DNA of 64,000 nucleotides from Candidatus Marinacidobacterium sp. (GTDB lineage Bacteria; Acidobacteriota; Vicinamibacteria; Marinacidobacterales; Marinacidobacteraceae). Both the position numbers and the translations under genes were made by a program. Shown here one piece after another: positions 1 through 64,000 of the stretch; the stretch's first letter is position 1, and each line of letters opens with the position of its first letter. The notes beneath the pieces were generated by a model. It worked only from the letters and a program-made list of their open reading frames with translations. It did no database searches and was not told the DNA's origin. The stretch covers positions 288,001-352,000 of the forward strand of contig OZ242011.1 in the NCBI GenBank assembly GCA_965204755.1, written 5' to 3'.

Positions 1-175
1 CTTCTTCGCCAACGAGGTTCCCGGCTTCTTCTACCGGCTGGGCGTCCACCGGGAGGGCACGCGGACCGGCCCGCACCACTCGCCGTTCTTCCGGGCGGAC
101 AACGCCTCCGTCGCGATCGGGATGCGGGTCATGTCCACCATCCTCACCGACTACCTGTTCCGGAACGCGCCGTAG
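1..175 (+). CDS. M20-family amidohydrolase, C-terminal fragment (runs off the window start)
   Basis: Frame 2 reads FFANEVPGFFYRLG...PHHSPFFRADNASVAIG...TAG at 173-175; HHSPxF is typical of the M20 amidohydrolase C-terminus. Confidence 0.8.
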   Translation, partial: FFANEVPGFFYRLGVHREGTRTGPHHSPFFRADNASVAIGMRVMSTILTDYLFRNAP

Positions 176-220
176 TCCGCGACGGGCGGGCGCCCGCCGG
201 GTTCCGCCCCCCGGCGGGGG

Positions 221-1936
221 TCAGCGGGGGGTCGGGACGAAGGGCAGGAGGGCGAGGCGGGCGCCGCGGAGGGCGGGGAGCAGCAGCCGGGAGCGGGAGC
301 GGAACCCGCCGCCCGACAACTCCGCCTCCAGGCGGTCGAACAGGGTCGGCGGCCGCGGCAGGGTGACCACCTCCACCGGGTCGTCGGGATCGAACCCGGC
401 GGCGACGGCGGCGGCGCGAACCGCCCGGTCGAGCCCGCCGAGTTCGTCCACGAGGCCGGCGCCGACCGCCTGCCCGCCGGTGAACACCCGGCCCTGCCCC
501 ACCCGGTCCACTTCCTCCGGCGTCATCCCGCGCGCCCCGGAGACGCGGGTCAGGAACCTCTCGTACCCCTCGCCGACCATTTCCCGCAGGCGCTCCATCT
601 CGGCTTCGTCGAGCGGGCGGGCCGGGTTCAGCCAGTTCGACTCCGCGCCGACTTCGACGGTCTCGACGGAGACCCCCACCTTCTCGAGCAGCCCGCCGAC
701 GCTCGGGCGGATCACGAAGATGCCGATGGAGCCGGTGACGCTCAGCGGATCGGCCCAGACCTCGCGGGCCGCGGTGGCCACCCAGTAGCCGCCCGACGCC
801 GCCACATCCCCGAAGGAAGCGAGCACCGGCTTGTCCTCGCCGGCGCGGCGGGCCGCCCGCCAGATGTCCTCCGAGGCGGTGTCCACCCCGCCCGGGCTGG
901 AGACCCGGAGGACGACGGCGTCCACCGACTCCTCCTCTTCCGCCCACTCGATCGCCTCGACCACGGTGTCCGCGCCGGCGACGGTCCCGAACAGCAGGTC
1001 CAGACCGCTCTTCCCGGGAACGATCGCGCCGTGGATGTGGACGACCGCCACCCGCGCCCCGGCCCCGTCCGGCGCGCCCCGCGACCGCAGGTAGGACGCC
1101 GGGGAAACGCGCTCCCCGCCCAGCGCCTCGTCCACCTCGTCCGCGTAACTCACCCGGTCGGCCAAGCCCGTCCCGACCGCTTCCGAAGCGGTGTACGGCC
1201 CGCCGGAGGAGAGCCGTTCCGCCTCTTCCTCGCCGAGGCGCCGCCCTTCGGCGACGGCCCTCGTCACCTCCGCCCGGAAGTCCCGTCCGATCCCGGTGAG
1301 TTGCTCCCGGTGCTCCGCCGTCATCCGGGCCCGGGTCCAGGCCTGCGGCGCGGTCTTGTACCGGCCGACGGCCACGCTCTGCACCTCGACGCCGACCTTC
1401 TCGAACAGGTCGCCGTAGAGCGCCACCTCGAACACGATCCCGTGGAGCGCGAGTTGCCCGATCGGGTGGACATGGATCGTCTCCGCCGCGGTGGCCAGGT
1501 AGTAGTCCAGGAGGCCGGCGTAGGTGAGCGCGGCGGTCACCGGCTTCCCGGACTCGCGGAACGCCGCGGCGGCCTCGCGGAGGGTTCGCGCCCTCGCCCA
1601 GCCGAGCGAGGCGCCGTCCACTTCCAGGTGGAGCCCGCCGATGCGGGGATCCTCGGCGGCGAGGGTCACCGCCTCGACCAGTTCCCGGAAGGTGATCGCC
1701 GGCTCCGAGAAGGGGAGCGGCTCCTGCGCCAGCGCCTCGGGATAGGCCGCCGCGGCGTCCACCACCAGCACCGCCCCGTCCGGCGCCTCCGGGGCGGCCC
1801 GGAAGAGGACGAGGCCGAGCAGCGCCGCCAACAGGACGACGCATCCCGCGGCGGCGGCGAGGAAGAGGAGCGCGCACCCGCCGCGCCGACGGCGCGCGCC
1901 GGGCGGAGGAGGCGGTGGCGGGAGCGGGGTGTTCAT
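221..1936 (-). CDS. sppA: Signal peptide peptidase SppA (protease IV, S49)
   Basis: N-terminal TM helix and two S49 domains; YYLATAA, GRYKTA, LRVSSPGG, AASGGYW, TGSIG and GRVFTG motifs. Confidence 0.93.
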   Translation of the reverse strand: MNTPLPPPPPPPGARRRRGGCALLFLAAAAGCVVLLAALLGLVLFRAAPEAPDGAVLVVDAAAAYPEALAQEPLPFSEPAITFRELVEAVTLAAEDPRIGGLHLEVDGASLGWARARTLREAAAAFRESGKPVTAALTYAGLLDYYLATAAETIHVHPIGQLALHGIVFEVALYGDLFEKVGVEVQSVAVGRYKTAPQAWTRARMTAEHREQLTGIGRDFRAEVTRAVAEGRRLGEEEAERLSSGGPYTASEAVGTGLADRVSYADEVDEALGGERVSPASYLRSRGAPDGAGARVAVVHIHGAIVPGKSGLDLLFGTVAGADTVVEAIEWAEEEESVDAVVLRVSSPGGVDTASEDIWRAARRAGEDKPVLASFGDVAASGGYWVATAAREVWADPLSVTGSIGIFVIRPSVGGLLEKVGVSVETVEVGAESNWLNPARPLDEAEMERLREMVGEGYERFLTRVSGARGMTPEEVDRVGQGRVFTGGQAVGAGLVDELGGLDRAVRAAAVAAGFDPDDPVEVVTLPRPPTLFDRLEAELSGGGFRSRSRLLLPALRGARLALLPFVPTPR

Positions 1937-2016
1937 GAGGGAAAGGGCCCGGAGGGTTCAGCGCCCGTCGGCGCGGGCGGAGGGGCGGGCCGCCGGCGGG
2001 GAGGCCGCGCCGCCGG

Positions 2017-2805
2017 TCAACCGGAAGCGCCGGGTTCGCTGCCGGAGGGCCGGTCGGGGGCGGCGGGCCCGGAACCGGGGTCGGAGCCGGCGGCGTCGGC
2101 GCCGGTCGCCGGCTCCCCCTCCCCGGCGGTCGGGAGCCGCTCCAGCCGGGCGTCGGCGAGCGGGCGGAACGCGGAGAACGGGAACTCCTCGGCCAGCCGC
2201 CGGTAGGAAGCGGCGGCGGCTTCCGGGCGGCCCTGTTCCTCTTCGAGGACGCCGAGTTCGAAGAGCACCGGGTCGAGCGGCAACTCGCCGCCTTCCTGCT
2301 CGACCAGGCCGCGGTAGGCCGCCGCGGCTTCTTCCCCCTGCCCCGCCCGGCGCTTGACCCCGGCGAAGTCCATGGTGGCCAGCGAATCCAGCAGGTCGCC
2401 GCGCCCGCGCACCCCGTCGAAGGCGGCCGCCGCGGAGGCGAGGTCCCCGAGCGCCCGGTGGCAGACGCCGGCGTAGTACCGGGCGGTGCGCCCTTCCACC
2501 GAGTTGCCGCGTTCGTCCGCGAGCGCGATCAGCCCGGTGAGCGAGGACTGGCAGGGTTCGCGCTGCCCGAGTTCCCCGTCCGCCGCCGACTGGATGTCCG
2601 CGAGCAGCGCCGCCAGCCGGACGCGGGCGGCGTCCCGCCGGGCGCCGCGCTGGACGAGGAGGCCCCCGATGAGGAGCGCCGCCCCGACGAGCGCCAGCAG
2701 GCCGGTCAGCACTGTCCGGCGGTGCTCCCGGACCCAGTCGCTCGCCTGCTCCACCCGGAGCAGGAGCGCGTCCGTCTCGAGTTGCCGCCGTTCTTCGCGC
2801 CGCAT
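2017..2805 (-). CDS. Membrane-anchored tetratricopeptide-repeat protein (YfgM-like)
   Basis: Single TM after WVREHRR, then TPR-like helices (ARYYAGVC, LFELGVL, YRRLAEEFPFS); TAGAAT -10-like box just upstream. Confidence 0.75.
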   Translation of the reverse strand: MRREERRQLETDALLLRVEQASDWVREHRRTVLTGLLALVGAALLIGGLLVQRGARRDAARVRLAALLADIQSAADGELGQREPCQSSLTGLIALADERGNSVEGRTARYYAGVCHRALGDLASAAAAFDGVRGRGDLLDSLATMDFAGVKRRAGQGEEAAAAYRGLVEQEGGELPLDPVLFELGVLEEEQGRPEAAAASYRRLAEEFPFSAFRPLADARLERLPTAGEGEPATGADAAGSDPGSGPAAPDRPSGSEPGASG

Positions 2806-2830
2806 GGGGGAACCAGGAATTCTACGGCGT

Positions 2831-5464
2831 TCAGGCCGCTCCCCGGTCGGCGGCCGGCGGGGAGAGGCGGGCCAACTGCCGTCCCAGCCGGGTCCAGAGC
2901 CAGGGCGTCCGGCGGACGGAGAGGTCGAGCAGGTAGGCGACCAGCGCCAGCAGCGCCAGCAGCGGCCAGAGGTCCCGGGAGCGGACCACCCGGTCGCCGC
3001 CGGCGGCGAGCACTTCGCCGATGGTCGGCGCCACCGAGCCGCCGGTCTCCTCCGCCAGCGCGGCCAGCGCTTCGTCGGCGGGTGGGAGGAAGCGGTACTC
3101 GTCGGGGTAACTCAGGTGGATGGCGCGCTCCAGCGGAGGGCCGTTCGCGTCGGCGAGCAGCCCCGCCGGGAGGCTCTCCTCCAGCACGCGGAAGCGCGCC
3201 GCGCCGCCCGGCTCCAGGTCGAGCGGCGCCTCGGCCGCGAACCGGCCGGGGCCGGTCTGGCGCATCGGCGCCCGGGCCACCCGCCCGGACGAGTCGCGGA
3301 CTTCGAGTTCCGGCGCCACTCCGGTCGGGAACGCGCCGTCCTCCCCGATCAGGGAGAGGCGCGCCTCGGCGGCGCCGCCGGCGCGGACGACCTCGAAGTC
3401 GAGTTCCGGCCCGGCCCCGCGCCGCATGGCGTCGCGGACGACCTGCGTCCAGAACCGGCCGTACCCCTCCCAACCGATCCAGTCCGCCGCCCAGCGGTTC
3501 TTGCAGTCGGAAGCGAACAGCGCGGCGCGGCCGAGCCCGTATTGCCACCGCGCCAGCAGCGGCTCCTCTTCCGGACCCTCGAGCAGGACTTCCGCGGTGT
3601 CCTTGGCCATCGTGGCGACGAAACCCTTGAGTTCCGGCGCCTGCTCGAAGTCGAGCCCGTCGAGCACCCGGGCCTGTTGGCGCACCAGCGGACGGAACGG
3701 CTCTTCGACCAAAGTCGCGTCCAGCGCGATCTGGGTCTCCTCGACGAAGATCTGCTGCACCCGGGCGGCGTCCCGGATGAAGTAACTGCGGCCCTCGCCC
3801 CAGTCCGCGATGTCCGACAGCAGTTCCCGGTCGGCTTCCTCGCCCACCGCCACCGTCGAGATCGTGATCTCGTCCTCCTGCATCCGGCCGACCAACTCCT
3901 CGTAGTCGTCCGGATAGGTCTTGCCGTCGGAGAGCAGGATCACATGCTTGACCTTCGACGGGCTCTCGTTCAGTTGCTCGTAGGCCCGGTCGAGCGCCGG
4001 GTAGATGTTCGTCTGCGCGCTGGCCTGGATGCGGCTGATCCCTTCCTTGATCCAGTCCCGGTCGGCGACGACCTGGAGCGGGATGGTGGTGTACGGATTC
4101 CAGTCGAAGGTGACCACGCCGAAGCGGTGGGTGTCTTCGAGCAGGTCGAGCGCCGCCTTGGTCGCTTCCTTGGCGAGGGCGATCTTGCGTCCGTACATGC
4201 TGTAGGACTTGTCGAGCACGATGACCAGCGAGAGGTCCTTCCACTTCTCCTCGATGCGGAAGTCCACCGGGAGCGCCTCCTCGAGGACGGATTCGGAGTA
4301 CCCGTCCTCGCCGTAACTCGATTCGCCGGCGGCGAAGACCAGCCCGCCGCCGTCGTCGCGCACATAGCGGGCGATCCGGCCCATCGTCCGCTCGGGGATC
4401 TCGGTCGGGGGGATGTCGCTGAGCACCACCGCGTCCCAACGTTCGAGGTCGAGGAAGGCGAGCGCCGCCGGCGGGGCGGTCTCCACTTCGACCCCGCCCT
4501 CTTCGAGCGCCGCCCGGAGGTAGCGGGCGCTCTCCGGCTGCCCTTCCACATAGAGCACGCTCGCCGGCGCGGCGATCGGCGCCTCGACCGCGCGCCGGTC
4601 GTTGAGGGGCAGCCGGTCTCCCGCGACTTCGACTTCCGCTTCGAGGAGCGCCATCCCCGGCTCCTCGATCCGCACCGGCACCGGCACGGTGGAAACGCCC
4701 GGCGGGAGGGCCACGGAGATCCGCGTCAGCGGCTCGCCGGCGCGCAGCAGGCGGATGTTCGCCGGCCCGCCGGCCGCCGAGTGGACCTCGACTTCGACCC
4801 CCACCATCTCGCCGGCGCGGGCGCCGGGAGGCACCTCGATCCGGTTCACGGAGGCGCCGCCGTCGCTGCGGACGGCCGAGGGCGCGGGAAAGACCCGGAC
4901 GCCCGAGTCCCGGAGCAGCGAGAGCGCCCGGCCGAGGTCGCCGTCGGTCGCCCGGCCGTCGCTGAACAGGACCAGCCGCTTCAGCCGGTCCGGCGGGAAC
5001 CGGGAGGCGGCGTGGCGGAGCGCCGCCTCGATGTCGGTGCGCCCCTGGTCGAGCGCGCCCGGCGGCGCCCGGCCCGGCGTGGATCCGCTGTCGAACACCC
5101 GGACGCCGAGCAGGTCGGAAGCGCCGTCCACGGAGACCGGGCGGTCGGCGAAGGCGATGAAGTGGGCGTTCTCCGGGCCGAGCGTCCGGCCGGCCTCCTC
5201 CGCCCAGGCCACCGCCTCCCGAAGGGATTCCGGCGCCACGCTCCGGGACACATCGAGCAGGAAGGCCACGGAGACTTCGCCGGCGCCGGCCCGCACCACC
5301 GGGCGGCAGAGCGCGAAGAGCAGCAACCCGACCGCGGCCGCCCGCAGGACGAGCGAGGCCCGGAGCCGGGGCTTCGGCCACCGGAGCCCGGAGCGGAGCC
5401 CCACCCACAACACCACCCCGAGGAGGGGAAGGAGCAGGAGCGGCCAGGACGCCTGGAAGGCCAT
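2831..5464 (-). CDS. Membrane protein with two VWA domains and a GATase1-like domain
   Basis: Two MIDAS motifs (LLDVSRSV...FSDG and VLDKSYSM...LSDG), GGGLVFAAG...YGEDGY segment, WQYGLGR, and TM helices at both ends. Confidence 0.85.
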   Translation of the reverse strand: MAFQASWPLLLLPLLGVVLWVGLRSGLRWPKPRLRASLVLRAAAVGLLLFALCRPVVRAGAGEVSVAFLLDVSRSVAPESLREAVAWAEEAGRTLGPENAHFIAFADRPVSVDGASDLLGVRVFDSGSTPGRAPPGALDQGRTDIEAALRHAASRFPPDRLKRLVLFSDGRATDGDLGRALSLLRDSGVRVFPAPSAVRSDGGASVNRIEVPPGARAGEMVGVEVEVHSAAGGPANIRLLRAGEPLTRISVALPPGVSTVPVPVRIEEPGMALLEAEVEVAGDRLPLNDRRAVEAPIAAPASVLYVEGQPESARYLRAALEEGGVEVETAPPAALAFLDLERWDAVVLSDIPPTEIPERTMGRIARYVRDDGGGLVFAAGESSYGEDGYSESVLEEALPVDFRIEEKWKDLSLVIVLDKSYSMYGRKIALAKEATKAALDLLEDTHRFGVVTFDWNPYTTIPLQVVADRDWIKEGISRIQASAQTNIYPALDRAYEQLNESPSKVKHVILLSDGKTYPDDYEELVGRMQEDEITISTVAVGEEADRELLSDIADWGEGRSYFIRDAARVQQIFVEETQIALDATLVEEPFRPLVRQQARVLDGLDFEQAPELKGFVATMAKDTAEVLLEGPEEEPLLARWQYGLGRAALFASDCKNRWAADWIGWEGYGRFWTQVVRDAMRRGAGPELDFEVVRAGGAAEARLSLIGEDGAFPTGVAPELEVRDSSGRVARAPMRQTGPGRFAAEAPLDLEPGGAARFRVLEESLPAGLLADANGPPLERAIHLSYPDEYRFLPPADEALAALAEETGGSVAPTIGEVLAAGGDRVVRSRDLWPLLALLALVAYLLDLSVRRTPWLWTRLGRQLARLSPPAADRGAA

Positions 5465-5763
5465 GGGGGATCGGGTGGAGCGCCCCGGCCCGGTTCGGCC
5501 GGCCCGGGGGGGCCGGGCCGCCGGGCGGCGCGCAACCCGCTAATTTCGCACATTCCCGCCGGGGCGCCGCCGGCCCCGCTCCGGCCCCTCCCCGCCACCC
5601 CGGAAAACGACCCCGGAAGGGCGTCCCCTCTTCGAGTCCCGGCGGCGCCCGGCCCCTCCCCCCGGACTGCTACGCTCGCCGAAGGGCGCGCGCCCTCGGA
5701 ACGCGGCCCCAGGAGCGATCGAACGCCCGGCCCGGAACGGGGCCGGAACGAGGAGAAGGACGC

Positions 5764-7863
5764 ATGAACGCAACGGGCCCCTCCCCCCGCAACACCCTCG
5801 CCCGCCTCGCGCCGGCGGCGGCCTTCGCCGCCCTCGCCGCCTCGCCGGCGGCGGCCCAGGACGCCGCGCCGCGCCTCGTGGTCGAGCCGGCGGAGTTGAC
5901 GCTGGAAGTGGGCGAGTCGCGCCAACTCACCGCCCGGGTGATCGGGCCCGACGGGGAGGAAGTCGCCGACGCGCGGGTGGTGTTCTTCTCCGGGAACCGG
6001 CTGGCGCTCTCGGTGACGCCGAGCGGGTTCGTCACGGCGAACCGCCCCGGTGAGCACCGCGCCACCGCGCTCCTGCCCGACCGGCCGTTCGACGGCGCCT
6101 GGGACTCCTACAGCCGCCGCGACCCGGGGATCCGCGCCGCGGTCGCCGTCACCGTCCCGACGCCGGCGGTCGCGGAACTCTTCTTCGACGACCCGCCGAC
6201 GGAGGCGTGGGCCGGGACGGCGAGGCCGCTCTCCGTCTCCGGTCGGGACCGCGCCGGGGACTTCCGGCCGGCGCTCGAGGCCGAGTACGCGGTGAGCGAT
6301 CCGGCGGTCGCGGAAGTGGACGAATTCGGCGTCGCGTCCTTCCTCTCCCCCGGCGAGGTCGTCGTCACCGCCTCGAGCGGCGGGTTGAGCGTCACGCAGA
6401 CGATCCGGGTCGCGGAGAACCCGACCGCGCGGCTCGTCCTCGAAGCCCCGGAGCAGTCCGAAGTGCGCACCGGCGATGTGCTGAGGTTCCGGGCGGAGGC
6501 GCGGGACGCCGGGGGCGCGCCGCTTCCCGGGGCGCCGATCCGGTTCGCCCTCGAATCCCGCCCGGACGCCCACCGGCCCGAGTCGCTCGGCGCCGGCGCC
6601 CCGGCGCAGGTCACCGGGGACGGCCGGTTCGTGGCGGAGCAGTCGGGCCTCTACACGGTGGTGGCGATGAGCGGCGACCGGATCGCCCGGCGCGCGGTGC
6701 GGGCCGTTCCCCGGGGGGTCGGCCGCGAAGTGGAGTTCCTCGGCCACGCCCGGGTGTCGGACCGGGTGACCGCCGATCTTTGGGTCTGGGAGGGCGCGGA
6801 CGGGCGCGACTACGCGGTCCACGGCACCTGGAACGCCGAAGGCCACGCCTATTTCTACGATGTGACCGACCCCCGGAACATGGAACTCATCGACACGGTG
6901 CAGGTGGACGCCCGCACCGTGAACGATGTGAAGGTGTCCGCCGACGGGACGCTCTGCGTCCTCAGCCGGGAGGGCGCCTCCAACCGGCGGAACGGCTTCG
7001 TCCTGCTCGATGTGACGAACCCGCGCGAAGTGGAGATCCTGGCGAGTTTCGACCAGGGGCTCACCGGCGGCGTCCACAATGTGTTCCTCGACGAAAACCA
7101 TGTGTACGCGGTGAACAACGGCCGGCGGTGGGATGTGGTGAATGTGGAGGACCCGAGGAACCCCTTCCGGGTCTCCCGGTTCGAGACCGACACCCCGGGC
7201 CGCTCCGTCCACGATGTCTGGGTGCGCGACGGGATCGCCTACCAGGCCGGGCGCACCGACGGCCTGATCCTGGTGGATGTGGGCGGCGGCGGCCTCGGCG
7301 GCAGCCCGAACACCCCGGTGGAGATCGGGCGGTTCCCGCAGATCACCGGCTGGAACCACGCGGTCTGGCCGTTCCGCAGCCCTTCGACCGGCCGGCTGTA
7401 TGTGATCGGCGGGGACGAGGCCTTCCACCTGAGCCCCCGGCGGCCCGACGCCGGCGGCATCCTCTGGCGGGAGGGCATCCCCTCCCGCGCCAAGGGCTGG
7501 CTCCACTTCGTGGACTTCACCGACCCGGGCAACCCGGAGGAAGTGGCCCGGTTCCAACTCGCCGACTCCGGCCCCCACAACCTCTGGGTGGACTGGGAGG
7601 AAGAGGTCATGTATGTCGGCTACTACGACGCCGGGCTGCGGGTGGTGGACCTCTCCGGCGAGTTGCTGGGCGACCTCTACCGCCAGGGCCGGGAGATCGC
7701 CCGGTTCTTCCCCGAGGACAACGAGGGCTTCCTGGCGAACGCCGCGTTCACTTGGGGGCCGCAGCCCCACAAGGGGACGATCTTCCTCGCCGACTTCAAC
7801 AGCGGTCTCTGGGCGGTGCGCCTGAAACCGCCCGCGGACCCCGCCCCGACCGGCGGGCGCTAG
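5764..7863 (+). CDS. Secreted Ig-like-domain + LVIVD-repeat protein (paralog 1)
   Basis: Signal peptide (AAAQ), Big_2-like segments, LVIVD-type repeats (YFYDVTDP, VLLDVTNP, LRVVDLS) and repeated His motifs (GVHN, SVHD, WNHA, GPHN). Confidence 0.85.
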   Translation: MNATGPSPRNTLARLAPAAAFAALAASPAAAQDAAPRLVVEPAELTLEVGESRQLTARVIGPDGEEVADARVVFFSGNRLALSVTPSGFVTANRPGEHRATALLPDRPFDGAWDSYSRRDPGIRAAVAVTVPTPAVAELFFDDPPTEAWAGTARPLSVSGRDRAGDFRPALEAEYAVSDPAVAEVDEFGVASFLSPGEVVVTASSGGLSVTQTIRVAENPTARLVLEAPEQSEVRTGDVLRFRAEARDAGGAPLPGAPIRFALESRPDAHRPESLGAGAPAQVTGDGRFVAEQSGLYTVVAMSGDRIARRAVRAVPRGVGREVEFLGHARVSDRVTADLWVWEGADGRDYAVHGTWNAEGHAYFYDVTDPRNMELIDTVQVDARTVNDVKVSADGTLCVLSREGASNRRNGFVLLDVTNPREVEILASFDQGLTGGVHNVFLDENHVYAVNNGRRWDVVNVEDPRNPFRVSRFETDTPGRSVHDVWVRDGIAYQAGRTDGLILVDVGGGGLGGSPNTPVEIGRFPQITGWNHAVWPFRSPSTGRLYVIGGDEAFHLSPRRPDAGGILWREGIPSRAKGWLHFVDFTDPGNPEEVARFQLADSGPHNLWVDWEEEVMYVGYYDAGLRVVDLSGELLGDLYRQGREIARFFPEDNEGFLANAAFTWGPQPHKGTIFLADFNSGLWAVRLKPPADPAPTGGR

Positions 7864-7963
7864 TCGGCGGCGGGCGAGCCGCGCCCCGGAGGGCGGGGCG
7901 GAGAGTTGGCGATAATGTCTATTCGAGTTATCTTAAATAGGCCATAAGAAGGTTGAAACTAAC

Positions 7964-8302
7964 ATGATGAACTCTCCCGCCGTCCGGAGCCCTCCCGCCG
8001 TCGTCGAAGAAGCGCTCGCGCGGCTCGGTGGTCGGCTGCGGATCGCGCGCCTGCGCCGGAACCTGACCACCGAGGAACTCGCCTCCCGGATCGGGCTCTC
8101 CCGCCAGACCGTCTCGGCGGTGGAGCGCGGCCGACCCGGCGTCTCCGCCGCCGCGGTGTTCGGAGCGCTCTGGGCGCTGCGGCTGCTCGACCATCTCGAG
8201 CCGGTCGCCGACCCGGCGCGCGACGCCGAAGGGGCGGCGCTGGAACTGGCCCGCGGCCGGCGGCGGGCGCGCCGGCCGGCGGCGCTCGACGATGACTTCT
8301 GA
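7964..8302 (+). CDS. XRE-HTH antitoxin (HipB-like)
   Basis: LRIARLRRNLTTEELASRIGLSRQTVSAVERG helix-turn-helix; overlaps the downstream HipA gene; AT-rich promoter-like stretch upstream. Confidence 0.85.
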   Translation: MMNSPAVRSPPAVVEEALARLGGRLRIARLRRNLTTEELASRIGLSRQTVSAVERGRPGVSAAAVFGALWALRLLDHLEPVADPARDAEGAALELARGRRRARRPAALDDDF

Positions 8303-9596
8303 GGCGCGGCCCCCGGAATCGAACCGACCCCGATCCGACCGGCCGCGCCCGGGCGGAGGCCGCGCCTGCTTCGTCCACATCGTCCTGCCCGGGGAGACCG
8401 GGTTCACGGTCGCCGGGCGGTTCCGCGCCTCCCGAACGCCGGACGGGACGCCGATCGGTGAATTCGTCTATGGCCGCTCCTACCTCGAGCGGCGCGGCGC
8501 CGTGGAACTCGACCCCCGGGAATTGACGCTCGGCCGCGGGCAGCGGCGGACCGCGCGGCTCGGCGGCATGTTCGGCGCCCTGCGCGACTCCATGCCGGAC
8601 GCCTGGGGGCGCCGCCTCGTCGAGCGGCGGCTCGGCCGAACCGACCTCGACGAATTCGACTACCTGACCGCCGGAAGCCGGGATCGGGCCGGAGCGCTCG
8701 GCTTCAGCGACGATCCGCCGCCGCCCGCCGCGGAGGCCCCCCGCTCGACCCCGACGCTCGAACGCCTCGCTACCGAAGCGGCCATCCTCGCCGGGGATCC
8801 GGCGGCGGCCGTGCCGCCCGCGCGCGACCTCCTCTTCCCCGGCACTTCGCTCGGCGGCGCCCGCCCCAAGGCCACGGTGCTCGACGGAGACCGGTTGTGG
8901 CTGGCCAAGTTCGGCCTGCCCGGAGACCGCTGGGACGAATCCCGAGTGGAGCACGCGATGCTCCGCCTCGCCGCCCGGTGCGGCATCCGCGCCGCCGAGA
9001 GCCGCGTCGAAGCCGTGGGCGGCGGCCGGTCCGTGTTGCTCGTCCGGCGGTTCGACCGCGCCCGGAGCGGAACCGGATTCCTCCGCCATCGCCAAGTCAG
9101 CGCGCTCACGCTGCTCGGAGCCGACGACTCGCCGACGGACCGCCGGGGCTGGTCGTACCTGGAACTCGCCGACGAACTCCGCCGCACCAGCGTCCGCAAC
9201 CGGGAGGACCTCCGCCAACTCTTCCTCCGCATGGGCTTCAACGCCGCGACCCGCAACACCGACGACCATCCGCGCAACCACTGCCTGACCGCGGACGCCC
9301 GCGGTTGGCGGCTCGGCCCGGCCTACGACCTGACCCCGACGCCGGGCGCTTCCGCCGAGCCGCCGGACCTCGCCATGACCTGCGGCCGCCACGGACGGCG
9401 CGGCAGCCGCGAGAACCTGCTGAGCGGCGCCCCGCGGTTCCTGCTCGACCGAACGGACGCCGAGTCGCTGCTCGACGGCGTCTTCCGCGCCGTCGCCGCC
9501 GGCTGGCGCGAGGCCCTGGCCGAAGCCGGCGTGAGCCTTCGGGACGCGGAAACGGTCGCGCCCGCGTTTTCCCCTTCGGTAGTCTCCGCCGAATGA
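8292..9596 (+). CDS. HipA-family kinase toxin
   Basis: DSMPDAWG, GTSLGGARPKA, NTDDHPRNH and PAYDL motifs. Confidence 0.92.
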   Translation: MTSEARPPESNRPRSDRPRPGGGRACFVHIVLPGETGFTVAGRFRASRTPDGTPIGEFVYGRSYLERRGAVELDPRELTLGRGQRRTARLGGMFGALRDSMPDAWGRRLVERRLGRTDLDEFDYLTAGSRDRAGALGFSDDPPPPAAEAPRSTPTLERLATEAAILAGDPAAAVPPARDLLFPGTSLGGARPKATVLDGDRLWLAKFGLPGDRWDESRVEHAMLRLAARCGIRAAESRVEAVGGGRSVLLVRRFDRARSGTGFLRHRQVSALTLLGADDSPTDRRGWSYLELADELRRTSVRNREDLRQLFLRMGFNAATRNTDDHPRNHCLTADARGWRLGPAYDLTPTPGASAEPPDLAMTCGRHGRRGSRENLLSGAPRFLLDRTDAESLLDGVFRAVAAGWREALAEAGVSLRDAETVAPAFSPSVVSAE

Positions 9597-11767
9597 CCGA
9601 AGGCACGCGGAACCGGCTCCTCCTTACCGCGGCGCTCGCGCTCGCGGGCGCCCTCCCGGCGGCGGCGCAGGAGCGGCGCCTCGCGGTGACGCCGGAGGAA
9701 ATCGAACTCCGGGTGGGCGAGACCGCCGACCTCGCGGCCGAGGTTCTCGGCCCGGACGGACGCGCGGAGGCGGGCGTGCGCGTCCTGTTCTTCTCCCTCG
9801 ACCCGGCCGATGTGAGCGTGAGCCACACCGGACTGGTCACGGCCCACCGGGCGGGCGAACACACGGTCGTCGCGCTCGCGCCCGACGCCGGAACGACCCC
9901 GGGGTTCACCCGCCCCGACGACCCGGGGATCCGGGTGGAAGTCCCGGTCCGCGCCCTCCCCTCCGAACTCGCCCGCCTCGCCTTCCACGACCTCCCGGAG
10001 CGGGTGTTCGTCGGGGCGAGCGTCCCGCTGCGGCTTCGCGCCGAGGACTCCGGCGCGGAACCGCGCGATGTGCGCGCCGAGATCACCGCCTCCCCGGAGG
10101 AAACGGCCGCCGCGGCCGCGTTCGGGCCGCTCTTCGAAGGGACCTACCACGCCCACCCGTTCTACGACCGGCCGCGCCCGCCGGTGGTCGCCGGGGACGC
10201 CGCCGGCGTGCTGCGCGCGCTGGCGCCGGGAACCGTGACCGTTACCGCCCGCCTCGGGGACCTCACCGCCGAAGCGGAGGTCGAGGTGCTGCCGAACCCG
10301 GCGGCGGAGATCGACCTCGCGGCGTCGTTCGGAGGCGAACCCCTCGCCGGCGCGATCCGGACCGGCGATGTCGCGCGCCTTTCGGCGTCGGTCCTGGACT
10401 CCGGCGGGAGCGCGGTTCCCGGCGCCCCGGTGCGGTTCCGGCTGGAGTCCCATCCCGACCCCAGCCGCGCCGAGACCGTCGGCGCCGGCGCCCCGGCCCA
10501 GGTGGCGGTCTCGGAGGACGGCGCGTCGGCGCGCTTCGTCGCGGAGCAGCCCGGCCTCTACCTCGTCTCCGCCGCTTCCGGGGCGGCGTTCGCCGAAGCC
10601 GCCGTCCGGGTCGTCCCCCGGGAAGTGGCGCAGACCCTCCAGTTCGTGGGACACGCCCCGGTGCGGGACCGGGGCACCTCCGATCTCTGGGTCTGGGAGG
10701 GGCCGGACGGGCGCGACTACGCCGCGCTCGGCACCTGGAACGCCGAAGGCCATGTCTATTTCTTCGATGTGACCGACCCCGCGGCGATGCGGCGGATCTC
10801 CGAAGTCCGGGTGGACGCCCGCACCGTGAACGATGTGAAGGTCTCCGCCGACGGGCGGATCGCGGTCATCACCCGCGAAGGGGCCTCGAACCGCCGCAAC
10901 GGGCTGGTCATCCTGGACATCGCCGACCCGGCGAACCCGGAAATCCTCTCCCGGTTCGACGACGAACTCACCGGCGGCGTCCACAATGTCTTCCTCCACG
11001 AGCGGCACATCTACGCGATCAACAACGGGCGCCGCTGGGATGTCATCAACGCCGAGGACCCCGAGAACCCGTTCCGGGTGGCGCGGTTCGAGGACCTGCG
11101 CCCCGGGCGCAGCGTCCACGATGTCTGGATCGAGGACGGCATCGCCTTCCAGGCGGGCAACACCGACGGGCTGGTGGTGGTGGATGTCGGCGGCGGCGGG
11201 CTCGGCGGCTCGCCCCGGAACCCGGTGGAGATGGGCCGCCTCTACCAACTCACCGGCTGGAACCACGCGGTCTGGCCGTTCCGCAGCCGGTCGGCGGGGA
11301 AGTTCTATGTGGTCACCGGCGACGAGTCCCACCCGGTGAACCCGCGGATCCCGGGCCCGATCATCTCCTGGGAAGAGCGGATGCCGTCCCGCGCCATGGG
11401 CTGGCTCCACTTCAACGAGTTCGACGACCCGGAGCGTCCGAAGGAAGTCGCCCGGTACCGCGTCCCCGACGCCGGGCCGCACAACCTCTGGATCGACACC
11501 GAGCGCGACCTGCTCTACGCCGCCTTCTTCAACGGCGGCCTGCGCGTGGTGGATGTCTCCGGCGAGTTGCTGGGCGACCTCTACCGGCAAGGCCGGGAAG
11601 TGGCGAAGTTCTACCCGGACGACCCGGAGGGCTTCGTCGCCAACGCGCCGTTCGTCTGGGGGCCGCAGCCCCACAAGGGCGTGGTCTTCTTCTCGGACTT
11701 CAACAGCGGCCTCTGGGCGGTCCGCCTCGCCCCCGCCGAAGACCGCTCCCCCCGCCCGGCGCCCTGA
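9593..11767 (+). CDS. Secreted Ig-like-domain + LVIVD-repeat protein (paralog 2)
   Basis: True start MTEGTRNR at 9593 (ATGA overlap with the hipA stop); signal peptide; many blocks identical to paralog 1 (DLWVWEG, VDARTVNDVKVS, WGPQPHKG). Confidence 0.85.
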   Translation: MTEGTRNRLLLTAALALAGALPAAAQERRLAVTPEEIELRVGETADLAAEVLGPDGRAEAGVRVLFFSLDPADVSVSHTGLVTAHRAGEHTVVALAPDAGTTPGFTRPDDPGIRVEVPVRALPSELARLAFHDLPERVFVGASVPLRLRAEDSGAEPRDVRAEITASPEETAAAAAFGPLFEGTYHAHPFYDRPRPPVVAGDAAGVLRALAPGTVTVTARLGDLTAEAEVEVLPNPAAEIDLAASFGGEPLAGAIRTGDVARLSASVLDSGGSAVPGAPVRFRLESHPDPSRAETVGAGAPAQVAVSEDGASARFVAEQPGLYLVSAASGAAFAEAAVRVVPREVAQTLQFVGHAPVRDRGTSDLWVWEGPDGRDYAALGTWNAEGHVYFFDVTDPAAMRRISEVRVDARTVNDVKVSADGRIAVITREGASNRRNGLVILDIADPANPEILSRFDDELTGGVHNVFLHERHIYAINNGRRWDVINAEDPENPFRVARFEDLRPGRSVHDVWIEDGIAFQAGNTDGLVVVDVGGGGLGGSPRNPVEMGRLYQLTGWNHAVWPFRSRSAGKFYVVTGDESHPVNPRIPGPIISWEERMPSRAMGWLHFNEFDDPERPKEVARYRVPDAGPHNLWIDTERDLLYAAFFNGGLRVVDVSGELLGDLYRQGREVAKFYPDDPEGFVANAPFVWGPQPHKGVVFFSDFNSGLWAVRLAPAEDRSPRPAP

Positions 11768-11846
11768 ACCGGCGGCCTTCGCCGGCGCGCTCGACCGGCG
11801 CCGCGGCCGGTTCACCAACCGGGCCCGGCCCGGGTGGCAGATACCG

Positions 11847-11922
11847 TGTGTCAGAAAATATGTAGCAATTGGTCTGACACAGACGATTTGACATCTGAAC
11901 TGAGACACACCATAATCCCGTC
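11847..11922 (+). promoter_or_regulatory. Sigma70 promoter with upstream inverted-repeat operator for the vapBC module (leaderless)
   Basis: TTGACA 11888-11893, 17-nt spacer, CATAAT 11911-11916, ATG 6 nt later; inverted repeat TGTGTCAGA (11847-55) / TCTGACACA (11873-81). Confidence 0.8.
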
Positions 11923-12246
11923 ATGCCGAAACACAAGGTTCAGGTGACTCTCGCCCCCTACGACTACGAGGCTGTCCGGCGCGCTGCAGAACGGCGGGGG
12001 CAAACGCTCGCCTATGTCGTGCGGGAAGCCGTGGTCGAGTACTGCGTGAAGCCGGACTCGAAGGAGCGCCGGCTCCGGGCGATCGACGAGATCGTCGCGG
12101 CGGAACCCGTCGACGCGCCCGAAGATCTGGAAGCCTGGGAACGCGAGTACAGCGCGATGAAGGCCGGCGGGGACTGCGGCGGAATCTCCCGCGAAGAGTT
12201 CCTTCGCATCACGAGCCCGCCGGACGACTCGTCCGATCCGGAATGA
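11923..12246 (+). CDS. Ribbon-helix-helix (CopG-like) antitoxin, VapB
   Basis: KVQVTLAPYDYEAVRRAAERRGQTLAYVVREAV RHH pattern; ATGA overlap with the PIN gene. Confidence 0.8.
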   Translation: MPKHKVQVTLAPYDYEAVRRAAERRGQTLAYVVREAVVEYCVKPDSKERRLRAIDEIVAAEPVDAPEDLEAWEREYSAMKAGGDCGGISREEFLRITSPPDDSSDPE

Positions 12247-12704
12247 CCCTCCCCGACGAAATGGACGGCGCCGCCCGGTCGGAGGCGATCTTCGTGGACG
12301 CGAACATCCCCATGTATGCGGCCGGGAGGGACCCGAAAGCGCGGCAAGCGGTTGCGGCCGCCGTTCGCCACGCCGTGCAGAACGACATCCCGCTGGTCAC
12401 GAGCGCCGAAGTCTTCCAGGAGGTCCTCCACCGCTATTCCGCGCAGAGGGAGATGGAGACCGGGCGAACCGCGTACCGCTTCCTCGCGCGCATCTGCAGC
12501 GAGGTCCTGCCGGTGGAGGAACGGCACACCGCGCTGGCGCTCGAGTTGCTCCGGATCCATCAGCGCATCTCCGCCCGGGACGCCTTGCATGCGGCCGTCA
12601 TGGAGGTTGCGGGCATCCATTCGATCCTCACCGAGGATCGCCACTTCGACCAGATCCCGGGAATTCGCCGGGTGGCTCCGGCCGAACTGGCTTCGGAACG
12701 GTGA
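12243..12704 (+). CDS. vapC: PIN-domain toxin VapC
   Basis: IFVDANIPMY, EVFQE, RDALHAA and TEDRHFD acidic PIN residues. Confidence 0.9.
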   Translation: MTLPDEMDGAARSEAIFVDANIPMYAAGRDPKARQAVAAAVRHAVQNDIPLVTSAEVFQEVLHRYSAQREMETGRTAYRFLARICSEVLPVEERHTALALELLRIHQRISARDALHAAVMEVAGIHSILTEDRHFDQIPGIRRVAPAELASER

Positions 12705-12780
12705 CCTCGCGACCGGCCGAATCCGCCGAAGCCCCTTCGACGCCGTGCGGCCACACTCCCGTTACGCCTGAGGCCCTTCC

Positions 12781-13293
12781 ATGCGCACTGCCCTACCCTT
12801 CGTCTTCGCCCTGGTGACCGCCTTGGCCTGGGGCCTCTACGGCCCGACCCTCGGCCAAGCCCGGCTGGCCGACGCGGCGGCGAGCCCGTTCAAGCCCTAC
12901 TTCGCCATCGGCATCGCCTACCTGGTGGTGGCGATCAGCGGCGGACTGCTCGGAATGTGGCTGCGCGGCGACACCTTCTCGTTCGGCGCCTCCGGCGCCG
13001 GCGCCCTGGGCTGGGGTTTCCTCGCCGGGCTCCTCGGCGCCGCCGGGGCCTTCGGCCTCACGATGGCGATGTTCACCGGCGGCGCCCGCATCCCCCACGC
13101 CGTGATGCCGGTGGTCTTCGGCGGCGCGGTAACCGTGAGCGCCCTCTACGGTTTCTTCACCTCCACCGCCGAATCCCGCGGCGGCCCCCTCCTCTGGCTC
13201 GGCGTCGCCCTCATGCTCGCCTCCACCATCCTCATCACCGCCAACACCCCCCATCCACCACCCCCGCCCGCCGCGGGATCGAGTGCCCGATAG
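12781..13293 (+). CDS. Small ~5-TM membrane protein (EamA/DMT half-transporter-like)
   Basis: About five hydrophobic Gly-rich helices (AWGLYGP, VMPVVFGGA). Confidence 0.7.
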   Translation: MRTALPFVFALVTALAWGLYGPTLGQARLADAAASPFKPYFAIGIAYLVVAISGGLLGMWLRGDTFSFGASGAGALGWGFLAGLLGAAGAFGLTMAMFTGGARIPHAVMPVVFGGAVTVSALYGFFTSTAESRGGPLLWLGVALMLASTILITANTPHPPPPPAAGSSAR

Positions 13294-13711
13294 CGTCGTC
13301 CTTCGCGGCCCTGACCGGCTCGCGCGAACGCTCACCCGGGACGCGAGAGCGGAGTTGCGGCGTCGGCTTCGGAGTTATCTCGATCTTCCCGAGGACTTGG
13401 GGCCGCCGGATATGGCGGGCAATCCCGTGGTGAAGCCGACGAGCGCCGCGGTAAACGAGGCGCTTCGATTCCTCGACGCCCTGCCGGCCGGCGTCCTGTC
13501 ACCATCGGTGAGTTGGGCTGAAGACGGCGAGGTCGGCTTCTATTGGGGCGGCGAAGGCATCTATGTGGATGTCGGCTTCTACGGCGACGGGAACATCGGT
13601 TACTACGCCAGTGTCGCGGCGGCGGGTATCGACCACGACGGAGACGAGGACTTCGCCGACGGGGCGCTGCCGCAGCCCTTGGTTTCGGCGATCGCCGCGC
13701 TGTCTCCCTGA
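13283..13711 (+). CDS. Hypothetical protein
   Basis: Non-shadow composition with ALRFLDALP...PSVSWAEDGEVGFYW; the start codon is uncertain. Confidence 0.55.
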   Translation: MPDSVVLRGPDRLARTLTRDARAELRRRLRSYLDLPEDLGPPDMAGNPVVKPTSAAVNEALRFLDALPAGVLSPSVSWAEDGEVGFYWGGEGIYVDVGFYGDGNIGYYASVAAAGIDHDGDEDFADGALPQPLVSAIAALSP

Positions 13712-13744
13712 GTCCGCCGGCCGCCGCCTCCCGGAGCCGGCGAG

Positions 13745-14821
13745 TCAGTCTTCCAGCAGCAATCGCAGGCCGGCGCGGGTGATTCCGGCGCCGCTGATTA
13801 CGAGGGCGGCGCGGCGGCGGCCTTCGCCGAGGTCGAGGTGGGAGAGGGCGGCCACGGGGAGGGCGGCGGAGCCTTCCACTACCGCGAACCGCTCCCGGAA
13901 GACGCGGCGCATCGCGTCGGCGATCTCCTCCTCGGACACCAGGATCCAGTCGTCGAGGAGGCGGGCGCAGAGGTCGAGGGTGATCGAGTCGGTCTCCACT
14001 CCGCCGGCGACGCCGTCGGCCAGGGTCGGCTCGAAGGGGACTTCCGTCCCCGACTCCAGGATGCGGCCGGCTTCGACGGAGGCGGCCAGCACCGCCGACG
14101 CCCGGGGCTGGCAGCCGACCAGGCGGAGGTCCGGGCGGCGGTGGCGCAGCCAGCCGGCGACGCCGGCGGCGAGCCCGCCCCCGCCCACCGGGATGAGCGC
14201 GGCGTCGAGCGGCTCGCCGCCGAGGGCGCGGTCCATCTCCAGCCCCGCCGTCCCCTGCCCGGCCACGATGTCCGGGTCGTTGTAGGGCGAGACGAAGGGG
14301 CGCCCGCCGCGCTCGGCCTCGGCGCGGGCGGCGCGCTCCGCTTCGATGGCGTCCTCCCCGACCAGCCGCAACTCCACGACCCCGGAGTAGCGCTCGGCCA
14401 GCGCGGCCCGCTTCGACTCCGCCACCGTCCGGGGGAGGAAGACGACTCCCCGTCCGCCGAGGCGCGAGAGCGCCCAGGCCACGGCGCGGGCGTGGTTCCC
14501 GGAGGAGGCGGTGACCACCCCCTCGCGGAGCGCCGCCGCGCCGCCGGTCTCCCGGAGCCGGAGCAGTTTGTTCAGCGCCCCCCGCGCCTTGAACGAGCCG
14601 GTGGTCTGGAAGCACTCCCACTTGGCGAACACCTCCCACCCCGGGCCGGGGGCGAGTCCCGGCGCCGGCTCGAACGGCGTTTCGGAGAGATACGGCGCGA
14701 GCCGCTCCGACGCCGCGCGGATCTCCTCCGGCAGCCTCTCCGCGAACCCCCCGGAAGCGGCCGCCTCCTCAGCCGGACCGCGCCGCCGACCCGCGCCGGA
14801 AGCGGGCGCCGGGCGGCTCAC
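13745..14821 (-). CDS. PLP-dependent threonine/serine dehydratase
   Basis: FQTTGSFKARGA, ASSGNH, PVGGGGL, EGSAA and ISG motifs; the exact start is uncertain. Confidence 0.9.
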   Translation of the reverse strand: MSRPAPASGAGRRRGPAEEAAASGGFAERLPEEIRAASERLAPYLSETPFEPAPGLAPGPGWEVFAKWECFQTTGSFKARGALNKLLRLRETGGAAALREGVVTASSGNHARAVAWALSRLGGRGVVFLPRTVAESKRAALAERYSGVVELRLVGEDAIEAERAARAEAERGGRPFVSPYNDPDIVAGQGTAGLEMDRALGGEPLDAALIPVGGGGLAAGVAGWLRHRRPDLRLVGCQPRASAVLAASVEAGRILESGTEVPFEPTLADGVAGGVETDSITLDLCARLLDDWILVSEEEIADAMRRVFRERFAVVEGSAALPVAALSHLDLGEGRRRAALVISGAGITRAGLRLLLED

Positions 14822-14910
14822 CCCGAAGGCCCGGACGCCCGGAGGTCAGTTAGCATTTCCGGTTCCCCCGCGCCCCGCGCCGCCGAGCCGATCTCCATGG
14901 AGAAGAGTCT

Positions 14911-16545
14911 ATGAGTCAAGGCATCCAGTCCGTCCCCCGCCCCGCCAACGAGCCGGTCCTCGGCTACGAGGCCGGGAGCCCCGAACGCGCCGCCCTCCAG
15001 GCGGAACTCGAACGCCAGTCCGGGGAGACCCTCGAGATCCCCGCCATCATCGGCGGGAAGGAAGTCCGCACCGGCCGACTCGCCGAAGTGCGCTCCCCCC
15101 ACGACCACGGGAAACTGCTCGCCCGCTACCACGAGTCCACTCCGGAAGTCGTGGAGCAGGCGGTCGCGGCGTCGGCCGCCGCCTGGAACGAGTGGTCGGA
15201 ACTCGACTACCGGGCGCGGGCCAGCCTCTACCTGCGGATCGCCGACCTGCTCGCCGGCCCCTGGCGGGCGCGGATGAACGCCGCCACCATGCTCGGGCAG
15301 TCCAAGACCTGCCACCAGGCGGAGATCGACGCGGCGTGCGAGTTCGCGGACATGCTCCGCTTCAACGCCTACTTCCTCGACCGGTTGGTGCGCCAGCAGC
15401 CGGCCGGCGAGAACGACCCCGGCATCTGGAACTACCTGGAGTACCGGGCGCTCGAGGGTTTCATCTTCGCGGTCAGCCCGTTCAACTTCACCGCCATCGG
15501 CGGAAACCTCCCCACCGCGGCGGCGATCATGGGGAACACCGTCGTCTGGAAGCCGGCGGAAGCGCAGATGCTCTCCGCCTGGTACCTGATGCAGATGTAC
15601 CGGGAAGCCGGTCTGCCGGACGGCGTCATCAACATGGTTCCCGGCAACGGCCCGGTCATCGGCGGGGCGGCGCTCACCCGGGAAAACCTCGCCGGGGTGC
15701 ACTTCACCGGCTCCACCGCCACCTTCCAGCACATCTGGAAGACCATCGGCGAGAACATCTCCGGCTACCGCTCCTATCCCCGCATCGTCGGGGAAACCGG
15801 CGGCAAGAACTTCGTCGTCGCGCACGAGAGCGCGGACACCGGGGCGCTGGTCGCCGGACTCATCCGGGGCGCTTACGAGTACCAGGGGCAGAAGTGTTCG
15901 GCCGCTTCGCGGGCCTATCTGCCGGAGAGCCTTCGCGGCGAGTTCCTGGATCGTTTCCGCGAGGAAGCGAAGACGGTCCGGATGGGCGATGTCGCGGACT
16001 TCTCGAACTTCATGGGCGCGGTGATCCACGAGAGATCGTTCGACAAGGTGTCCGGTTACCTCGACCACGCGAAGAGCGATCCGCACTCCGAGGTCGTCAC
16101 GGGCGGAGGCGCCGACCGTTCCGACGGCTGGTTCGTCGAGCCCACGCTGGTGGTGACCGACGATCCCGCGAACAAGTTGATGACCGAGGAGATCTTCGGC
16201 CCGGTGCTCACCGTGTTCTTCTATCCCGACGACCGGTACGGCGAGACGCTCGACCTCTGCCGCGACACCTCCCCCTACGGGCTCACCGGGGCGGTGTTCG
16301 CGAACGACCGGCTGGCGGTGGAGCAGGCGTACGGCGCGCTCCGCCACGCCGCCGGCAACTTCTACATCAACGACAAGCCCACCGGCGCGGTCATCGGGCA
16401 GCAGCCCTTCGGCGGCGGCCGCGCTTCCGGCACGAACGACAAGACCGGCGCCGGCTCCCACCTGCTGCGCTGGACGAGCATGCGCACCGTCAAGGAGAAC
16501 TTCGCCCCGGCGAAGGACTACCGCTACTCCTTCCTCGACTCCTGA
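14911..16545 (+). CDS. pruA: L-glutamate gamma-semialdehyde (P5C) dehydrogenase
   Basis: QAEIDAACE, SPFNFTAI, FTGST, GETGGK, YQGQKCSA, INDKPTGA and FGGGRASGTNDK motifs. Confidence 0.95.
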   Translation: MSQGIQSVPRPANEPVLGYEAGSPERAALQAELERQSGETLEIPAIIGGKEVRTGRLAEVRSPHDHGKLLARYHESTPEVVEQAVAASAAAWNEWSELDYRARASLYLRIADLLAGPWRARMNAATMLGQSKTCHQAEIDAACEFADMLRFNAYFLDRLVRQQPAGENDPGIWNYLEYRALEGFIFAVSPFNFTAIGGNLPTAAAIMGNTVVWKPAEAQMLSAWYLMQMYREAGLPDGVINMVPGNGPVIGGAALTRENLAGVHFTGSTATFQHIWKTIGENISGYRSYPRIVGETGGKNFVVAHESADTGALVAGLIRGAYEYQGQKCSAASRAYLPESLRGEFLDRFREEAKTVRMGDVADFSNFMGAVIHERSFDKVSGYLDHAKSDPHSEVVTGGGADRSDGWFVEPTLVVTDDPANKLMTEEIFGPVLTVFFYPDDRYGETLDLCRDTSPYGLTGAVFANDRLAVEQAYGALRHAAGNFYINDKPTGAVIGQQPFGGGRASGTNDKTGAGSHLLRWTSMRTVKENFAPAKDYRYSFLDS

Positions 16546-16617
16546 CCCGCCGCGCGGGCGGCCGGTTTCCGCAACCGCCCGCGCCTCCCCCGGCGGCGAA
16601 ACGCCGTCACTGCTCCG

Positions 16618-17847
16618 TCAGGGCAGGCGCAGCACCACGATCCGGTTGGTGTTGGTTCCGGAGCGGTTGTTCTCGACGCCCCAGGTGTTGGAGGTCTTGG
16701 TGAACTCCTGTTCGTTCACGACGAAACAGACGAGGGCCCAAGCGCTGTCGCGCGCCACCTCCGCCACGACCCGATCCAGCAGCAACGAACCCTTGCGGAC
16801 TTCGCCGACCTCGAAGGCGAAGACGCTGCCGCTTTCCGAGATCGCCGCCACATTGTCGAGCGCGGCGCGCACCAGCGCTTTCCATTCGTCGAGTTTCCCG
16901 GTCTGGGTGATCCCGACGCGGGCCGGTTCGATACCGGCGAACCAGCAGCGCATCCAGTTGTCCGCGCGGTAGTTCACGATGTCCAGGAACGGCGGCGAAG
17001 TCACCGCCAGCCGCACCGGCGGGCCGTCGTAGCGGAACGGTTGGAGAACGGACTGTCCGAAGAAACCGCGGGAAGTCCCCGAAGGCGCCCGCAACGGAAG
17101 GTCGCGCAGCAGGGAGCGGGTCTTCCGCAGGATGAGCGCGGGGACTTCCCGATACTCCGGCGCCTGTCCCAACCGCTCGTTGTTCTTCCGTTGCCGTTCC
17201 AGGGACGCCGCCTGGTTCGGGGGCAGCGTATAGACCGAGAAGAACCCCCTGGAGTGGCCGGTCAACCGGTTGAGCGCCACCATCCGGATCCAGCGATCGA
17301 CCGCGTCTTCCGATCCGTCCGCGCGGCGCGCGGCGAGGTAGCCGCGTAACCGGCAGATCTCGTTCAGGGTCTCCGGGTGGAAGAAGACCCGGAGGTCCTC
17401 CGGGCAGTCCGCGGGTTCGTCCAGCGCGAGCGCCGCCAGCCGCGCCTCGACGGCTTCCGGGGGCGGCGGGTCGAGACGCGGTTCGATCATCAGCCGGGCG
17501 AGCGGATTCACATCGTTGCCCAGGGTGTCCCGTCCGGAAAGCGACGCTTCGAGCAAGGTGGTGCCGCGCCCCATGAACGGGTCGAACACCAGGTCGCCCG
17601 GCGCGGTCAACCGGCGGATGAAGAACGCCGGCAGTTGCGGCTTGAAGCAGGCGCGGTAGGAGACTTCGTGGAGGGAATGCCCCGCCCGCTGTTTCGCCGT
17701 CCAGTATTCGTTGGCGAATACCGGAGCGCCGCCGTACTCGGAAACGGCGGTCGGTTTCCCGAAACGACGCCATCCTTCGAGTTCGCCGAGGAACTCGTCG
17801 GGCGCGCGCCGCCTCTCCGTCTCGAAGAGCGGCGCTACCGCGGCCAC
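16618..17847 (-). CDS. Orphan amino (N4-C/N6-A) DNA methyltransferase-like protein
   Basis: Motif I DPFMGRGTT precedes motif IV TSPPF; no adjacent endonuclease. Confidence 0.8.
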   Translation of the reverse strand: MAAVAPLFETERRRAPDEFLGELEGWRRFGKPTAVSEYGGAPVFANEYWTAKQRAGHSLHEVSYRACFKPQLPAFFIRRLTAPGDLVFDPFMGRGTTLLEASLSGRDTLGNDVNPLARLMIEPRLDPPPPEAVEARLAALALDEPADCPEDLRVFFHPETLNEICRLRGYLAARRADGSEDAVDRWIRMVALNRLTGHSRGFFSVYTLPPNQAASLERQRKNNERLGQAPEYREVPALILRKTRSLLRDLPLRAPSGTSRGFFGQSVLQPFRYDGPPVRLAVTSPPFLDIVNYRADNWMRCWFAGIEPARVGITQTGKLDEWKALVRAALDNVAAISESGSVFAFEVGEVRKGSLLLDRVVAEVARDSAWALVCFVVNEQEFTKTSNTWGVENNRSGTNTNRIVVLRLP

Positions 17848-17890
17848 TGCGCCCCGGGGAACCGACGAACGACCGAGACCCCGCGCGGCC

Positions 17891-19171
17891 TCAGGTAACG
17901 GCTTCCCGCCGGGCGAAGCGGGGGTTTCGGTACTCGCCGCTCGCGAGGATTTCGCGGAGCGACTCCACCGCGGCGCCGATGTCCCGGTACCGCAGGTAGA
18001 GCGGTGCGAAACCGAAGCGCATCAGGTCCGGCTCGCGGAAGTCGCCGACGACGCCCCGGGCGATGAGCGCCTGCACCACCGGGAAACCGTGTTCGTGGCG
18101 GAGCGAGACCTGGCTGCCGCGCTCCGCCGCGTTTCGCGGACTGGCCACTTCGACGCCGAACGGGGACAGCCGCTCGTCGGCCAGCCGGATGAAGAGGTCG
18201 CCGAGCGCGCGGCTCTTCGCTTCGAGTTCCGCGAGGGACACGCCGTCGAAACTCCGGAGGCCCTCTTCGAGCGCGGCGAGCGCGAGGATCGGCGGGGTCC
18301 CCGTGAGGAAACGCCGCATTCCCGGCGCCGGCCGGTACTCCGCGGGAAAGTCGAACGGACGGGCGTGGCCCATCCAGCCGCAGAGCGGTGTTTCCAACTC
18401 TTCCTGCCGCTCCCGGGCGACGAACAGGAACCCGGGGGCGCCCGGCCCGCCGTTCAGGTACTTGTAACCGCAGCCCACGGCGAACTCGGCGCCCGCGTCC
18501 CGGAGATCCACCGGGAACGCGCCGGCGCTGTGGCTCAGGTCCCAGACCACCGGGACGCCGACGCCCGCGGCGGCCTCCGTGAACCCCCGCAGACCGCGCT
18601 TCCGTCCGGTGCGGAAGTCCACCTGGGTGACGACCGCCGCGGCCACCGACGAGTCGAGGGAACCCTCCAACTCCTCCGGTTCCACCAGCCGCAACTCGGC
18701 GCGCTCCTCGCCGAGCAGCCGCGCGAGTCCCTCGGCCATGTAGAGGTCCGTGGGGAAGTTGCCCAGGTCGGACAGGAGGACCCGGCGCGGCGCCGAGCGG
18801 CGAAGGAGCGCCGCCAGCAGTTTGTAGAGGTTCAGCGAAACCGAATCGGCGGCGATGACTTCGTCTTCCGCCGCGCCGACCAGCGGGGCGATCCGGGCGC
18901 CCACCCGTTCGGGCAGACGGAACCACCCCCGGCGGTTCCAGGCGCCGATCAGGTCCCCGCCCCACTCGGCGGAGATCCGCCGGGACACTTCCCGCTCGAC
19001 CGTCCGCGGCGGCGGGCCGAGGGAGTTGCCGTCGAGGTAGGTCACCCCCTCCGGCAGGACGAAGCGCTCCCGGAAACGCGCCAGCGGATCGCGGCGGTCG
19101 CGCTCTTCCCACTCGGCGCTCCCCGCCAGGACGGCGGAGACGGCGGAGGACGCCGGCGCCGTTTCGAGCAC
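17891..19171 (-). CDS. kynU: Kynureninase
   Basis: YLDGNSLG, WDLSHSAG, GCGYKYLNGGPG, RGSQVS and DFREPD motifs; TATAAT 6 nt before the GTG (leaderless). Confidence 0.95.
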   Translation of the reverse strand: MLETAPASSAVSAVLAGSAEWEERDRRDPLARFRERFVLPEGVTYLDGNSLGPPPRTVEREVSRRISAEWGGDLIGAWNRRGWFRLPERVGARIAPLVGAAEDEVIAADSVSLNLYKLLAALLRRSAPRRVLLSDLGNFPTDLYMAEGLARLLGEERAELRLVEPEELEGSLDSSVAAAVVTQVDFRTGRKRGLRGFTEAAAGVGVPVVWDLSHSAGAFPVDLRDAGAEFAVGCGYKYLNGGPGAPGFLFVARERQEELETPLCGWMGHARPFDFPAEYRPAPGMRRFLTGTPPILALAALEEGLRSFDGVSLAELEAKSRALGDLFIRLADERLSPFGVEVASPRNAAERGSQVSLRHEHGFPVVQALIARGVVGDFREPDLMRFGFAPLYLRYRDIGAAVESLREILASGEYRNPRFARREAVT

Positions 19172-19313
19172 GATCCGATTATAGGAACGCCCCTCCCCGA
19201 CGCGCCCGCCGATACCCCCCTCCGACGCCCCCGCCGACCCTCCCGCCTCTTACACTGACTCCCCGGCCTCCGCGCGGCCGGCGCGCCCGAAACCACCCGA
19301 CCGCCCGACCCCG

Positions 19314-22300
19314 TTGCCCCCGACCGCCGCCGCCGGAACCCCTTCCCCGCTCGCCGGGTTCCACCCGGTCGTCCGGGACTGGTTCCTCGACCGGTTCGAC
19401 TCCCCCACCGAGCCCCAGCGCGAGGGCTGGCCGCCCATCGCCGCCGGGCGCGATGTCCTCATCACCGCGCCCACCGGCTCCGGCAAGACCCTCGCGGCCT
19501 TCCTCTCCGCGATCGACGCCGCGGCGCGGGACGCCTCGGCCGGCCGGCTCCGGGACGAGACCCGCGTCGTCTATGTCTCGCCGCTGCGGGCGCTCAGCGC
19601 GGACATCCGCGCCAACCTGGAAACGCCGCTCGCCGAGATCCGGGAACGAGCGGCCCGGCCCGGCGCGCCGCCCCTTCCCGAAATCCGCGCCGCGCTCCGC
19701 ACCGGCGACACCCCGGCGGCGGAACGCGCCCGGATGACCCGCCGGCCGCCGCATCTCCTCATCACCACCCCCGAATCGCTCTACCTGCTGCTGACCTCCC
19801 GGCGCGGACGCGAACTGCTCGCCCCGGCGCGGACGGTGATCGTGGACGAAATCCACTCCCTCGCCCGGGACAAGCGGGGCAGCCACCTGGCGCTGACCCT
19901 GGAGCGCCTCGACCGCGCCGCCGGACGAAGGCTGCAGCGCATCGGGCTCTCGGCGACGGTGAAACCCGTCGCGGAGATCGCGGCCTTCCTCAGCCCGCGC
20001 GCCCCCGGCCCGGAAGTGGTCGCGGTCGGCGGGCGGCGGCGGTTCGACCTCGGCGTCGAGGTCCCCGGAACCGAGTTGGGCGCGGTCGCCTCCCACGAAG
20101 TCATGGAGGACATCCGCAACCGGATCGCCGACCTGATCGGGGAGCACCGGACCACCCTGGTCTTCGTGAACACCCGCCGCATGGCGGAGCGGCTGACCCA
20201 CGAACTGCGCGAGCGGCTCGGCGCCGACGCCGCGCTCGCCCACCACGGCAGCCTCGCCCGGGACGCGCGCCTCGAAGCCGAGCGGCGCCTGAGGGCCGGC
20301 GAAGTCCGGGCGATGGTGGCCACGGCCTCGCTGGAGTTGGGGATCGACATCGGGACGATCGAACTCGTCTGCCAACTGGGTTCGCCCCGGTCGCTCTCCG
20401 CCGCCGTCCAGCGGATCGGCCGGTCCGGCCACTGGCGCGGCGCCACCCCGAAGGGCCGGCTCTTCCCGACCACCCGCGACGAACTCGTCGAGTGCGGCGC
20501 CCTCGCCGAAGGCCTCCTCGAAGGGGAACTCGACGCCTTGCGCCTGCCGAAGGCCCCGCTCGACATCCTGGCGCAGCAGGTCGTCGCCGAAGCCGGCGCG
20601 ACCGCCGACGAACCTTGGCCGCTCGACGACCTGTTCGCCTTCGTCCGGCGCGCCCACCCCTACCGCGGCCTCGACCGCGCCGCCTTCGACGAAGTCATCG
20701 CCATGCTCGCGGAAGGGGTGGCCACGACCCGGGGCCGGCGAACCGCCTTCCTCCACCGGGACGGCGTGAACGGGACGGTGCGCGGCCGGCGCGGCGCCCG
20801 GCTCGCCGCCACGCTGAACGGCGGCGCGATCCCCGAAACCGCCCAGTACCAGGTGGTCGCCGAACCGGAGGACCGGGTCGTCGGGCAGGTGGACGAGGAC
20901 TTCGCGGTGGAGAGTTACCGGGGCGATGTGTTCCTGCTCGGCACGACCGCCTGGCGGATCCGCCGCATCGCCCAAGGGCAGGTGCGGGTGGAGGACGCCC
21001 GCGGCGCCGCGCCCACCATCCCCTTCTGGCGGGGCGAAGCGCCGGGCCGGACCGCCGAACTGAGCGAGCGGGTCGGCCGGCTCCGGGAAGAGGTCGCGGA
21101 GGCCGACGAAGCGGCCGCCCGCCGCCGGCTCGTTGACGAATGCCGCCTGTCGGAATCGGGCGCCGACCAGGTGGTCCGCTACCTCGCCGCCGGGCGGGCG
21201 GTCCTCGGCGCCGTCCCCGGCCGGAGCACGGTGGTCGCCGAGCGATTCTTCGACGAGTCGGGCGGGATGCAACTCGTCATCCACGCGCCGTTCGGAAGCC
21301 GGGTGAACCGCGCCTGGGGCCTCGCCCTCCGGAAGCGGTTCTGCCGCTCCTTCGACCTGGAACTCCAGGCCGCCGCCACCGACGACGGCGTGAACCTGTC
21401 GCTCACCGACCTCCACTCCTTCGAACTCGCCTCGGTCTTCCGCTTCCTGAACCCCGACACGCTGACGCACACCCTCACCCAGGCGGTGCTGGGCGCGCCG
21501 CTCTTCGAGATCCGCTGGCGCCATGCGGTGTCCCGCGCGCTCGCCGTCCCCCGGCGGCGCGGCGGCGGGAAAGTGCCGCCGCCGATCCAGCGGATGCTCG
21601 CGGACGACCTGCTCGCGGCGGTCTTTCCCGACCAGGCCGCCTGCGCGGAGAACCTCTCCGGCGAAGTGCGCGTCCCGAAGCACCCGCTGGTGGACGAGGC
21701 CCTCGCCGAAGCGCTCGAAGCGACCCTCGACCGGGACGGGCTCGCCGAGGTCCTCCGCGCCATCGCCGCCGGGGAGATCCGGACGCTGGCGGTGGACTCG
21801 GCGGAAGCCTCCCCGTTCGCCGCCGAGATCCTGAACGCCAACCCCTTCGCCTTCCTCGACCCGGCGCCGCTGGAAGAGCGCCGCGCGCGGGCGGTGCGGA
21901 TGCGGCGCGCGCTGCCGCCGGAACTCGACGCCGAGGCGGTGCTCGACCCGGAGGCCGTCGCGCGGGCCGAGGCGGAGGCCCGCCTGCCGATGCGCGACCC
22001 GGACGAGGCGCACGACGCGCTGCTCACGCTCGGCGCCCTCCGCGAAGACGCCGGGGAACCGGGGTGGCCGGAGCGGGAGGCGCTGCTCCGGCAACTCGAA
22101 GGGGACAGCCGGGCCTTCCGTTTCTCCGTCGCCGGCGCCGCTTTCTGGACGGCCGCGGAACGGGCGCCGCTGGTCGCGAGGGTCTGGCCGGACGCCGACC
22201 TGCCGGAGGAGCGCGGGTCGGACCCGTTCCCGCCGGCGAAGGGGATCCCGGACTCGCGCGCCGGCGCGGCGGCGGAGGCGCTGCGCGGCTCACTGGACTG

Positions 22301-23738
22301 CTGCGGCCCCCGGACGGCCTCCGAACTGGCGGCGGGGCTGGCGATACCGGAGAGGACGGTCGCCGACGCGCTGGCGCTGCTCGAAGCCGAGGGAACGGTG
22401 CTGCGCGGCTCGTTCCGCCCGACCGACCACGGCGCTACCGGCCCCGGCGCGACCGGCGCGACCGACCACGGCGCGACCGACCATGGCGCGATCGGGGCGG
22501 CGCCGCCGACCGAGGAGTGGTGCCACCGCCGGGTGCTCGCCCGCATCCACCGCCTGACCCTGGCCGGCCTGCGGCGCGAGTCGGCGCCGGTGAGCGCCGC
22601 CCGGTTCCTCGACTTCCTCGTCTCCTGGCAGCGCGCCGCGCCCGCGACCCGGCGCCGCGGCCCGGCCGGGGTCTCCGAGGCGCTCACCCAACTCCAGGGC
22701 CTCGAAGCGCCGGCGGCCGCCTGGGAGTCGCAGTTGCTGCCCCTCCGCGTGGCCGGGTACCGGCGCGACTGGCTGGATTACCACTGCCTCTCCGGCGAGA
22801 TGGTCTGGGGCCGGGTCTCCCCGCCGGCCGCCGCGCCCGCCCCGGAGGACGCGCCCCGCGCCGCCCGGCCCACGCGCTCCGCGCCGATCGCGCTCCTGCC
22901 ACGGAGCGCCCTGGCCCTGTGGCTCCGGCTCGGCCGCGCCTCCGGGGCGGCGGTTCCGCCGAGCGCCGCCGCTCGGACGGTGCTCTCCCTGCTCGAACGG
23001 CGGGGCGCCTCCTTCTTCGCCGACCTGGAGAGCGCTTCGGGCCTGGTTCCGGCCGAGGTCGAGGACGCGCTCTGGGAACTCGCCGCCTCCGGGCGGGTCA
23101 CCGCCGACGGCTTCGACAACCTGCGCGCCCTCATGGACCCCCGGCGGCGGAGCGCGTTCGGCCGGTACCGGCGGCGGAAGGCGCGCTACTCGCCGGGCCG
23201 CTGGGCGCTCCTCGGCCCGGCGGGGCCGCCGCCGGAAGGGAACGGCGCAGCGCCCTCGGACGCGGACCTCGACGAGGAAGCCGCGCGGCGGCTGCTCGAC
23301 CGCTGGGGCGTCCTGTTCCGGGAGTTGCTGAAACGGGAGCGGCTCGAAGGCCGGTGGCGCCCGCTGCAACTGGCGCTCCGGCGGCTGGAGATGCGCGGCG
23401 AAGCGGTGGGCGGGCAGTTCGTCTCCACCTTCCCCGGCGAGCAGTTCGCGCTGCCGGCGGCGGTGGAGGCTCTCCGCCGCCTCCGGCGCGACGGGGAGGG
23501 CGCCGCCGCCGGGGAACCGCTCACGATCGGCCCCGCCGACCCGCTCAACCTCTCCGGGATCCTGCTCCCGGGCCCGCGGATCCCGGCTTCCTCGCGGGGA
23601 CTCCTCCGGCTCTTCCGGGGGGCCGTCACCCCGGCGCCCCCCGGCGCTTCGCTCTCCGGTCTCCCGGCCCGGCCGCCGGCCGCCCTCGCCGGCGGACGGC
23701 CCGGCGCCGCCGCCGCCGCGGTCGGCCCACCCGCCTGA
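19314..23738 (+). CDS. lhr: Lhr-family DEAD/DEAH helicase with C-terminal domain
   Basis: APTGSGKT, ITTPESLY, DEIH, GLSAT, HHGSL, SLELGIDIG, QRIGRSGH and ERFFDESGG motifs. Confidence 0.92.
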   Translation: MPPTAAAGTPSPLAGFHPVVRDWFLDRFDSPTEPQREGWPPIAAGRDVLITAPTGSGKTLAAFLSAIDAAARDASAGRLRDETRVVYVSPLRALSADIRANLETPLAEIRERAARPGAPPLPEIRAALRTGDTPAAERARMTRRPPHLLITTPESLYLLLTSRRGRELLAPARTVIVDEIHSLARDKRGSHLALTLERLDRAAGRRLQRIGLSATVKPVAEIAAFLSPRAPGPEVVAVGGRRRFDLGVEVPGTELGAVASHEVMEDIRNRIADLIGEHRTTLVFVNTRRMAERLTHELRERLGADAALAHHGSLARDARLEAERRLRAGEVRAMVATASLELGIDIGTIELVCQLGSPRSLSAAVQRIGRSGHWRGATPKGRLFPTTRDELVECGALAEGLLEGELDALRLPKAPLDILAQQVVAEAGATADEPWPLDDLFAFVRRAHPYRGLDRAAFDEVIAMLAEGVATTRGRRTAFLHRDGVNGTVRGRRGARLAATLNGGAIPETAQYQVVAEPEDRVVGQVDEDFAVESYRGDVFLLGTTAWRIRRIAQGQVRVEDARGAAPTIPFWRGEAPGRTAELSERVGRLREEVAEADEAAARRRLVDECRLSESGADQVVRYLAAGRAVLGAVPGRSTVVAERFFDESGGMQLVIHAPFGSRVNRAWGLALRKRFCRSFDLELQAAATDDGVNLSLTDLHSFELASVFRFLNPDTLTHTLTQAVLGAPLFEIRWRHAVSRALAVPRRRGGGKVPPPIQRMLADDLLAAVFPDQAACAENLSGEVRVPKHPLVDEALAEALEATLDRDGLAEVLRAIAAGEIRTLAVDSAEASPFAAEILNANPFAFLDPAPLEERRARAVRMRRALPPELDAEAVLDPEAVARAEAEARLPMRDPDEAHDALLTLGALREDAGEPGWPEREALLRQLEGDSRAFRFSVAGAAFWTAAERAPLVARVWPDADLPEERGSDPFPPAKGIPDSRAGAAAEALRGSLDCCGPRTASELAAGLAIPERTVADALALLEAEGTVLRGSFRPTDHGATGPGATGATDHGATDHGAIGAAPPTEEWCHRRVLARIHRLTLAGLRRESAPVSAARFLDFLVSWQRAAPATRRRGPAGVSEALTQLQGLEAPAAAWESQLLPLRVAGYRRDWLDYHCLSGEMVWGRVSPPAAAPAPEDAPRAARPTRSAPIALLPRSALALWLRLGRASGAAVPPSAAARTVLSLLERRGASFFADLESASGLVPAEVEDALWELAASGRVTADGFDNLRALMDPRRRSAFGRYRRRKARYSPGRWALLGPAGPPPEGNGAAPSDADLDEEAARRLLDRWGVLFRELLKRERLEGRWRPLQLALRRLEMRGEAVGGQFVSTFPGEQFALPAAVEALRRLRRDGEGAAAGEPLTIGPADPLNLSGILLPGPRIPASSRGLLRLFRGAVTPAPPGASLSGLPARPPAALAGGRPGAAAAAVGPPA

Positions 23739-23756
23739 GCGGGGCTCGACCAGCGG

Positions 23757-25118
23757 ATGGCGCCGACCGGCGGCGACCCGGTCCGGGAGGCCGTCCGGGA
23801 GGCCGTCCGGGAGGCCGCCGCCGGGTTCGCCCGGCAGTACGGAGCGCCCCCGGAGGCCGTCGTCTTCGCGCCCGGCCGGGTGAACCTGATCGGCGAGCAC
23901 CTCGACTACTGCGGGCTCCCGGTCCTCCCGGCGGCGCTTTCGCGGGGGCTCGCGCTGGCGGTCCGGCGAAGGGACGGCCCCCGGGTCCGCTGCGCGACGA
24001 CCGAGCCGGGCCACGACCCGGTGGACTTCACGCCCGCCCCGCCCGAATCGTCCGCCGGCGGCCCGGGGGAAGCGCGGGCGGGGGCGGGATTCGGGCGATA
24101 CCTGGCCGCTTCCGTCGAGGGACTCCGCCTCGGCGGCCGGCTGCCCGACGGCGGCGCCGCGGGTTTCGACGGCTTCCTGGCGTCCTCCCTGCCGGCCGCC
24201 TCCGGGCTCTCCTCTTCGTCGGCGCTGGTGGTGGCCGGCGCGCTGGCGCTCCTGTTCGCGAACGGCCGCCTCGCCCCCGGGGACGAACTCGACCTGCCGG
24301 AGCGGATGCGCCTCGCCGCCGACCTGGCGGCGGCGGAGCGCGGCGCGGCCATCCGGGGCGGGGCCATGGATCAGTCGGTCTGCCTCGGGGCCGCCGCCGG
24401 CCACGCTCTCCTGATCACCTCCGAACCGGCGCGGTGGACTCCCGTCGCCGTTCCCCCGGCCCGCTTCGCCTTCCTCGCGGCGTTCACCGGGGAGCGCGCC
24501 GAGAAGGGCGGGGCGGCGAAGGAGACCTACAACGCGCGGGTCGTCGAAGCGGCGGCCGCCCTCGCCGAACTGTGGAAACTCCTCGGGGCGCGCGGCAGCC
24601 ACCGGACCCTGATCGATCGATACCCGGAAGCGGTGCTCCTGGAAGCGGTCCGGCGGCTCCCCCCGCCGCTCGACCGGCGGATGCGGCACCTCGTCACCGA
24701 GACGCACCGGGTTGGCCGGGCGGTCCGCTGCCTACGCGAAGGCGCCGCCGAGGAACTCGGCGCGCTGCTCGACGCCTCCCACCGCAGTCTGCGGGAGGAC
24801 TACCGGGTCAGCGCCCCGGCGCTCGACGCCCTGGTGGACGAGGCCCGGGGCGCGGGCGCGCTCGGCGCCCGCCTCACCGGCGCCGGCCTCGGCGGCTCGG
24901 TCGTCGTCCTCACCCGCCCCGAAGACCGCGAAGCCGTCGCCGCGCGCCTCCGCGACCGGTTCTACCTTCCCCGCGGCATCCGGGAACCGTCACGGAAGCA
25001 CCTCCTCGACGGAACCCCCTCCGGCCCCGCCGCGCTGCTCCCCCGCTCGCGGCGCCGAGCGCCGGCCGGCCGGGCCGACGCAGGCCGCCGCGCCCCGCCG
25101 CGCCGGACCGCGCGGTGA
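23757..25118 (+). CDS. galK: Galactokinase-like GHMP kinase
   Basis: APGRVNLIGEHLDY, GLSSSSAL, GAMDQ and GARLTGAGLGG motifs. Confidence 0.85.
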   Translation: MAPTGGDPVREAVREAVREAAAGFARQYGAPPEAVVFAPGRVNLIGEHLDYCGLPVLPAALSRGLALAVRRRDGPRVRCATTEPGHDPVDFTPAPPESSAGGPGEARAGAGFGRYLAASVEGLRLGGRLPDGGAAGFDGFLASSLPAASGLSSSSALVVAGALALLFANGRLAPGDELDLPERMRLAADLAAAERGAAIRGGAMDQSVCLGAAAGHALLITSEPARWTPVAVPPARFAFLAAFTGERAEKGGAAKETYNARVVEAAAALAELWKLLGARGSHRTLIDRYPEAVLLEAVRRLPPPLDRRMRHLVTETHRVGRAVRCLREGAAEELGALLDASHRSLREDYRVSAPALDALVDEARGAGALGARLTGAGLGGSVVVLTRPEDREAVAARLRDRFYLPRGIREPSRKHLLDGTPSGPAALLPRSRRRAPAGRADAGRRAPPRRTAR

Positions 25119-25304
25119 CGGCTGCGCCTCCGGGCAGTCCCGGACCGCCTCGGCCGCCCGCCGATGCCGCCGATGAATTCCTGCCGGGCCGCTACCGGGA
25201 TCCCGCGCCCGCCGGGACTCTCATCGGGGCCTCCCGCGCCGCGCCGAAGTCGTAGTCCGGCAGGAGAACCGGGCGCGATTCGTCTCGAGCCGCGCGCGCG
25301 CCCC

Positions 25305-26608
25305 TCATCGCGCTTCCGCCGACCCGCACGGCGGCGGATGCTCCTCCAGGTATCGCCACAGCGCCTCCGCGGCCAGGCGATGCCCCTTCGGGGTCCAATG
25401 CCGGTCCCGGGAGGAGAACCAGGTGTCGCCGCCCTTCTCCCCGAGCCCGTCGATCCCGTCGCGCGCGCTGACGACCGGAATGCCGAGTCGTTCGGCCAAC
25501 CGCCGCATCGCCACCGATTCGGGGGATTCGTCATAGTCGGCCAACAGCAGGAGCAACTCGAAACCGTCGCGCCGCCCGCGCCTCCGGAACTCGGCGAGGG
25601 CGAAGGAAGTGGAGTCGTACGCCTCCCGGATGACCGGCGCCATCGCGGCTCCGTAGGTTTCGGCGTGGTCTATGGAATACGCGGCGAACGCGCGAACGAT
25701 CGACGCGGGAGGCCGCCACCCGGACAGGACCGGCCAGGCGGAACGGAGCCGCCGCCAACTGTCGCGGCGCGCCGCCTGGATTCGCTCCGGCGCGCCGGCG
25801 ACGACTCTCCGAACCTGCCGGGCCAGGGCGCTCGAAAGCGCCGCGCGCCCGGCCCCGGTCCCGACTCCGGCGCGACTCGGCCGATCGACGCGGCCGGACG
25901 ACTGGCCGGACGATTGGGAGGACGACCGGCATGACGACCGGTATGACGACCGGGGCAGTCGCAACCGGTAACTTCCGTCCTCGCCCCGAACCGCGGAGGC
26001 CCAGGAGGTGCACCCCGGCGCCCGCCGGTGGAGCACGGCGCGAAGAAGCCGGGAGTTTTCCGCGAAGTCGTTTCGGCGGGTGACGAGGACGACGACCGCC
26101 GGGCTCATCCTCCGGATGTAGGCGTCATGGAACGGGACCTGTTGGACCTGACCGGTTCCCCCTCGTCCGAACGCCGAAGTCGTGAGGTTCCAGTCCGGCC
26201 GGTCGCGCGCCGCCAGCGCCTCCAGTCGGACCTGCAACTTGTCGGCCACCTCGACCTCCCGCGCCTCGACGAAGGAATCCCCGACCAGAGCGACATGGCA
26301 ACCCGATGCCGCCCGCCGCGGCGAGATCGGTTCCCGGTCGAGGAAGCCGAGCCGGTTCGCCCTCGAGATCGTCCAGAAATCGCGGAGGTTCGTATGCCGC
26401 ACTTCCTCGTGCGGTTGCCACAGGACGCCCACTTCCGGAACGAAGCGACCCGGAATCGAACTGTCGACGAACGGAAACGACCGGTCCGGCGACACCGCGG
26501 CGGCGAGCGCGAGAGCCCCCACGCCGAGGAGCGGGAGGAAGAACGGAACCCGCCCGAATCGCCCGGTTCGAGTTGCCCCCCCCCCCCCCCCCCCCCCCTA
26601 TCGGTCAT
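25305..26608 (-). pseudogene. SGNH/GDSL hydrolase-like protein paralog 1, out of frame at a G23 tract (phase-OFF or sequencing slip)
   Basis: ATG at 26608 (MTDR) then G23 (26576-26598); the SGNH frame (GDSFVEA, GRGGTG, NDFAEN, DRHW) is offset by 1 nt. An alternative GTG at 26522 falls inside the TM helix. Confidence 0.7.
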
Positions 26609-26796
26609 CGCCGGGCCGGAGCCGACGGCGCCGGCAGCGCCGGCGGCGCCGGAAGCCGAGCCGCGCGGGACTCCGCGAGTCCTCGCCGCCGCCGAAGCGC
26701 CCGCTGCCTTCGCCTCGGTCCCGCCGGCTCGCGCGGCGGCGGGCGCTTCTTCCATCGCCACGGTCACGCCGAGTCGCGCGGCGGTACGGGGTTTCG

Positions 26797-28620
26797 TCAA
26801 ACCACGCGCTGACGGATGAGGGCGACGCACTCCTCCGGGGACCGCGCCGCCGTGTCCAGGCGGATGTCGGGACTCTCCGGCGGTTCGTAGGCGCTCCCGA
26901 CGCCGGTGAAGTTCTTCAACTCGCCGCTCCGGGCCCGCGCGTAGAGCCCCTTCGGGTCGCGCTCCTCGCAGGTTTCGAGCGGCGCGTCCACGAAGATCTC
27001 GAGGAAACTCCCCGGGGCGAACAACTCCCGGGCCAGGGCCCGCTCCGCGCGGTAGGGACTGATGAAGGAGACGATGACGATCAGGCCGGCGTCCACCATC
27101 AGGCGCGCCACTTCGGCGACCCGGCGGATGTTCTCCACGCGGTCCGCCTCGGTGAAACCCAGGTCGCGGTTCAGCCCCAGCCGCACATTGTCCCCGTCCA
27201 GCACATAGGTATGGCGGCCCTCCGCGGCGAGCCGCTTCTCCAGCAGGTTGGCGATCGTGGACTTCCCCGCGCCGGAGAGCCCGGTGAGCCAGAGACACCG
27301 CGGCTGCTGCGACAGCGCGGCGGCCCGCGTCTCCCGGGTGACTTCGAAGTCCTGCCGACGGACGCTGGCCGACCGCATCAGCGGGAAGCGGATCATGCCG
27401 GCGCCCAGCGTCGCGCGGGTAACCCGGTCCGTCAGGATGAAACCGCCGAGGGTCCGGCTCTGTTCGTACCGGGCGTAGGGAAGCGGCCGGTCGGTGACCA
27501 GGTTCACGGCGCCGATGTCGTTGAGCGCGAGCGTCGGCGCCGGGCGGGTTCGACCGTCGGTCACATCCAGCCGGTGCCGGATCCGCGTCACCGCGGCCCC
27601 GGTTTCCATCGTATGGATCTTCAACCGGTACGGGCGACCGACGACCAGCGGCTCGTCCCCCATCCAGAGCAACTCCGCCCGGAACTGCTCCGCGGTGTCC
27701 ACCGGGCGGTCCGCGGCCGCGATCACATCGCCGCGGCCCGCATCCACCTCGTCCTTGAGCGTGAGCGTGACGGACTCCCCTTCCCCGGCGCGCGGCAGGG
27801 CGCCCCGGAAGACGACCACTTCGTCCACTTCGGTTTCGATACCAGAAGGCGCGACCGCGACCCGGTCGCCGGGCGCGACCGAACCGGAGGCGACGCGCCC
27901 CTGGTACCCGCGAAACCCCTCGCTCGGACGGTTCACATACTGGACCGGCATCCGGAACGGCGCTTCGCCGGAGGAGGACTCGACCTCCACCGTCTCGAGG
28001 TGGTCGAGCAGGGTCGGGCCCGAGTACCAGTTCCCCGACTCGCCGCGAACGGTCAGGTTCTCGCCGCTGACCGCCGAGACCGGAATCAACGCCGGCTCGG
28101 CCACGCCGATCCCTTCGGCGAGGGCCCGGTAGTCCCGGCCGATCTCCTCGAACCGGGTCCGGCTCCAGTCCACCAGGTCCATCTTGTTCACCGCGGCCAC
28201 CAGGAAGCGGACGCCGAACATGGCCGCGATCCGGGTATGCCGGGCGGTTTGGGGAAGGACTCCCTTCCGCGCGTCGAGGAGCACGACCGCCAGGTCGGAG
28301 ACCGAGGCCCCGGTCGCCATGTTCCGGGTGTACTGCTCGTGGCCGGGGGCGTCGGCGACGAAGAACTGCCGGCGCGGGGTCTCGAACCGGCGGTAGGCCA
28401 CATCGATGGTGATCCCCTGTTCCCGCTCGGCGGCGAGGCCGTCCATGAGCAGCGCCAGGTCGGCTTCGGCGCCGCGCGTGCCGAAACGTTTCGAGGCGCG
28501 CTCCACCGCGCCGAACTCGTCCTCGAAGACCGCGCGGCAGTCGTGGAGCAGCCGGCCGATGAGGCTGCTCTTGCCGTCGTCCACGCTGCCGCAGAGGACC
28601 AGGCGGAGCGGGGGGAGCAC
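26797..28620 (-). CDS. cysNC: Bifunctional sulfate adenylyltransferase subunit 1 / APS kinase (CysNC)
   Basis: [33 protein letters not shown]; C-terminal [16 protein letters not shown] and DPKGLY. GTG start at 28620 inferred. Confidence 0.93.
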
Positions 28621-28622
28621 TA

Positions 28623-29511
28623 GCAACCGGTGGACAAAGTCCGGGGAGGGCCCGTCGGCGCGAAGCGACGACCGGGGAGGGGTGCGGGGAGGGGGTGTCC
28701 CCCTCCCTGCGATAGACGGCGGAGGGAATCGCGCAGCGATTCGCGCCGCCTGCCCGTGGAGAGAGCGCCCCGCCGGGAAACGCGGCGGGGAATTCGCATC
28801 CTCCGGTCGAAGGGCGGAGGGCGGGGCGCTTTCTCCACGGGATGTCAGCCGGTGGACAAAGTCCGGGGACGGCCCGTCGGCGCGAAGCGACGACCGGGGA
28901 GGGGTGCGGGGAGGGGGTGTCCCCCTCCCCGCGATAGACGGCGGAGGGAATCGCGCAGCGATTCGCGCCGCCTGCCCGTGGAGAGAGCGCCCCGCCGGGA
29001 AACGCGGCGGGGACTTCGCATCCTCCGGTCGAAGGGCGGAGGGCGGGGCGCTTTCTCCACGGGATGTCAGCCGGTGGACAAAGTCCGGGGAGGGCCCGTC
29101 GGCGCGAAGCGACGACCGGGGAGGGGTGCGGGGAGGGGGTGTCCCCCTCCCCGCGATAGACGGCGGAGGGAATCGCGCAGCGATTCGCGCCGCCTGCCCG
29201 TGGAGAGAGCGCCCCGCCGGGAAACGCGGCGGGGACTTCGCATCCTCCGGTCGAAGGGCGGAGGGCGGGGCGCTTTCTCCACGGGATGTCAGCCGGTGGA
29301 CAAAGTCCGGGGACGGCCCGTCGGCGCGAAGCGACGACCGGGGAGGGGTGCGGGGAGGGGGTGTCCCCCTCCCCGCGATAGACGGCGGAGGGAATCGCGC
29401 AGCGATTCGCGCCGCCTGCCCGTGGAGAGAGCGCCCCGCCGGGAAACGCGGCGGGGACTTCGCATCCTCCGGTCGAAGGGCGGAGGGCGGGGCGCTTTCT
29501 CCACGGGCAGT
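28623..29511. mobile_element. Four tandem 222-bp MITE/REP-like units flanked by TA
   Basis: Units start at 28627, 28849, 29071 and 29293 and are nearly identical; imperfect terminal IRs (gcaaccggtggacaaag / ctttctccacgggcagt); TA on both sides; internal hairpins; no transposase. Confidence 0.85.
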
Positions 29512-30461
29512 TAAAAATACCCCTCGCGTTTCTTGCGCTCCATCGAGCCGTCGCCGTCGTGGTCGATCAGGCGGCCCTCCCGTTCCGACCGGTTCGCCCG
29601 CAGCGTCTCTTCGAGGATGGCCGGGATCGTGGCCGCGCCGCTCTCCGTCGCCGCGGTGAGCGGCCAGCATCCCAGCGTCCGGAAGCGCACGCGGCGGGGT
29701 TTCGTTTCCTCTCCCGGAAGGAACCGCATCCGCTCGCGGTCGTCCACCACGAGCAGCCGGCCGTCGCGCTCCACCACCGGACGCTCCTTCGCGAAGTAGA
29801 GCGGAACCACGGGTATGTCCTCTTCGGCGAGGTAACGCCAGACATCGCCCTCGGTCCAGTTGGACAGCGGCGAGACGCGCAGCGATTCCCCGGGCTGGAA
29901 CCGGGTGTTGTAGAGGTTCCACAACTCCGGGCGCTGTTTCCGGGGCTCCCACCGGTGGGCGGCGTTCCGCAGGGAGAAGACGCGCTCCTTGGCGCGCGAC
30001 CGCTCCTCGTCCCGCCGGGCGCCGCCGAAGATGATGTCGTACCGGCCGGCGTCGAGCGCCTGGCGGAGGGCCTGCGTCTTCATGACATCCGTGTAGTGCT
30101 CCGAACCGTCGTCGAAGGGGTTCACGCCGGCCGCGCGTCCTTCCTCGTTGGTGTGGACCCGGAGTTCCACTTCGACTTCCGCCGCGATCCGGTCGCGGAA
30201 CGCGATCATCTCCCGGAACTTCCACCCGGTATCGATGTGGAGCAGCGGGAACGGCGGCGGCGCCGGCCAGAAGGCCTTCCGCGCCAGGTGCAGCATCACC
30301 GCGGAGTCCTTGCCGATGGAGTAGAGCATCACCGGCCGCTCCGCCGTCGCGGCGCCCTCGCGCAGGATCTCGATCGCCTCCGACTCGAGGCCCGCCAGCG
30401 ACGGCGCCGGGTTCCGGCCCTCCGGCCCCGGGCGCGACTCGCCGCCCGACCCGGCCGTCAC
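29511..30461 (-). CDS. cysD: Sulfate adenylyltransferase subunit 2
   Basis: [47 protein letters not shown] and KKREGYF; GTGA overlap with the sulfotransferase. Confidence 0.95.
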
Positions 30462-31558
30462 GCCGGGACCCGGTTGTCGTAGCCGAGCAGTTCCTGCCCC
30501 GGCGCGCAGGCCTCCGCCAGCCGGGCGTGCTCGCCGGGGGCGAGGCGCAGCCGGCTCGGCGGCCGCTTCCGGGGCATCGCGGCCACCTCGCGGAGCCACC
30601 CTTCGTCCACGAACTCTTCCCCGACGAACTCGATGAACCGGCGCATTTCCTCCAGGGGCGACTCCACCGCCGTCTCGAACCGCATGGAGAGCACCCGCTC
30701 CGGCGGCAACTCCCCGAGATAGCGGACCCCCTGCTCGATCATGCCGCTCCAGAACCGCCCGAACGCCTCCAGCGGGAACCGGATCCGGTCGTAGAGCCGG
30801 CGGGAGAACAGGCGGAACCGCACGCGTTCGAAGGCGGGCAGCCACGGACTCGTCCCCACCCAGTTGTTCGGGTGGAAGGGGTCGAGCCCCAACTTGCGCA
30901 TCAGCCAGGCGGCCTGGACGCGGACGCGGAAGAAGTGGTGTCCCTGCATGGACATCGCCGTGTCGCGGCCGTCCCGGTAGATATGGACGAAGCGGGCGTC
31001 GGGAAAGAGCCGCGCCAGCGTGGGAACGAACAGGAGGGACGCGCCCGAGCGCTCGATCCAGGCGCGTTTCCCGAACCGCCGCGCCAGCCATTCGAAGACG
31101 AAGCGGTAGTGGTTTCCCAGGGAATCCTCGCCGCGGCTGCGCACCACCGGGGCGAACTCGTCCCACAGCCGTTCGTGGTCGTCGGTCAGGTGCGGCAGGG
31201 TGACGCACAGGATCGGGGGCACTTCCTCCGGCCGGTACCGGGCGCCCTCGCCGAGCGGGTAGAGGAACTCGTCGATGATGAGGTCGTTCTTCATGAGCGC
31301 CCGGCCGGCCGGCGGCAGGACGCCGAGCCGCCGGTACACCTGTTCGCCGGTCAACCGGTCGCCCCGGAGCGCCGAACTCGACATCACCGGCCAGAACTCG
31401 GAGAGGCTCAGCAGGTCGGGGTGCCGCCGCACCATGTTGGAGAGCATGGTGGAGCCGCATCGTCCGGTGCTCACGATGAACACCGGGGCGGCGGCGGGCC
31501 CGGGCCCGCCCTCCGCCTCCGGGGCGGCCGCCGCCGGGGGAGCGGAAGCCGCGTTCAC
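30458..31558 (-). CDS. PAPS-dependent sulfotransferase
   Basis: [10 protein letters not shown] (5'-PSB loop), [20 protein letters not shown] (3'-PB) and MRFE motifs; GTGA overlap with the upstream oxygenase. Confidence 0.9.
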
Positions 31559-32721
31559 CACGGGCTCGCCTCCCGAGCCTCCACCCGGTCGGGCAGGCGG
31601 TAACTGAGGTCGGGGATCGAGGAAGCGTCGAGCAGGAAGACGAAGTTGCTGCCCCGCCAACGGGAGGCGAGGGAGGGGGACAGGCGGTGGAGGGCGGCGT
31701 GGGCGGACCTCTTCCACCGGAGCCAGGCCAGCAGGCCCAGCGTGGGCTTCTTGGGGAACCCGAGCCGGTCCGATACCTCGCGTCCGAGCAGGGCGCGCGA
31801 AACCTGGTAGGCGTTTTCGACGAACGCCTTCTTCTCCTTGGGATCGGTCATCCGCGCCACTTCGGGGAGCGCCCGGACCAGGGCGTTCGCGATCACCGCC
31901 GACTCTTCGCCGGGGGGCGGCTCGAGCAGGGTCGCGATCCGGTGCAGTTCGTTCGTCTTCGCCTCGTCACCTTCGAACAGGAGTTCTTCGGGCGTGCCGA
32001 TGAGGTAGGAGGCGTAACGCCAGGTCTGCATGAAGCCCACGCGTTCGGCGTCGTCGAGCCGGGCGCCCAGCCGTTCCGCCTGGAGGAGCATCGTCGCGGA
32101 GAAGTTGGCCGAGGCGAGCGCCATGTGGGCGGAACTGAGCGGTATCCCGAAGGCGTCTTCGTCCCAGTCGCCCGAAGTCCGCAGGAGACGCCGGACCCGG
32201 GCATGCACCAGCCGGATGCGGACCGAGAGTTTCCAGCCTTCGCCTTCCCGGTCGAGGGCGCCGGGGAGCATGATCTCGATGAAGTGCCGGGTGTTCTGCC
32301 GGATGCGGCGCAGCCCGTGCTCGGTGGTGACGCGCCCGGTCCGGTAGAAGGCCTTGCTGATCAGCGTCGCCGCGTTCTGGACGGTTACCACGAAGAACGC
32401 GGGAATGAAGAGGTCGGAGTAGGCGTGGAAGGCGCGGCAGCCGGGAACCGCGGCTTCCGGATCGAACCATTCGGGAGGCTCGAACCGGTCGAAGAACTCC
32501 CGCAGCGGCGCCGGCGCCCGGTCGAGCGTCTCCCGGTCGCGGTCCATCCCGGCCTCGATGAAGCGGTGCACCGCCTCCGGGTCGAGGGCTTCCAGCGACT
32601 CGATCGCCTCGTCGGCCACCGGGTCGCCGACGACGGTGTACTCGAGGTACTTGTCGGCGAGCGCGGGGGCGAGCGCGCGGGCTTCCTCGTAGCGCGCCCG
32701 GTAGGCGGTCGGGATGGTCAT
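31555..32721 (-). CDS. MpaB/Lcp-like (DUF2236) heme oxygenase-family protein
   Basis: [39 protein letters not shown] and WRYASYLIG pattern. Confidence 0.82.
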
Positions 32722-32881
32722 GGCGGCGCGTCCGCGCGGGTCGCGCCGGCGAAGGCCCGCCGTCGTCCCCGTTGGCCGAAGGAGTCCACGGCGCCCGCGC
32801 GGACGGGGAAAGTGTAGTCCTGCGGGTCGCCGCCGGGCCGCCGGGCGAGCGGGAGGAGAGCCGCCGCGCCGGCGATCACCC

Positions 32882-34153
32882 TCAGTCCGCCGCCCCGCCG
32901 CGCGCGGGTTCGCACAGGGACGGCTGCTCTCGCAGGTAGTCCCAGACCGCCTCCGCCACCCAGCGGTGCCCGGTCGGCGAGAAATGGAAGTCCCGCGGGA
33001 ATCGGGATTCCCTTACCTCTCGTCCCTTGCCGGTGATGTCTTCGTACAGGTCGATGACCGGAATCCCGCGCTCCTCGGCCAACTCCCGCATTTCGGCGAT
33101 GCGTTTCGTCCGGAACAGCCAGTGCAGCAGCACGACCAGGTGGAATCGGTCGCGAACGGCGCGCGCCTGGAACTCATCGAGCGCGAAGGCGGTGAACTCG
33201 ATCGCCTCCTCGACCACCGGCGGCGGCCGGACCCCGGTGCTTCGCGCCAGGGTCATGGTGGAGGTCATCTCCCCGGACAGCATCAACCGCTGGGGCCGCC
33301 AGCCGCGAAGGGGCGGCGTGTCCGGGGCCAGCCGCCGCCACCGCCGCCGCGCCCGCCACCGGTAGTAGTCCAGCCGGGCCTCGGAGGCGAGGTTGTGGCC
33401 GTCCATCCGGCCCCACAGGTACGACTTCTCGCGCAGCCAGGAGCGGAGCCCGCTCCGGTAGCGGTCATAGGCGCCGATCCACTCGCGAACCGCCGGGGAC
33501 GACCCGTCGGGCAGCCGCAGTCGGAGGGCCCCGTCCGCGCCGCGGGAGACCTGCGCGTACAACTCCGCGACCTGCCGACCGTAGTTCACCTCCCACCAGG
33601 CGCCGGTGTTCCCTTCGAAGTCGTTCGTCGCGGCGACGAGGACCACCACCCGCGGTTTCCGGGGCCGGACGAAGGCGTCGTAGAGCGGGATCTGCTGGAC
33701 GGTCCCGGTGCCCCGTCTCGCGTAGGCCGCGGTGGTGATGTCCAGGTCCGGCCGCTCGCGCGCCGCGAGCGCTTCGAGGGCGACCTGCATCTTGTCCGGC
33801 ACGGCGACCCCGGTCCCCTCGGTGAAGGAGTCCCCGATGAGGGCGATGTGGCAACTCGATACGGCCCGCTCCGCCGATACCGGCTCGCGGTCGAGGAAAC
33901 CGAAGCGGTTCGCCCTCGAGATCGTCCAGTAATCGCGGAGGTTCGTCCACCGCACTTCTTCGTGGGGTATCGGCAGGACGCCGACTTCCGGGACGAACCG
34001 GATCGGGTATCGGCTCGAGACGAAGGGGAAGGACCGGCGCAGCCGCACCTCGAGGACGAGCGCGACCGCGCCGACGCCGAGCAGTCCCAGCAACAGGTTC
34101 GCCGCGGCGATTCGCCCGAACCGGGCCGACCGCCCCCCGCTCCTCGGCGCCAC
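32882..34153 (-). CDS. SGNH/GDSL hydrolase-like protein paralog 2
   Basis: GTG at 34153 preceded by GGAGGGG; N-terminal TM; GDSFTEG, GTGT, NDFEGN and DFHF motifs. Confidence 0.8.
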   Translation of the reverse strand: MAPRSGGRSARFGRIAAANLLLGLLGVGAVALVLEVRLRRSFPFVSSRYPIRFVPEVGVLPIPHEEVRWTNLRDYWTISRANRFGFLDREPVSAERAVSSCHIALIGDSFTEGTGVAVPDKMQVALEALAARERPDLDITTAAYARRGTGTVQQIPLYDAFVRPRKPRVVVLVAATNDFEGNTGAWWEVNYGRQVAELYAQVSRGADGALRLRLPDGSSPAVREWIGAYDRYRSGLRSWLREKSYLWGRMDGHNLASEARLDYYRWRARRRWRRLAPDTPPLRGWRPQRLMLSGEMTSTMTLARSTGVRPPPVVEEAIEFTAFALDEFQARAVRDRFHLVVLLHWLFRTKRIAEMRELAEERGIPVIDLYEDITGKGREVRESRFPRDFHFSPTGHRWVAEAVWDYLREQPSLCEPARGGAAD

Positions 34154-34188
34154 GCCGCGCCCCCTCCGATGTCCCTGCCCGGCGCCCG

Positions 34189-36729
34189 CTATTCGACGAC
34201 GCGGATCTCGGCTCTCCATACACCGTCCCCGCCGACGATGTATTGACCGGTCGCGATGCGCGAGACCGGATACTCCGGAAGCGCCGCCCGCGCCACGCAC
34301 CTCCCGTCGAAACGCCAACCCTCGTCCGCGAACCAGAAGTCCCGGTTGGCGAAGCCGTACCGCGCGCGGTCCTCCGGCAGGACCGACGCTTCGGCGTAGA
34401 GGTGCAGGAAGAACCTCGCTTCCGTGTCGGCCGGCGAGCAGGACTCCCGGAGATACAGGATCCGGTTCCCGTCGAGATAGATGTCGAACTCCGAACGGGC
34501 GCGCGCCTCCCCGGCGGCGCCGGACGCCATCCGTTCGTAGATCGGCTCGTACACCCGCCGCTTCAGCGCCTCCGGCGAGAGTTCCGCGCTCCATGCCCGC
34601 GCCGCCCCGGGGACGCCCTGGCCGGTGTGCACCTCGTCGAAGTCGTGGAGCGAGCCCGGCGCCACCGCCACGCAGGTCCCGTCCACGACCGCCCCGTAGT
34701 CCGAAAACCGGAACGGCCGATCTTCGAACGGCCGGTCCTCGAACGCAGCCGAAACCGGCGCGCCGTCCGCCCCTTCGGGCGGCGGGCGGCGAAGGCGCAG
34801 GCGGAACGCCGCCGCCACATCCGCCGGTGAGCAGGGTTCCTTCACATAGTAGAGGGACTCCCCGTCGCCGTAGAGGTCGAAAACCGAGCGGACCGCCGGT
34901 TCGCCGAAGCCGCCGGAGCGAATCGTCTCGTGGATCTTCCGCCAGCGGTCGTCGGCGGGCTCGCTCGACCGGTTCACCCGCAGGATGACGCCGTCGGATA
35001 CATCCACGAGCGGCTCGAGGCCCGGCGTCATGCCGAGGAGCGGCGGGCCGTAGCCGTAGCCCCGATTGCTCTCGGCGAAGCGGAACCAGACGACCCAGGC
35101 GCCTTCCGGGGCGTCCTCGAACCATTCCGACAATACCTGCGGCGTTACATGGCCGTCGGCGGTCGGCGCGAGGCCGCCGCGCTTCGGCAGCGGCGAGAAC
35201 CCGCGGCCGCCGGAGGTGTACAGGTATGCCAGCGCCGGCCGGTTGGAATAGATGCGAAGCGGCGTCGGCGTGTGCAGGATGAAACTCAGGGTCTCGGATT
35301 CATACGGGTAGCGCGGCGTGAAGCCGGCGCGGAAGTCCGCTTCCTCCGTTTCGAGGCGCTCGATCTCGCGGGCGCCCGGAACCGCCTGCCCGGCGACCCA
35401 CAGGGTGAGCGCCGCCATCACCGCGCGGGCCGGCCCGCTGAGCGCGTCGAACCGGTCGAGGGCGCCGGTGATACCCGCGGCCGGCGGCTCGCCGGCCGGG
35501 AGATCCAGGTCGCGGCTCGGCTCGTCCCGGAGGAACCGGTCGAAGCCGAAGGCCGCCGCGAGCACCAGGGCGAGATAGACCGGCCCGAGCAGCCCCTCTT
35601 CCGCGGCGTGGGCCGCCGCCCCGAAGCGGAACGCCAGCGCCGCGACCCCGGTATGGACCGCCGCGAACCCGAGGAACACCGGGACCGCCCGGGAGGGCGC
35701 CGCGCTCCGCGCCGGCCCGCCGGCCTTCTTCCCGGTCTTCTTCCCGGTCTTCTTCCCGGTCTTCCTTCTCGCCGCAGCGGAAACGACGAGCGCCCCGGAG
35801 GCCATCGCCGCCAGCGTGAAGACCTCCCAGCCCCCGGAAGCGGAGGGGAGGAAGTTCACTTCGGCCCAACCCGAAAAGACCCGGAGCAGCCCGCCCGGCC
35901 CCTCCGGCCGCGAGTACCAGGCCGGCGCCCCGCTCCCGGGCAGCGAGACCGCCCAGGGGAGGAGCGCAACCGCCGCGGCGCCGCCGAGAACGGCCCGCCG
36001 CGCCAGCGTCGCCCGCCGGTCGAGGAGCAGCGCGGCGCCCACCGCGCCGACCAGCGCGGCGACCCCCAGGTACTGCGTCCAGCAGGCCAGCGCGGCGAAG
36101 GCCGCCGCGCCGACGAGCGACGCCGGTCGCCCCCGCTCCAGGTACTCCTCGGTCCGGATCATGGCCAGCGCGGACAGCAGCAGGAAGAGCGGCCCCGGGA
36201 GCGCGAAGCGGGACATCTCCAGCAGCGGGAGGGCCGCCGCCAAGGCGAACGGCGCCCATACCCGCAGGAACCCGGAGTCGAGGCGCCGACCCAGGTAGCG
36301 CCCGACCACGAACACCGTGGCGCCAAACAGCGCGGCGTTCAGCCATACCGCTATCTCGACCGGGTCGATCCAGGCCGGGCTGAAGAGCGTCAGCAGGAGC
36401 GGGTAGAGCGGCGGCCCCAGCGGGACTTCCGGGGTGGCGAAGCCGACGAAGCCCGCGCCGTCCCAGTAGTTCCGGGCCGCGGAGACCAGGTGGACGGCGC
36501 GCCCGGTGAGCCCCGCGCCGTCTTCCGTCTCGCGCCAGAGGACGAGGGCGGCCCCGAGCGCGGACGCCGCGGCAGCCGGGACGCTCCGCCAGCCGGCCCG
36601 CCGCGTCGGCGATTCCCCCCCTGCGTCCTCCCCTGCAGCGGGCCGCCCTCCCGCCGGAATCCCCCCGCCGAAGTCCGACGGGGGCCCCTCCTCCGCCGCC
36701 TTTCCCGATCCTCGCATCGCGGCTTCCAA
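34189..36729 (-). CDS. Multi-TM glycosyltransferase-C-like protein with two C-terminal repeated Cys-containing domains
   Basis: PPLYPLLL and about 10 TM helices; repeats RSVFDLY..YVKEPCSPAD..CVA..TGQ and RSEFDIY..YLRESCSPAD..CVA..TGQ. Confidence 0.65.
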   Translation of the reverse strand: MEAAMRGSGKAAEEGPPSDFGGGIPAGGRPAAGEDAGGESPTRRAGWRSVPAAAASALGAALVLWRETEDGAGLTGRAVHLVSAARNYWDGAGFVGFATPEVPLGPPLYPLLLTLFSPAWIDPVEIAVWLNAALFGATVFVVGRYLGRRLDSGFLRVWAPFALAAALPLLEMSRFALPGPLFLLLSALAMIRTEEYLERGRPASLVGAAAFAALACWTQYLGVAALVGAVGAALLLDRRATLARRAVLGGAAAVALLPWAVSLPGSGAPAWYSRPEGPGGLLRVFSGWAEVNFLPSASGGWEVFTLAAMASGALVVSAAARRKTGKKTGKKTGKKAGGPARSAAPSRAVPVFLGFAAVHTGVAALAFRFGAAAHAAEEGLLGPVYLALVLAAAFGFDRFLRDEPSRDLDLPAGEPPAAGITGALDRFDALSGPARAVMAALTLWVAGQAVPGAREIERLETEEADFRAGFTPRYPYESETLSFILHTPTPLRIYSNRPALAYLYTSGGRGFSPLPKRGGLAPTADGHVTPQVLSEWFEDAPEGAWVVWFRFAESNRGYGYGPPLLGMTPGLEPLVDVSDGVILRVNRSSEPADDRWRKIHETIRSGGFGEPAVRSVFDLYGDGESLYYVKEPCSPADVAAAFRLRLRRPPPEGADGAPVSAAFEDRPFEDRPFRFSDYGAVVDGTCVAVAPGSLHDFDEVHTGQGVPGAARAWSAELSPEALKRRVYEPIYERMASGAAGEARARSEFDIYLDGNRILYLRESCSPADTEARFFLHLYAEASVLPEDRARYGFANRDFWFADEGWRFDGRCVARAALPEYPVSRIATGQYIVGGDGVWRAEIRVVE

Positions 36730-36793
36730 TGGTACCGACGAGACCCCGACGGGCGGGACTCGCGTCTTCCCGCGGCGCCCGGCGCGCCGGCGA

Positions 36794-39700
36794 TCAGCGG
36801 AAACGCGGCGCCGGTCCCCGGCCGGCCGGGGAGCGGAGGTCGGCGGCGAGGGTGAAGAGGACCGGGACGAGGATCAGCGTCACCGCCGTGGCGAACGCCA
36901 CGCCGAACGCCAGCGAAGCCGCCATCGGGACCAGGAACTGCGCCTGGACGCTCCGCTCCGCCAGCAGCGGCGCGAGTCCGGCGCAGGTGGTCAGCGTGGT
37001 CAGGACCACCGCGCGGAAGCGCCGCGGCCCGGCCCGGAGCGCGGCCTCCCGGACGCCGTCCCCCCGGCGGATCCGGCCGTTCATGAAGTGGAGCAGGACC
37101 AGCGCGTCGTTCACCACGATGCCGATGAGGGGCGCCATGCCGAAGAAACTGGTGACGCCGAGGCTCACCCCCAGCACCCAGTGCCCGAAGACCGCCCCGG
37201 CCAGCCCGAAGGGGACGGCGGCGAGGATCACGAACGGCTGGCCCCAGGACGAGAGCGGCGCGGCGAGCAGGACATAGATGAGCAGGACGGCGAGCAGCGT
37301 CTGCCGGCCGAGCGCGGCGATGGTGTCGTTCGCTTCGCCGGTGAAGCCCACCACCTCGAAGCGGAGGCCGGGGAACCGCTCCTCCCACTCGGGGAACAGG
37401 GCCTCCCGGACCTCGGCCAGGATCGCGCTGGCCGAGGCGGCCGCCGGGTCCACGCCGGCGTCCACCGTGGCCGCCCGCCGCCCGTCCACCCGGCGGATGA
37501 CCGAGTAGCCCTCTTCCCGGGCGAGGGCCGCCACTTCGCCGAGCGGCGCCCCGCCGCCCCCGGCGCGGCCCCGCACCCGCATCGAGGCGAGGCGCCCGAG
37601 GCTCCCCCGTTCGGCGGCGGCGTAGCGGAGGACGACCGGGACTTCGTCCGGGCCGCGCTGGATCCGCTGCACTTCCTCGCCGTGGAACGCCTGGCGCACC
37701 TGCCGGCCGAACTCGGCGGCCCCGATCCCCACCCCCGCCCCGCCGGGCCGCGCCCGCGCCACGAACTCGGGGGCGCCGCTCTCCAGGTCGTCCGAGACCA
37801 GGACGACGCCCGGGTACTCCCGCAGCCGGGAGCGCGCCTCGGCGGTCGCCTCGACCAGCGCGTCACCGTCATCGTCACCGCCGCTGATCCGGATCGAGAG
37901 GTCCGCCGACTCGCCGAGGAGCGAAGTCGAGACGGTGACTTCCGCGCCGCCCGGCAAGTCCCGGACCTCCGCGCGCAGCCGGTCGGCGATCCGGCGGGTC
38001 GAGACCTCCGGCCGCTCGCCGGCCGACCGGAGTTCCCAGTTGAGTTGACCCACCGAGGCGCCCTCGCGGGCCGCGTCCCCGCCCATCGCCCCGCCGGGGC
38101 CGGACGGGAGTTGCCGGCCCGCGAGCGCCGCGAGGCTGCCGTGGATCCGGACGCCGCTCCCGGTCTCGACTTCCTCCCGCACCCGGCCGACGGCCGCTTC
38201 GAGGTCCGCCATCACCCGGCGCGTCGCTTCGGCGGAAGACCCCGGGGGGAGCCGCGCCCGGACGACCACAGTGTCCCGGTCGAAGAGCGGCGCGGGCTCC
38301 ACCGGCACCCAGCCGCCCCGCGCGAGGCCGGCGGCGAGCGCCAGCCAGAGGACGAAGAGCGAAAGCGCCGCCGCCCGGTTGTCGAGGGCGAACCGGAGCG
38401 CCGGGAGATAAGCGACGCGGACCGTCGCCTCGAACAGCCCCTGCGCCCGGCCCCGGATCCGGGCCAGCAGCGGGCTGGGGCGGACGCCGAGGCCGCCGCG
38501 CGCCAGGTGGCGCGGGAGGATCCAGGCGCTTTCCAGCAGGGAGAAGGCGAGCACCGGGATCACGATCCGGGGGAGCGTCCCGATGAGTTCGCCCCAGACT
38601 CCGGGGAGGCCGAACAGCGGCGTGAACGCCGCCATCGTGGTGAGCACCCCGAAGACCACCGGCGCGAGCACCTGCCGCGCGCCCCGGACCGCCGCTTCCG
38701 CCGGGGGGCGCTTTCCCCGCTCCAGCCCCCGCCAGACATTCTCCCCGACCACGATGGCGTCGTCCACGACGATGCCGAGCGTGAGGATGAAGGCGAACAG
38801 GCTGATCATGTTCACGGTTACCGAGAGGCCGGGCATGAGCAGGAACGCCCCGAAGAACGACACCGGGAGCCCGGCGGCGGTCCAGACCGCGAGCCGGGTG
38901 GACAGCGTGAAGAAGAGCAGCAGGAAGATCAGCGCGAGCCCCTGGAGGCCGTTCCGGACGAGGACTTCCATCCGGCTCTCGAAGAGCCGCCAGGAGTTGA
39001 ACCAGGGCGTAACCGACAACCCTTCCGGGAGGGGGAACCCGGACACCCGGTCGAGCACCGCGTTCGTCGCGTCGAGCAGCCGCGCCCCCGGCGCCAGGGT
39101 GGCGCCCAGGAACACCGCCGGCTCGCCGTCGAACCGCGCCTCCCGGTCCGCGTCGGCGAAGCCGTCGGTGACCGCGGCGAGGTCGCCCACCGTCACCACC
39201 CCGCCCTCCGGCGTCGCGATCACCGGCAGCCGCTCGTAGTCGGCGGCGGTGGTCGCGCCCGCGGCGGTCCGGAGCCGGACTTCCCGATCCCCGGAGCGGA
39301 GCCGGCCGCCGGGGATGTCGGCGGATCCCGCGCGGATCGCCTCGGCCAGCCGGTCGAACCCCAGGCCGAACCGGACGAGCGCCGCCTCGGTGGTCTCGAT
39401 GGAGATCTCGTAGTCGCGGCCGCTCTCCCGCCTCACCGCCCCCACGCCGGGAACGGCGGCGACCGCTTCCTCGACCAGGCGGGCCGCTTCCCGGAGGCTC
39501 CGCTCGTCCGCCTCGCCGTGGACGGCGAGCCGCAGCAGCAGCCGCTCCGGCGAGACCTCGGAGACCACCGGGGTCTCCGCCTCCGCCGGCAGGGCGGCGA
39601 GCGCGCCCACCCGCTCCCGGACCTCGTCGCCGACGGCGCGGAGGTCGGCCCGGGAGGCCAGTTGGAGGGTGAGCGTCCCGAACCCTTCGGCGGCGACGCC

Positions 39701-40057
39701 GACCGTCTCCTCCACCCCTTCGAGCCCGGCGACCGCCTCTTCGAGGCGCAGCAGCACGCCTTCCTCCACGGCGGGGGCGCTCGCGCCGGGGAACGCCACC
39801 CGGATGGAGATCGCCGAGGAGCCGGTGTCCGGGACCAACTCCTGGGGGATGCCGCCGAGGGTGAAGAAGCCGGCGAGCGAGATCCCGAAGAACAGGAGGT
39901 TCGCCGCCACCCGGTTCTCGACGAACCAGGCGACGACTCCCTTCGGGCGCCCTGTCGGACGGGCTGTCGGACGGGCTGTCGGACGGGCTGTCGGACGGGC
40001 TGTCGGGCGGCCCCCCGCCCGGCCCGGCGGGGCGGGAGCGTCCGGGCCCGGACTCAC
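36794..40057 (-). CDS. RND efflux permease (AcrB/AcrD/AcrF family)
   Basis: NRVAANLL, GIVVDDAIVVGEN, GIVVNDAL, RFRAVVLTTLTT; GTGA overlap with the MFP gene. Confidence 0.92.
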   Translation of the reverse strand: MSPGPDAPAPPGRAGGRPTARPTARPTARPTARPTGRPKGVVAWFVENRVAANLLFFGISLAGFFTLGGIPQELVPDTGSSAISIRVAFPGASAPAVEEGVLLRLEEAVAGLEGVEETVGVAAEGFGTLTLQLASRADLRAVGDEVRERVGALAALPAEAETPVVSEVSPERLLLRLAVHGEADERSLREAARLVEEAVAAVPGVGAVRRESGRDYEISIETTEAALVRFGLGFDRLAEAIRAGSADIPGGRLRSGDREVRLRTAAGATTAADYERLPVIATPEGGVVTVGDLAAVTDGFADADREARFDGEPAVFLGATLAPGARLLDATNAVLDRVSGFPLPEGLSVTPWFNSWRLFESRMEVLVRNGLQGLALIFLLLFFTLSTRLAVWTAAGLPVSFFGAFLLMPGLSVTVNMISLFAFILTLGIVVDDAIVVGENVWRGLERGKRPPAEAAVRGARQVLAPVVFGVLTTMAAFTPLFGLPGVWGELIGTLPRIVIPVLAFSLLESAWILPRHLARGGLGVRPSPLLARIRGRAQGLFEATVRVAYLPALRFALDNRAAALSLFVLWLALAAGLARGGWVPVEPAPLFDRDTVVVRARLPPGSSAEATRRVMADLEAAVGRVREEVETGSGVRIHGSLAALAGRQLPSGPGGAMGGDAAREGASVGQLNWELRSAGERPEVSTRRIADRLRAEVRDLPGGAEVTVSTSLLGESADLSIRISGGDDDGDALVEATAEARSRLREYPGVVLVSDDLESGAPEFVARARPGGAGVGIGAAEFGRQVRQAFHGEEVQRIQRGPDEVPVVLRYAAAERGSLGRLASMRVRGRAGGGGAPLGEVAALAREEGYSVIRRVDGRRAATVDAGVDPAAASASAILAEVREALFPEWEERFPGLRFEVVGFTGEANDTIAALGRQTLLAVLLIYVLLAAPLSSWGQPFVILAAVPFGLAGAVFGHWVLGVSLGVTSFFGMAPLIGIVVNDALVLLHFMNGRIRRGDGVREAALRAGPRRFRAVVLTTLTTCAGLAPLLAERSVQAQFLVPMAASLAFGVAFATAVTLILVPVLFTLAADLRSPAGRGPAPRFR

Positions 40058-41244
40058 CGGGCGGGCGGCTCGCCGCCCGGCGGCGGGGCCGCGGCTTCCA
40101 CGCGGACGAGCATCCCCTCGGCGACGACCGCCGGCGGCGCGGTTACCACCCGCTCCCCGTCGGCCAGCCCCGACCGGACCAGCGCGCGGCCGTCCTCGAG
40201 GGGCGTCCGGAGGGCGTCCACCGCGCGGAGGCGGAGGCGGTCGCCGCCGTCCACGACGAGGACCGCGCCGTCTTCGCGGAAGGCGCTCTCCGGGAGGGAC
40301 GCCGCGCCGGGGAACTCCCTCCCTTCGATCAGGACCTCGACCGAAGAGCCGAAGACCAGCGGCGGGCCGCCGTCCGGGGCCGGGCGGTAGGGCCGGGCGA
40401 CTTCGACGACGGCGGAGAAGAACCGGGTGGCGGGGTCCACCTCCGCCTCCACCCGGACGAGCCGGCCTTCCCGGACGCCCCGGGGCGAGGCGTCCGGCGC
40501 CCCGGAGACGGGAACCAGCCGGGCGCGGGGCCCCGGCCCCGACCGGGCGCCGCCGATCGGCGCCTCCACCAGGGCGGCGGCCTCGTCCGGCAGGGAGACG
40601 CGCACTTCGGCGGTCTCGACGGAGAGGAGTTCCACGAGCGCCCGGCCCGGCGCCGCCCACTCGCCCACTTCGACCGACCGCTCGCCGACCAGCCCGGCGC
40701 GGGGCGCGAGGACTTCGGTGCGCTCGAGGTCGCGCTCGGCGGTCGCGAGCGCGGCGCGGGCGGCGCGGAGGGCCGCTTCGGCCGCCGCGAGTTGGGGTTG
40801 CCGGAGCGCCAGCGGATCGGGATCGGCGCCGGTCTCTTCGGCCCACTCCGCCCGCGCCAGGCCGGCGGCGGCCCGCTCCCGGGCGGCGAGCAACTCGGCC
40901 TCGGCCAGGGCGCTCTCCGCCCGGGCCACCCGGAGTTCGTAGTCGAGCGGCTCGATGCGGAAGAGCGCCGCCCCGGCCTCCACCCGGGCGCCGTTCCGGA
41001 GGCCGGGGGCGGCCCAGGCGACCCTCCCGGCCACTTCGGCGGCGAGGGTGGTCCGGCGCGCCGGACGGACGACGCCGTAGGCGCGCGCGACCGGTCGGCG
41101 CGGCGCGAGCCGGACGGTCTCCACCCGGACGGCGGGCGGGAGCGGCTCGCTCCGGCCGGCGACCGGTTCGGGGCCGAGCGCGGTGAGCAGCGCGAACAGC
41201 CCGGCGGCGGCCGCCAGGATCGGGAGGAACAGGAACCGCCTCAT
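40054..41244 (-). CDS. RND membrane fusion protein (periplasmic adaptor)
   Basis: Start MRRFLFLP at 41244 (ATGA overlap); lipoyl-hairpin pattern AEVAGRV...LERTEVLAPRAG; VDPATR and SGLADGERVV. Confidence 0.9.
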   Translation of the reverse strand: MRRFLFLPILAAAAGLFALLTALGPEPVAGRSEPLPPAVRVETVRLAPRRPVARAYGVVRPARRTTLAAEVAGRVAWAAPGLRNGARVEAGAALFRIEPLDYELRVARAESALAEAELLAARERAAAGLARAEWAEETGADPDPLALRQPQLAAAEAALRAARAALATAERDLERTEVLAPRAGLVGERSVEVGEWAAPGRALVELLSVETAEVRVSLPDEAAALVEAPIGGARSGPGPRARLVPVSGAPDASPRGVREGRLVRVEAEVDPATRFFSAVVEVARPYRPAPDGGPPLVFGSSVEVLIEGREFPGAASLPESAFREDGAVLVVDGGDRLRLRAVDALRTPLEDGRALVRSGLADGERVVTAPPAVVAEGMLVRVEAAAPPPGGEPPAR

Positions 41245-42746
41245 CGCCCCGCTCCCGGCGGGCCGGCGGCCCCCGTCGGGTCCGTCTCGCCCGTCCCGCC
41301 GGTCCCGTCCGGCTCGCCGGCGCGTTCGAAGCCGCCGCCGAGGGCCAGGAAGAGGTTCACCCGGTTGTCGAGGCGGGCGCGGCGGCGCGAGAGGTGGGCG
41401 GCCTCCGCCAGCAGCGCCGCCCGCTCGGCGTCCAGCGCCTCCCCCCGGGAAGCGAGGCCGCTCCGCCGGAGGGCCTCCGTCCGCCGGAGCGCGCGCCGGC
41501 TCTCTTCGAGCGCGGCGGCGGCGCGGTCGGCGATTTCCGCGAGCGCCGACTCCGCCGCGAGCCCGGCCTCGACTTCCTGGTAGGCGGTGAGCGCCGCGTC
41601 GGCGTACTCCGCCAGCGCGGCGCGGTCGGCGGCCTCCTCCCGCCGGATCTCCGCCCGGAGGCGGCCGCCGTGGAAGATCGGCGCGGCGATCCCGGCGAGC
41701 AGACTCCAGACCGAGAAGTCCCCGTCCACCAGTCGGCGGAGCCCGGTGGTGGCCGTGCCCACGGCGCCGGTGAGCCGGAACTGCGGGTAGCGCGCCCTCC
41801 GGGCGATGGTCGTGAACTCCCGCGAGGCCGCCAGCCGCCGCTCGGCGCGGGCCACATCCGGCCGCCGCGCGATCAGGTCCGCCGGGACGCCGGCCGGCGC
41901 CGGGGCGATCTCCCCCGGGAGGCCGGCGTCGAGCGTCCAGCCGGGCCCCGGGGCGCCGTCGGGGTAGTCGGTCACCAGGACCTCGATGGCCCGGACCGCC
42001 GCCCCGAAGGCTTCCCGGCGGACCGCCGCTTCGGCCTGCGCCTCGGCGGCGCGCGCCTCGGCGGCGTCCACCGAGGCCAGCGGGACCTCGCCGATCCGCG
42101 CCCGCCGCCGCATCCAGCGCGCGGCCTCCTCCCGGTTCGCCGCCGCCGCCCCGGCGAGGCGGGCCCGCTCCCGGGATTCCACCGCGAGGAAGTAGAGCCG
42201 CGCCGCCTGCCCGGCGAGGGAGACGCGGGCGCCCGCCGCTTCCAGCACCGCCGCCTCGAACCCGGCGTTCGCCGCCCGCGCCCGGGGCGTGGCGGAGTTC
42301 CACAGGGCCGCCTCCCAGGACAGGTCGAGCGAGAGCCCGTAGGCCACATATTCGGTGGAGAGGACTTCGCCTTCGGCGAGGCCGGGGATCGGCAGGCCGA
42401 TGAAGTTCCGCCGCTCGGCCAGCCGGGACGCGCCGGCGTCGGCGCGCGGGAACAGCGCGCTCCGCGCGGCGCCGGCTTCCGCGGCGGCCTGCGCCAGCCG
42501 CGCCGCCGCCCGTTCGAGGTCGAGGTTGCGGGCCAGCGCGCGCTCCACCACCCGGTCGAGTTCCGGTTCCCCGAAGGAAGTCCACCAGTCGGCCGGGGCG
42601 GCGCCGGGGGTCTCCGGCGCCGCCGCCGGGCTCGGCTCCGCGGCGAAGTCCAGTTCCGGTTCACTGACCGGCGCCCGGAGCCCGCCGCAGCCGGCGGCCG
42701 CCGCCGTGACCGTTGCGACGGCGAGGGCCGTTCCCGCTGCTCGCAT
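41241..42746 (-). CDS. Outer membrane efflux lipoprotein (NodT/TolC family)
   Basis: Lipobox AAGC, WWTSFGEPELD, ARRPDVARAE and LFLALGGG. Confidence 0.92.
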   Translation of the reverse strand: MRAAGTALAVATVTAAAAGCGGLRAPVSEPELDFAAEPSPAAAPETPGAAPADWWTSFGEPELDRVVERALARNLDLERAAARLAQAAAEAGAARSALFPRADAGASRLAERRNFIGLPIPGLAEGEVLSTEYVAYGLSLDLSWEAALWNSATPRARAANAGFEAAVLEAAGARVSLAGQAARLYFLAVESRERARLAGAAAANREEAARWMRRRARIGEVPLASVDAAEARAAEAQAEAAVRREAFGAAVRAIEVLVTDYPDGAPGPGWTLDAGLPGEIAPAPAGVPADLIARRPDVARAERRLAASREFTTIARRARYPQFRLTGAVGTATTGLRRLVDGDFSVWSLLAGIAAPIFHGGRLRAEIRREEAADRAALAEYADAALTAYQEVEAGLAAESALAEIADRAAAALEESRRALRRTEALRRSGLASRGEALDAERAALLAEAAHLSRRRARLDNRVNLFLALGGGFERAGEPDGTGGTGETDPTGAAGPPGAGR

Positions 42747-42754
42747 ATCGCGTC

Positions 42755-42872
42755 GGCGGAGTGTAGTAACCGGGGGCCGCCGGCGGCGCGCTCGCGCGCG
42801 CCGGTTTCAGGAACGGAGGCTCAGGCCGACTCGGCCCCGAGGGGCGTCCCCGAGATGGCGCCATCGAAGATC
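42755..42872. repeat. Degenerate copy of the TBDR 3' end and downstream sequence (44414-44530)
   Basis: Shares ggcggagtg..aaccg, cgcgccggtttcag(g/a)aacggaggctcaggccgac, gtccccgag and atgg(c/t)gcc(a/g)tcgaag with 44414-44530. Confidence 0.8.
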
Positions 42873-44284
42873 GAAGGCCCCGGCCGTCGCCGCGCCGCTC
42901 CGGTACCGGTTCTGTCGCTCCCGCGTCCCGTAACCGTCACGGACGCGCTTCCCCGCCGGAGCCCCCTTCCCCCGGCGCCGCGCCGTCCGGCCGTCGCGCG
43001 TCCGCACGGCGGCGGATGCTCCTCCAGATATCGCCAAAGGGCCTCCGCGACCCAGCGGTGACCCGTCGGCGTCCAGTGCCCGTCGTAGGGAAACCTCGCG
43101 TTCCGCGGATCCCCCCGGATACTGCTGATGTACTCGCGCTGTCCGATGACCGGGATTCCACGCTCGTCGGCCATGGCCCGTATGGCGGCGTCCCCGCGAG
43201 CGGCGAAACTCTCGTGCAGGAGGAGCACGAGTCGAAACCGGTCGCGCGCCGCCCGCGCAGCGAACTCGTCCAGCGCGAAGGCGGTCATCTCGAGCGCCTC
43301 CGCGAACACCGGCGGAAGGCTGCTCGCCGCCCTCGGCGCGTCGGTGATGCCGAGGACGAGGTTCCCCCACCCCAGGCGCGCGGGAGGCCGCCAACCGCGC
43401 AGCGCCGGCGCCGAGTCGGCCAGCCGCCGCCACCGCCGCCGCGACGACCAAAGGGCTTCGCGCGACAGGAAACGGCCGACGAGCGCGGTGGTTTCCCGTT
43501 CCAGGCGGCCCCACAGGTACGACTCCGAGCGCAGTTGCGCGAGGCGCCCGCCCGAGCGCCGACGCGAGGAGCGGATCCACTCGCGCGCCGCGGGGGAGGA
43601 TTCGTCAGGCAGCCGCAGCCGGACGCGTCCTTCGAGGTCCCGTTCGGCGGTCGCGTACAACTCGGCCGCCGGCGGGCCGTAGAGCACTTCCCACAGCGCG
43701 CCGGAGTTGGCCTCGTAGTCGTTCGGCGAGGCTACGAGCACGACCACCCTCGGCCGCAGCGGCCGGACGAAGGCGTCGTAGATCGGGATCTGCTGGACCT
43801 GCCCGGTTCCCGACCGCCCGAACGCCGAAGTGCTGATCTTCAAGTCCGCCCGCTCCCGCGCCGCGAGAGCCTCCAGTCGGACCTGGGACTTCCCGGACAC
43901 CTCCACTTCCGCCGCCTCGACATAGGAATCCCCGATCAGCGTGATGTGGCAACTCGGCGCGGCCGGCCCCGGCGTTGCCGGTTCCCGGTCGAGGAATCCG
44001 AGGCCGTTCGTTCTCGAGATCGTCCAGAACTCCCGGAGGTTCGTCCACCGCACTTCTTCGTTCGGTTCCAGCAGGACGCCCACTCCCGGAACGAACCGCA
44101 AGGGATACCGATGGCCGCTGAACGGTTGCGACCGGCGCAGCCATACCTCGCCGGCGATCCCCACCGCGCCCAGGCCGACGAACAGGAACAGCGCGTTCAC
44201 CCGCAGGACCCGCCAGCCGCGCCGGCGCCGGCCGCTCGGTGACCCGGATCTTCGGGAGCCCCCCCCCCCCCCTCTTATGGTCAT
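42821..44284 (-). CDS. SGNH/GDSL hydrolase-like protein paralog 3 (G14 tract in frame)
   Basis: ATG at 44284 gives MTIRGGGGGS; TM helix; GDSYVEA, GRSGTG, NDYEAN and DGHW motifs. Confidence 0.82.
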   Translation of the reverse strand: MTIRGGGGGSRRSGSPSGRRRRGWRVLRVNALFLFVGLGAVGIAGEVWLRRSQPFSGHRYPLRFVPGVGVLLEPNEEVRWTNLREFWTISRTNGLGFLDREPATPGPAAPSCHITLIGDSYVEAAEVEVSGKSQVRLEALAARERADLKISTSAFGRSGTGQVQQIPIYDAFVRPLRPRVVVLVASPNDYEANSGALWEVLYGPPAAELYATAERDLEGRVRLRLPDESSPAAREWIRSSRRRSGGRLAQLRSESYLWGRLERETTALVGRFLSREALWSSRRRWRRLADSAPALRGWRPPARLGWGNLVLGITDAPRAASSLPPVFAEALEMTAFALDEFAARAARDRFRLVLLLHESFAARGDAAIRAMADERGIPVIGQREYISSIRGDPRNARFPYDGHWTPTGHRWVAEALWRYLEEHPPPCGRATAGRRGAGGRGLRRGSASVTVTGRGSDRTGTGAARRRPGPSIFDGAISGTPLGAESA

Positions 44285-44314
44285 CGCCCGGCCGAGGGCC
44301 GCGGGGCGGGCGGG

Positions 44315-44380
44315 ACCGGGAATACCGGGAATACCGGGAATACCGGGGACACCGGGATCACCCGGGGCACCGGGATCACC
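44315..44380. repeat. About seven 9-nt tandem repeats (accgggaat variants)
   Basis: accgggaat x3, accggggac, accgggatc, acccggggc, accgggatc upstream of SGNH paralog 3. Confidence 0.85.
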
Positions 44381-44453
44381 CTTCCGCCGGACTCCGCGAT
44401 ACCGCGGGCGGTTGGCGGAGTGCGGCAACCGCGGGCGGCGCGCCGCGCCGGTT

Positions 44454-47400
44454 TCAGAAACGGAGGCTCAGGCCGACCTGGCCCCGGCGGGTGTCCCCGA
44501 GGCCGCTGCGGATGGTGCCGTCGAAGTTGAACAGGAGCGAGCCGACGGCGCTGTCGATGAAGTTGTCGGCGTTCGTCAGGTTGAAGACTTCGAGGACCGG
44601 CTCGACCACGAGGCCGGCGCCGACCGTGAACCGGCGCGAGGCCCGGAGGTCCCAGGAGAAGAAGGCGTTGTCCCGGCGGAGCGTGTTCCGTTCGAGGATC
44701 GAGCCGTCCGCGCAGCGGCGGTCGGTCGGCTGCGCCGCGCGCTCGCCCCGGCGGTCGCACCGCTCGGAAACCGGCGACGCCGAAAGGAACCTCACCACAT
44801 TGTTCAGCAGCACTTCCCCGGGCAGCCGGAGCAGCAGGTAACCGCTGAACTGGTGGCGCCGGTCGCGGTCCGACCAGCCGTACTCCGGGCCGAGGTCGGC
44901 GGCGCTGGCGTAGCGGAAGGTGAAGGGGTCGCGCTCGTTGTCGTCGTCGGAGCGGTCCTGCGCCAGGGTGTAGTGCGCCTCGAACGAGAGGAGCCGGCCG
45001 GGGGCGTCCGCGCCCCGGCGGAGGCCGACGGTGAGCGCCCGGTACCGGGAGCGGGCGCTGCTCTCCGCCACGGTCAGCGCGCCGATCCCCCCGCCGCCCG
45101 GATGCGTGCCGATCCCGAACGGTGAGCCGAGTTCCGGGTCGTTGCGGTTCACGAACCGGAAGAGTTGGTCGGTGCGCGCGTAGAGCGCCGAGACCGACGC
45201 CGTGACGCCCTCCCCGAGGACGCGCTCGACGCCGAGGCTGAAACTCCAGGTGCGCGGCAGTTCCAGGTCGCGGTCCGCCACCTGGATGTCCGGCAGGAAC
45301 GGGTGTTCGCGGGAGGCGTCTATCTGCTCCTCGATCGCCGGGACCGGCCCGATCCCCGGCGAAGCGCTCGCGCGGAAGAGCGTCTGCTGGAACGCGCCGT
45401 TCGTGGTGCGGTGGCCGGCGAACACCAGACTCGGGATCCGCGCCGCGTACGACCCGGCGTTCGCCCGCACCAGGGTGAGGCCGTCGCCGGCCGGATCCCA
45501 ACTGAGCCCCATTCGCGGTTGGAAGTTGTCGAGGTCGTCGGGTATCCGGCCGTTCGAAGGGAACGCCGGGTGGTCGAGGTAGGGCGCGAAGAAGGTGTCC
45601 TCGGGTTCGACGAACACTTCGGGGTTCCAGGCGCCCTCCCAGCGGAGGCCGAGGTCCAGCGTCATCGTTTCGCTCGGGTGCCAGGTGTCCTGGAGGAACA
45701 CGCCGAGTTCGGTCGTCCGGATCCGCTGCCGGCCGAGATCGCCGGGGGGTATGCCGGGGACGGTGGCGGACTGCAGGAACAGGAGCACCGGCCCGGTGAT
45801 CTCCGCTCCGGCGGGGCAGGCGCCGACGGAACTCGTGGAGCCGTCGGAACAGGAAACGAAACCGCTGCCGTGCGTGGCGAATCCGATGAAACCGTCCACC
45901 GAGTCGAAGATGTACCGGCCGTTGGCGAAACCCAGGAACCGCTGTTCGACCGCGGTGCGGTTGAACTCGACGCCCGCCTTGAACAGGTGGTCGCCGGCGG
46001 CGTAGGAAAGGGTGTCCACCACCTGCAGCCGCGTGTCGTAACCGGGGTCTATGGGCAGGAAGAACGGCAGCCCGATGCGGAAGCCGTCCGCGAAGTCCAT
46101 CCCGATGTCCGGGAACGGCCGGCCGCCGAGTTCCGCCAGCGCCGGCGCGGCGGGAGGGGCGGCGTCCGGGAGCAGCGGCCCCCGGTACTGGCGCGGGCGG
46201 TCCTCGCGCGCCCACTGGAAGCGGAGTTCGTTGAAGGCCGCGTTGCCGAACTGCGAGCGCAGGTTCGCGTTCCCGGCGTGGGAGAAGCCGCGTTCGATCC
46301 CGTTCGCCGAAGCCCCCCACGAATCCACATCGAAGGTGCCGTTCACCTGCTCCGACCAGGTGTAGTTGTATTTGGCGGAGAGTTGGTGGCGGCCGTCCAG
46401 CGTGAAGTCCGCCTTGGCGAGCAGCGAACGGGCGTCGTCGGTGCGGCGCACCGGCCCGAACTCGTCGGCGAAGAGCCCCGGCCATCTCGACTGCAGGAAG
46501 GCGTCGAGTTTCGCCAACTCCGCGGGGTTCGCCACGATCCGCTCCTGCTGTTTGGTCTCCGCCGCCGCCTGCTGGTCGTAGGCGAGGAAGAAGAACGCGC
46601 GGTCCCTCGCCAGCGGGCCGCCGAGGGTCGCGCCGGCCTGCTGCCGGCCGAAGTCCGGTTTGCCGCCGCCGCGCGAAGCCGGGAACGGGGCGGCGATCTC
46701 GTCCCACTGGCCGAAGTAGTGGGCCGAGCCGGCGAAGCGGTTCGTCCCCGACTTCGTGACCACATTCACGAAGCCGCCGGAGGAGCGGCCGAACTCCGCG
46801 GTGGCGCCCTGGCTCACCACCACCAGTTCGGCGATCGCGTCCTGGTTGAAGGTGAACGCCGCCCGCTGGCCGCCGCGCTGCTCGCCGAAGAACGGGTTGT
46901 TGAAGTCGGCGCCGTCCACGATGAAGTTGTTGAAGATGCCGCGCTGGCCGCTGATGTTGAGTTCGTCCCCGTCCGGCCCCTGCGAGATCGCGGTCCCCGG
47001 GGTCAGCAGGGTCAGGTCGAGGAAGTTGCGCCCGTTGCTCGGCAGCGAGTCCACCACTTCTTCGCTCATTCGCTGGGAGCGCGTCACATCCTCGGCGTGG
47101 AGTTCCTCCGGCAGTTGGCTGAAGACGGTGACCGTTTCGGCGGCCACCACCCGCAGCAGGACCTCGATGTCCAGCGTCTGCCCCACCCGCAGCCGCGCGC
47201 CTTCGATCCGCTCCCGGCCGAAACCGGCGGCCGGCGGCGTTACCGTGAGGTCGTACACCCCCGGGGGGAGCAGGGTGCGGTGGAAGGTCCCGCTGCCGGA
47301 GGTTTCCACGCTGGTCGCGAGGTCGGTGTCCCGGTGGCGGATCTCCACCAGCGCGCCGGCGACCGGCTGCCCGCTCGGGTCGCGGACCGCGCCGTGGATG

Positions 47401-47543
47401 ACGCCGGTGGTCGTTCCCGCCTGCGCGGCCGCTTCGGTGGGGACGAAAGCAACCAGCGCGGTGACGGCGACGACGACGGCGACGACGGCGGGGGCGGCGG
47501 CGGGGGCGGCGGCGGGGGCGAGCGCCGCCCGAACGGGAGCCAC
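44454..47543 (-). CDS. TonB-dependent receptor, Oar-like, with carboxypeptidase-regulatory N-domain
   Basis: GVIHGAVRDPSG, LPSNGRNFLDL, AEFGRSSGGFVNVVTKSGTN, NFQPRMG and C-terminal LRF. Confidence 0.92.
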   Translation of the reverse strand: MAPVRAALAPAAAPAAAPAVVAVVVAVTALVAFVPTEAAAQAGTTTGVIHGAVRDPSGQPVAGALVEIRHRDTDLATSVETSGSGTFHRTLLPPGVYDLTVTPPAAGFGRERIEGARLRVGQTLDIEVLLRVVAAETVTVFSQLPEELHAEDVTRSQRMSEEVVDSLPSNGRNFLDLTLLTPGTAISQGPDGDELNISGQRGIFNNFIVDGADFNNPFFGEQRGGQRAAFTFNQDAIAELVVVSQGATAEFGRSSGGFVNVVTKSGTNRFAGSAHYFGQWDEIAAPFPASRGGGKPDFGRQQAGATLGGPLARDRAFFFLAYDQQAAAETKQQERIVANPAELAKLDAFLQSRWPGLFADEFGPVRRTDDARSLLAKADFTLDGRHQLSAKYNYTWSEQVNGTFDVDSWGASANGIERGFSHAGNANLRSQFGNAAFNELRFQWAREDRPRQYRGPLLPDAAPPAAPALAELGGRPFPDIGMDFADGFRIGLPFFLPIDPGYDTRLQVVDTLSYAAGDHLFKAGVEFNRTAVEQRFLGFANGRYIFDSVDGFIGFATHGSGFVSCSDGSTSSVGACPAGAEITGPVLLFLQSATVPGIPPGDLGRQRIRTTELGVFLQDTWHPSETMTLDLGLRWEGAWNPEVFVEPEDTFFAPYLDHPAFPSNGRIPDDLDNFQPRMGLSWDPAGDGLTLVRANAGSYAARIPSLVFAGHRTTNGAFQQTLFRASASPGIGPVPAIEEQIDASREHPFLPDIQVADRDLELPRTWSFSLGVERVLGEGVTASVSALYARTDQLFRFVNRNDPELGSPFGIGTHPGGGGIGALTVAESSARSRYRALTVGLRRGADAPGRLLSFEAHYTLAQDRSDDDNERDPFTFRYASAADLGPEYGWSDRDRRHQFSGYLLLRLPGEVLLNNVVRFLSASPVSERCDRRGERAAQPTDRRCADGSILERNTLRRDNAFFSWDLRASRRFTVGAGLVVEPVLEVFNLTNADNFIDSAVGSLLFNFDGTIRSGLGDTRRGQVGLSLRF

Positions 47544-47594
47544 TTCAGGCCGCAGTCGAGTTCGGGCGACGCCGTTTATCGCGCCGGACTGCCG

Positions 47595-49688
47595 TTACTT
47601 CCCGGCTTCGGGAAGCGCCAGCGCGACATAGGACTCGGGCACCCGTCCGCGCTGCCCGGTCTGCACCACGATGAACTGCCGGCCTTCGTGGAGGTAGGTC
47701 ATCATCCCGTACATCCCCGGCGCCGGAAGTTTCAAACTGCCCACCTTCTCGCCGGTCTTCTTGTCGTGGGCGTTCAACACCGGCGGCCCGGCCATTCCCT
47801 CGGTCGTGAGCAGCAGGTCGCCGCTGACCATCAGGATCGCCCGGCCCTGCCCGCCGACCCCGGTGAGGTCCACGCCTTCGAGCGCCGGATGGTTCTTGAT
47901 CCGGTCGTTCGGCTCGCCCACCGGCTTCCACCAGAGATGCTCGCCGGTGTTCATGTCGATCGCGGTGACCCGGCTGTACGGCGGCTTGTAGATCGGCAGC
48001 CCCTGCGGCCCCGGAACGCCGATGGTGCGGAAGTTCACCCAGTCGGAAACGGTTTCGCCGATGGTCGTGCACTTGCCGCCCGGCGAAGTGCAGTCGTGCT
48101 CCGGTTGGTCGGCGTCCACGCCCGGCTGCACCATGCGGCCCGAACAGGACGGCCCGGAGGACTGGTAGAGGATCCCGGTGGTCGGGTCGAGCGCCGCCGG
48201 GTGGGTGATGTTCACGCCGGCGGTGCTCCCGCAGGCGATCCACCCCTTGTTCTCGTCATACCCCTTCGGGACGGGAGGCATGTACGGCCCGCCGATCCGG
48301 TACTGGCCGGTGATCTCGAGCGCCTCCTGGTGGAGTTCGGGGGTATAGGCGATCAGGTTCTCCGGGGAGAGGTCGAGCGGCTCGAGCGGCTCGGGAACCG
48401 TCGGCCAGGGCTGGGTTTCGGCGAGTTTCTCGCCGGGCACGATGGACTCGGGCGCTTCGCGTTCCTCGATGGGCCAGACCGGCTCGCCGGTGTCCCGGTG
48501 GAAGGCGAAGGTGAACCCCTGTTTCGTGGTCTGGATCGCCATCGGCACGGACTCGCCGTCCACGGTTACATCCGCCAGGATCGGGACATTGGGGAGGTCG
48601 TAGTTCCAGATGGGGTGGTGCGTCGTCTGGAAGTGCCAGACCCGTTCGCCGGTGTCGGCGTCGAGCGCGATGACGCTGGTGCCGAACAGGTTGTCCCCCG
48701 GACGGAATCCGCCGTAGAAGTCGATCGTCGGCGCGTTCGTCGGGATGTACACGATCCCGCGGTCGAGGTCGGCGGAGAGCGGCGCCCACGACGAAACATC
48801 CCCGGTCCACCGCCAGGCGTCGTTCTCCCAGGTGTCCATCCCGAACTCCTCTTCGGAGCGGGGAATCACATGGAACTTCCACTTGTGTTCGCCGGTCTTC
48901 GCGTCGTAGCCGAGGATGTCGCCGGGGATGTTCTCGATGCGGGTCTGGTGGTAACCCTGCGCGTGCGAGTTGCCGACGACCACGGTCCCGTTCACCACGA
49001 TGGGCGGCGAGGAACTGGTGATGTATCCGACCGTCGGCGGAAGCCCCTCGTAGGGATCGTAGTTGTGGCCGAAGTCGGCGAGCAGGTCCACCACGCCGGT
49101 CTTCGGGAAACCGGGAATGTCCACCGGCTTCCCGAAACCCTCGAGGTGGTCGCCGGTGAGGCCGTCGAGGGCGTGGAGGAAGAACGCCGGGCTGATCACA
49201 TAGATGACGAGGCGGCCGTCCACCATCGCGTGCCCCACGCCCTTGCCGTAACTGGAGCGCATGGACTCTTCCCAGCGGCGGGTGGCGGGTTCGCGGTAGG
49301 TCCAGACCGTTTCGCCGGTCGCCGGATCCATGGCGACCACCGTCCGCCGGTAGCCGACGACGGTGTAGAGCAGTCCGCCGATGTAACTCGGCGTGGACTT
49401 GGAGAGGAAACTGGGTTTCGGCCCGTAGTTGTCGCCGCGCCACATCCAGGCGATTTCCAGGTCCTCGAAGTTCCCCGCGTCCACCTGGTCGAGCGTCGAG
49501 GAGCGCGTGCCCCAGGCGTCGCCGCTCTGGTACCGCCACTCGCCTTCCGGGTTGCCCCGGTCCTGGGCGGACGCGGCCGGCGCGAACGCGCCCGCGGACA
49601 GCCCGAGGAAGAGGAGCGCGGCGGCGGCGGAGGCGAAGGACCGCCGGGAGGCCGTCCGGGCCGGAAACAACATCGGGGGGATCGTCAT
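47595..49688 (-). CDS. PQQ-binding beta-propeller dehydrogenase (quinoprotein glucose dehydrogenase-like)
   Basis: Signal peptide, EWRYQSGD, SSPPIVV, RPGDNLFG, WHFQTTHHPIWNYD and KPPYSRVTAID. Confidence 0.9.
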   Translation of the reverse strand: MTIPPMLFPARTASRRSFASAAAALLFLGLSAGAFAPAASAQDRGNPEGEWRYQSGDAWGTRSSTLDQVDAGNFEDLEIAWMWRGDNYGPKPSFLSKSTPSYIGGLLYTVVGYRRTVVAMDPATGETVWTYREPATRRWEESMRSSYGKGVGHAMVDGRLVIYVISPAFFLHALDGLTGDHLEGFGKPVDIPGFPKTGVVDLLADFGHNYDPYEGLPPTVGYITSSSPPIVVNGTVVVGNSHAQGYHQTRIENIPGDILGYDAKTGEHKWKFHVIPRSEEEFGMDTWENDAWRWTGDVSSWAPLSADLDRGIVYIPTNAPTIDFYGGFRPGDNLFGTSVIALDADTGERVWHFQTTHHPIWNYDLPNVPILADVTVDGESVPMAIQTTKQGFTFAFHRDTGEPVWPIEEREAPESIVPGEKLAETQPWPTVPEPLEPLDLSPENLIAYTPELHQEALEITGQYRIGGPYMPPVPKGYDENKGWIACGSTAGVNITHPAALDPTTGILYQSSGPSCSGRMVQPGVDADQPEHDCTSPGGKCTTIGETVSDWVNFRTIGVPGPQGLPIYKPPYSRVTAIDMNTGEHLWWKPVGEPNDRIKNHPALEGVDLTGVGGQGRAILMVSGDLLLTTEGMAGPPVLNAHDKKTGEKVGSLKLPAPGMYGMMTYLHEGRQFIVVQTGQRGRVPESYVALALPEAGK

Positions 49689-49795
49689 CGGGAAGGTCCT
49701 CTCTCGCGCGGGCCGCCCGCCTCCCCCGCGGAGGGCGGCGGCGGGCGGCGAGCGCGGAATCCTACCGCCCGGCGCCCCGGCCGAGCCGTCCGGGC

Positions 49796-51994
49796 TCACC
49801 GCAGGACGAGGAACAGGTTCGAGTAGTCGTCCGTCCAGCGGTAGGCCTCTCCCGGCTCGGCGGCCTCCCCGGAAAACGGCCGGGCGCGGGAGAGGACGCT
49901 CGGGTCGGTGACGAAGTCGGAAGACCAGGTGATGAGCGCCCAGGTGGTCTCGTAGCGGTAGGCCTCCGGGTCCGGCTCGGTCTCGGTGAGCAGGGAGATG
50001 GCGCCGAGCGCGAGCGCCTGCGCCCGGATTACCGGCGCCAGGTCCACATGGCGGTTGGAGATGTGGGCGGCGATCACGCCGCCGGGGGCCAGCCGCCGCC
50101 GGTAGAGGTCGAACGCCTCGGCGGTGAGCAGGTGGACCGGGACGGCGTCCCCGGTGAAGGCGTCGAGGACGAGGACATCCCAGGGCGCCTCCCCGGCGGC
50201 TTCCTCCCGCTCGAGGCTGAGCCGCCCGTCGCCGAGGACGACCTCGACTTCCCCGGCGGCGTCGTCCAGATAGGTGAAGTAGCGGCGGGCCACCCGTTCG
50301 ACCTGCGGGTCGAGTTCGTAGAAGCGGAACCGGTCGCCGCTCCGGGAGCGCGCCGCCAGCGAACCGGCGCCGAGCCCCAGGATCCCCACCGAGAGCGGCT
50401 GCCCGGCGCGCCGCTTCGGGTGGCGGTCGAGCGCCGTCTTCACCCCGGTGCCCTCGTAGTAGTAGAGCATCGGCTCCCGACGGCGCCCCGGCGCGAGGCG
50501 CTGCGACCCGTGGCCGATCCCGCCGTGCCAGAGGTCGCGCCGCCACTCCGGGGTGTCCGGCGAGTCTTCCATCACCCGCACCGCGCCGTAGAAGTTCCGG
50601 CTGGCGTGGAGCGGCCTCCGGTGCTCCAGCCAGGTTACGGCGAGCGCCAGCCCGGCCACCCCGGCGAGGGCGCCCCGGAGCGCGGCGCGGGGCAGGCTCC
50701 GGGAGGTCGAGGCCGCGCCGGCGAACGGGGCGGCGGCGCCGAGGACCAGGGCGAGCGGGTATTCCCAGGTGTTCGGGAACAGGAGCGGGCTCAGCAGCGA
50801 GGCGGAGAGCCCGCCCGCCGCGCCCCCGGCGGTGAGGGAGAGGTAGAAGCCGGTCAGCCGGGCCGGCGCCGGGCGCCGCCGGGCGATCTCGGCGTGGGCG
50901 GTCCAGCCGGCGGCGAACAGGAAGGCGAGGCCGGCGGCGGCGTGCGAGAGGAGCGGCCGGTCGAGCCCGGTGGTGATGTCCGCGAGCCAGACCAGCAGGC
51001 AGGCGGCGGCGAGCAGGAAGACCGCCGGGGTCAGCGCGCGCCGCGGGAAGCGGTCCGGCGCGCCGAAGGCGAGGACGAAGGTGACCAGGTACACCGCGAG
51101 CGGGGCGATCCAGAGGAACGGCGCGGCGGCCACATCCCGGGTCAGATGGGTGGTTACGGAGACCAGGGCGAAGGACGCCGCGGCCGCGAGGAGGGCGGGC
51201 GCGAGGCGGGCGGCGAGGCGGGGCCGGGCCGGGGGCGGCGGGTCGGCGGCGGGGTCGGCGGGCGGGGGCGGTGTTCCGGCGGCTGGGTCTGGGGCCGGGG
51301 GCGGCGAGTCGGCGGCGGCCGTCGGTGGCGTTCCGGCGGCCGGGGCGGCGGCCGGGGGCGGCGGGTCGGCGGCGCGGCGGGTGAGCAGCGCGCCGGCGCC
51401 GACGGTGGCCGCGCCGAGGAGGGCGAATCCGGCCGTCCACCAGCCGGCCTGGGCGGCGACGCCGAGGAACGGCTCCACCGCGACCGGGTAGAGCAGGAGG
51501 CCGAGGAGCGAACCGGTGTTCGAGACCGCGAAGAACCGGTAGGGCGAACCGGAGGTCCCCTTGCGTCCGCCGCCCCCGGCCAGCCAGGCGGAGACCAGCG
51601 GGGTGGTCGCCGCGCCGAGGACGAAGGGCAACCCCGGCCCGGCGAGCAGGGTGAGCAGGATCCGCGGCCCCGGCGCCTCGCCGCCCGCCGGCGCCCACCC
51701 GGCGGCCGGCAGCGGGGGGAGGAAGAACAGGAGGGCGGCGACGACGAGCGCGGCGTGGACGGCCACCTGGCGGCGCCGCGGGACGCGCGTGGCGAGCAGG
51801 TGCGCGTAGAGGTAGCCGCCGAGCAGGGCGGTCTGGAAGAAGAACAGCGCCACCGCCCAGACCATCGGCGCCCCGCCGTACCAGGGCAGCAGCGCCCGGG
51901 CGGCGAGCGGCTGCACGGAGAAGAGCAGGAACGCCCCGAGGAAGATCGCCCCCCCGGCCAGCCACCGCGCCCCCCGGAGGGGGTCGATCCTCAA
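49796..51994 (-). CDS. Fused membrane (MFS-like)/spermidine-synthase-domain protein
   Basis: AFLLFSVQP, PYRFFAVSNTGS, RNFYG, GLGAGSL, YELDPQV, GDGR, LDAFTGD and WTDDYSN; start uncertain (TTG at 51994, or upstream through the array). Confidence 0.88.
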   Translation of the reverse strand: MRIDPLRGARWLAGGAIFLGAFLLFSVQPLAARALLPWYGGAPMVWAVALFFFQTALLGGYLYAHLLATRVPRRRQVAVHAALVVAALLFFLPPLPAAGWAPAGGEAPGPRILLTLLAGPGLPFVLGAATTPLVSAWLAGGGGRKGTSGSPYRFFAVSNTGSLLGLLLYPVAVEPFLGVAAQAGWWTAGFALLGAATVGAGALLTRRAADPPPPAAAPAAGTPPTAAADSPPPAPDPAAGTPPPPADPAADPPPPARPRLAARLAPALLAAAASFALVSVTTHLTRDVAAAPFLWIAPLAVYLVTFVLAFGAPDRFPRRALTPAVFLLAAACLLVWLADITTGLDRPLLSHAAAGLAFLFAAGWTAHAEIARRRPAPARLTGFYLSLTAGGAAGGLSASLLSPLLFPNTWEYPLALVLGAAAPFAGAASTSRSLPRAALRGALAGVAGLALAVTWLEHRRPLHASRNFYGAVRVMEDSPDTPEWRRDLWHGGIGHGSQRLAPGRRREPMLYYYEGTGVKTALDRHPKRRAGQPLSVGILGLGAGSLAARSRSGDRFRFYELDPQVERVARRYFTYLDDAAGEVEVVLGDGRLSLEREEAAGEAPWDVLVLDAFTGDAVPVHLLTAEAFDLYRRRLAPGGVIAAHISNRHVDLAPVIRAQALALGAISLLTETEPDPEAYRYETTWALITWSSDFVTDPSVLSRARPFSGEAAEPGEAYRWTDDYSNLFLVLR

Positions 51995-53757
51995 AGCGCC
52001 GATCCGCAAGCGCCCGCTCCGAAGGGGGTCGATCCGCAAGGGGCTCGATCCGTGGGGTGTCGATCCACGAGGGGGTCGATCCGTAGGGGCTCGACCCACA
52101 TGGGGGTCGATCCAGAAGGGGGTCGATCCGTCGGGGGTCGATCCGCAATGGCTCGATCCGTCGGGGGTCGATCCGCAAGGGCTCGATCCGTCGGGGGTCG
52201 ATCCGCAAGGGCTCGATCCGTCGGGGGTCGATCCGTAGGGTTCTCGATCCGTAGGGGTTCGATCCACAAGGGGGTCGATCCAGAAGGGGCTCGATCCGAA
52301 GGGCTCTCGATCCGTAGGGGCTCGACCCAGAAGGGGGTCGATCCGAGGGGGCTCGATCCGAAGGGGGTCGATCCGAGGGGGCTCGATCCGAAGGGGCTCG
52401 ATCCGAAGGGGCTCGATCCGAAGGGGCTCGATCCGAAGGGGCTCGATCCGTAGGGGGCTCGATCCGTAGGGGGCTCGATCCGAAGGGGCTCGATCCGTAG
52501 GGGGCTCGATCCGAAGGGGGTCGATCCGCAGGGGTCGCGATCGGCAGGGTCTCGACCCGTCGAGGCTCGATCCGCAGGGGGTCGATCCGCAAGGGTCGCG
52601 ATCCGCAAGGGGCTCGATCCGCAGAGGTCTCGATCCGAAGGGGGTCGATCCGCAAGGGTCGCGGTCCACAAGGGGCTCGATCCGCGGGGGGTCGAACGGC
52701 AAGGGGCTCGATCCGCAGGGGGCTCGATCCGAAGGGGCTCGATCCGTCGGGGGTCGATCCGTCGAGGGTCGATCCGTCGAGGGTCGATCCGTAGGGTTCT
52801 CGATCCGTAGGGGCTCGATCCACGGGGGGCTCGATCCACAAGGGGGTCGATCCGTAGGGGCTCGATCCGTAGGGGCTCGATCCGTAGGGGCTCGATCCGT
52901 AGGGGCTCGATCCGTAGGGGCTCGATCCGTAGGGGTCTCGATCCGAAGGGGGTCGATCCGCATGGGTCGCGATCCGCAGGGTCTCGATCGGTAGGGTCTC
53001 GATCGGCAGGGTCTCGATCGGCAGGGTCTCGATCGGCAGGGTCTCGATCCGTGGAGGCTCGATCCGCAGGGGGTCGATCCGCATGGGTCGCGATCCGCAA
53101 GGGGCTCGATGTGTGGAGGCTCGATCCGCAGAGGTCTCGATCCGAAGAGTGTCGATCCGCAAGGGTCGCGGTCCACAAGGGGCTCGATCCGCGGGGAGTC
53201 GAACGGCAAGGGGCTCGATCCGCAGGGGGCTCGATCCGTAGAGGCTCGATCCGGAGGGGGTCGATCCGCCGAGTTTCGACCCGCAGGGGGCTCGATCCGT
53301 GGGGTGTCGATCCGAAGGGGGTCGATCCGAAGGGGGTCGATCCGAAGGGGGTCGATCCGCGGAGTCTCGACCAGCAAGGGGTTCGATCCGCCGGGGCTCG
53401 ATCCACTTGGGCCTCGATCCGCAGGGGTCTCGATCCGCAAGGGGGTCGATCCGCCGGGGTCTCGATCCGCAAGGGGCTCGATCCGCAAGGGGCTCGATCC
53501 GTGGGGGCTCGATCCGTCGGGGCTCGATCCACAGGGGCTCGATCCGCCGGGGCTCGATCCACGAGGGGGTCGATCCGAAAAGGCTCGATCCACGAGGGGG
53601 TCGATCCGCAGGGACTCGATCCGTAGGGGCTCGATCCAAGGGATCGATCCGACGAAACGCGACTCGTAAGGACTCGATCCGCAGGGGCTCGATCCGTAGG
53701 GGCTCGATCCAGAAGGGGGTCGATCCGAGGGGGCTCGATCGGCAGGGGGCCGATCCC
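51977..53757. repeat. Degenerate minisatellite of roughly 115 units of 15-16 nt with TCGATCC core
   Basis: Units such as gaagggggtcgatcc and gtaggggctcgatcc; a higher-order duplicated block at about 52563-52730 and 53054-53236. Unit count estimated from length. Confidence 0.95.
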
Positions 53758-53844
53758 GCGCACCGCCGCTTCGGCGAACCGCCGCCGTCGGGCGGCGCTT
53801 TCCCGCAGGCCTTCCCGCGCGCCGCCGAGGGCGCTTCCGCTCAT
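51991..53844 (-). CDS. Possible low-complexity ORF translated through the array (or the frameshifted N-terminus of the downstream gene)
   Basis: GGAGGAG 9 nt before ATG 53844; its TGA overlaps the TTG of the next gene (TTGA). Confidence 0.35.
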   Translation of the reverse strand: MSGSALGGAREGLRESAARRRRFAEAAVRGIGPLPIEPPRIDPLLDRAPTDRAPADRVLTSRVSSDRSLGSSPYGSSPCGSTPSWIEPFRIDPLVDRAPADRAPVDRAPTDRAPTDRAPCGSSPLRIETPADRPPCGSRPLRIEAQVDRAPADRTPCWSRLRGSTPFGSTPFGSTPFGSTPHGSSPLRVETRRIDPLRIEPLRIEPPADRAPCRSTPRGSSPLWTATLADRHSSDRDLCGSSLHTSSPLRIATHADRPPADRASTDRDPADRDPADRDPADRDPTDRDPADRDPCGSTPFGSRPLRIEPLRIEPLRIEPLRIEPLRIEPLRIDPLVDRAPRGSSPYGSRTLRIDPRRIDPRRIDPRRIEPLRIEPPADRAPCRSTPRGSSPLWTATLADRPPSDRDLCGSSPLRIATLADRPPADRASTGRDPADRDPCGSTPFGSSPLRIEPLRIEPPTDRAPYGSSPFGSSPFGSSPFGSSPFGSSPLGSTPFGSSPLGSTPFWVEPLRIESPSDRAPSGSTPLWIEPLRIENPTDRPPTDRALADRPPTDRALADRPPTDRAIADRPPTDRPPSGSTPMWVEPLRIDPLVDRHPTDRAPCGSTPFGAGACGSAL

Positions 53845-53885
53845 CCCTTCACGCTCCTCCCGCTGCGTAGAATACGGGCCGCGCC

Positions 53886-54473
53886 ATGCCGAAACCCAAG
53901 TCCCGCCCCTCCCGTCCGCCCGCCGCTTCCGCCCCGCGTCCCGGCCCGAAACCGCCGGCGAAACGGCCCGCCGAGCCGACCGGCCGGGGGAGCGGCGCGC
54001 TGCTGCTCGTCGCCGGCCTCCTCGCCCTCGGCGGCGCGGTCTTCTTCATCTCCGCGTTCGAGGACGACACCACCGAGACCGCCTCCGCGATCTCGTACGA
54101 CACGCCGACAACGGAAGCGACCCAGGCGGCCGTCAAGACCTTCCCCTACTACGACAGCGCCGACGAAGCCAAGCCCTTCCCGGTGACGCTGCCCCCCTCG
54201 TCCTACAGCAACGAAACCCTGCAGCGCGCCTACGGCCTCGCCAAGGAGATCCCGGAAGTGCTCGCGCAACTCCCGTGTCTGTGCGGCTGCCACATGCAGG
54301 CGGAGGATCACGGCAGCCTGCTCGACTGCTATGTGGACGACCACGCCGCCACTTGAAGCACCTGTCTCCAGGAGGTCCTCCTGGCCAAGCAGATGCACGA
54401 CGACGGCGAAGAACCGGAAGCGATCCGCGAAGCGATCTACCGCCACGACTTCACGGACATCCCCCTCCGCTGA
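53886..54473 (+). CDS. Membrane-anchored PCYCGC/CYCXC-type selenoprotein (UGA at 54354 read as Sec)
   Basis: PCLCGC...HGSLLDCYVDDHAAT-UGA-STCLQEVLLAKQMHDDG...; the frame continues 38 codons to TGA 54471; SECIS-like hairpin downstream. Confidence 0.8.
54368..54384 (+). promoter_or_regulatory. Putative bacterial SECIS hairpin
   Basis: CCAGGAG-GUC-CUCCUGG starting 11 nt after the UGA; GGUC apex resembles the E. coli fdhF SECIS. Confidence 0.7.
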
Positions 54474-54510
54474 CCTGACCGCGCCGAAGGGCGCCACCCC
54501 GCCGCCGACC

Positions 54511-54598
54511 GGCGGGTAACACCGACGGGTAACGACCGGCCGGCAACAACTGGCCGGCAACAACTGGCCGGCAACGACTGGCCGGTAACGACTGGCGG
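54511..54598. repeat. About six degenerate 13-14-nt tandem repeats (ccggcaacaactgg)
   Basis: Visible directly in the intergenic region between convergent genes. Confidence 0.8.
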
Positions 54599-54745
54599 GC
54601 CGCCGCCCGCGGCGGCCGGGACGGGCAAGGCGGCCCCGCCCGATCGGGGCGGGATTCACGCCGACAGTCGAGCCGCCTCGAAGAGTCCTGCGGCCGACCG
54701 CGAGTGCCGGTCGTTATCGCAACTCGGCGCGTAGCGAAACCGGAC

Positions 54746-55730
54746 TCACCGCACCGACCGGAGTTCGGCGAGTTCCGCGAGGAGGTCCTCGATCGTCTCG
54801 TCGCCCGGCCATGCGCCTTTCAGCGCGTCCCGGTCGAAGTTCCTCGCTCGCTCGACGACTCCGGGAGGAATCGCCGCGGCGCCGGGAACATGGCCGCAAG
54901 GCGTTCGGTCGAACGCCTCATGCCGGTCGACCCGCGGCATCATGTGTCGAGCCAGCATCGCGCGCGGGCTTCCGTCGGCCCGGAAATGCACGACCCCGGT
55001 CACCGTGGCGTCCGTGCCCCACAGCGAACGCAACGCCTCTCGATCCACGGCCCCGGCGTCGAGTTGCCCGGGAAGGAAACTGCCGTCCTTCAGCCGGAGG
55101 AGGAACCGCCCGTCGTCGTGTTCGATGCCGTCGAGCCGACCGGTCACGATGAATCCCCTCGCCGGCGGGAGCATCCCGAGTCGCGCTTCGGCGCGGGCGG
55201 CCGCCGCTCGATCCCAGGCGAAGCCCCGCCCCCCGGCCTCGTCCGGCGTCAGCGCATACCCGGCGTCGGGATACCCGGCCGCCCGACCGAAGGCGAGCAT
55301 CGCTTCGAGTACGCCCCGGTCGTCGCACATACCGGGCGCCGTCTCCGATTCCCCGGTAACCGACCGAACGGCCTCCCCCACCAAGTCGAGCGCGGTGTCC
55401 TCGAGATCCACTCGTTCGCGCCCCTTCCGGAGCGGCGAGTACACGAACCGGTCGCGGGCGGTCTCGACCAGGCAGAACGCCCGAAAGCCGATCGAACCGG
55501 CGCCGAACCCGGTGATCGCGAAAGCCAGCGTCTCTTCGAGCCACTTCGGGCGCGCGCCGCGGGCGGTCGAGATCCCGGTGGCCCGGAGGCGCGTGACGCG
55601 TTCGGCCAAGCGCCGCAGGGCGCCGACGATCTTCGTGAGCGTTGCCTTCGGTATCTCGCCGCCGCGCGCGTCGAGCCCATCGACCCGGAGGGTGTAACCG
55701 CGTGTCTTCGAGAACTCGCCGATCTCCTTC
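54746..55730 (-). CDS. Hypothetical protein; reading frame extends upstream of the first canonical start (TTG 55609)
   Basis: The frame stays open upstream as KEIGEFSKTRGYTLRVDGLDARGGEIPKATL...; C-terminus GAWPGDETIEDLL. The start is unresolved. Confidence 0.6.
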
Positions 55731-55837
55731 GGCGGGCGCCGCCCCCTCGCGCCGACCGTCCGTCTTGCCCCGTCCGCCGTCCCGAACCATAGCGGCGGAC
55801 GGAGACCAGGCGCGGGAGCGGCCCCGGGACGGGGCGG

Positions 55838-58800
55838 TCAGCCTGCCTCCGCCTCGGCGCGGCGGGCGGCCGGCGGTCTCACATCCAGCACGCGCACTTC
55901 GACGCGATCCCGTTCCTCGGGAGTCAGGTTCTCGACCAGTCGGCGGTGCAACTGCTCGCGCGTCTCCGGGCGGATCCCCTTCGGAGGGCGCGCGATAGGT
56001 CGTGAGGCGCCGGAAACTCCGAACCACAGGACGAGGTAGATGCCTCGCCCCATCGCTTCCGGCATGGCCGCGTACTTGGGAATCAATTGCTCCCGTACGG
56101 CGGTCCAGAGATCGCGATGCCACTGGCGCTTGATCTCGATCGGTATGGCGAACCCGTCGCAGCGCACCAGCAGGTCCGACCGCGCGCCCCCGGCGTGGCG
56201 CGCCTCCGGCGCGATCGGGCAAGCGCTTCCCAGCCGCCCGCGCAGCGCGCCGAGCAGCGCGTCGCGACACGATTCCTCGGGTTTCGGTTCGACCGCGCCG
56301 CCATGCGAGTCCTCGTTCCAGAACGGCCGCCACGCGTTCTCGTCACTTCCGGCGAACTCCGCGGCCAGGTCGTCGAGATGGTCGGCGACGAACGCGGAGA
56401 GGTCCGCCGCGTTCGCCGGACGCCCCCCGCGCAGGGCCTCGGCGACGCGATCGGCGGAAGCGTGGCGGAAGCCGACATCGGCCACGGTCCGCCGCCGGCG
56501 ATCCCGGGCCGCCTCCAAGCGAGGGCGCCACCGGGACAGCGCCCGATCGGCGATGAGGGATTCGAGCGCCCTTCCGGCGTCGGCTCCCGCGGAGCGGCCG
56601 AGTCGGCGAATGAAGTCCGCGATCCGTTCGGGGGCCCGGTCGGCCAACCCCAGGACCCTGGCTTCGTAAGGCTCCTCCGGCCGGAACATGGCGCCGAAAC
56701 GGGTGACCAGCAGGCGGAGGGTGACCGGGTCCATCCCCTCGTCCGGAACACGCGCATCCAAGTCGGGGCACAGGAACACGGCGGCCTCCCGCGCGGCTTC
56801 CTCGTCCCGCGTCAGGGTTTCGAAGCGGTCACGGTAGGCGTCGGGCGCCGCCGCGAGACCCGCAGCCACCCAGTGCGGCCGCTGGGCCACGGTCATGCTC
56901 TTCGATGCCGCCTTTCGCGCGACAACGCGAAGCAACCCGTCCCGGTCGGCGTGGGCGATCGCAGCCCAGAGGAGCAGGTCGAGAACCTGCAGTTGACCGC
57001 CCAGACCGCGCACGGGAAAGCCGCTGAGCAGCGGCAGGGCCGCCTGGCGCGCTACGCCGGCGTATTGCCGGTCTCCCACCAGCAGGTCGAGGTGTACCCG
57101 ACTCTCGCTGCCTTTCGCGATCTCCGCCTTCGCCCAACGGACGAGAACTCTCGCCGTGAGTTCGGGTCGCGAGCGAGCGAGTTCCCGATACCAGGGCGGC
57201 GGCTCCAGGCGGTTCGTCGGGGCGGTGAAATAGAAGGCGAGCGCCCGAAGCCACTGATCGTCGCCCAGCGTCTCCAGGCGCTCGGGACACTCCCTCTCCA
57301 TGACTTCGAGACCGGCGAGGAACGGCCACGCGAGCGAGTGGATCCCCGAACTCGCGTGGAAATCGAAGATCGCGTCCTCGTCCGGGACATCGTCGCGCCA
57401 CGGCGCGCGCGCCAGGGCGCCGACGACCACCCGGCGCAGGGCCGGATCGGAGAGGCGCCAGCCCCGGCCCGGCGCGCTCAGGTACTCCTCGAGCGATCCC
57501 AGGTATTCCCAGGCGAGGCGGCGGAGCAGCGCCGGCGAGGCCCGGTTCTCGCGGAACGCCTCGAGTTCGTCCTCGATCCGTCGAGCCATCGCCGAGTCCC
57601 TCCTCCGCCGCTCCTCGACGAATGGCCGTTCCTGCTCGCGCAAGTCGAGATACCCGGCGGGGAGATCGGTCTTGAGCAACCGGCGGAAACGGGCCGCCAT
57701 TCCGCGACGGAAAGCCCGGCCAATCAGTTCCTTCGCGCGGATCCTTTCCGCGCCGGCCCTTTCGACCGCCCGTTCCAGCAACCAGTCCGCGAGAAGCGGT
57801 CGAGCGATCGCCATCTCGACCGCCAGGGAGAGGCAGAAGCGACCGAAGCCTTCGGGCGGGCGGGCGATTCCCAGGGTCGCCGCCACTTCCCGAACCGCCG
57901 GGTCGAAGTCCTCGGTTTCCGGACACCGCTCCCATCCTTCGCGCCAGAGTTCGACCAGTCGCTGCGGACGCGCTTCCAGCCACTTTCGGACCCGGAGCAC
58001 CGCTCCGTCCGAGCCGACGGTCGAGCGCTGCCGGCTTTCCCGGCCGAGGCGAAGCCAATCGTAGATCTCGGTAGTGGAAGCGCCATCGCCATGCTCCTCC
58101 ATACCCTGCGTCACCAACTCCAGCGGGAGGTGGGCGAGGAACCGATTCTCGAGCGCGGCCCAATGGTCGGGCAAACGAACCCGCAGCGCGGCGAGCAGCC
58201 CCGGAAGGCGCCCGGAGTGTTCGGCCTTCGTCAGGCTCCGGAGCCAGAAGCCGTCGTACCTCCCGACCAGTTGTTCCGGCTGGTCGAGCAGGTAGTCCCA
58301 GACCTGCTCGGGGGTGATCTCCTCCGGATACATCCGTCCCAGCAGAGTCCCCAACAGTTCGCGATAGTGATCGCTAACGACGCCGCTTCGAATGTCTCCC
58401 GCCAGTCGCCGAAGTTCGGCGCGCCGTCTCTTTTCGTCGACGCAGTTGTGGATGAAGGCGTCGAGCGCGTAACGGGTGACTTCGTACCATCTCGTCCCGT
58501 CGCGGGCGACTTCCATGAGTCGGTCGGCAAACGCGGGCATCGGCCGGCCGAGGCTCAGGGCCCGCGCCGCGATTCCGGCGAGTACTTGCGCCGAACGGCC
58601 GCGATCGGCGGATTCGAGTTCGGCGCGGAGCGTCGGCGCCATTTCGGGAACCGCCAGCAGTCGGAGGAAGTCCGCGGGGAAGCGGTGCGCGCCGAGTTCC
58701 GGCGCCGTCGCGCGCATCTCGCGGAGCAACCGGCGCTTGTCGGTCGGGGTGAAGTCGTGGATGTCGCCGTAGGCCGCGATCCCCACCGGATCCCGAACGA

Positions 58801-59893
58801 GGAGATGGGGCCGCGCCTTCGCCGAATGCGCGGCCAACCAGGCAGCCAAGCCGCGGAGCGGCGACGGAATGGCCTCCTTGTCGGTGCTCAACAGCGCGAG
58901 GACGCGGCCCACCGGCAAACCCTCCTCGATCCGGCGAGCCAGGTACCGCGCACCCAGGAACTCCGCCACTTGCCGGTGCGCCGGGGAGAACCGCTCGCTT
59001 CCTCCGTCGGAAGTGAAGAGCCCCGCGCCGAGCGCCGCCCGAGCCGCGAAGTCGGACGACGGCGCCAGGGAGTCGATCGCCGGCCAATCGTCGGTCGCGT
59101 CCTTCGCGTACCGCGAGCACCCCTCGGCGCCGGCGAGCAGGAGCGCCGCGTCGAGTTCACCGGCCGCATCCACCAGCGCGGCGGCGGCGAACCGTTCCTG
59201 CCCGGAGTGGAGATGCTCGTCGTTGTATTCGCCGGTCAGGCGCTCACAGGCCGCTTCCAGGACTTCGCGATAACTGTCCTGCCAAGTCCCGCCGGAGGCG
59301 GCGAAAGCGCGGATGGAATTCAGGAGGGCGAGCGGGTTCCGCAGCCACGCATGGAACCCCCGCGCTCTCGCCGCCTTCAGGAAACCGTCCGCCTCGGTCG
59401 AAGCCGGCGTCGAGGCAGGCAGGGAGCGGACGAACCGCTCGATCTCGAAGTCCCGAAGCGGTTCGAGCCGCAACACCTTCACTTCTCCCCCGGGCGCGGC
59501 CTCTTCCAGCGGGGTGACATCCGTCCGCCCGAACCAGTCCGCGGCGCGGCACGAAAGCCGGAACCGGCGGCGGCCCAAGGCGCGAAGGCGCTGCACCACC
59601 CGGTCGAGCGGCTCGCGCGGATCGCCGGACGCCGCGCGCACCTCGTCGAGCCCGTCGATGAAGAGCGTTCCCTCGCCGACCGGCTCTTCGGCCGGCAACC
59701 GCAGGAACTCGCGCGCCGAAAAGTACCGGGCGGCGTCGCCGAGCGCCTCCGCTTCCCGCCGGAACTCGAAGGTCTTGCCCGAACCGGGGTCGCCGAGCAG
59801 GACGAAGGCGGCCTCGCTTCGGAACGCGGACAGCGGCCGCGCCCCGCGGGCGGCATTCGCCGCTTCGGTGACCGTCCGTACGATCGGCTTCAT
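55838..59893 (-). CDS. NACHT/STAND-type NTPase with C-terminal PD-(D/E)xK-like nuclease (putative anti-phage)
   Basis: ATG 59893; Walker A LLGDPGSGKT, Walker B LFIDGLDE, LSCR, NPL, HRQVAEFLGA; C-terminal PEAR..RSDLL..PIEIKRQW..GIYLVLWFG. Confidence 0.8.
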   Translation of the reverse strand: MKPIVRTVTEAANAARGARPLSAFRSEAAFVLLGDPGSGKTFEFRREAEALGDAARYFSAREFLRLPAEEPVGEGTLFIDGLDEVRAASGDPREPLDRVVQRLRALGRRRFRLSCRAADWFGRTDVTPLEEAAPGGEVKVLRLEPLRDFEIERFVRSLPASTPASTEADGFLKAARARGFHAWLRNPLALLNSIRAFAASGGTWQDSYREVLEAACERLTGEYNDEHLHSGQERFAAAALVDAAGELDAALLLAGAEGCSRYAKDATDDWPAIDSLAPSSDFAARAALGAGLFTSDGGSERFSPAHRQVAEFLGARYLARRIEEGLPVGRVLALLSTDKEAIPSPLRGLAAWLAAHSAKARPHLLVRDPVGIAAYGDIHDFTPTDKRRLLREMRATAPELGAHRFPADFLRLLAVPEMAPTLRAELESADRGRSAQVLAGIAARALSLGRPMPAFADRLMEVARDGTRWYEVTRYALDAFIHNCVDEKRRRAELRRLAGDIRSGVVSDHYRELLGTLLGRMYPEEITPEQVWDYLLDQPEQLVGRYDGFWLRSLTKAEHSGRLPGLLAALRVRLPDHWAALENRFLAHLPLELVTQGMEEHGDGASTTEIYDWLRLGRESRQRSTVGSDGAVLRVRKWLEARPQRLVELWREGWERCPETEDFDPAVREVAATLGIARPPEGFGRFCLSLAVEMAIARPLLADWLLERAVERAGAERIRAKELIGRAFRRGMAARFRRLLKTDLPAGYLDLREQERPFVEERRRRDSAMARRIEDELEAFRENRASPALLRRLAWEYLGSLEEYLSAPGRGWRLSDPALRRVVVGALARAPWRDDVPDEDAIFDFHASSGIHSLAWPFLAGLEVMERECPERLETLGDDQWLRALAFYFTAPTNRLEPPPWYRELARSRPELTARVLVRWAKAEIAKGSESRVHLDLLVGDRQYAGVARQAALPLLSGFPVRGLGGQLQVLDLLLWAAIAHADRDGLLRVVARKAASKSMTVAQRPHWVAAGLAAAPDAYRDRFETLTRDEEAAREAAVFLCPDLDARVPDEGMDPVTLRLLVTRFGAMFRPEEPYEARVLGLADRAPERIADFIRRLGRSAGADAGRALESLIADRALSRWRPRLEAARDRRRRTVADVGFRHASADRVAEALRGGRPANAADLSAFVADHLDDLAAEFAGSDENAWRPFWNEDSHGGAVEPKPEESCRDALLGALRGRLGSACPIAPEARHAGGARSDLLVRCDGFAIPIEIKRQWHRDLWTAVREQLIPKYAAMPEAMGRGIYLVLWFGVSGASRPIARPPKGIRPETREQLHRRLVENLTPEERDRVEVRVLDVRPPAARRAEAEAG

Positions 59894-61161
59894 CGGTCCG
59901 GCTCCACCCAGTATCCCGCCGGAGCAGAGAGGAACTCCCCCAACGACATGCCGTCCGGGCCGACCAACACCTCGCTCGCGTGCGGGTAGCGCTCCCGGAA
60001 CGCCGCCAGACCTCGATGACGGGGCCCCCGCCTCCGGATGGTGACTTCGATGGCCGCGAGTTTGGGGCCCCGTTCGACGACGAAGTCCACTTCGAGCGCG
60101 CCTTCCCGCCAGTAGCGGACCCGCTCCCCGATCTCCCGGGTGTTCAGCAGGTGCGCCCCCACCGCGCTCGCCGCCAGCCGGCCCCAGAAGGTCCGATCGG
60201 CCCGCGCTTCCTCGAACGAACGCCCCGAGTCGAAAGTCATCAGGGAAGTGTCGAGGACATTGAGTTTGGGGCTCGAAGGCCGCATCGAGAACGGTCCGGC
60301 GTACTGTTCGAGCCCGGCGACGAGGCCGATGCGTTCGAGGAGGTCGAGATAACGGGCGAGCGTGGTCGTGTTCGACTTGTCCGCCAACTGGCCGCGCATC
60401 TTGTTGTAGGAGAGGATCTGCCCCGACAGGCCCGCGGAGAACTCGAAGAGCCGGGTCAGGAGCGCCGGCCGGTCGATCCGCGCCCTGGCGATCAGGTCGC
60501 GCTCGAGGCTCGCGTCCACCACCGATCGGCGGATGCAGGCGCGCCACGACCGGGGATTCGCCTCGTCCGGCCGGGCGCCCGGATAGCCGCCGAAGAACAG
60601 GAACCGGTCGAGGTCCACGCCGAAGGCCGCCTTCATCTCCCCGAAGGACCACGGGCCGGTCTCGATCATGTCCAACCGGCCCATGAGACTCCCGCCCGAG
60701 CCGTGCTGCATCATCAGCGGCGACGAACCCGAAATCACGACCCGCAACGGGCAGTCCCGAAAGCGGTCCGCGTCCCAGAGCCCTTTCACGGTTCGGGACC
60801 AGTGGGGCACGCCCTGGATTTCGTCGAGGGCGAGAACGAACCCCCGAGGATCGTTCTCCGCCTGTTCGCGCGCCCACTGCCAGATCTCCGCCAGCCAGTT
60901 CGCGTCCCGAACCACCAGCGGCGCGAACGGCGCACCCGGAAGGTCCGGCAGGTCCGGCGCCCGGTCGCGGTGGGCGGTCGACCCCATCCGGCCCAACGCG
61001 ACCAGGCCCGATGGCAACCCGCAACGCCCCAACGCCTGGCGAATGATGGTCGTCTTCCCCGTCCGGCGAGGCCCGAAGACCGCCTGGACCCGCTCCGGCG
61101 CCTCCACCAGCCGCTCCCGCAGGACCGCCACCTGCTCCCGCTCGAACTCCTGCCGCCGCAT
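59890..61161 (-). CDS. AAA_14 ATPase with DUF4143 domain
   Basis: GPRRTGKTT, LDEIQ, SGSS, GGYP, PKLNVLD and YWREGALEVDFV motifs. Confidence 0.9.
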   Translation of the reverse strand: MRRQEFEREQVAVLRERLVEAPERVQAVFGPRRTGKTTIIRQALGRCGLPSGLVALGRMGSTAHRDRAPDLPDLPGAPFAPLVVRDANWLAEIWQWAREQAENDPRGFVLALDEIQGVPHWSRTVKGLWDADRFRDCPLRVVISGSSPLMMQHGSGGSLMGRLDMIETGPWSFGEMKAAFGVDLDRFLFFGGYPGARPDEANPRSWRACIRRSVVDASLERDLIARARIDRPALLTRLFEFSAGLSGQILSYNKMRGQLADKSNTTTLARYLDLLERIGLVAGLEQYAGPFSMRPSSPKLNVLDTSLMTFDSGRSFEEARADRTFWGRLAASAVGAHLLNTREIGERVRYWREGALEVDFVVERGPKLAAIEVTIRRRGPRHRGLAAFRERYPHASEVLVGPDGMSLGEFLSAPAGYWVEPDR

Positions 61162-61331
61162 GACGGGATTATGACGATTTGTTCCATTTTGGGCTACTTC
61201 GTAATATCGAGGGACGGCGGTGGCGCCGTTCTCCGGGATCGAGAGAAGCCCGACCCCGCGGGGTACTCCCGGCGCCGCACGGTGGCGGTCCCCGCCGCTC
61301 GGTCGACCGAACCGGTTCCGCCGTCTCCCGG

Positions 61332-62930
61332 CTACCGGAGAGGCCGCCGGGAGCGCGCGGATCCGGCCCCGGCGGCGCGCGCCTCGCCGGCGACGCGGAC
61401 GCGGACCCGGCGGGCGTCACCGGGGAGGTAGGCGAGCGGGAGGTCCTCGCGTTCGACCACTTCCGGCGAGCCCTCGACCGCTCCCGCGGCGACGGCGCGG
61501 CGCCCGGCCTCCTCGGTCGCTTCGCGGAAGGCCTCCTCGCGGGTGGCGCCGTGGAACACCCGGTCCACCTCGCCGCCCACCCGCGCCACCGCGGCGCCGA
61601 CCGCGTTCGCCACCTCGCCGTGCGGCGGCCGCTCGACGCGGGAGATCCCCGGCAACTCCGCCGGGAGCAGGAACGCGCCGCCGCCGACCGCCAGCAGCGG
61701 GAGGTCGCGCGCGTCCGGCTTCATCCGGTCCACCGCCTCCCCGAGCCGCTCGGCGAGTGATCCGGCGAACCGGCGGAGCGCGCCGGCGCGGAGCCCGCGG
61801 ACCGCCGCCCGGTCGCCGAGCCCGACCCATCCCGCCGCCACCGCCGCGTCGGTGGCGGTCAGCGTCGTCCCGCCGAAGACCAGCGCCGACTGCTCGAGGC
61901 GGAACCCCACGCTCGACGGGCCGACCGCGGCGCCGTCCGGGGACACGACGCTCCCGCCGCCGATCGCCAGCGACAGCAGGTCCGGCATCCGGAACAGCGT
62001 CCGCACGCCGCCGATCTCCACTTCCCGCGGCGCTTCGCGGGGGAACCCGGCGGCGAGGCAGCCGATGTCCGTCGTGGTGCCGCCCACATCCACGACGACC
62101 GCGTCGCGGAGGTCGGAGAGGAACGCCGCGCCGATCATGCTGTTCGTGGGGCCCGAAGACAGGCAGAGGACCGGCGTTTCGGCGGCGGCGGAGACTTCCG
62201 CCACCGTGCCGTCGTTTCGCGCGAGGAACAGCGGCGCGGCGATGCCGCTCGCTTCGAGCGCGCGGCGGAAGGACGAGAACACCCGGCGGGCGAGCGGGCC
62301 GAGCGCGGCGTTCAGGAGGCCGGCGTTCTCCCGGCCCAGCAGGCCGAGGCGGCCGAGGCGCCGGGACTGGGTGATCCGGGCGTCCGGGTGGACTTCCGCG
62401 AGGATCCCGGCGGCGCGTTCCTCCGCGGAGCCCTCGATCGGGGCGAACACCGACGAGAGCGCGATCTCCCGAATCCCGGCGGCGCGGATTTCCCGGCCGG
62501 CGCGGGCGACTTCCCGCTCGTCGAGCGGCGCGATCGGCCGCCCGTCGCACTCGGCGCCGCCTTCCACGGAGAACACCGGGCCGCGCACCCGGTCGGCGAG
62601 GCGGGGCGGCCAGTCGCAGAACGGGGGCAGCGAGGCGCTCGCCGGAAGCCCCACCCGGACCGCCGCGACCCGCGCCAGGCCGTCGCCGGTGACCACCGCG
62701 TTCGTGAAGTGCGTCGTGCCGATGACCACCCGCCGCACCGCCGACTCCTCGCCGGCGGCGGCTTCGCGGAGGGCGCGGGCGATGCCGCCGGTCACCTCCG
62801 GGGTGGTCGGCGTCTTGACGGCGCGGCGGACGGCGCCGTCCGCCATGAGCGCGGCGTCGGTGTGCGTGCCGCCGACATCCACGCCGACATCGAAGACGGC
62901 CGGCGGACCGGCGGCCGTCCCCGAGGTCAC
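61332..62930 (-). CDS. Hydantoinase/oxoprolinase-family protein (A-type)
   Basis: GVDVGGTHTD, GTTHFTNA, SGPTNS, DVGGTTTD and VANAVGAA; GTGA overlap with the DUF917 gene. Confidence 0.9.
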   Translation of the reverse strand: MTSGTAAGPPAVFDVGVDVGGTHTDAALMADGAVRRAVKTPTTPEVTGGIARALREAAAGEESAVRRVVIGTTHFTNAVVTGDGLARVAAVRVGLPASASLPPFCDWPPRLADRVRGPVFSVEGGAECDGRPIAPLDEREVARAGREIRAAGIREIALSSVFAPIEGSAEERAAGILAEVHPDARITQSRRLGRLGLLGRENAGLLNAALGPLARRVFSSFRRALEASGIAAPLFLARNDGTVAEVSAAAETPVLCLSSGPTNSMIGAAFLSDLRDAVVVDVGGTTTDIGCLAAGFPREAPREVEIGGVRTLFRMPDLLSLAIGGGSVVSPDGAAVGPSSVGFRLEQSALVFGGTTLTATDAAVAAGWVGLGDRAAVRGLRAGALRRFAGSLAERLGEAVDRMKPDARDLPLLAVGGGAFLLPAELPGISRVERPPHGEVANAVGAAVARVGGEVDRVFHGATREEAFREATEEAGRRAVAAGAVEGSPEVVEREDLPLAYLPGDARRVRVRVAGEARAAGAGSARSRRPLR

Positions 62931-64000
62931 GGGGACTCCCCGGGGAAGACGGAGACGAAGTCGAGGTCGTAGCCGAAGGCGCGCGGCCCCACCGCGCGGA
63001 GTCCGGCTTCGGTCTTCAGCGCCGGCGGGACATCCAGCGCGATGACCCGGACCCGCTGGCCGTAGGCGATCACCTCCGTTCCCAGCGCTTCGCCGGTGGC
63101 CGAGTCCACCACGCAGAGGATCTCCGGGGTCATCGCCAGCGGCTCGCCGTCCCGCAGGGCCAGCGTGAACTCGTTTTGGAAGTGGAGCGCGAGTTCGGCT
63201 CCCCGGTCCGGCCCCAGCCCGGCGATGCGGGCGGTCCCGCGCAGGAAGCCGCGGGTCGTCCGCCGATCCATGTCGCTGACCTTGCCGGTGAAGAGGAGGA
63301 GGCCTCCTTCGGAGTCGAGCACCGCCGCCACCGGGTCGGCCTTCCGCTCGCGGGCCGAGCGAACCGCCGCGCCGATGCGGAGGGCGCGGGTGACCGAGCC
63401 GCGCACCGCCCAGCGCCGCACTTCCGCCCCGGTCCGGGGCGCCTTGCAGGTGGCGGCGATGGAGCCCACTTCGGTGACGGCGGCCCGGCCCAGCCGCTCC
63501 TGCCACTTCCAACTCGCGGCGCGTTCGACGACCACGATGTTGTCCCGGATGTCCGCCAGGCAGAAGGGGTAGTTGCGGAGACCGGCGATGGCGAAGGTGG
63601 TCATCTGGGCTTCGGGGAACGCCCGGCCCATGCAGTCGGCGTCGAGCACCGGGAGTCCGGTGCGGGCGGCGACGAGGAAGCCCTGGAGCGAGTTCGCGCC
63701 GCCGATCTCCAGCGGCATGACCGCCCGGAACTTCCGGCCGAGGCGCTCCTCCATGAAGCGGACCGGGCGGGCGGCGACCTCCGGGTCGGGGAGGCGCTCC
63801 TCCGAGACCAGCGGGGCGCCCATGGTGGAAACCACCGCGACGAGGTCGTCGTCGGCCACCGCGTCCGCCGGGAGGAGGCGCGGGCGGAACCCGGCGGCGC
63901 ACTCCGCGCGCAGGTTCAGCAGCGAGTGCCGGGGATTCCCGCCGCCGCCCGCGCCGAGGATCCAGGCGCCGACCGCGAGGGCCTCCAGGTCCTCCGGCGA
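62927..64000 (-). CDS. DUF917-family protein (5' end beyond the window)
   Basis: GAWILGAGGGGNP, MGAP, EIGGAN, DADCMGRAFPE and FQNE motifs; the frame is open to the window edge. Confidence 0.88.
   Translation of the reverse strand, partial: SPEDLEALAVGAWILGAGGGGNPRHSLLNLRAECAAGFRPRLLPADAVADDDLVAVVSTMGAPLVSEERLPDPEVAARPVRFMEERLGRKFRAVMPLEIGGANSLQGFLVAARTGLPVLDADCMGRAFPEAQMTTFAIAGLRNYPFCLADIRDNIVVVERAASWKWQERLGRAAVTEVGSIAATCKAPRTGAEVRRWAVRGSVTRALRIGAAVRSARERKADPVAAVLDSEGGLLLFTGKVSDMDRRTTRGFLRGTARIAGLGPDRGAELALHFQNEFTLALRDGEPLAMTPEILCVVDSATGEALGTEVIAYGQRVRVIALDVPPALKTEAGLRAVGPRAFGYDLDFVSVFPGESP

Follow-up and report, generated by a model that had tools for sequence, protein, structure and literature searches.

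In the window analysed here, a stretch of 64,000 nucleotides from a Candidatus Marinacidobacterium genome, the spacer between two divergent genes is filled by about 1.8 kb of short head-to-tail repeats built on the heptamer TCGATCC. The locus raises the question of what kind of DNA such an array is and why the heptamer is kept from unit to unit. Bacteria rarely carry non-coding satellites of kilobase scale, and what the known ones do is unsettled.

Results

Anatomy of the array

The tandem array occupies positions 51974-53756 on the plus strand, as delineated by TRF, by a unit parse and by the GC content of each codon phase. TRF described it as a single array of period 15 (116.1 copies, 77% matches, 4% indels, score 1532), with a second period of 31 nt (57.9 copies). 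In the unit parse, sequences at no more than two substitutions from TCGATCC were used as anchors. Among the 117 anchors found, 93 are exact cores, in agreement with the roughly 115 units and near-invariant core proposed by an earlier, sequence-only reading of the window. On the plus strand, each of the approximately 116 units of 15/16 nt is composed of TCGATCC, a G, a free head of 2-3 nt, a run of three to five G and an optional C. Of the intervals between anchors, 68 measure 15 nt and 43 measure 16 nt, the remaining five having other lengths. The regular 15- and 16-mers represent 111 of the 116 parsed units, with an exact core in 91 of them and a G at position 8 in 95. In the 100 cleanly parsed units, the G-run has a length of 2 (7 units), 3 (17), 4 (37), 5 (37) or 6 (2). 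The mean unit length of 15.36 nt corresponds to about 1.46 helical turns, close to the 1.5 turns previously estimated for the mixed unit lengths. When a strict two-unit pattern was searched in the 3.98-Mb host genome, all 40 matches fell inside this array, and none was obtained with the reversed pattern used as a control.

Several levels of organization are superimposed on the basic unit. Three degenerate units lie at the edge of the array (51984-52028), followed at 52123-52227 by a higher-order repeat of 31-nt dimers in which the tails GTCGGGGG and GCAAGGGC alternate, as seen by both TRF and the unit parse. A block of 173 nt at 52611-52783 is present again at 53118-53290, 507 bp away, with 92% identity in an ungapped comparison; the sequence-only reading had placed a block of about 170 bp at a distance of 490-500 bp. 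The local homogeneous runs that it had noticed were also recovered, identical neighbouring units forming runs of up to five. One run, of five 15-mers at 52847-52921, is a sign of recent local amplification. The regularity is interrupted at 53631-53673 by a 13-nt unit and a 30-nt unit that includes non-repeat sequence.

Pieces of the array with 0-3 differences (97-100% identity) were found in assembled contigs of four public runs from three studies, and the array is therefore not the artefact of one assembly. The total length is without independent confirmation, as no contig spans the full array. As regards copy-number variation between strains, joints skipping 52 and 819 array bases were observed in contigs of one run (X7), short-read contigs of repeats being unreliable. 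Seven of the eight strain differences listed inside the array are located outside the 7-nt core (p = 0.06).

The array is non-coding and reaches the start of a flanking gene

All three minus-strand frames of the array are open, including an ORF of 617 aa starting at an ATG at 53844, as would be expected of a protein-coding repeat. However, the unit simply contains no stop codon on the minus strand, and the mixture of 15- and 16-nt units shifts the reading frame 43 times. The GC content of the array ranges from 0.59 to 0.74 over the three codon phases, whereas the third position reaches 0.93-1.00 in the flanking gene and at least 0.9 in real genes of the host genome. In addition, related arrays of the family have periods of 16, 19 and 121 nt. 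Because of the mixed unit length and the absence of a codon-position GC signal, we conclude that the array is non-coding. A coding repeat or, in view of the contigs from three independent studies, an assembly artefact is very improbable. In practice, such arrays break short-read assemblies and create long spurious ORFs such as the one of 617 aa.

Upstream in the window, positions 49796-51994 (minus strand) encode a fused MFS/spermidine synthase-like membrane protein of 732 aa (NCBIfam NF037959, 61.7 bits for a cut-off of 40); a Pfam search of this gene matched no family. Its probable TTG start, at 51994-51992, lies inside the first degenerate edge unit, so that the array abuts or overlaps the first codons of the gene. 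Relatives start 4-5 residues before a conserved R-x-W-L/I-S-G motif. On the other side, the divergent gene at 53886-54356 (plus strand) encodes a small CYCXC/PCYCGC-like protein of 156 aa (profile match below cut-off) and in relatives is also found in synteny beside the 732-aa gene. Orthologues of the 732-aa gene were found in 17 loci; in 16 of these the divergent spacer is short and array-free, and in the nearest relative the homologous spacer contains unrelated repeats. Since the array reaches a start codon, arrays of this kind can displace promoters, and they may drive rearrangements.

A family of arrays in two species

The same repeat, with a common box, was found at several loci, in at least six arrays of the host genome (G000) and at least seven of a congener (G001). 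In G000 the arrays lie at 340k, 755k, 1840k, 2162k, 2588k and 2781k, with small ones in addition. Besides the window array, this genome contains no fewer than five others in intergenic spacers, with the same box (about GG-S-TCGATCC-G) repeated every 24-35 nt. Those of G001 measure 0.8-2.7 kb and have units of 15, 16, 19 and 29 nt. The variable linker measures 2-9 nt in the window array, whereas in sister arrays its length can attain about 20 nt; an inverted half-unit is carried only by the G000 arrays at 2162k, 2588k and 2781k. A triple-core pattern gave 223 matches in G000 and 553 in G001, whereas none of the other 299 genomes of the class exceeded 14. Among the genomes searched, the family is confined to the genus Candidatus Marinacidobacterium, the two array-bearing genomes being those of related sponge-associated Acidobacteria.

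The positions of the arrays are not conserved. None of the four array sites checked was occupied in the other of the two species, and empty homologous spacers of 247 bp and about 340 bp were identified. Seeding of the arrays from a pre-existing copy of the motif was considered and rejected, the empty spacers being devoid of TCGATCC. Arrays were found in intergenic spacers of any kind. The GC skew of the host genome is weak and irregular, and dnaA is located at 1.82 Mb.

A conserved box and a free linker

A logo constructed over 13 arrays revealed that GG.G.-TCGATCC-G is invariant or nearly so while the linkers vary. This box of 11-12 bp is common to the 13 arrays despite changed linkers and positions, a conservation that rests on one species pair, the family being known from two genomes only. 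Within the window, the divergence between adjacent units is 0.06 per site in the core and 0.317 per site in the tail (45 versus 288 differences, 11 distinct cores versus 51 distinct tails); the core is about five times less variable than the rest of the unit. By these figures the core is much better conserved than neutral slippage would leave it. Outside the arrays, TCGATCC occurs at chance frequency (observed/expected 1.01). The box is asymmetric, with four of five symmetric positions in the host genome, and is therefore unlike a classic dimer operator. A resemblance of the core to the tRNA T-arm or the DnaA box was discarded as the flanks do not fit.

Defence genes in the vicinity

The sequence-only reading had noted a defence-like cluster about 1 kb from the array. 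Such a cluster does exist, its distance from the end of the array being 2.1 kb. It covers 55838-61161 (minus strand) and comprises an EruA-like NACHT gene (1351 aa, 55838-59893) and a PDC-S01 ATPase (AAA_14 + DUF4143, 59890-61161); for the cluster, the profile score was 750.8 bits, short of the cut-off of 1000. Restriction-modification genes of types I and III are found beside the arrays, together with HmaB, DrmD-like and PDC-S01 genes. In G001, three of the seven arrays lie next to an hmaB copy or fragment, but their orientations are opposed; upstream of the three G000 copies of hmaB there is no array. With a PADLOC threshold of 1e-8, 6 of 26 array-flanking genes matched, versus 15 of 95 genes in eight random 18-kb control regions from which one 5219-aa gene had been omitted for its size (Fisher p = 0.39). 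The proximity is not above that of random genes, and membership of a defence island was rejected.

Discussion

A satellite with a putative recognition box

The array is best explained as a non-coding, genus-confined satellite growing by slippage and unequal exchange, in which the box is a candidate recognition site and any benefit would be global. We give this reading a probability of about 0.45. Each unit associates a constrained box of 11-12 bp with a free linker, and the arrays arise within ordinary intergenic spacers. Replication slippage and unequal exchange would then enlarge and reshuffle them, which could account for the identical runs, the 31-nt dimers and the duplicated 173-nt block. 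The turnover of the arrays outpaces the divergence of the two species. The box GG-S-TCGATCC-G is probably a protein recognition site because it is kept in each unit while linker, unit length, orientation and position change, and protein binding appears, from these comparisons of sequence, as the most plausible reading of the array in the window. The box would be read by a protein specific to this sequence and proper to the lineage, an array being for it a dense row of sites. Any benefit would be global, with the binding sites serving as a reservoir or sink or with a part in nucleoid organization, and would not consist in regulation of neighbour genes. Against this explanation, no gene family recurs among the genes flanking the window array and its sister arrays, the asymmetric box is unlike a dimer operator, the spacing of 15-35 nt gives no constant helical phase, the unconserved positions would be expected of a purely selfish element too, and the two array-bearing species could also exchange DNA.

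A more specific form of the proposal, in which a genus-specific protein coats multi-kb rows of boxes at some six or more places on the chromosome, as a nucleoid organizer or a tunable sink, while the arrays move, expand and collapse in a 'library' dynamic, is doubtful. If it were true, selection would maintain the box together with the overall load of sites, and no single locus, and the arrays would be the bacterial counterpart of eukaryotic box-bearing satellites. Across the two species place, orientation, unit length and linker change and the 11-12-bp box stays. This natural experiment turns the functionality of bacterial satellite DNA into a testable question, namely which factor reads the box.

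Alternative explanations

The strongest competitor is a selfish or neutral satellite whose box is kept by the seeding process itself (site-specific nicking or recombination) or derives from a recent single master copy, possibly passed between the two species, which co-occur, the linkers being changed by error-prone amplification. The absence of conserved positions and the occurrence in spacers of any kind are consistent with it, as are an arbitrary orientation to neighbour genes (the arrays upstream of two hmaB paralogues of G001 run in opposite directions) and the presence in G000 of unrelated repeat families, one of them found only there. However, slippage does not depend on a particular sequence, and an exact core is nevertheless kept by 91 of 111 units while neighbouring tails diverge by 0.32 per site, suggesting a constraint on every unit and not the trace of a few founders. 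Moreover, the arrays have no recurrent mobility gene in common, and the REP-associated Y1 (RAYT) transposase PF01797 gave no match in G000 or G001, although it is present in 19 of the 31 related genomes searched. We therefore regard a selfish origin as possible but rather unlikely. An action of the array as RNA, either as a long 5' leader of one or other of the divergent genes or as a repeat-rich non-coding RNA sponging an RNA-binding protein, is clearly less probable. As the array reaches the start codon of the 732-aa gene, the transcript of this gene must start in or beyond it; for other arrays the distance to a start codon is 51-102 nt, the minus strand offers one GGAUCGA per unit and its RNA would be unusually unstructured (z = +3.36; all 200 of 200 shuffles fold at least as well). 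Nevertheless, neither strand is more structured than shuffled controls, no promoter-like or terminator-like element was found in the scan, and arrays lie in both orientations relative to their neighbours. No Rfam family matched in the array, and an Rfam scan of 49000-57000 by E-value gave only a chance microRNA match outside it (49223-49299, E = 0.17).

Nor does the modification of DNA offer a better account. Each unit contains overlapping TCGA and GATC palindromes, both within the core, giving about 55 per kb, against a genome-wide GATC density of 6.3 per kb. One D12-class (Dam family) methyltransferase homologue is encoded by G000 and one by G001, and the host genome is rich in restriction-modification genes. 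The array can be envisaged as a dense methyltransferase target, as an element reading or sequestering hemimethylated sites, or as a decoy for restriction enzymes. Outside the arrays, however, GATC (observed/expected 0.98) and TCGA (1.21) are, like TCGATCC, neither avoided nor enriched, and neither avoidance nor the restriction decoy previously suggested is supported. Furthermore, the box GG-S-TCGATCC-G is longer than a 4-bp methylation site needs and asymmetric, and the specificity of a methyltransferase is not readable from its sequence; a methylation-dependent element thus appears improbable, marginally more so than a role as RNA. A G-quadruplex-forming tract on the plus strand had also been put forward, and a run of at least three G is indeed found in 93 of 100 parsed units, every 15-16 nt. 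A G-quadruplex motif comprises four or more such runs whose loops do not exceed about 7 nt, whereas the loops would measure 10-12 nt in the window. The G-run is, in addition, not maintained across the family (GGTGG or ATCGG in G001, a spacing of 24-35 nt elsewhere). The array was not retained as a G-quadruplex motif, and a quadruplex-forming tract is most improbable as an explanation.

Comparison with known repeats

Non-coding satellite families with repeats of fixed size (37-69 nt) are described in Leptospira interrogans and Methanocella conradii, transposed non-coding families being called rare in that report (Subirana and Messeguer 2019, PMC6749651). Like these families, the arrays are intergenic, head-to-tail, spread over one genome, restricted to a species or genus and of a function that is not known; unlike them, the TCGATCC family has a constant box in units of 15-35 nt, and the window array has 116 copies with higher-order structure. 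The Bacillus tandem repeats, for which nucleoid-protein binding or small RNAs are proposed, keep a constant size (52 or 20-21 nt) with a variable sequence (Subirana and Messeguer 2021, PMC8161180). They are likewise lineage-specific, non-coding and present as several arrays per genome, but follow the reverse rule: fixed size and free sequence in Bacillus, fixed box and free size here (PMC8161180). The array family is a kind of prokaryotic satellite DNA, which differs from these known families by its fixed box and free unit size.

Short head-to-tail direct repeats are also found in the centromere and iteron arrays of plasmids (R1 parC, pBtoxis tubC, F sopC, pSM19035 heptads), where 4-13 packed units lie beside par or rep genes and each site is bound cooperatively by one protein. 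In contrast to these, the window array has 116 units, and the family is chromosomal, occupies many loci and has no adjacent partition or replication gene: Pfam detected no par or rep gene among the genes flanking the window array and 12 sister arrays. The eukaryotic alpha-satellite with its CENP-B box also combines a conserved short box, variable monomers, higher-order repeats and local homogenization; in the 'library' model, related species share a satellite family and amplify different variants at different places. The present arrays differ in being bacterial, in having units ten times shorter, in representing about 0.2% of the genome and in having no demonstrated link to segregation. REP, BIME and REPIN elements are dispersed, lineage-specific and intergenic too, and sometimes clustered, but the units of the TCGATCC family are not palindromic and their copies run in one direction; hairpin formation was not detected (fold z of +0.65 and +3.36). 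Finally, a constant repeat alternating with variable sequence recalls CRISPR, in which repeats of about 23-50 nt are separated by unique spacers of similar length. As the sequence-only reading had concluded, the window array is not CRISPR, its variable part being limited to 2-9 nt and recurring in higher-order patterns.

Searches in the literature and in other sequence collections

Searches of the literature retrieved no description of Marinacidobacterium or of tandem repeats in sponge-associated Vicinamibacteria, and nothing specific to the TCGATCC family in work on satellites; among the matches listed for TCGATCC tandem repeats, all were unrelated as judged by title and start of abstract. 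A scan of viral sequences (95 loci) returned only unrelated coding repeats of 9, 15 or 18 nt and simple repeats of 8 nt, and the same two types alone were found among the matches listed for metagenomes (at least 120 loci). In one viral contig (L141), a 16-nt unit with GTCGATCCG as its core is repeated 14 times.

Anatomy and setting of the TCGATCC array

Tandem Repeats Finder (TRF) detected a single array at 51974-53756 of the window (period 15, 116.1 copies, 77% matches, 4% indels), with a second period of 31 nt. Anchoring on the TCGATCC core with at most two substitutions yielded 117 units, 93 of them with the exact core, spaced by 15 nt 68 times and by 16 nt 43 times. The tandem array and mixed 15/16-nt lengths described in the sequence-only reading are therefore real. 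In the 111 regular units, the core is exact in 91 and position 8 is a G in 95; then come a free head (CAA, TA, CA, AA, TC and others), a G-run mostly of 4 or 5 and an optional C. The near-invariant core with a free head thus holds, with a head of 2-3 nt and not the 3-4 nt first given. These units fall into 60 types, with 11 distinct cores versus 51 distinct tails. The block of ~170 bp reported to recur about 490-500 bp away is a 173-nt higher-order block (52611-52783 and 53118-53290), the copies of which are 92% identical and 507 bp apart, and the local homogeneous runs were recovered as up to five identical units in succession. Dimer repeats were observed at 52123-52227, an irregular interruption at 53631-53673, and both edges are degenerate. 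In its identical runs, dimers, duplicated block and degenerate edges, the array has the anatomy of a satellite that evolves through slippage and unequal exchange, the processes by which the arrays would grow and change.

Array-specific pieces (0-3 differences) were present in assembled contigs of four public sequencing runs from three studies, one of the runs being possibly the source sample itself. Some contigs cross from the array into one or other flank and none spans it whole. An artefact of a single assembly, the doubt raised in the sequence-only reading, is thereby excluded. Several runs with matching contigs are labelled as sponge or marine metagenomes.

The array is non-coding, since the mixture of 15- and 16-nt units changes the reading frame 43 times and GC is flat over the three codon phases (0.59-0.74 versus 0.93-1.00 at third positions of the flanking minus-strand gene). 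Its minus strand is open in all three frames, including a 617-aa ORF, only because that strand of the repeat unit is free of stop codons. The array occupies the spacer of two divergent genes, a fused MFS/spermidine synthase-like gene (49796-51994, minus strand; NCBIfam NF037959, 61.7 bits versus a cut-off of 40) and a small CYCXC/PCYCGC-like gene (53886-54356, plus strand; profile matches below cut-offs). Comparison of 17 orthologous loci placed the start of the former only a few codons ahead of a conserved R-x-W-L/I-S-G. Its nearest in-frame start, a TTG at 51994, falls within the first degenerate unit, and thus the array reaches the start codon. Within the same gene, a GC-rich low-complexity stretch (51180-51400; TRF periods 3-33) encodes a Pro/Ala-rich linker.

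The two flanking genes are also adjacent in four of the 17 loci, those compared being L031, L032, L033 and L038, and a TCGATCC array separates them in none of the 17. In L031, the locus of the nearest relative (64% amino-acid identity), the spacer contains unrelated repeats over about 330 bp (L031:5709-5999), with units of 24 nt (8.3 copies) and 15 nt (4.7 copies) and without TCGATCC. Repeats are therefore drawn to this spacer in both species.

An array family in two congeneric genomes

Scanning all 3.98 Mb of the genome that carries the window (G000) revealed more core clusters. Arrays were found at 755752-755972, 1840190-1840521 (33-nt units), 2161901-2163136 (24-35 nt units) and 2587767-2589887, where four sub-units of 28-32 nt form a 121-nt higher-order repeat; the same 121-nt design is inverted at 2780725-2782400, and small clusters lie near 245.5k and 745.0k. 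All G000 arrays of the family are intergenic according to a gene caller based on third-position GC. Two 21-nt arrays (1021768 and 1469449) were excluded as apparent coding heptads.

The strict 15/16-nt pattern matched two of 61 genomes, G000 and its single congener G001. A looser triple-core pattern gave 223 matches in G000, 553 in G001 and at most 14 in each of 299 other genomes of the class, the listed ones being coding or simple repeats; G001 is the only genome besides G000 with many matches. It carries at least seven arrays of 0.8-2.7 kb with units of 15, 16, 19, 20 and 29 nt, often pairing two unit types side by side and 75-88% alike across >1 kb. The proposed search of the genome and its relatives for similar arrays was thus positive in G000 and, among the relatives, in G001. 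No related repeat appeared among the matches listed from viral and metagenome collections. One viral-collection contig (L141) has a 16-nt unit in 14 copies around 1501-1587, with core GTCGATCCG. That G000 and G001 share the family yet amplify different variants of it at different places is reminiscent of eukaryotic satellites, with their "library" behaviour.

The 2588k and 2781k arrays are mutually inverted, 190 kb apart, and each has on one side half of a ~330-bp dispersed element (L059:6772-6846, L060:6553-6725) with inverted AAAGTGG(G)ACA motifs, which is whole and array-free at G000:C1:1410094-1410428 and 585789-586146. One array-bearing element split by inversion would fit this pair.

TCGATCC-box arrays belong to a known but poorly understood kind of DNA. 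In the satellite survey of Subirana and Messeguer, which covered 261 reference prokaryotes, non-coding transposed families were rare and came from Leptospira interrogans and Methanocella conradii (PMC6749651). Their later article concerns Bacillus repeats that vary in sequence at constant size, for which small RNAs or nucleoid proteins were proposed (PMC8161180); the TCGATCC family follows the opposite rule, with a constant box and variable size. No description of this family was found in open-access full text, supplements aside.

Box conservation, turnover of sites and possible function

The 13 arrays of the two species share an element of about GG-(G/T)-G-(G/C)-TCGATCC-G, as judged from a logo anchored on exact cores and informative at flanking positions only; in the G001 15/16-mers it reads CGG-(C/G)-TCGATCC. 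The linker varies in sequence and length. Adjacent units of the window array differ by 0.06 per site in the core versus 0.317 in the tail (45 versus 288 differences), a fivefold contrast that upholds the claimed core conservation, the binomial p of 1e-35 being an overstatement for non-independent units. Seven of the eight strain differences listed inside this array lie outside the 7-nt core (p=0.06), another 89 differences, beyond those listed, being recorded over the stretch as a whole.

None of four array sites compared is common to both genomes, and the window site has no TCGATCC array in the nearest relative. At the G000 positions matching two G001 arrays (asparaginase side; response regulator/TonB receptor), the spacers measure 247 bp and about 340 bp and contain no array. 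The G000 array upstream of selB is likewise unmatched in G001, whose selB is not preceded by one. Orientation, neighbouring genes and spacing (15 to 35 nt) also vary, so that helical phase is not fixed.

The box is kept in nearly every unit of every array in both species, and neutral slippage fails to explain its retention while all else changes. We therefore favour, at a probability of about 0.45, a box that may be read by a putative sequence-specific protein. The main rival, in which the arrays are a selfish satellite with box-dependent spread or share a recent common origin, is judged less likely. Because the positions of the arrays are not kept, any benefit would act globally, not locally.

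Protein binding is thus the part of the earlier interpretation that is retained, and the interpretation as a whole is partly supported, the observation itself being confirmed. Neither the restriction decoy nor a genome-wide signal is supported by observed/expected ratios outside the arrays (TCGATCC 1.01, GATC 0.98, TCGA 1.21). As regards methylation, one D12-class methyltransferase homologue is encoded in each of the two genomes. For a G-quadruplex, loops would have to be 10-12 nt long, and the G-run is not shared across the family. In the window array, there was no RNA structure beyond expectation (plus strand, z=+0.65; minus strand, z=+3.36), no Rfam match and no promoter or terminator in the scan. 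A REP-type origin was also rejected: the units are non-palindromic, and Y1 transposase is absent from G000 and G001 versus present in 19 of 31 related genomes.

Defence genes near the arrays

Several arrays adjoin HmaB, type I or type III restriction-modification, DrmD-like or PDC-S01 genes. Near the window array, 55838-61161 comprises an EruA-like NACHT gene (1351 aa), whose score of 750.8 bits is under the equivalog cut-off of 1000, and after it a PDC-S01 (AAA_14 + DUF4143) ATPase gene. The defence-like cluster noticed earlier is thus present, at 2.1-7.4 kb instead of about 1 kb, and is non-syntenic in the nearest relative. With the same PADLOC threshold, matches amounted to 6/26 array-flanking genes (p=0.39) and 14/63 neighbouring genes (p=0.40), versus 15/95 genes in eight random 18-kb control regions, one 5219-aa gene having been left out for its size. 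The G000 genome is simply rich in defence genes.

Three G001 arrays adjoin copies of hmaB (DUF1156 methylase; L049:2906-5836, L053:2807-5795, L051:6421-7404), of which one is intact, one split and one a fragment beside a DDE transposase; two of the copies have upstream arrays of opposite orientation. Just downstream of G000 hmaB, short GACACATGC-type repeats cluster together with four box copies (G000:C1:245560-246000, inside L061).

Other repeats in the genomes

A second, unrelated G000 family comprises nine bipartite elements (L056:7034-7431, that is G000:C1:756033-756431, with others inside L285-L292), one of which abuts the 755k TCGATCC mini-array. Each consists of 4-8 direct copies of an AT-rich core, ~190-235 bp containing a GGATCG(A/G) motif, and 4-8 more copies. 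The core is GAATTGTGTATAG plus C/G and T, spaced by 20-21 or 30-31 bp, and all 102 G000 occurrences of TTGTGTATAG fall within the nine loci. The neighbouring genes are unrelated to one another, and none of the 40 relatives examined, congener included, has such an element.

Outside the window, ~108 kb (G000:C1:850503-958533) are dominated by a 387-nt (129-codon) tandem repeat in up to 276 copies (TRF), presumably genes of giant repeat-domain proteins, and more repeat genes of 342-405 nt occur elsewhere in G000. Also outside it, a frame-keeping 15-nt repeat in 29 copies (G000:C1:1433183-1433607) would encode, on the minus strand, a lysine-rich pentapeptide repeat (KKA-T/A-R) resembling a histone-H1-like tail.
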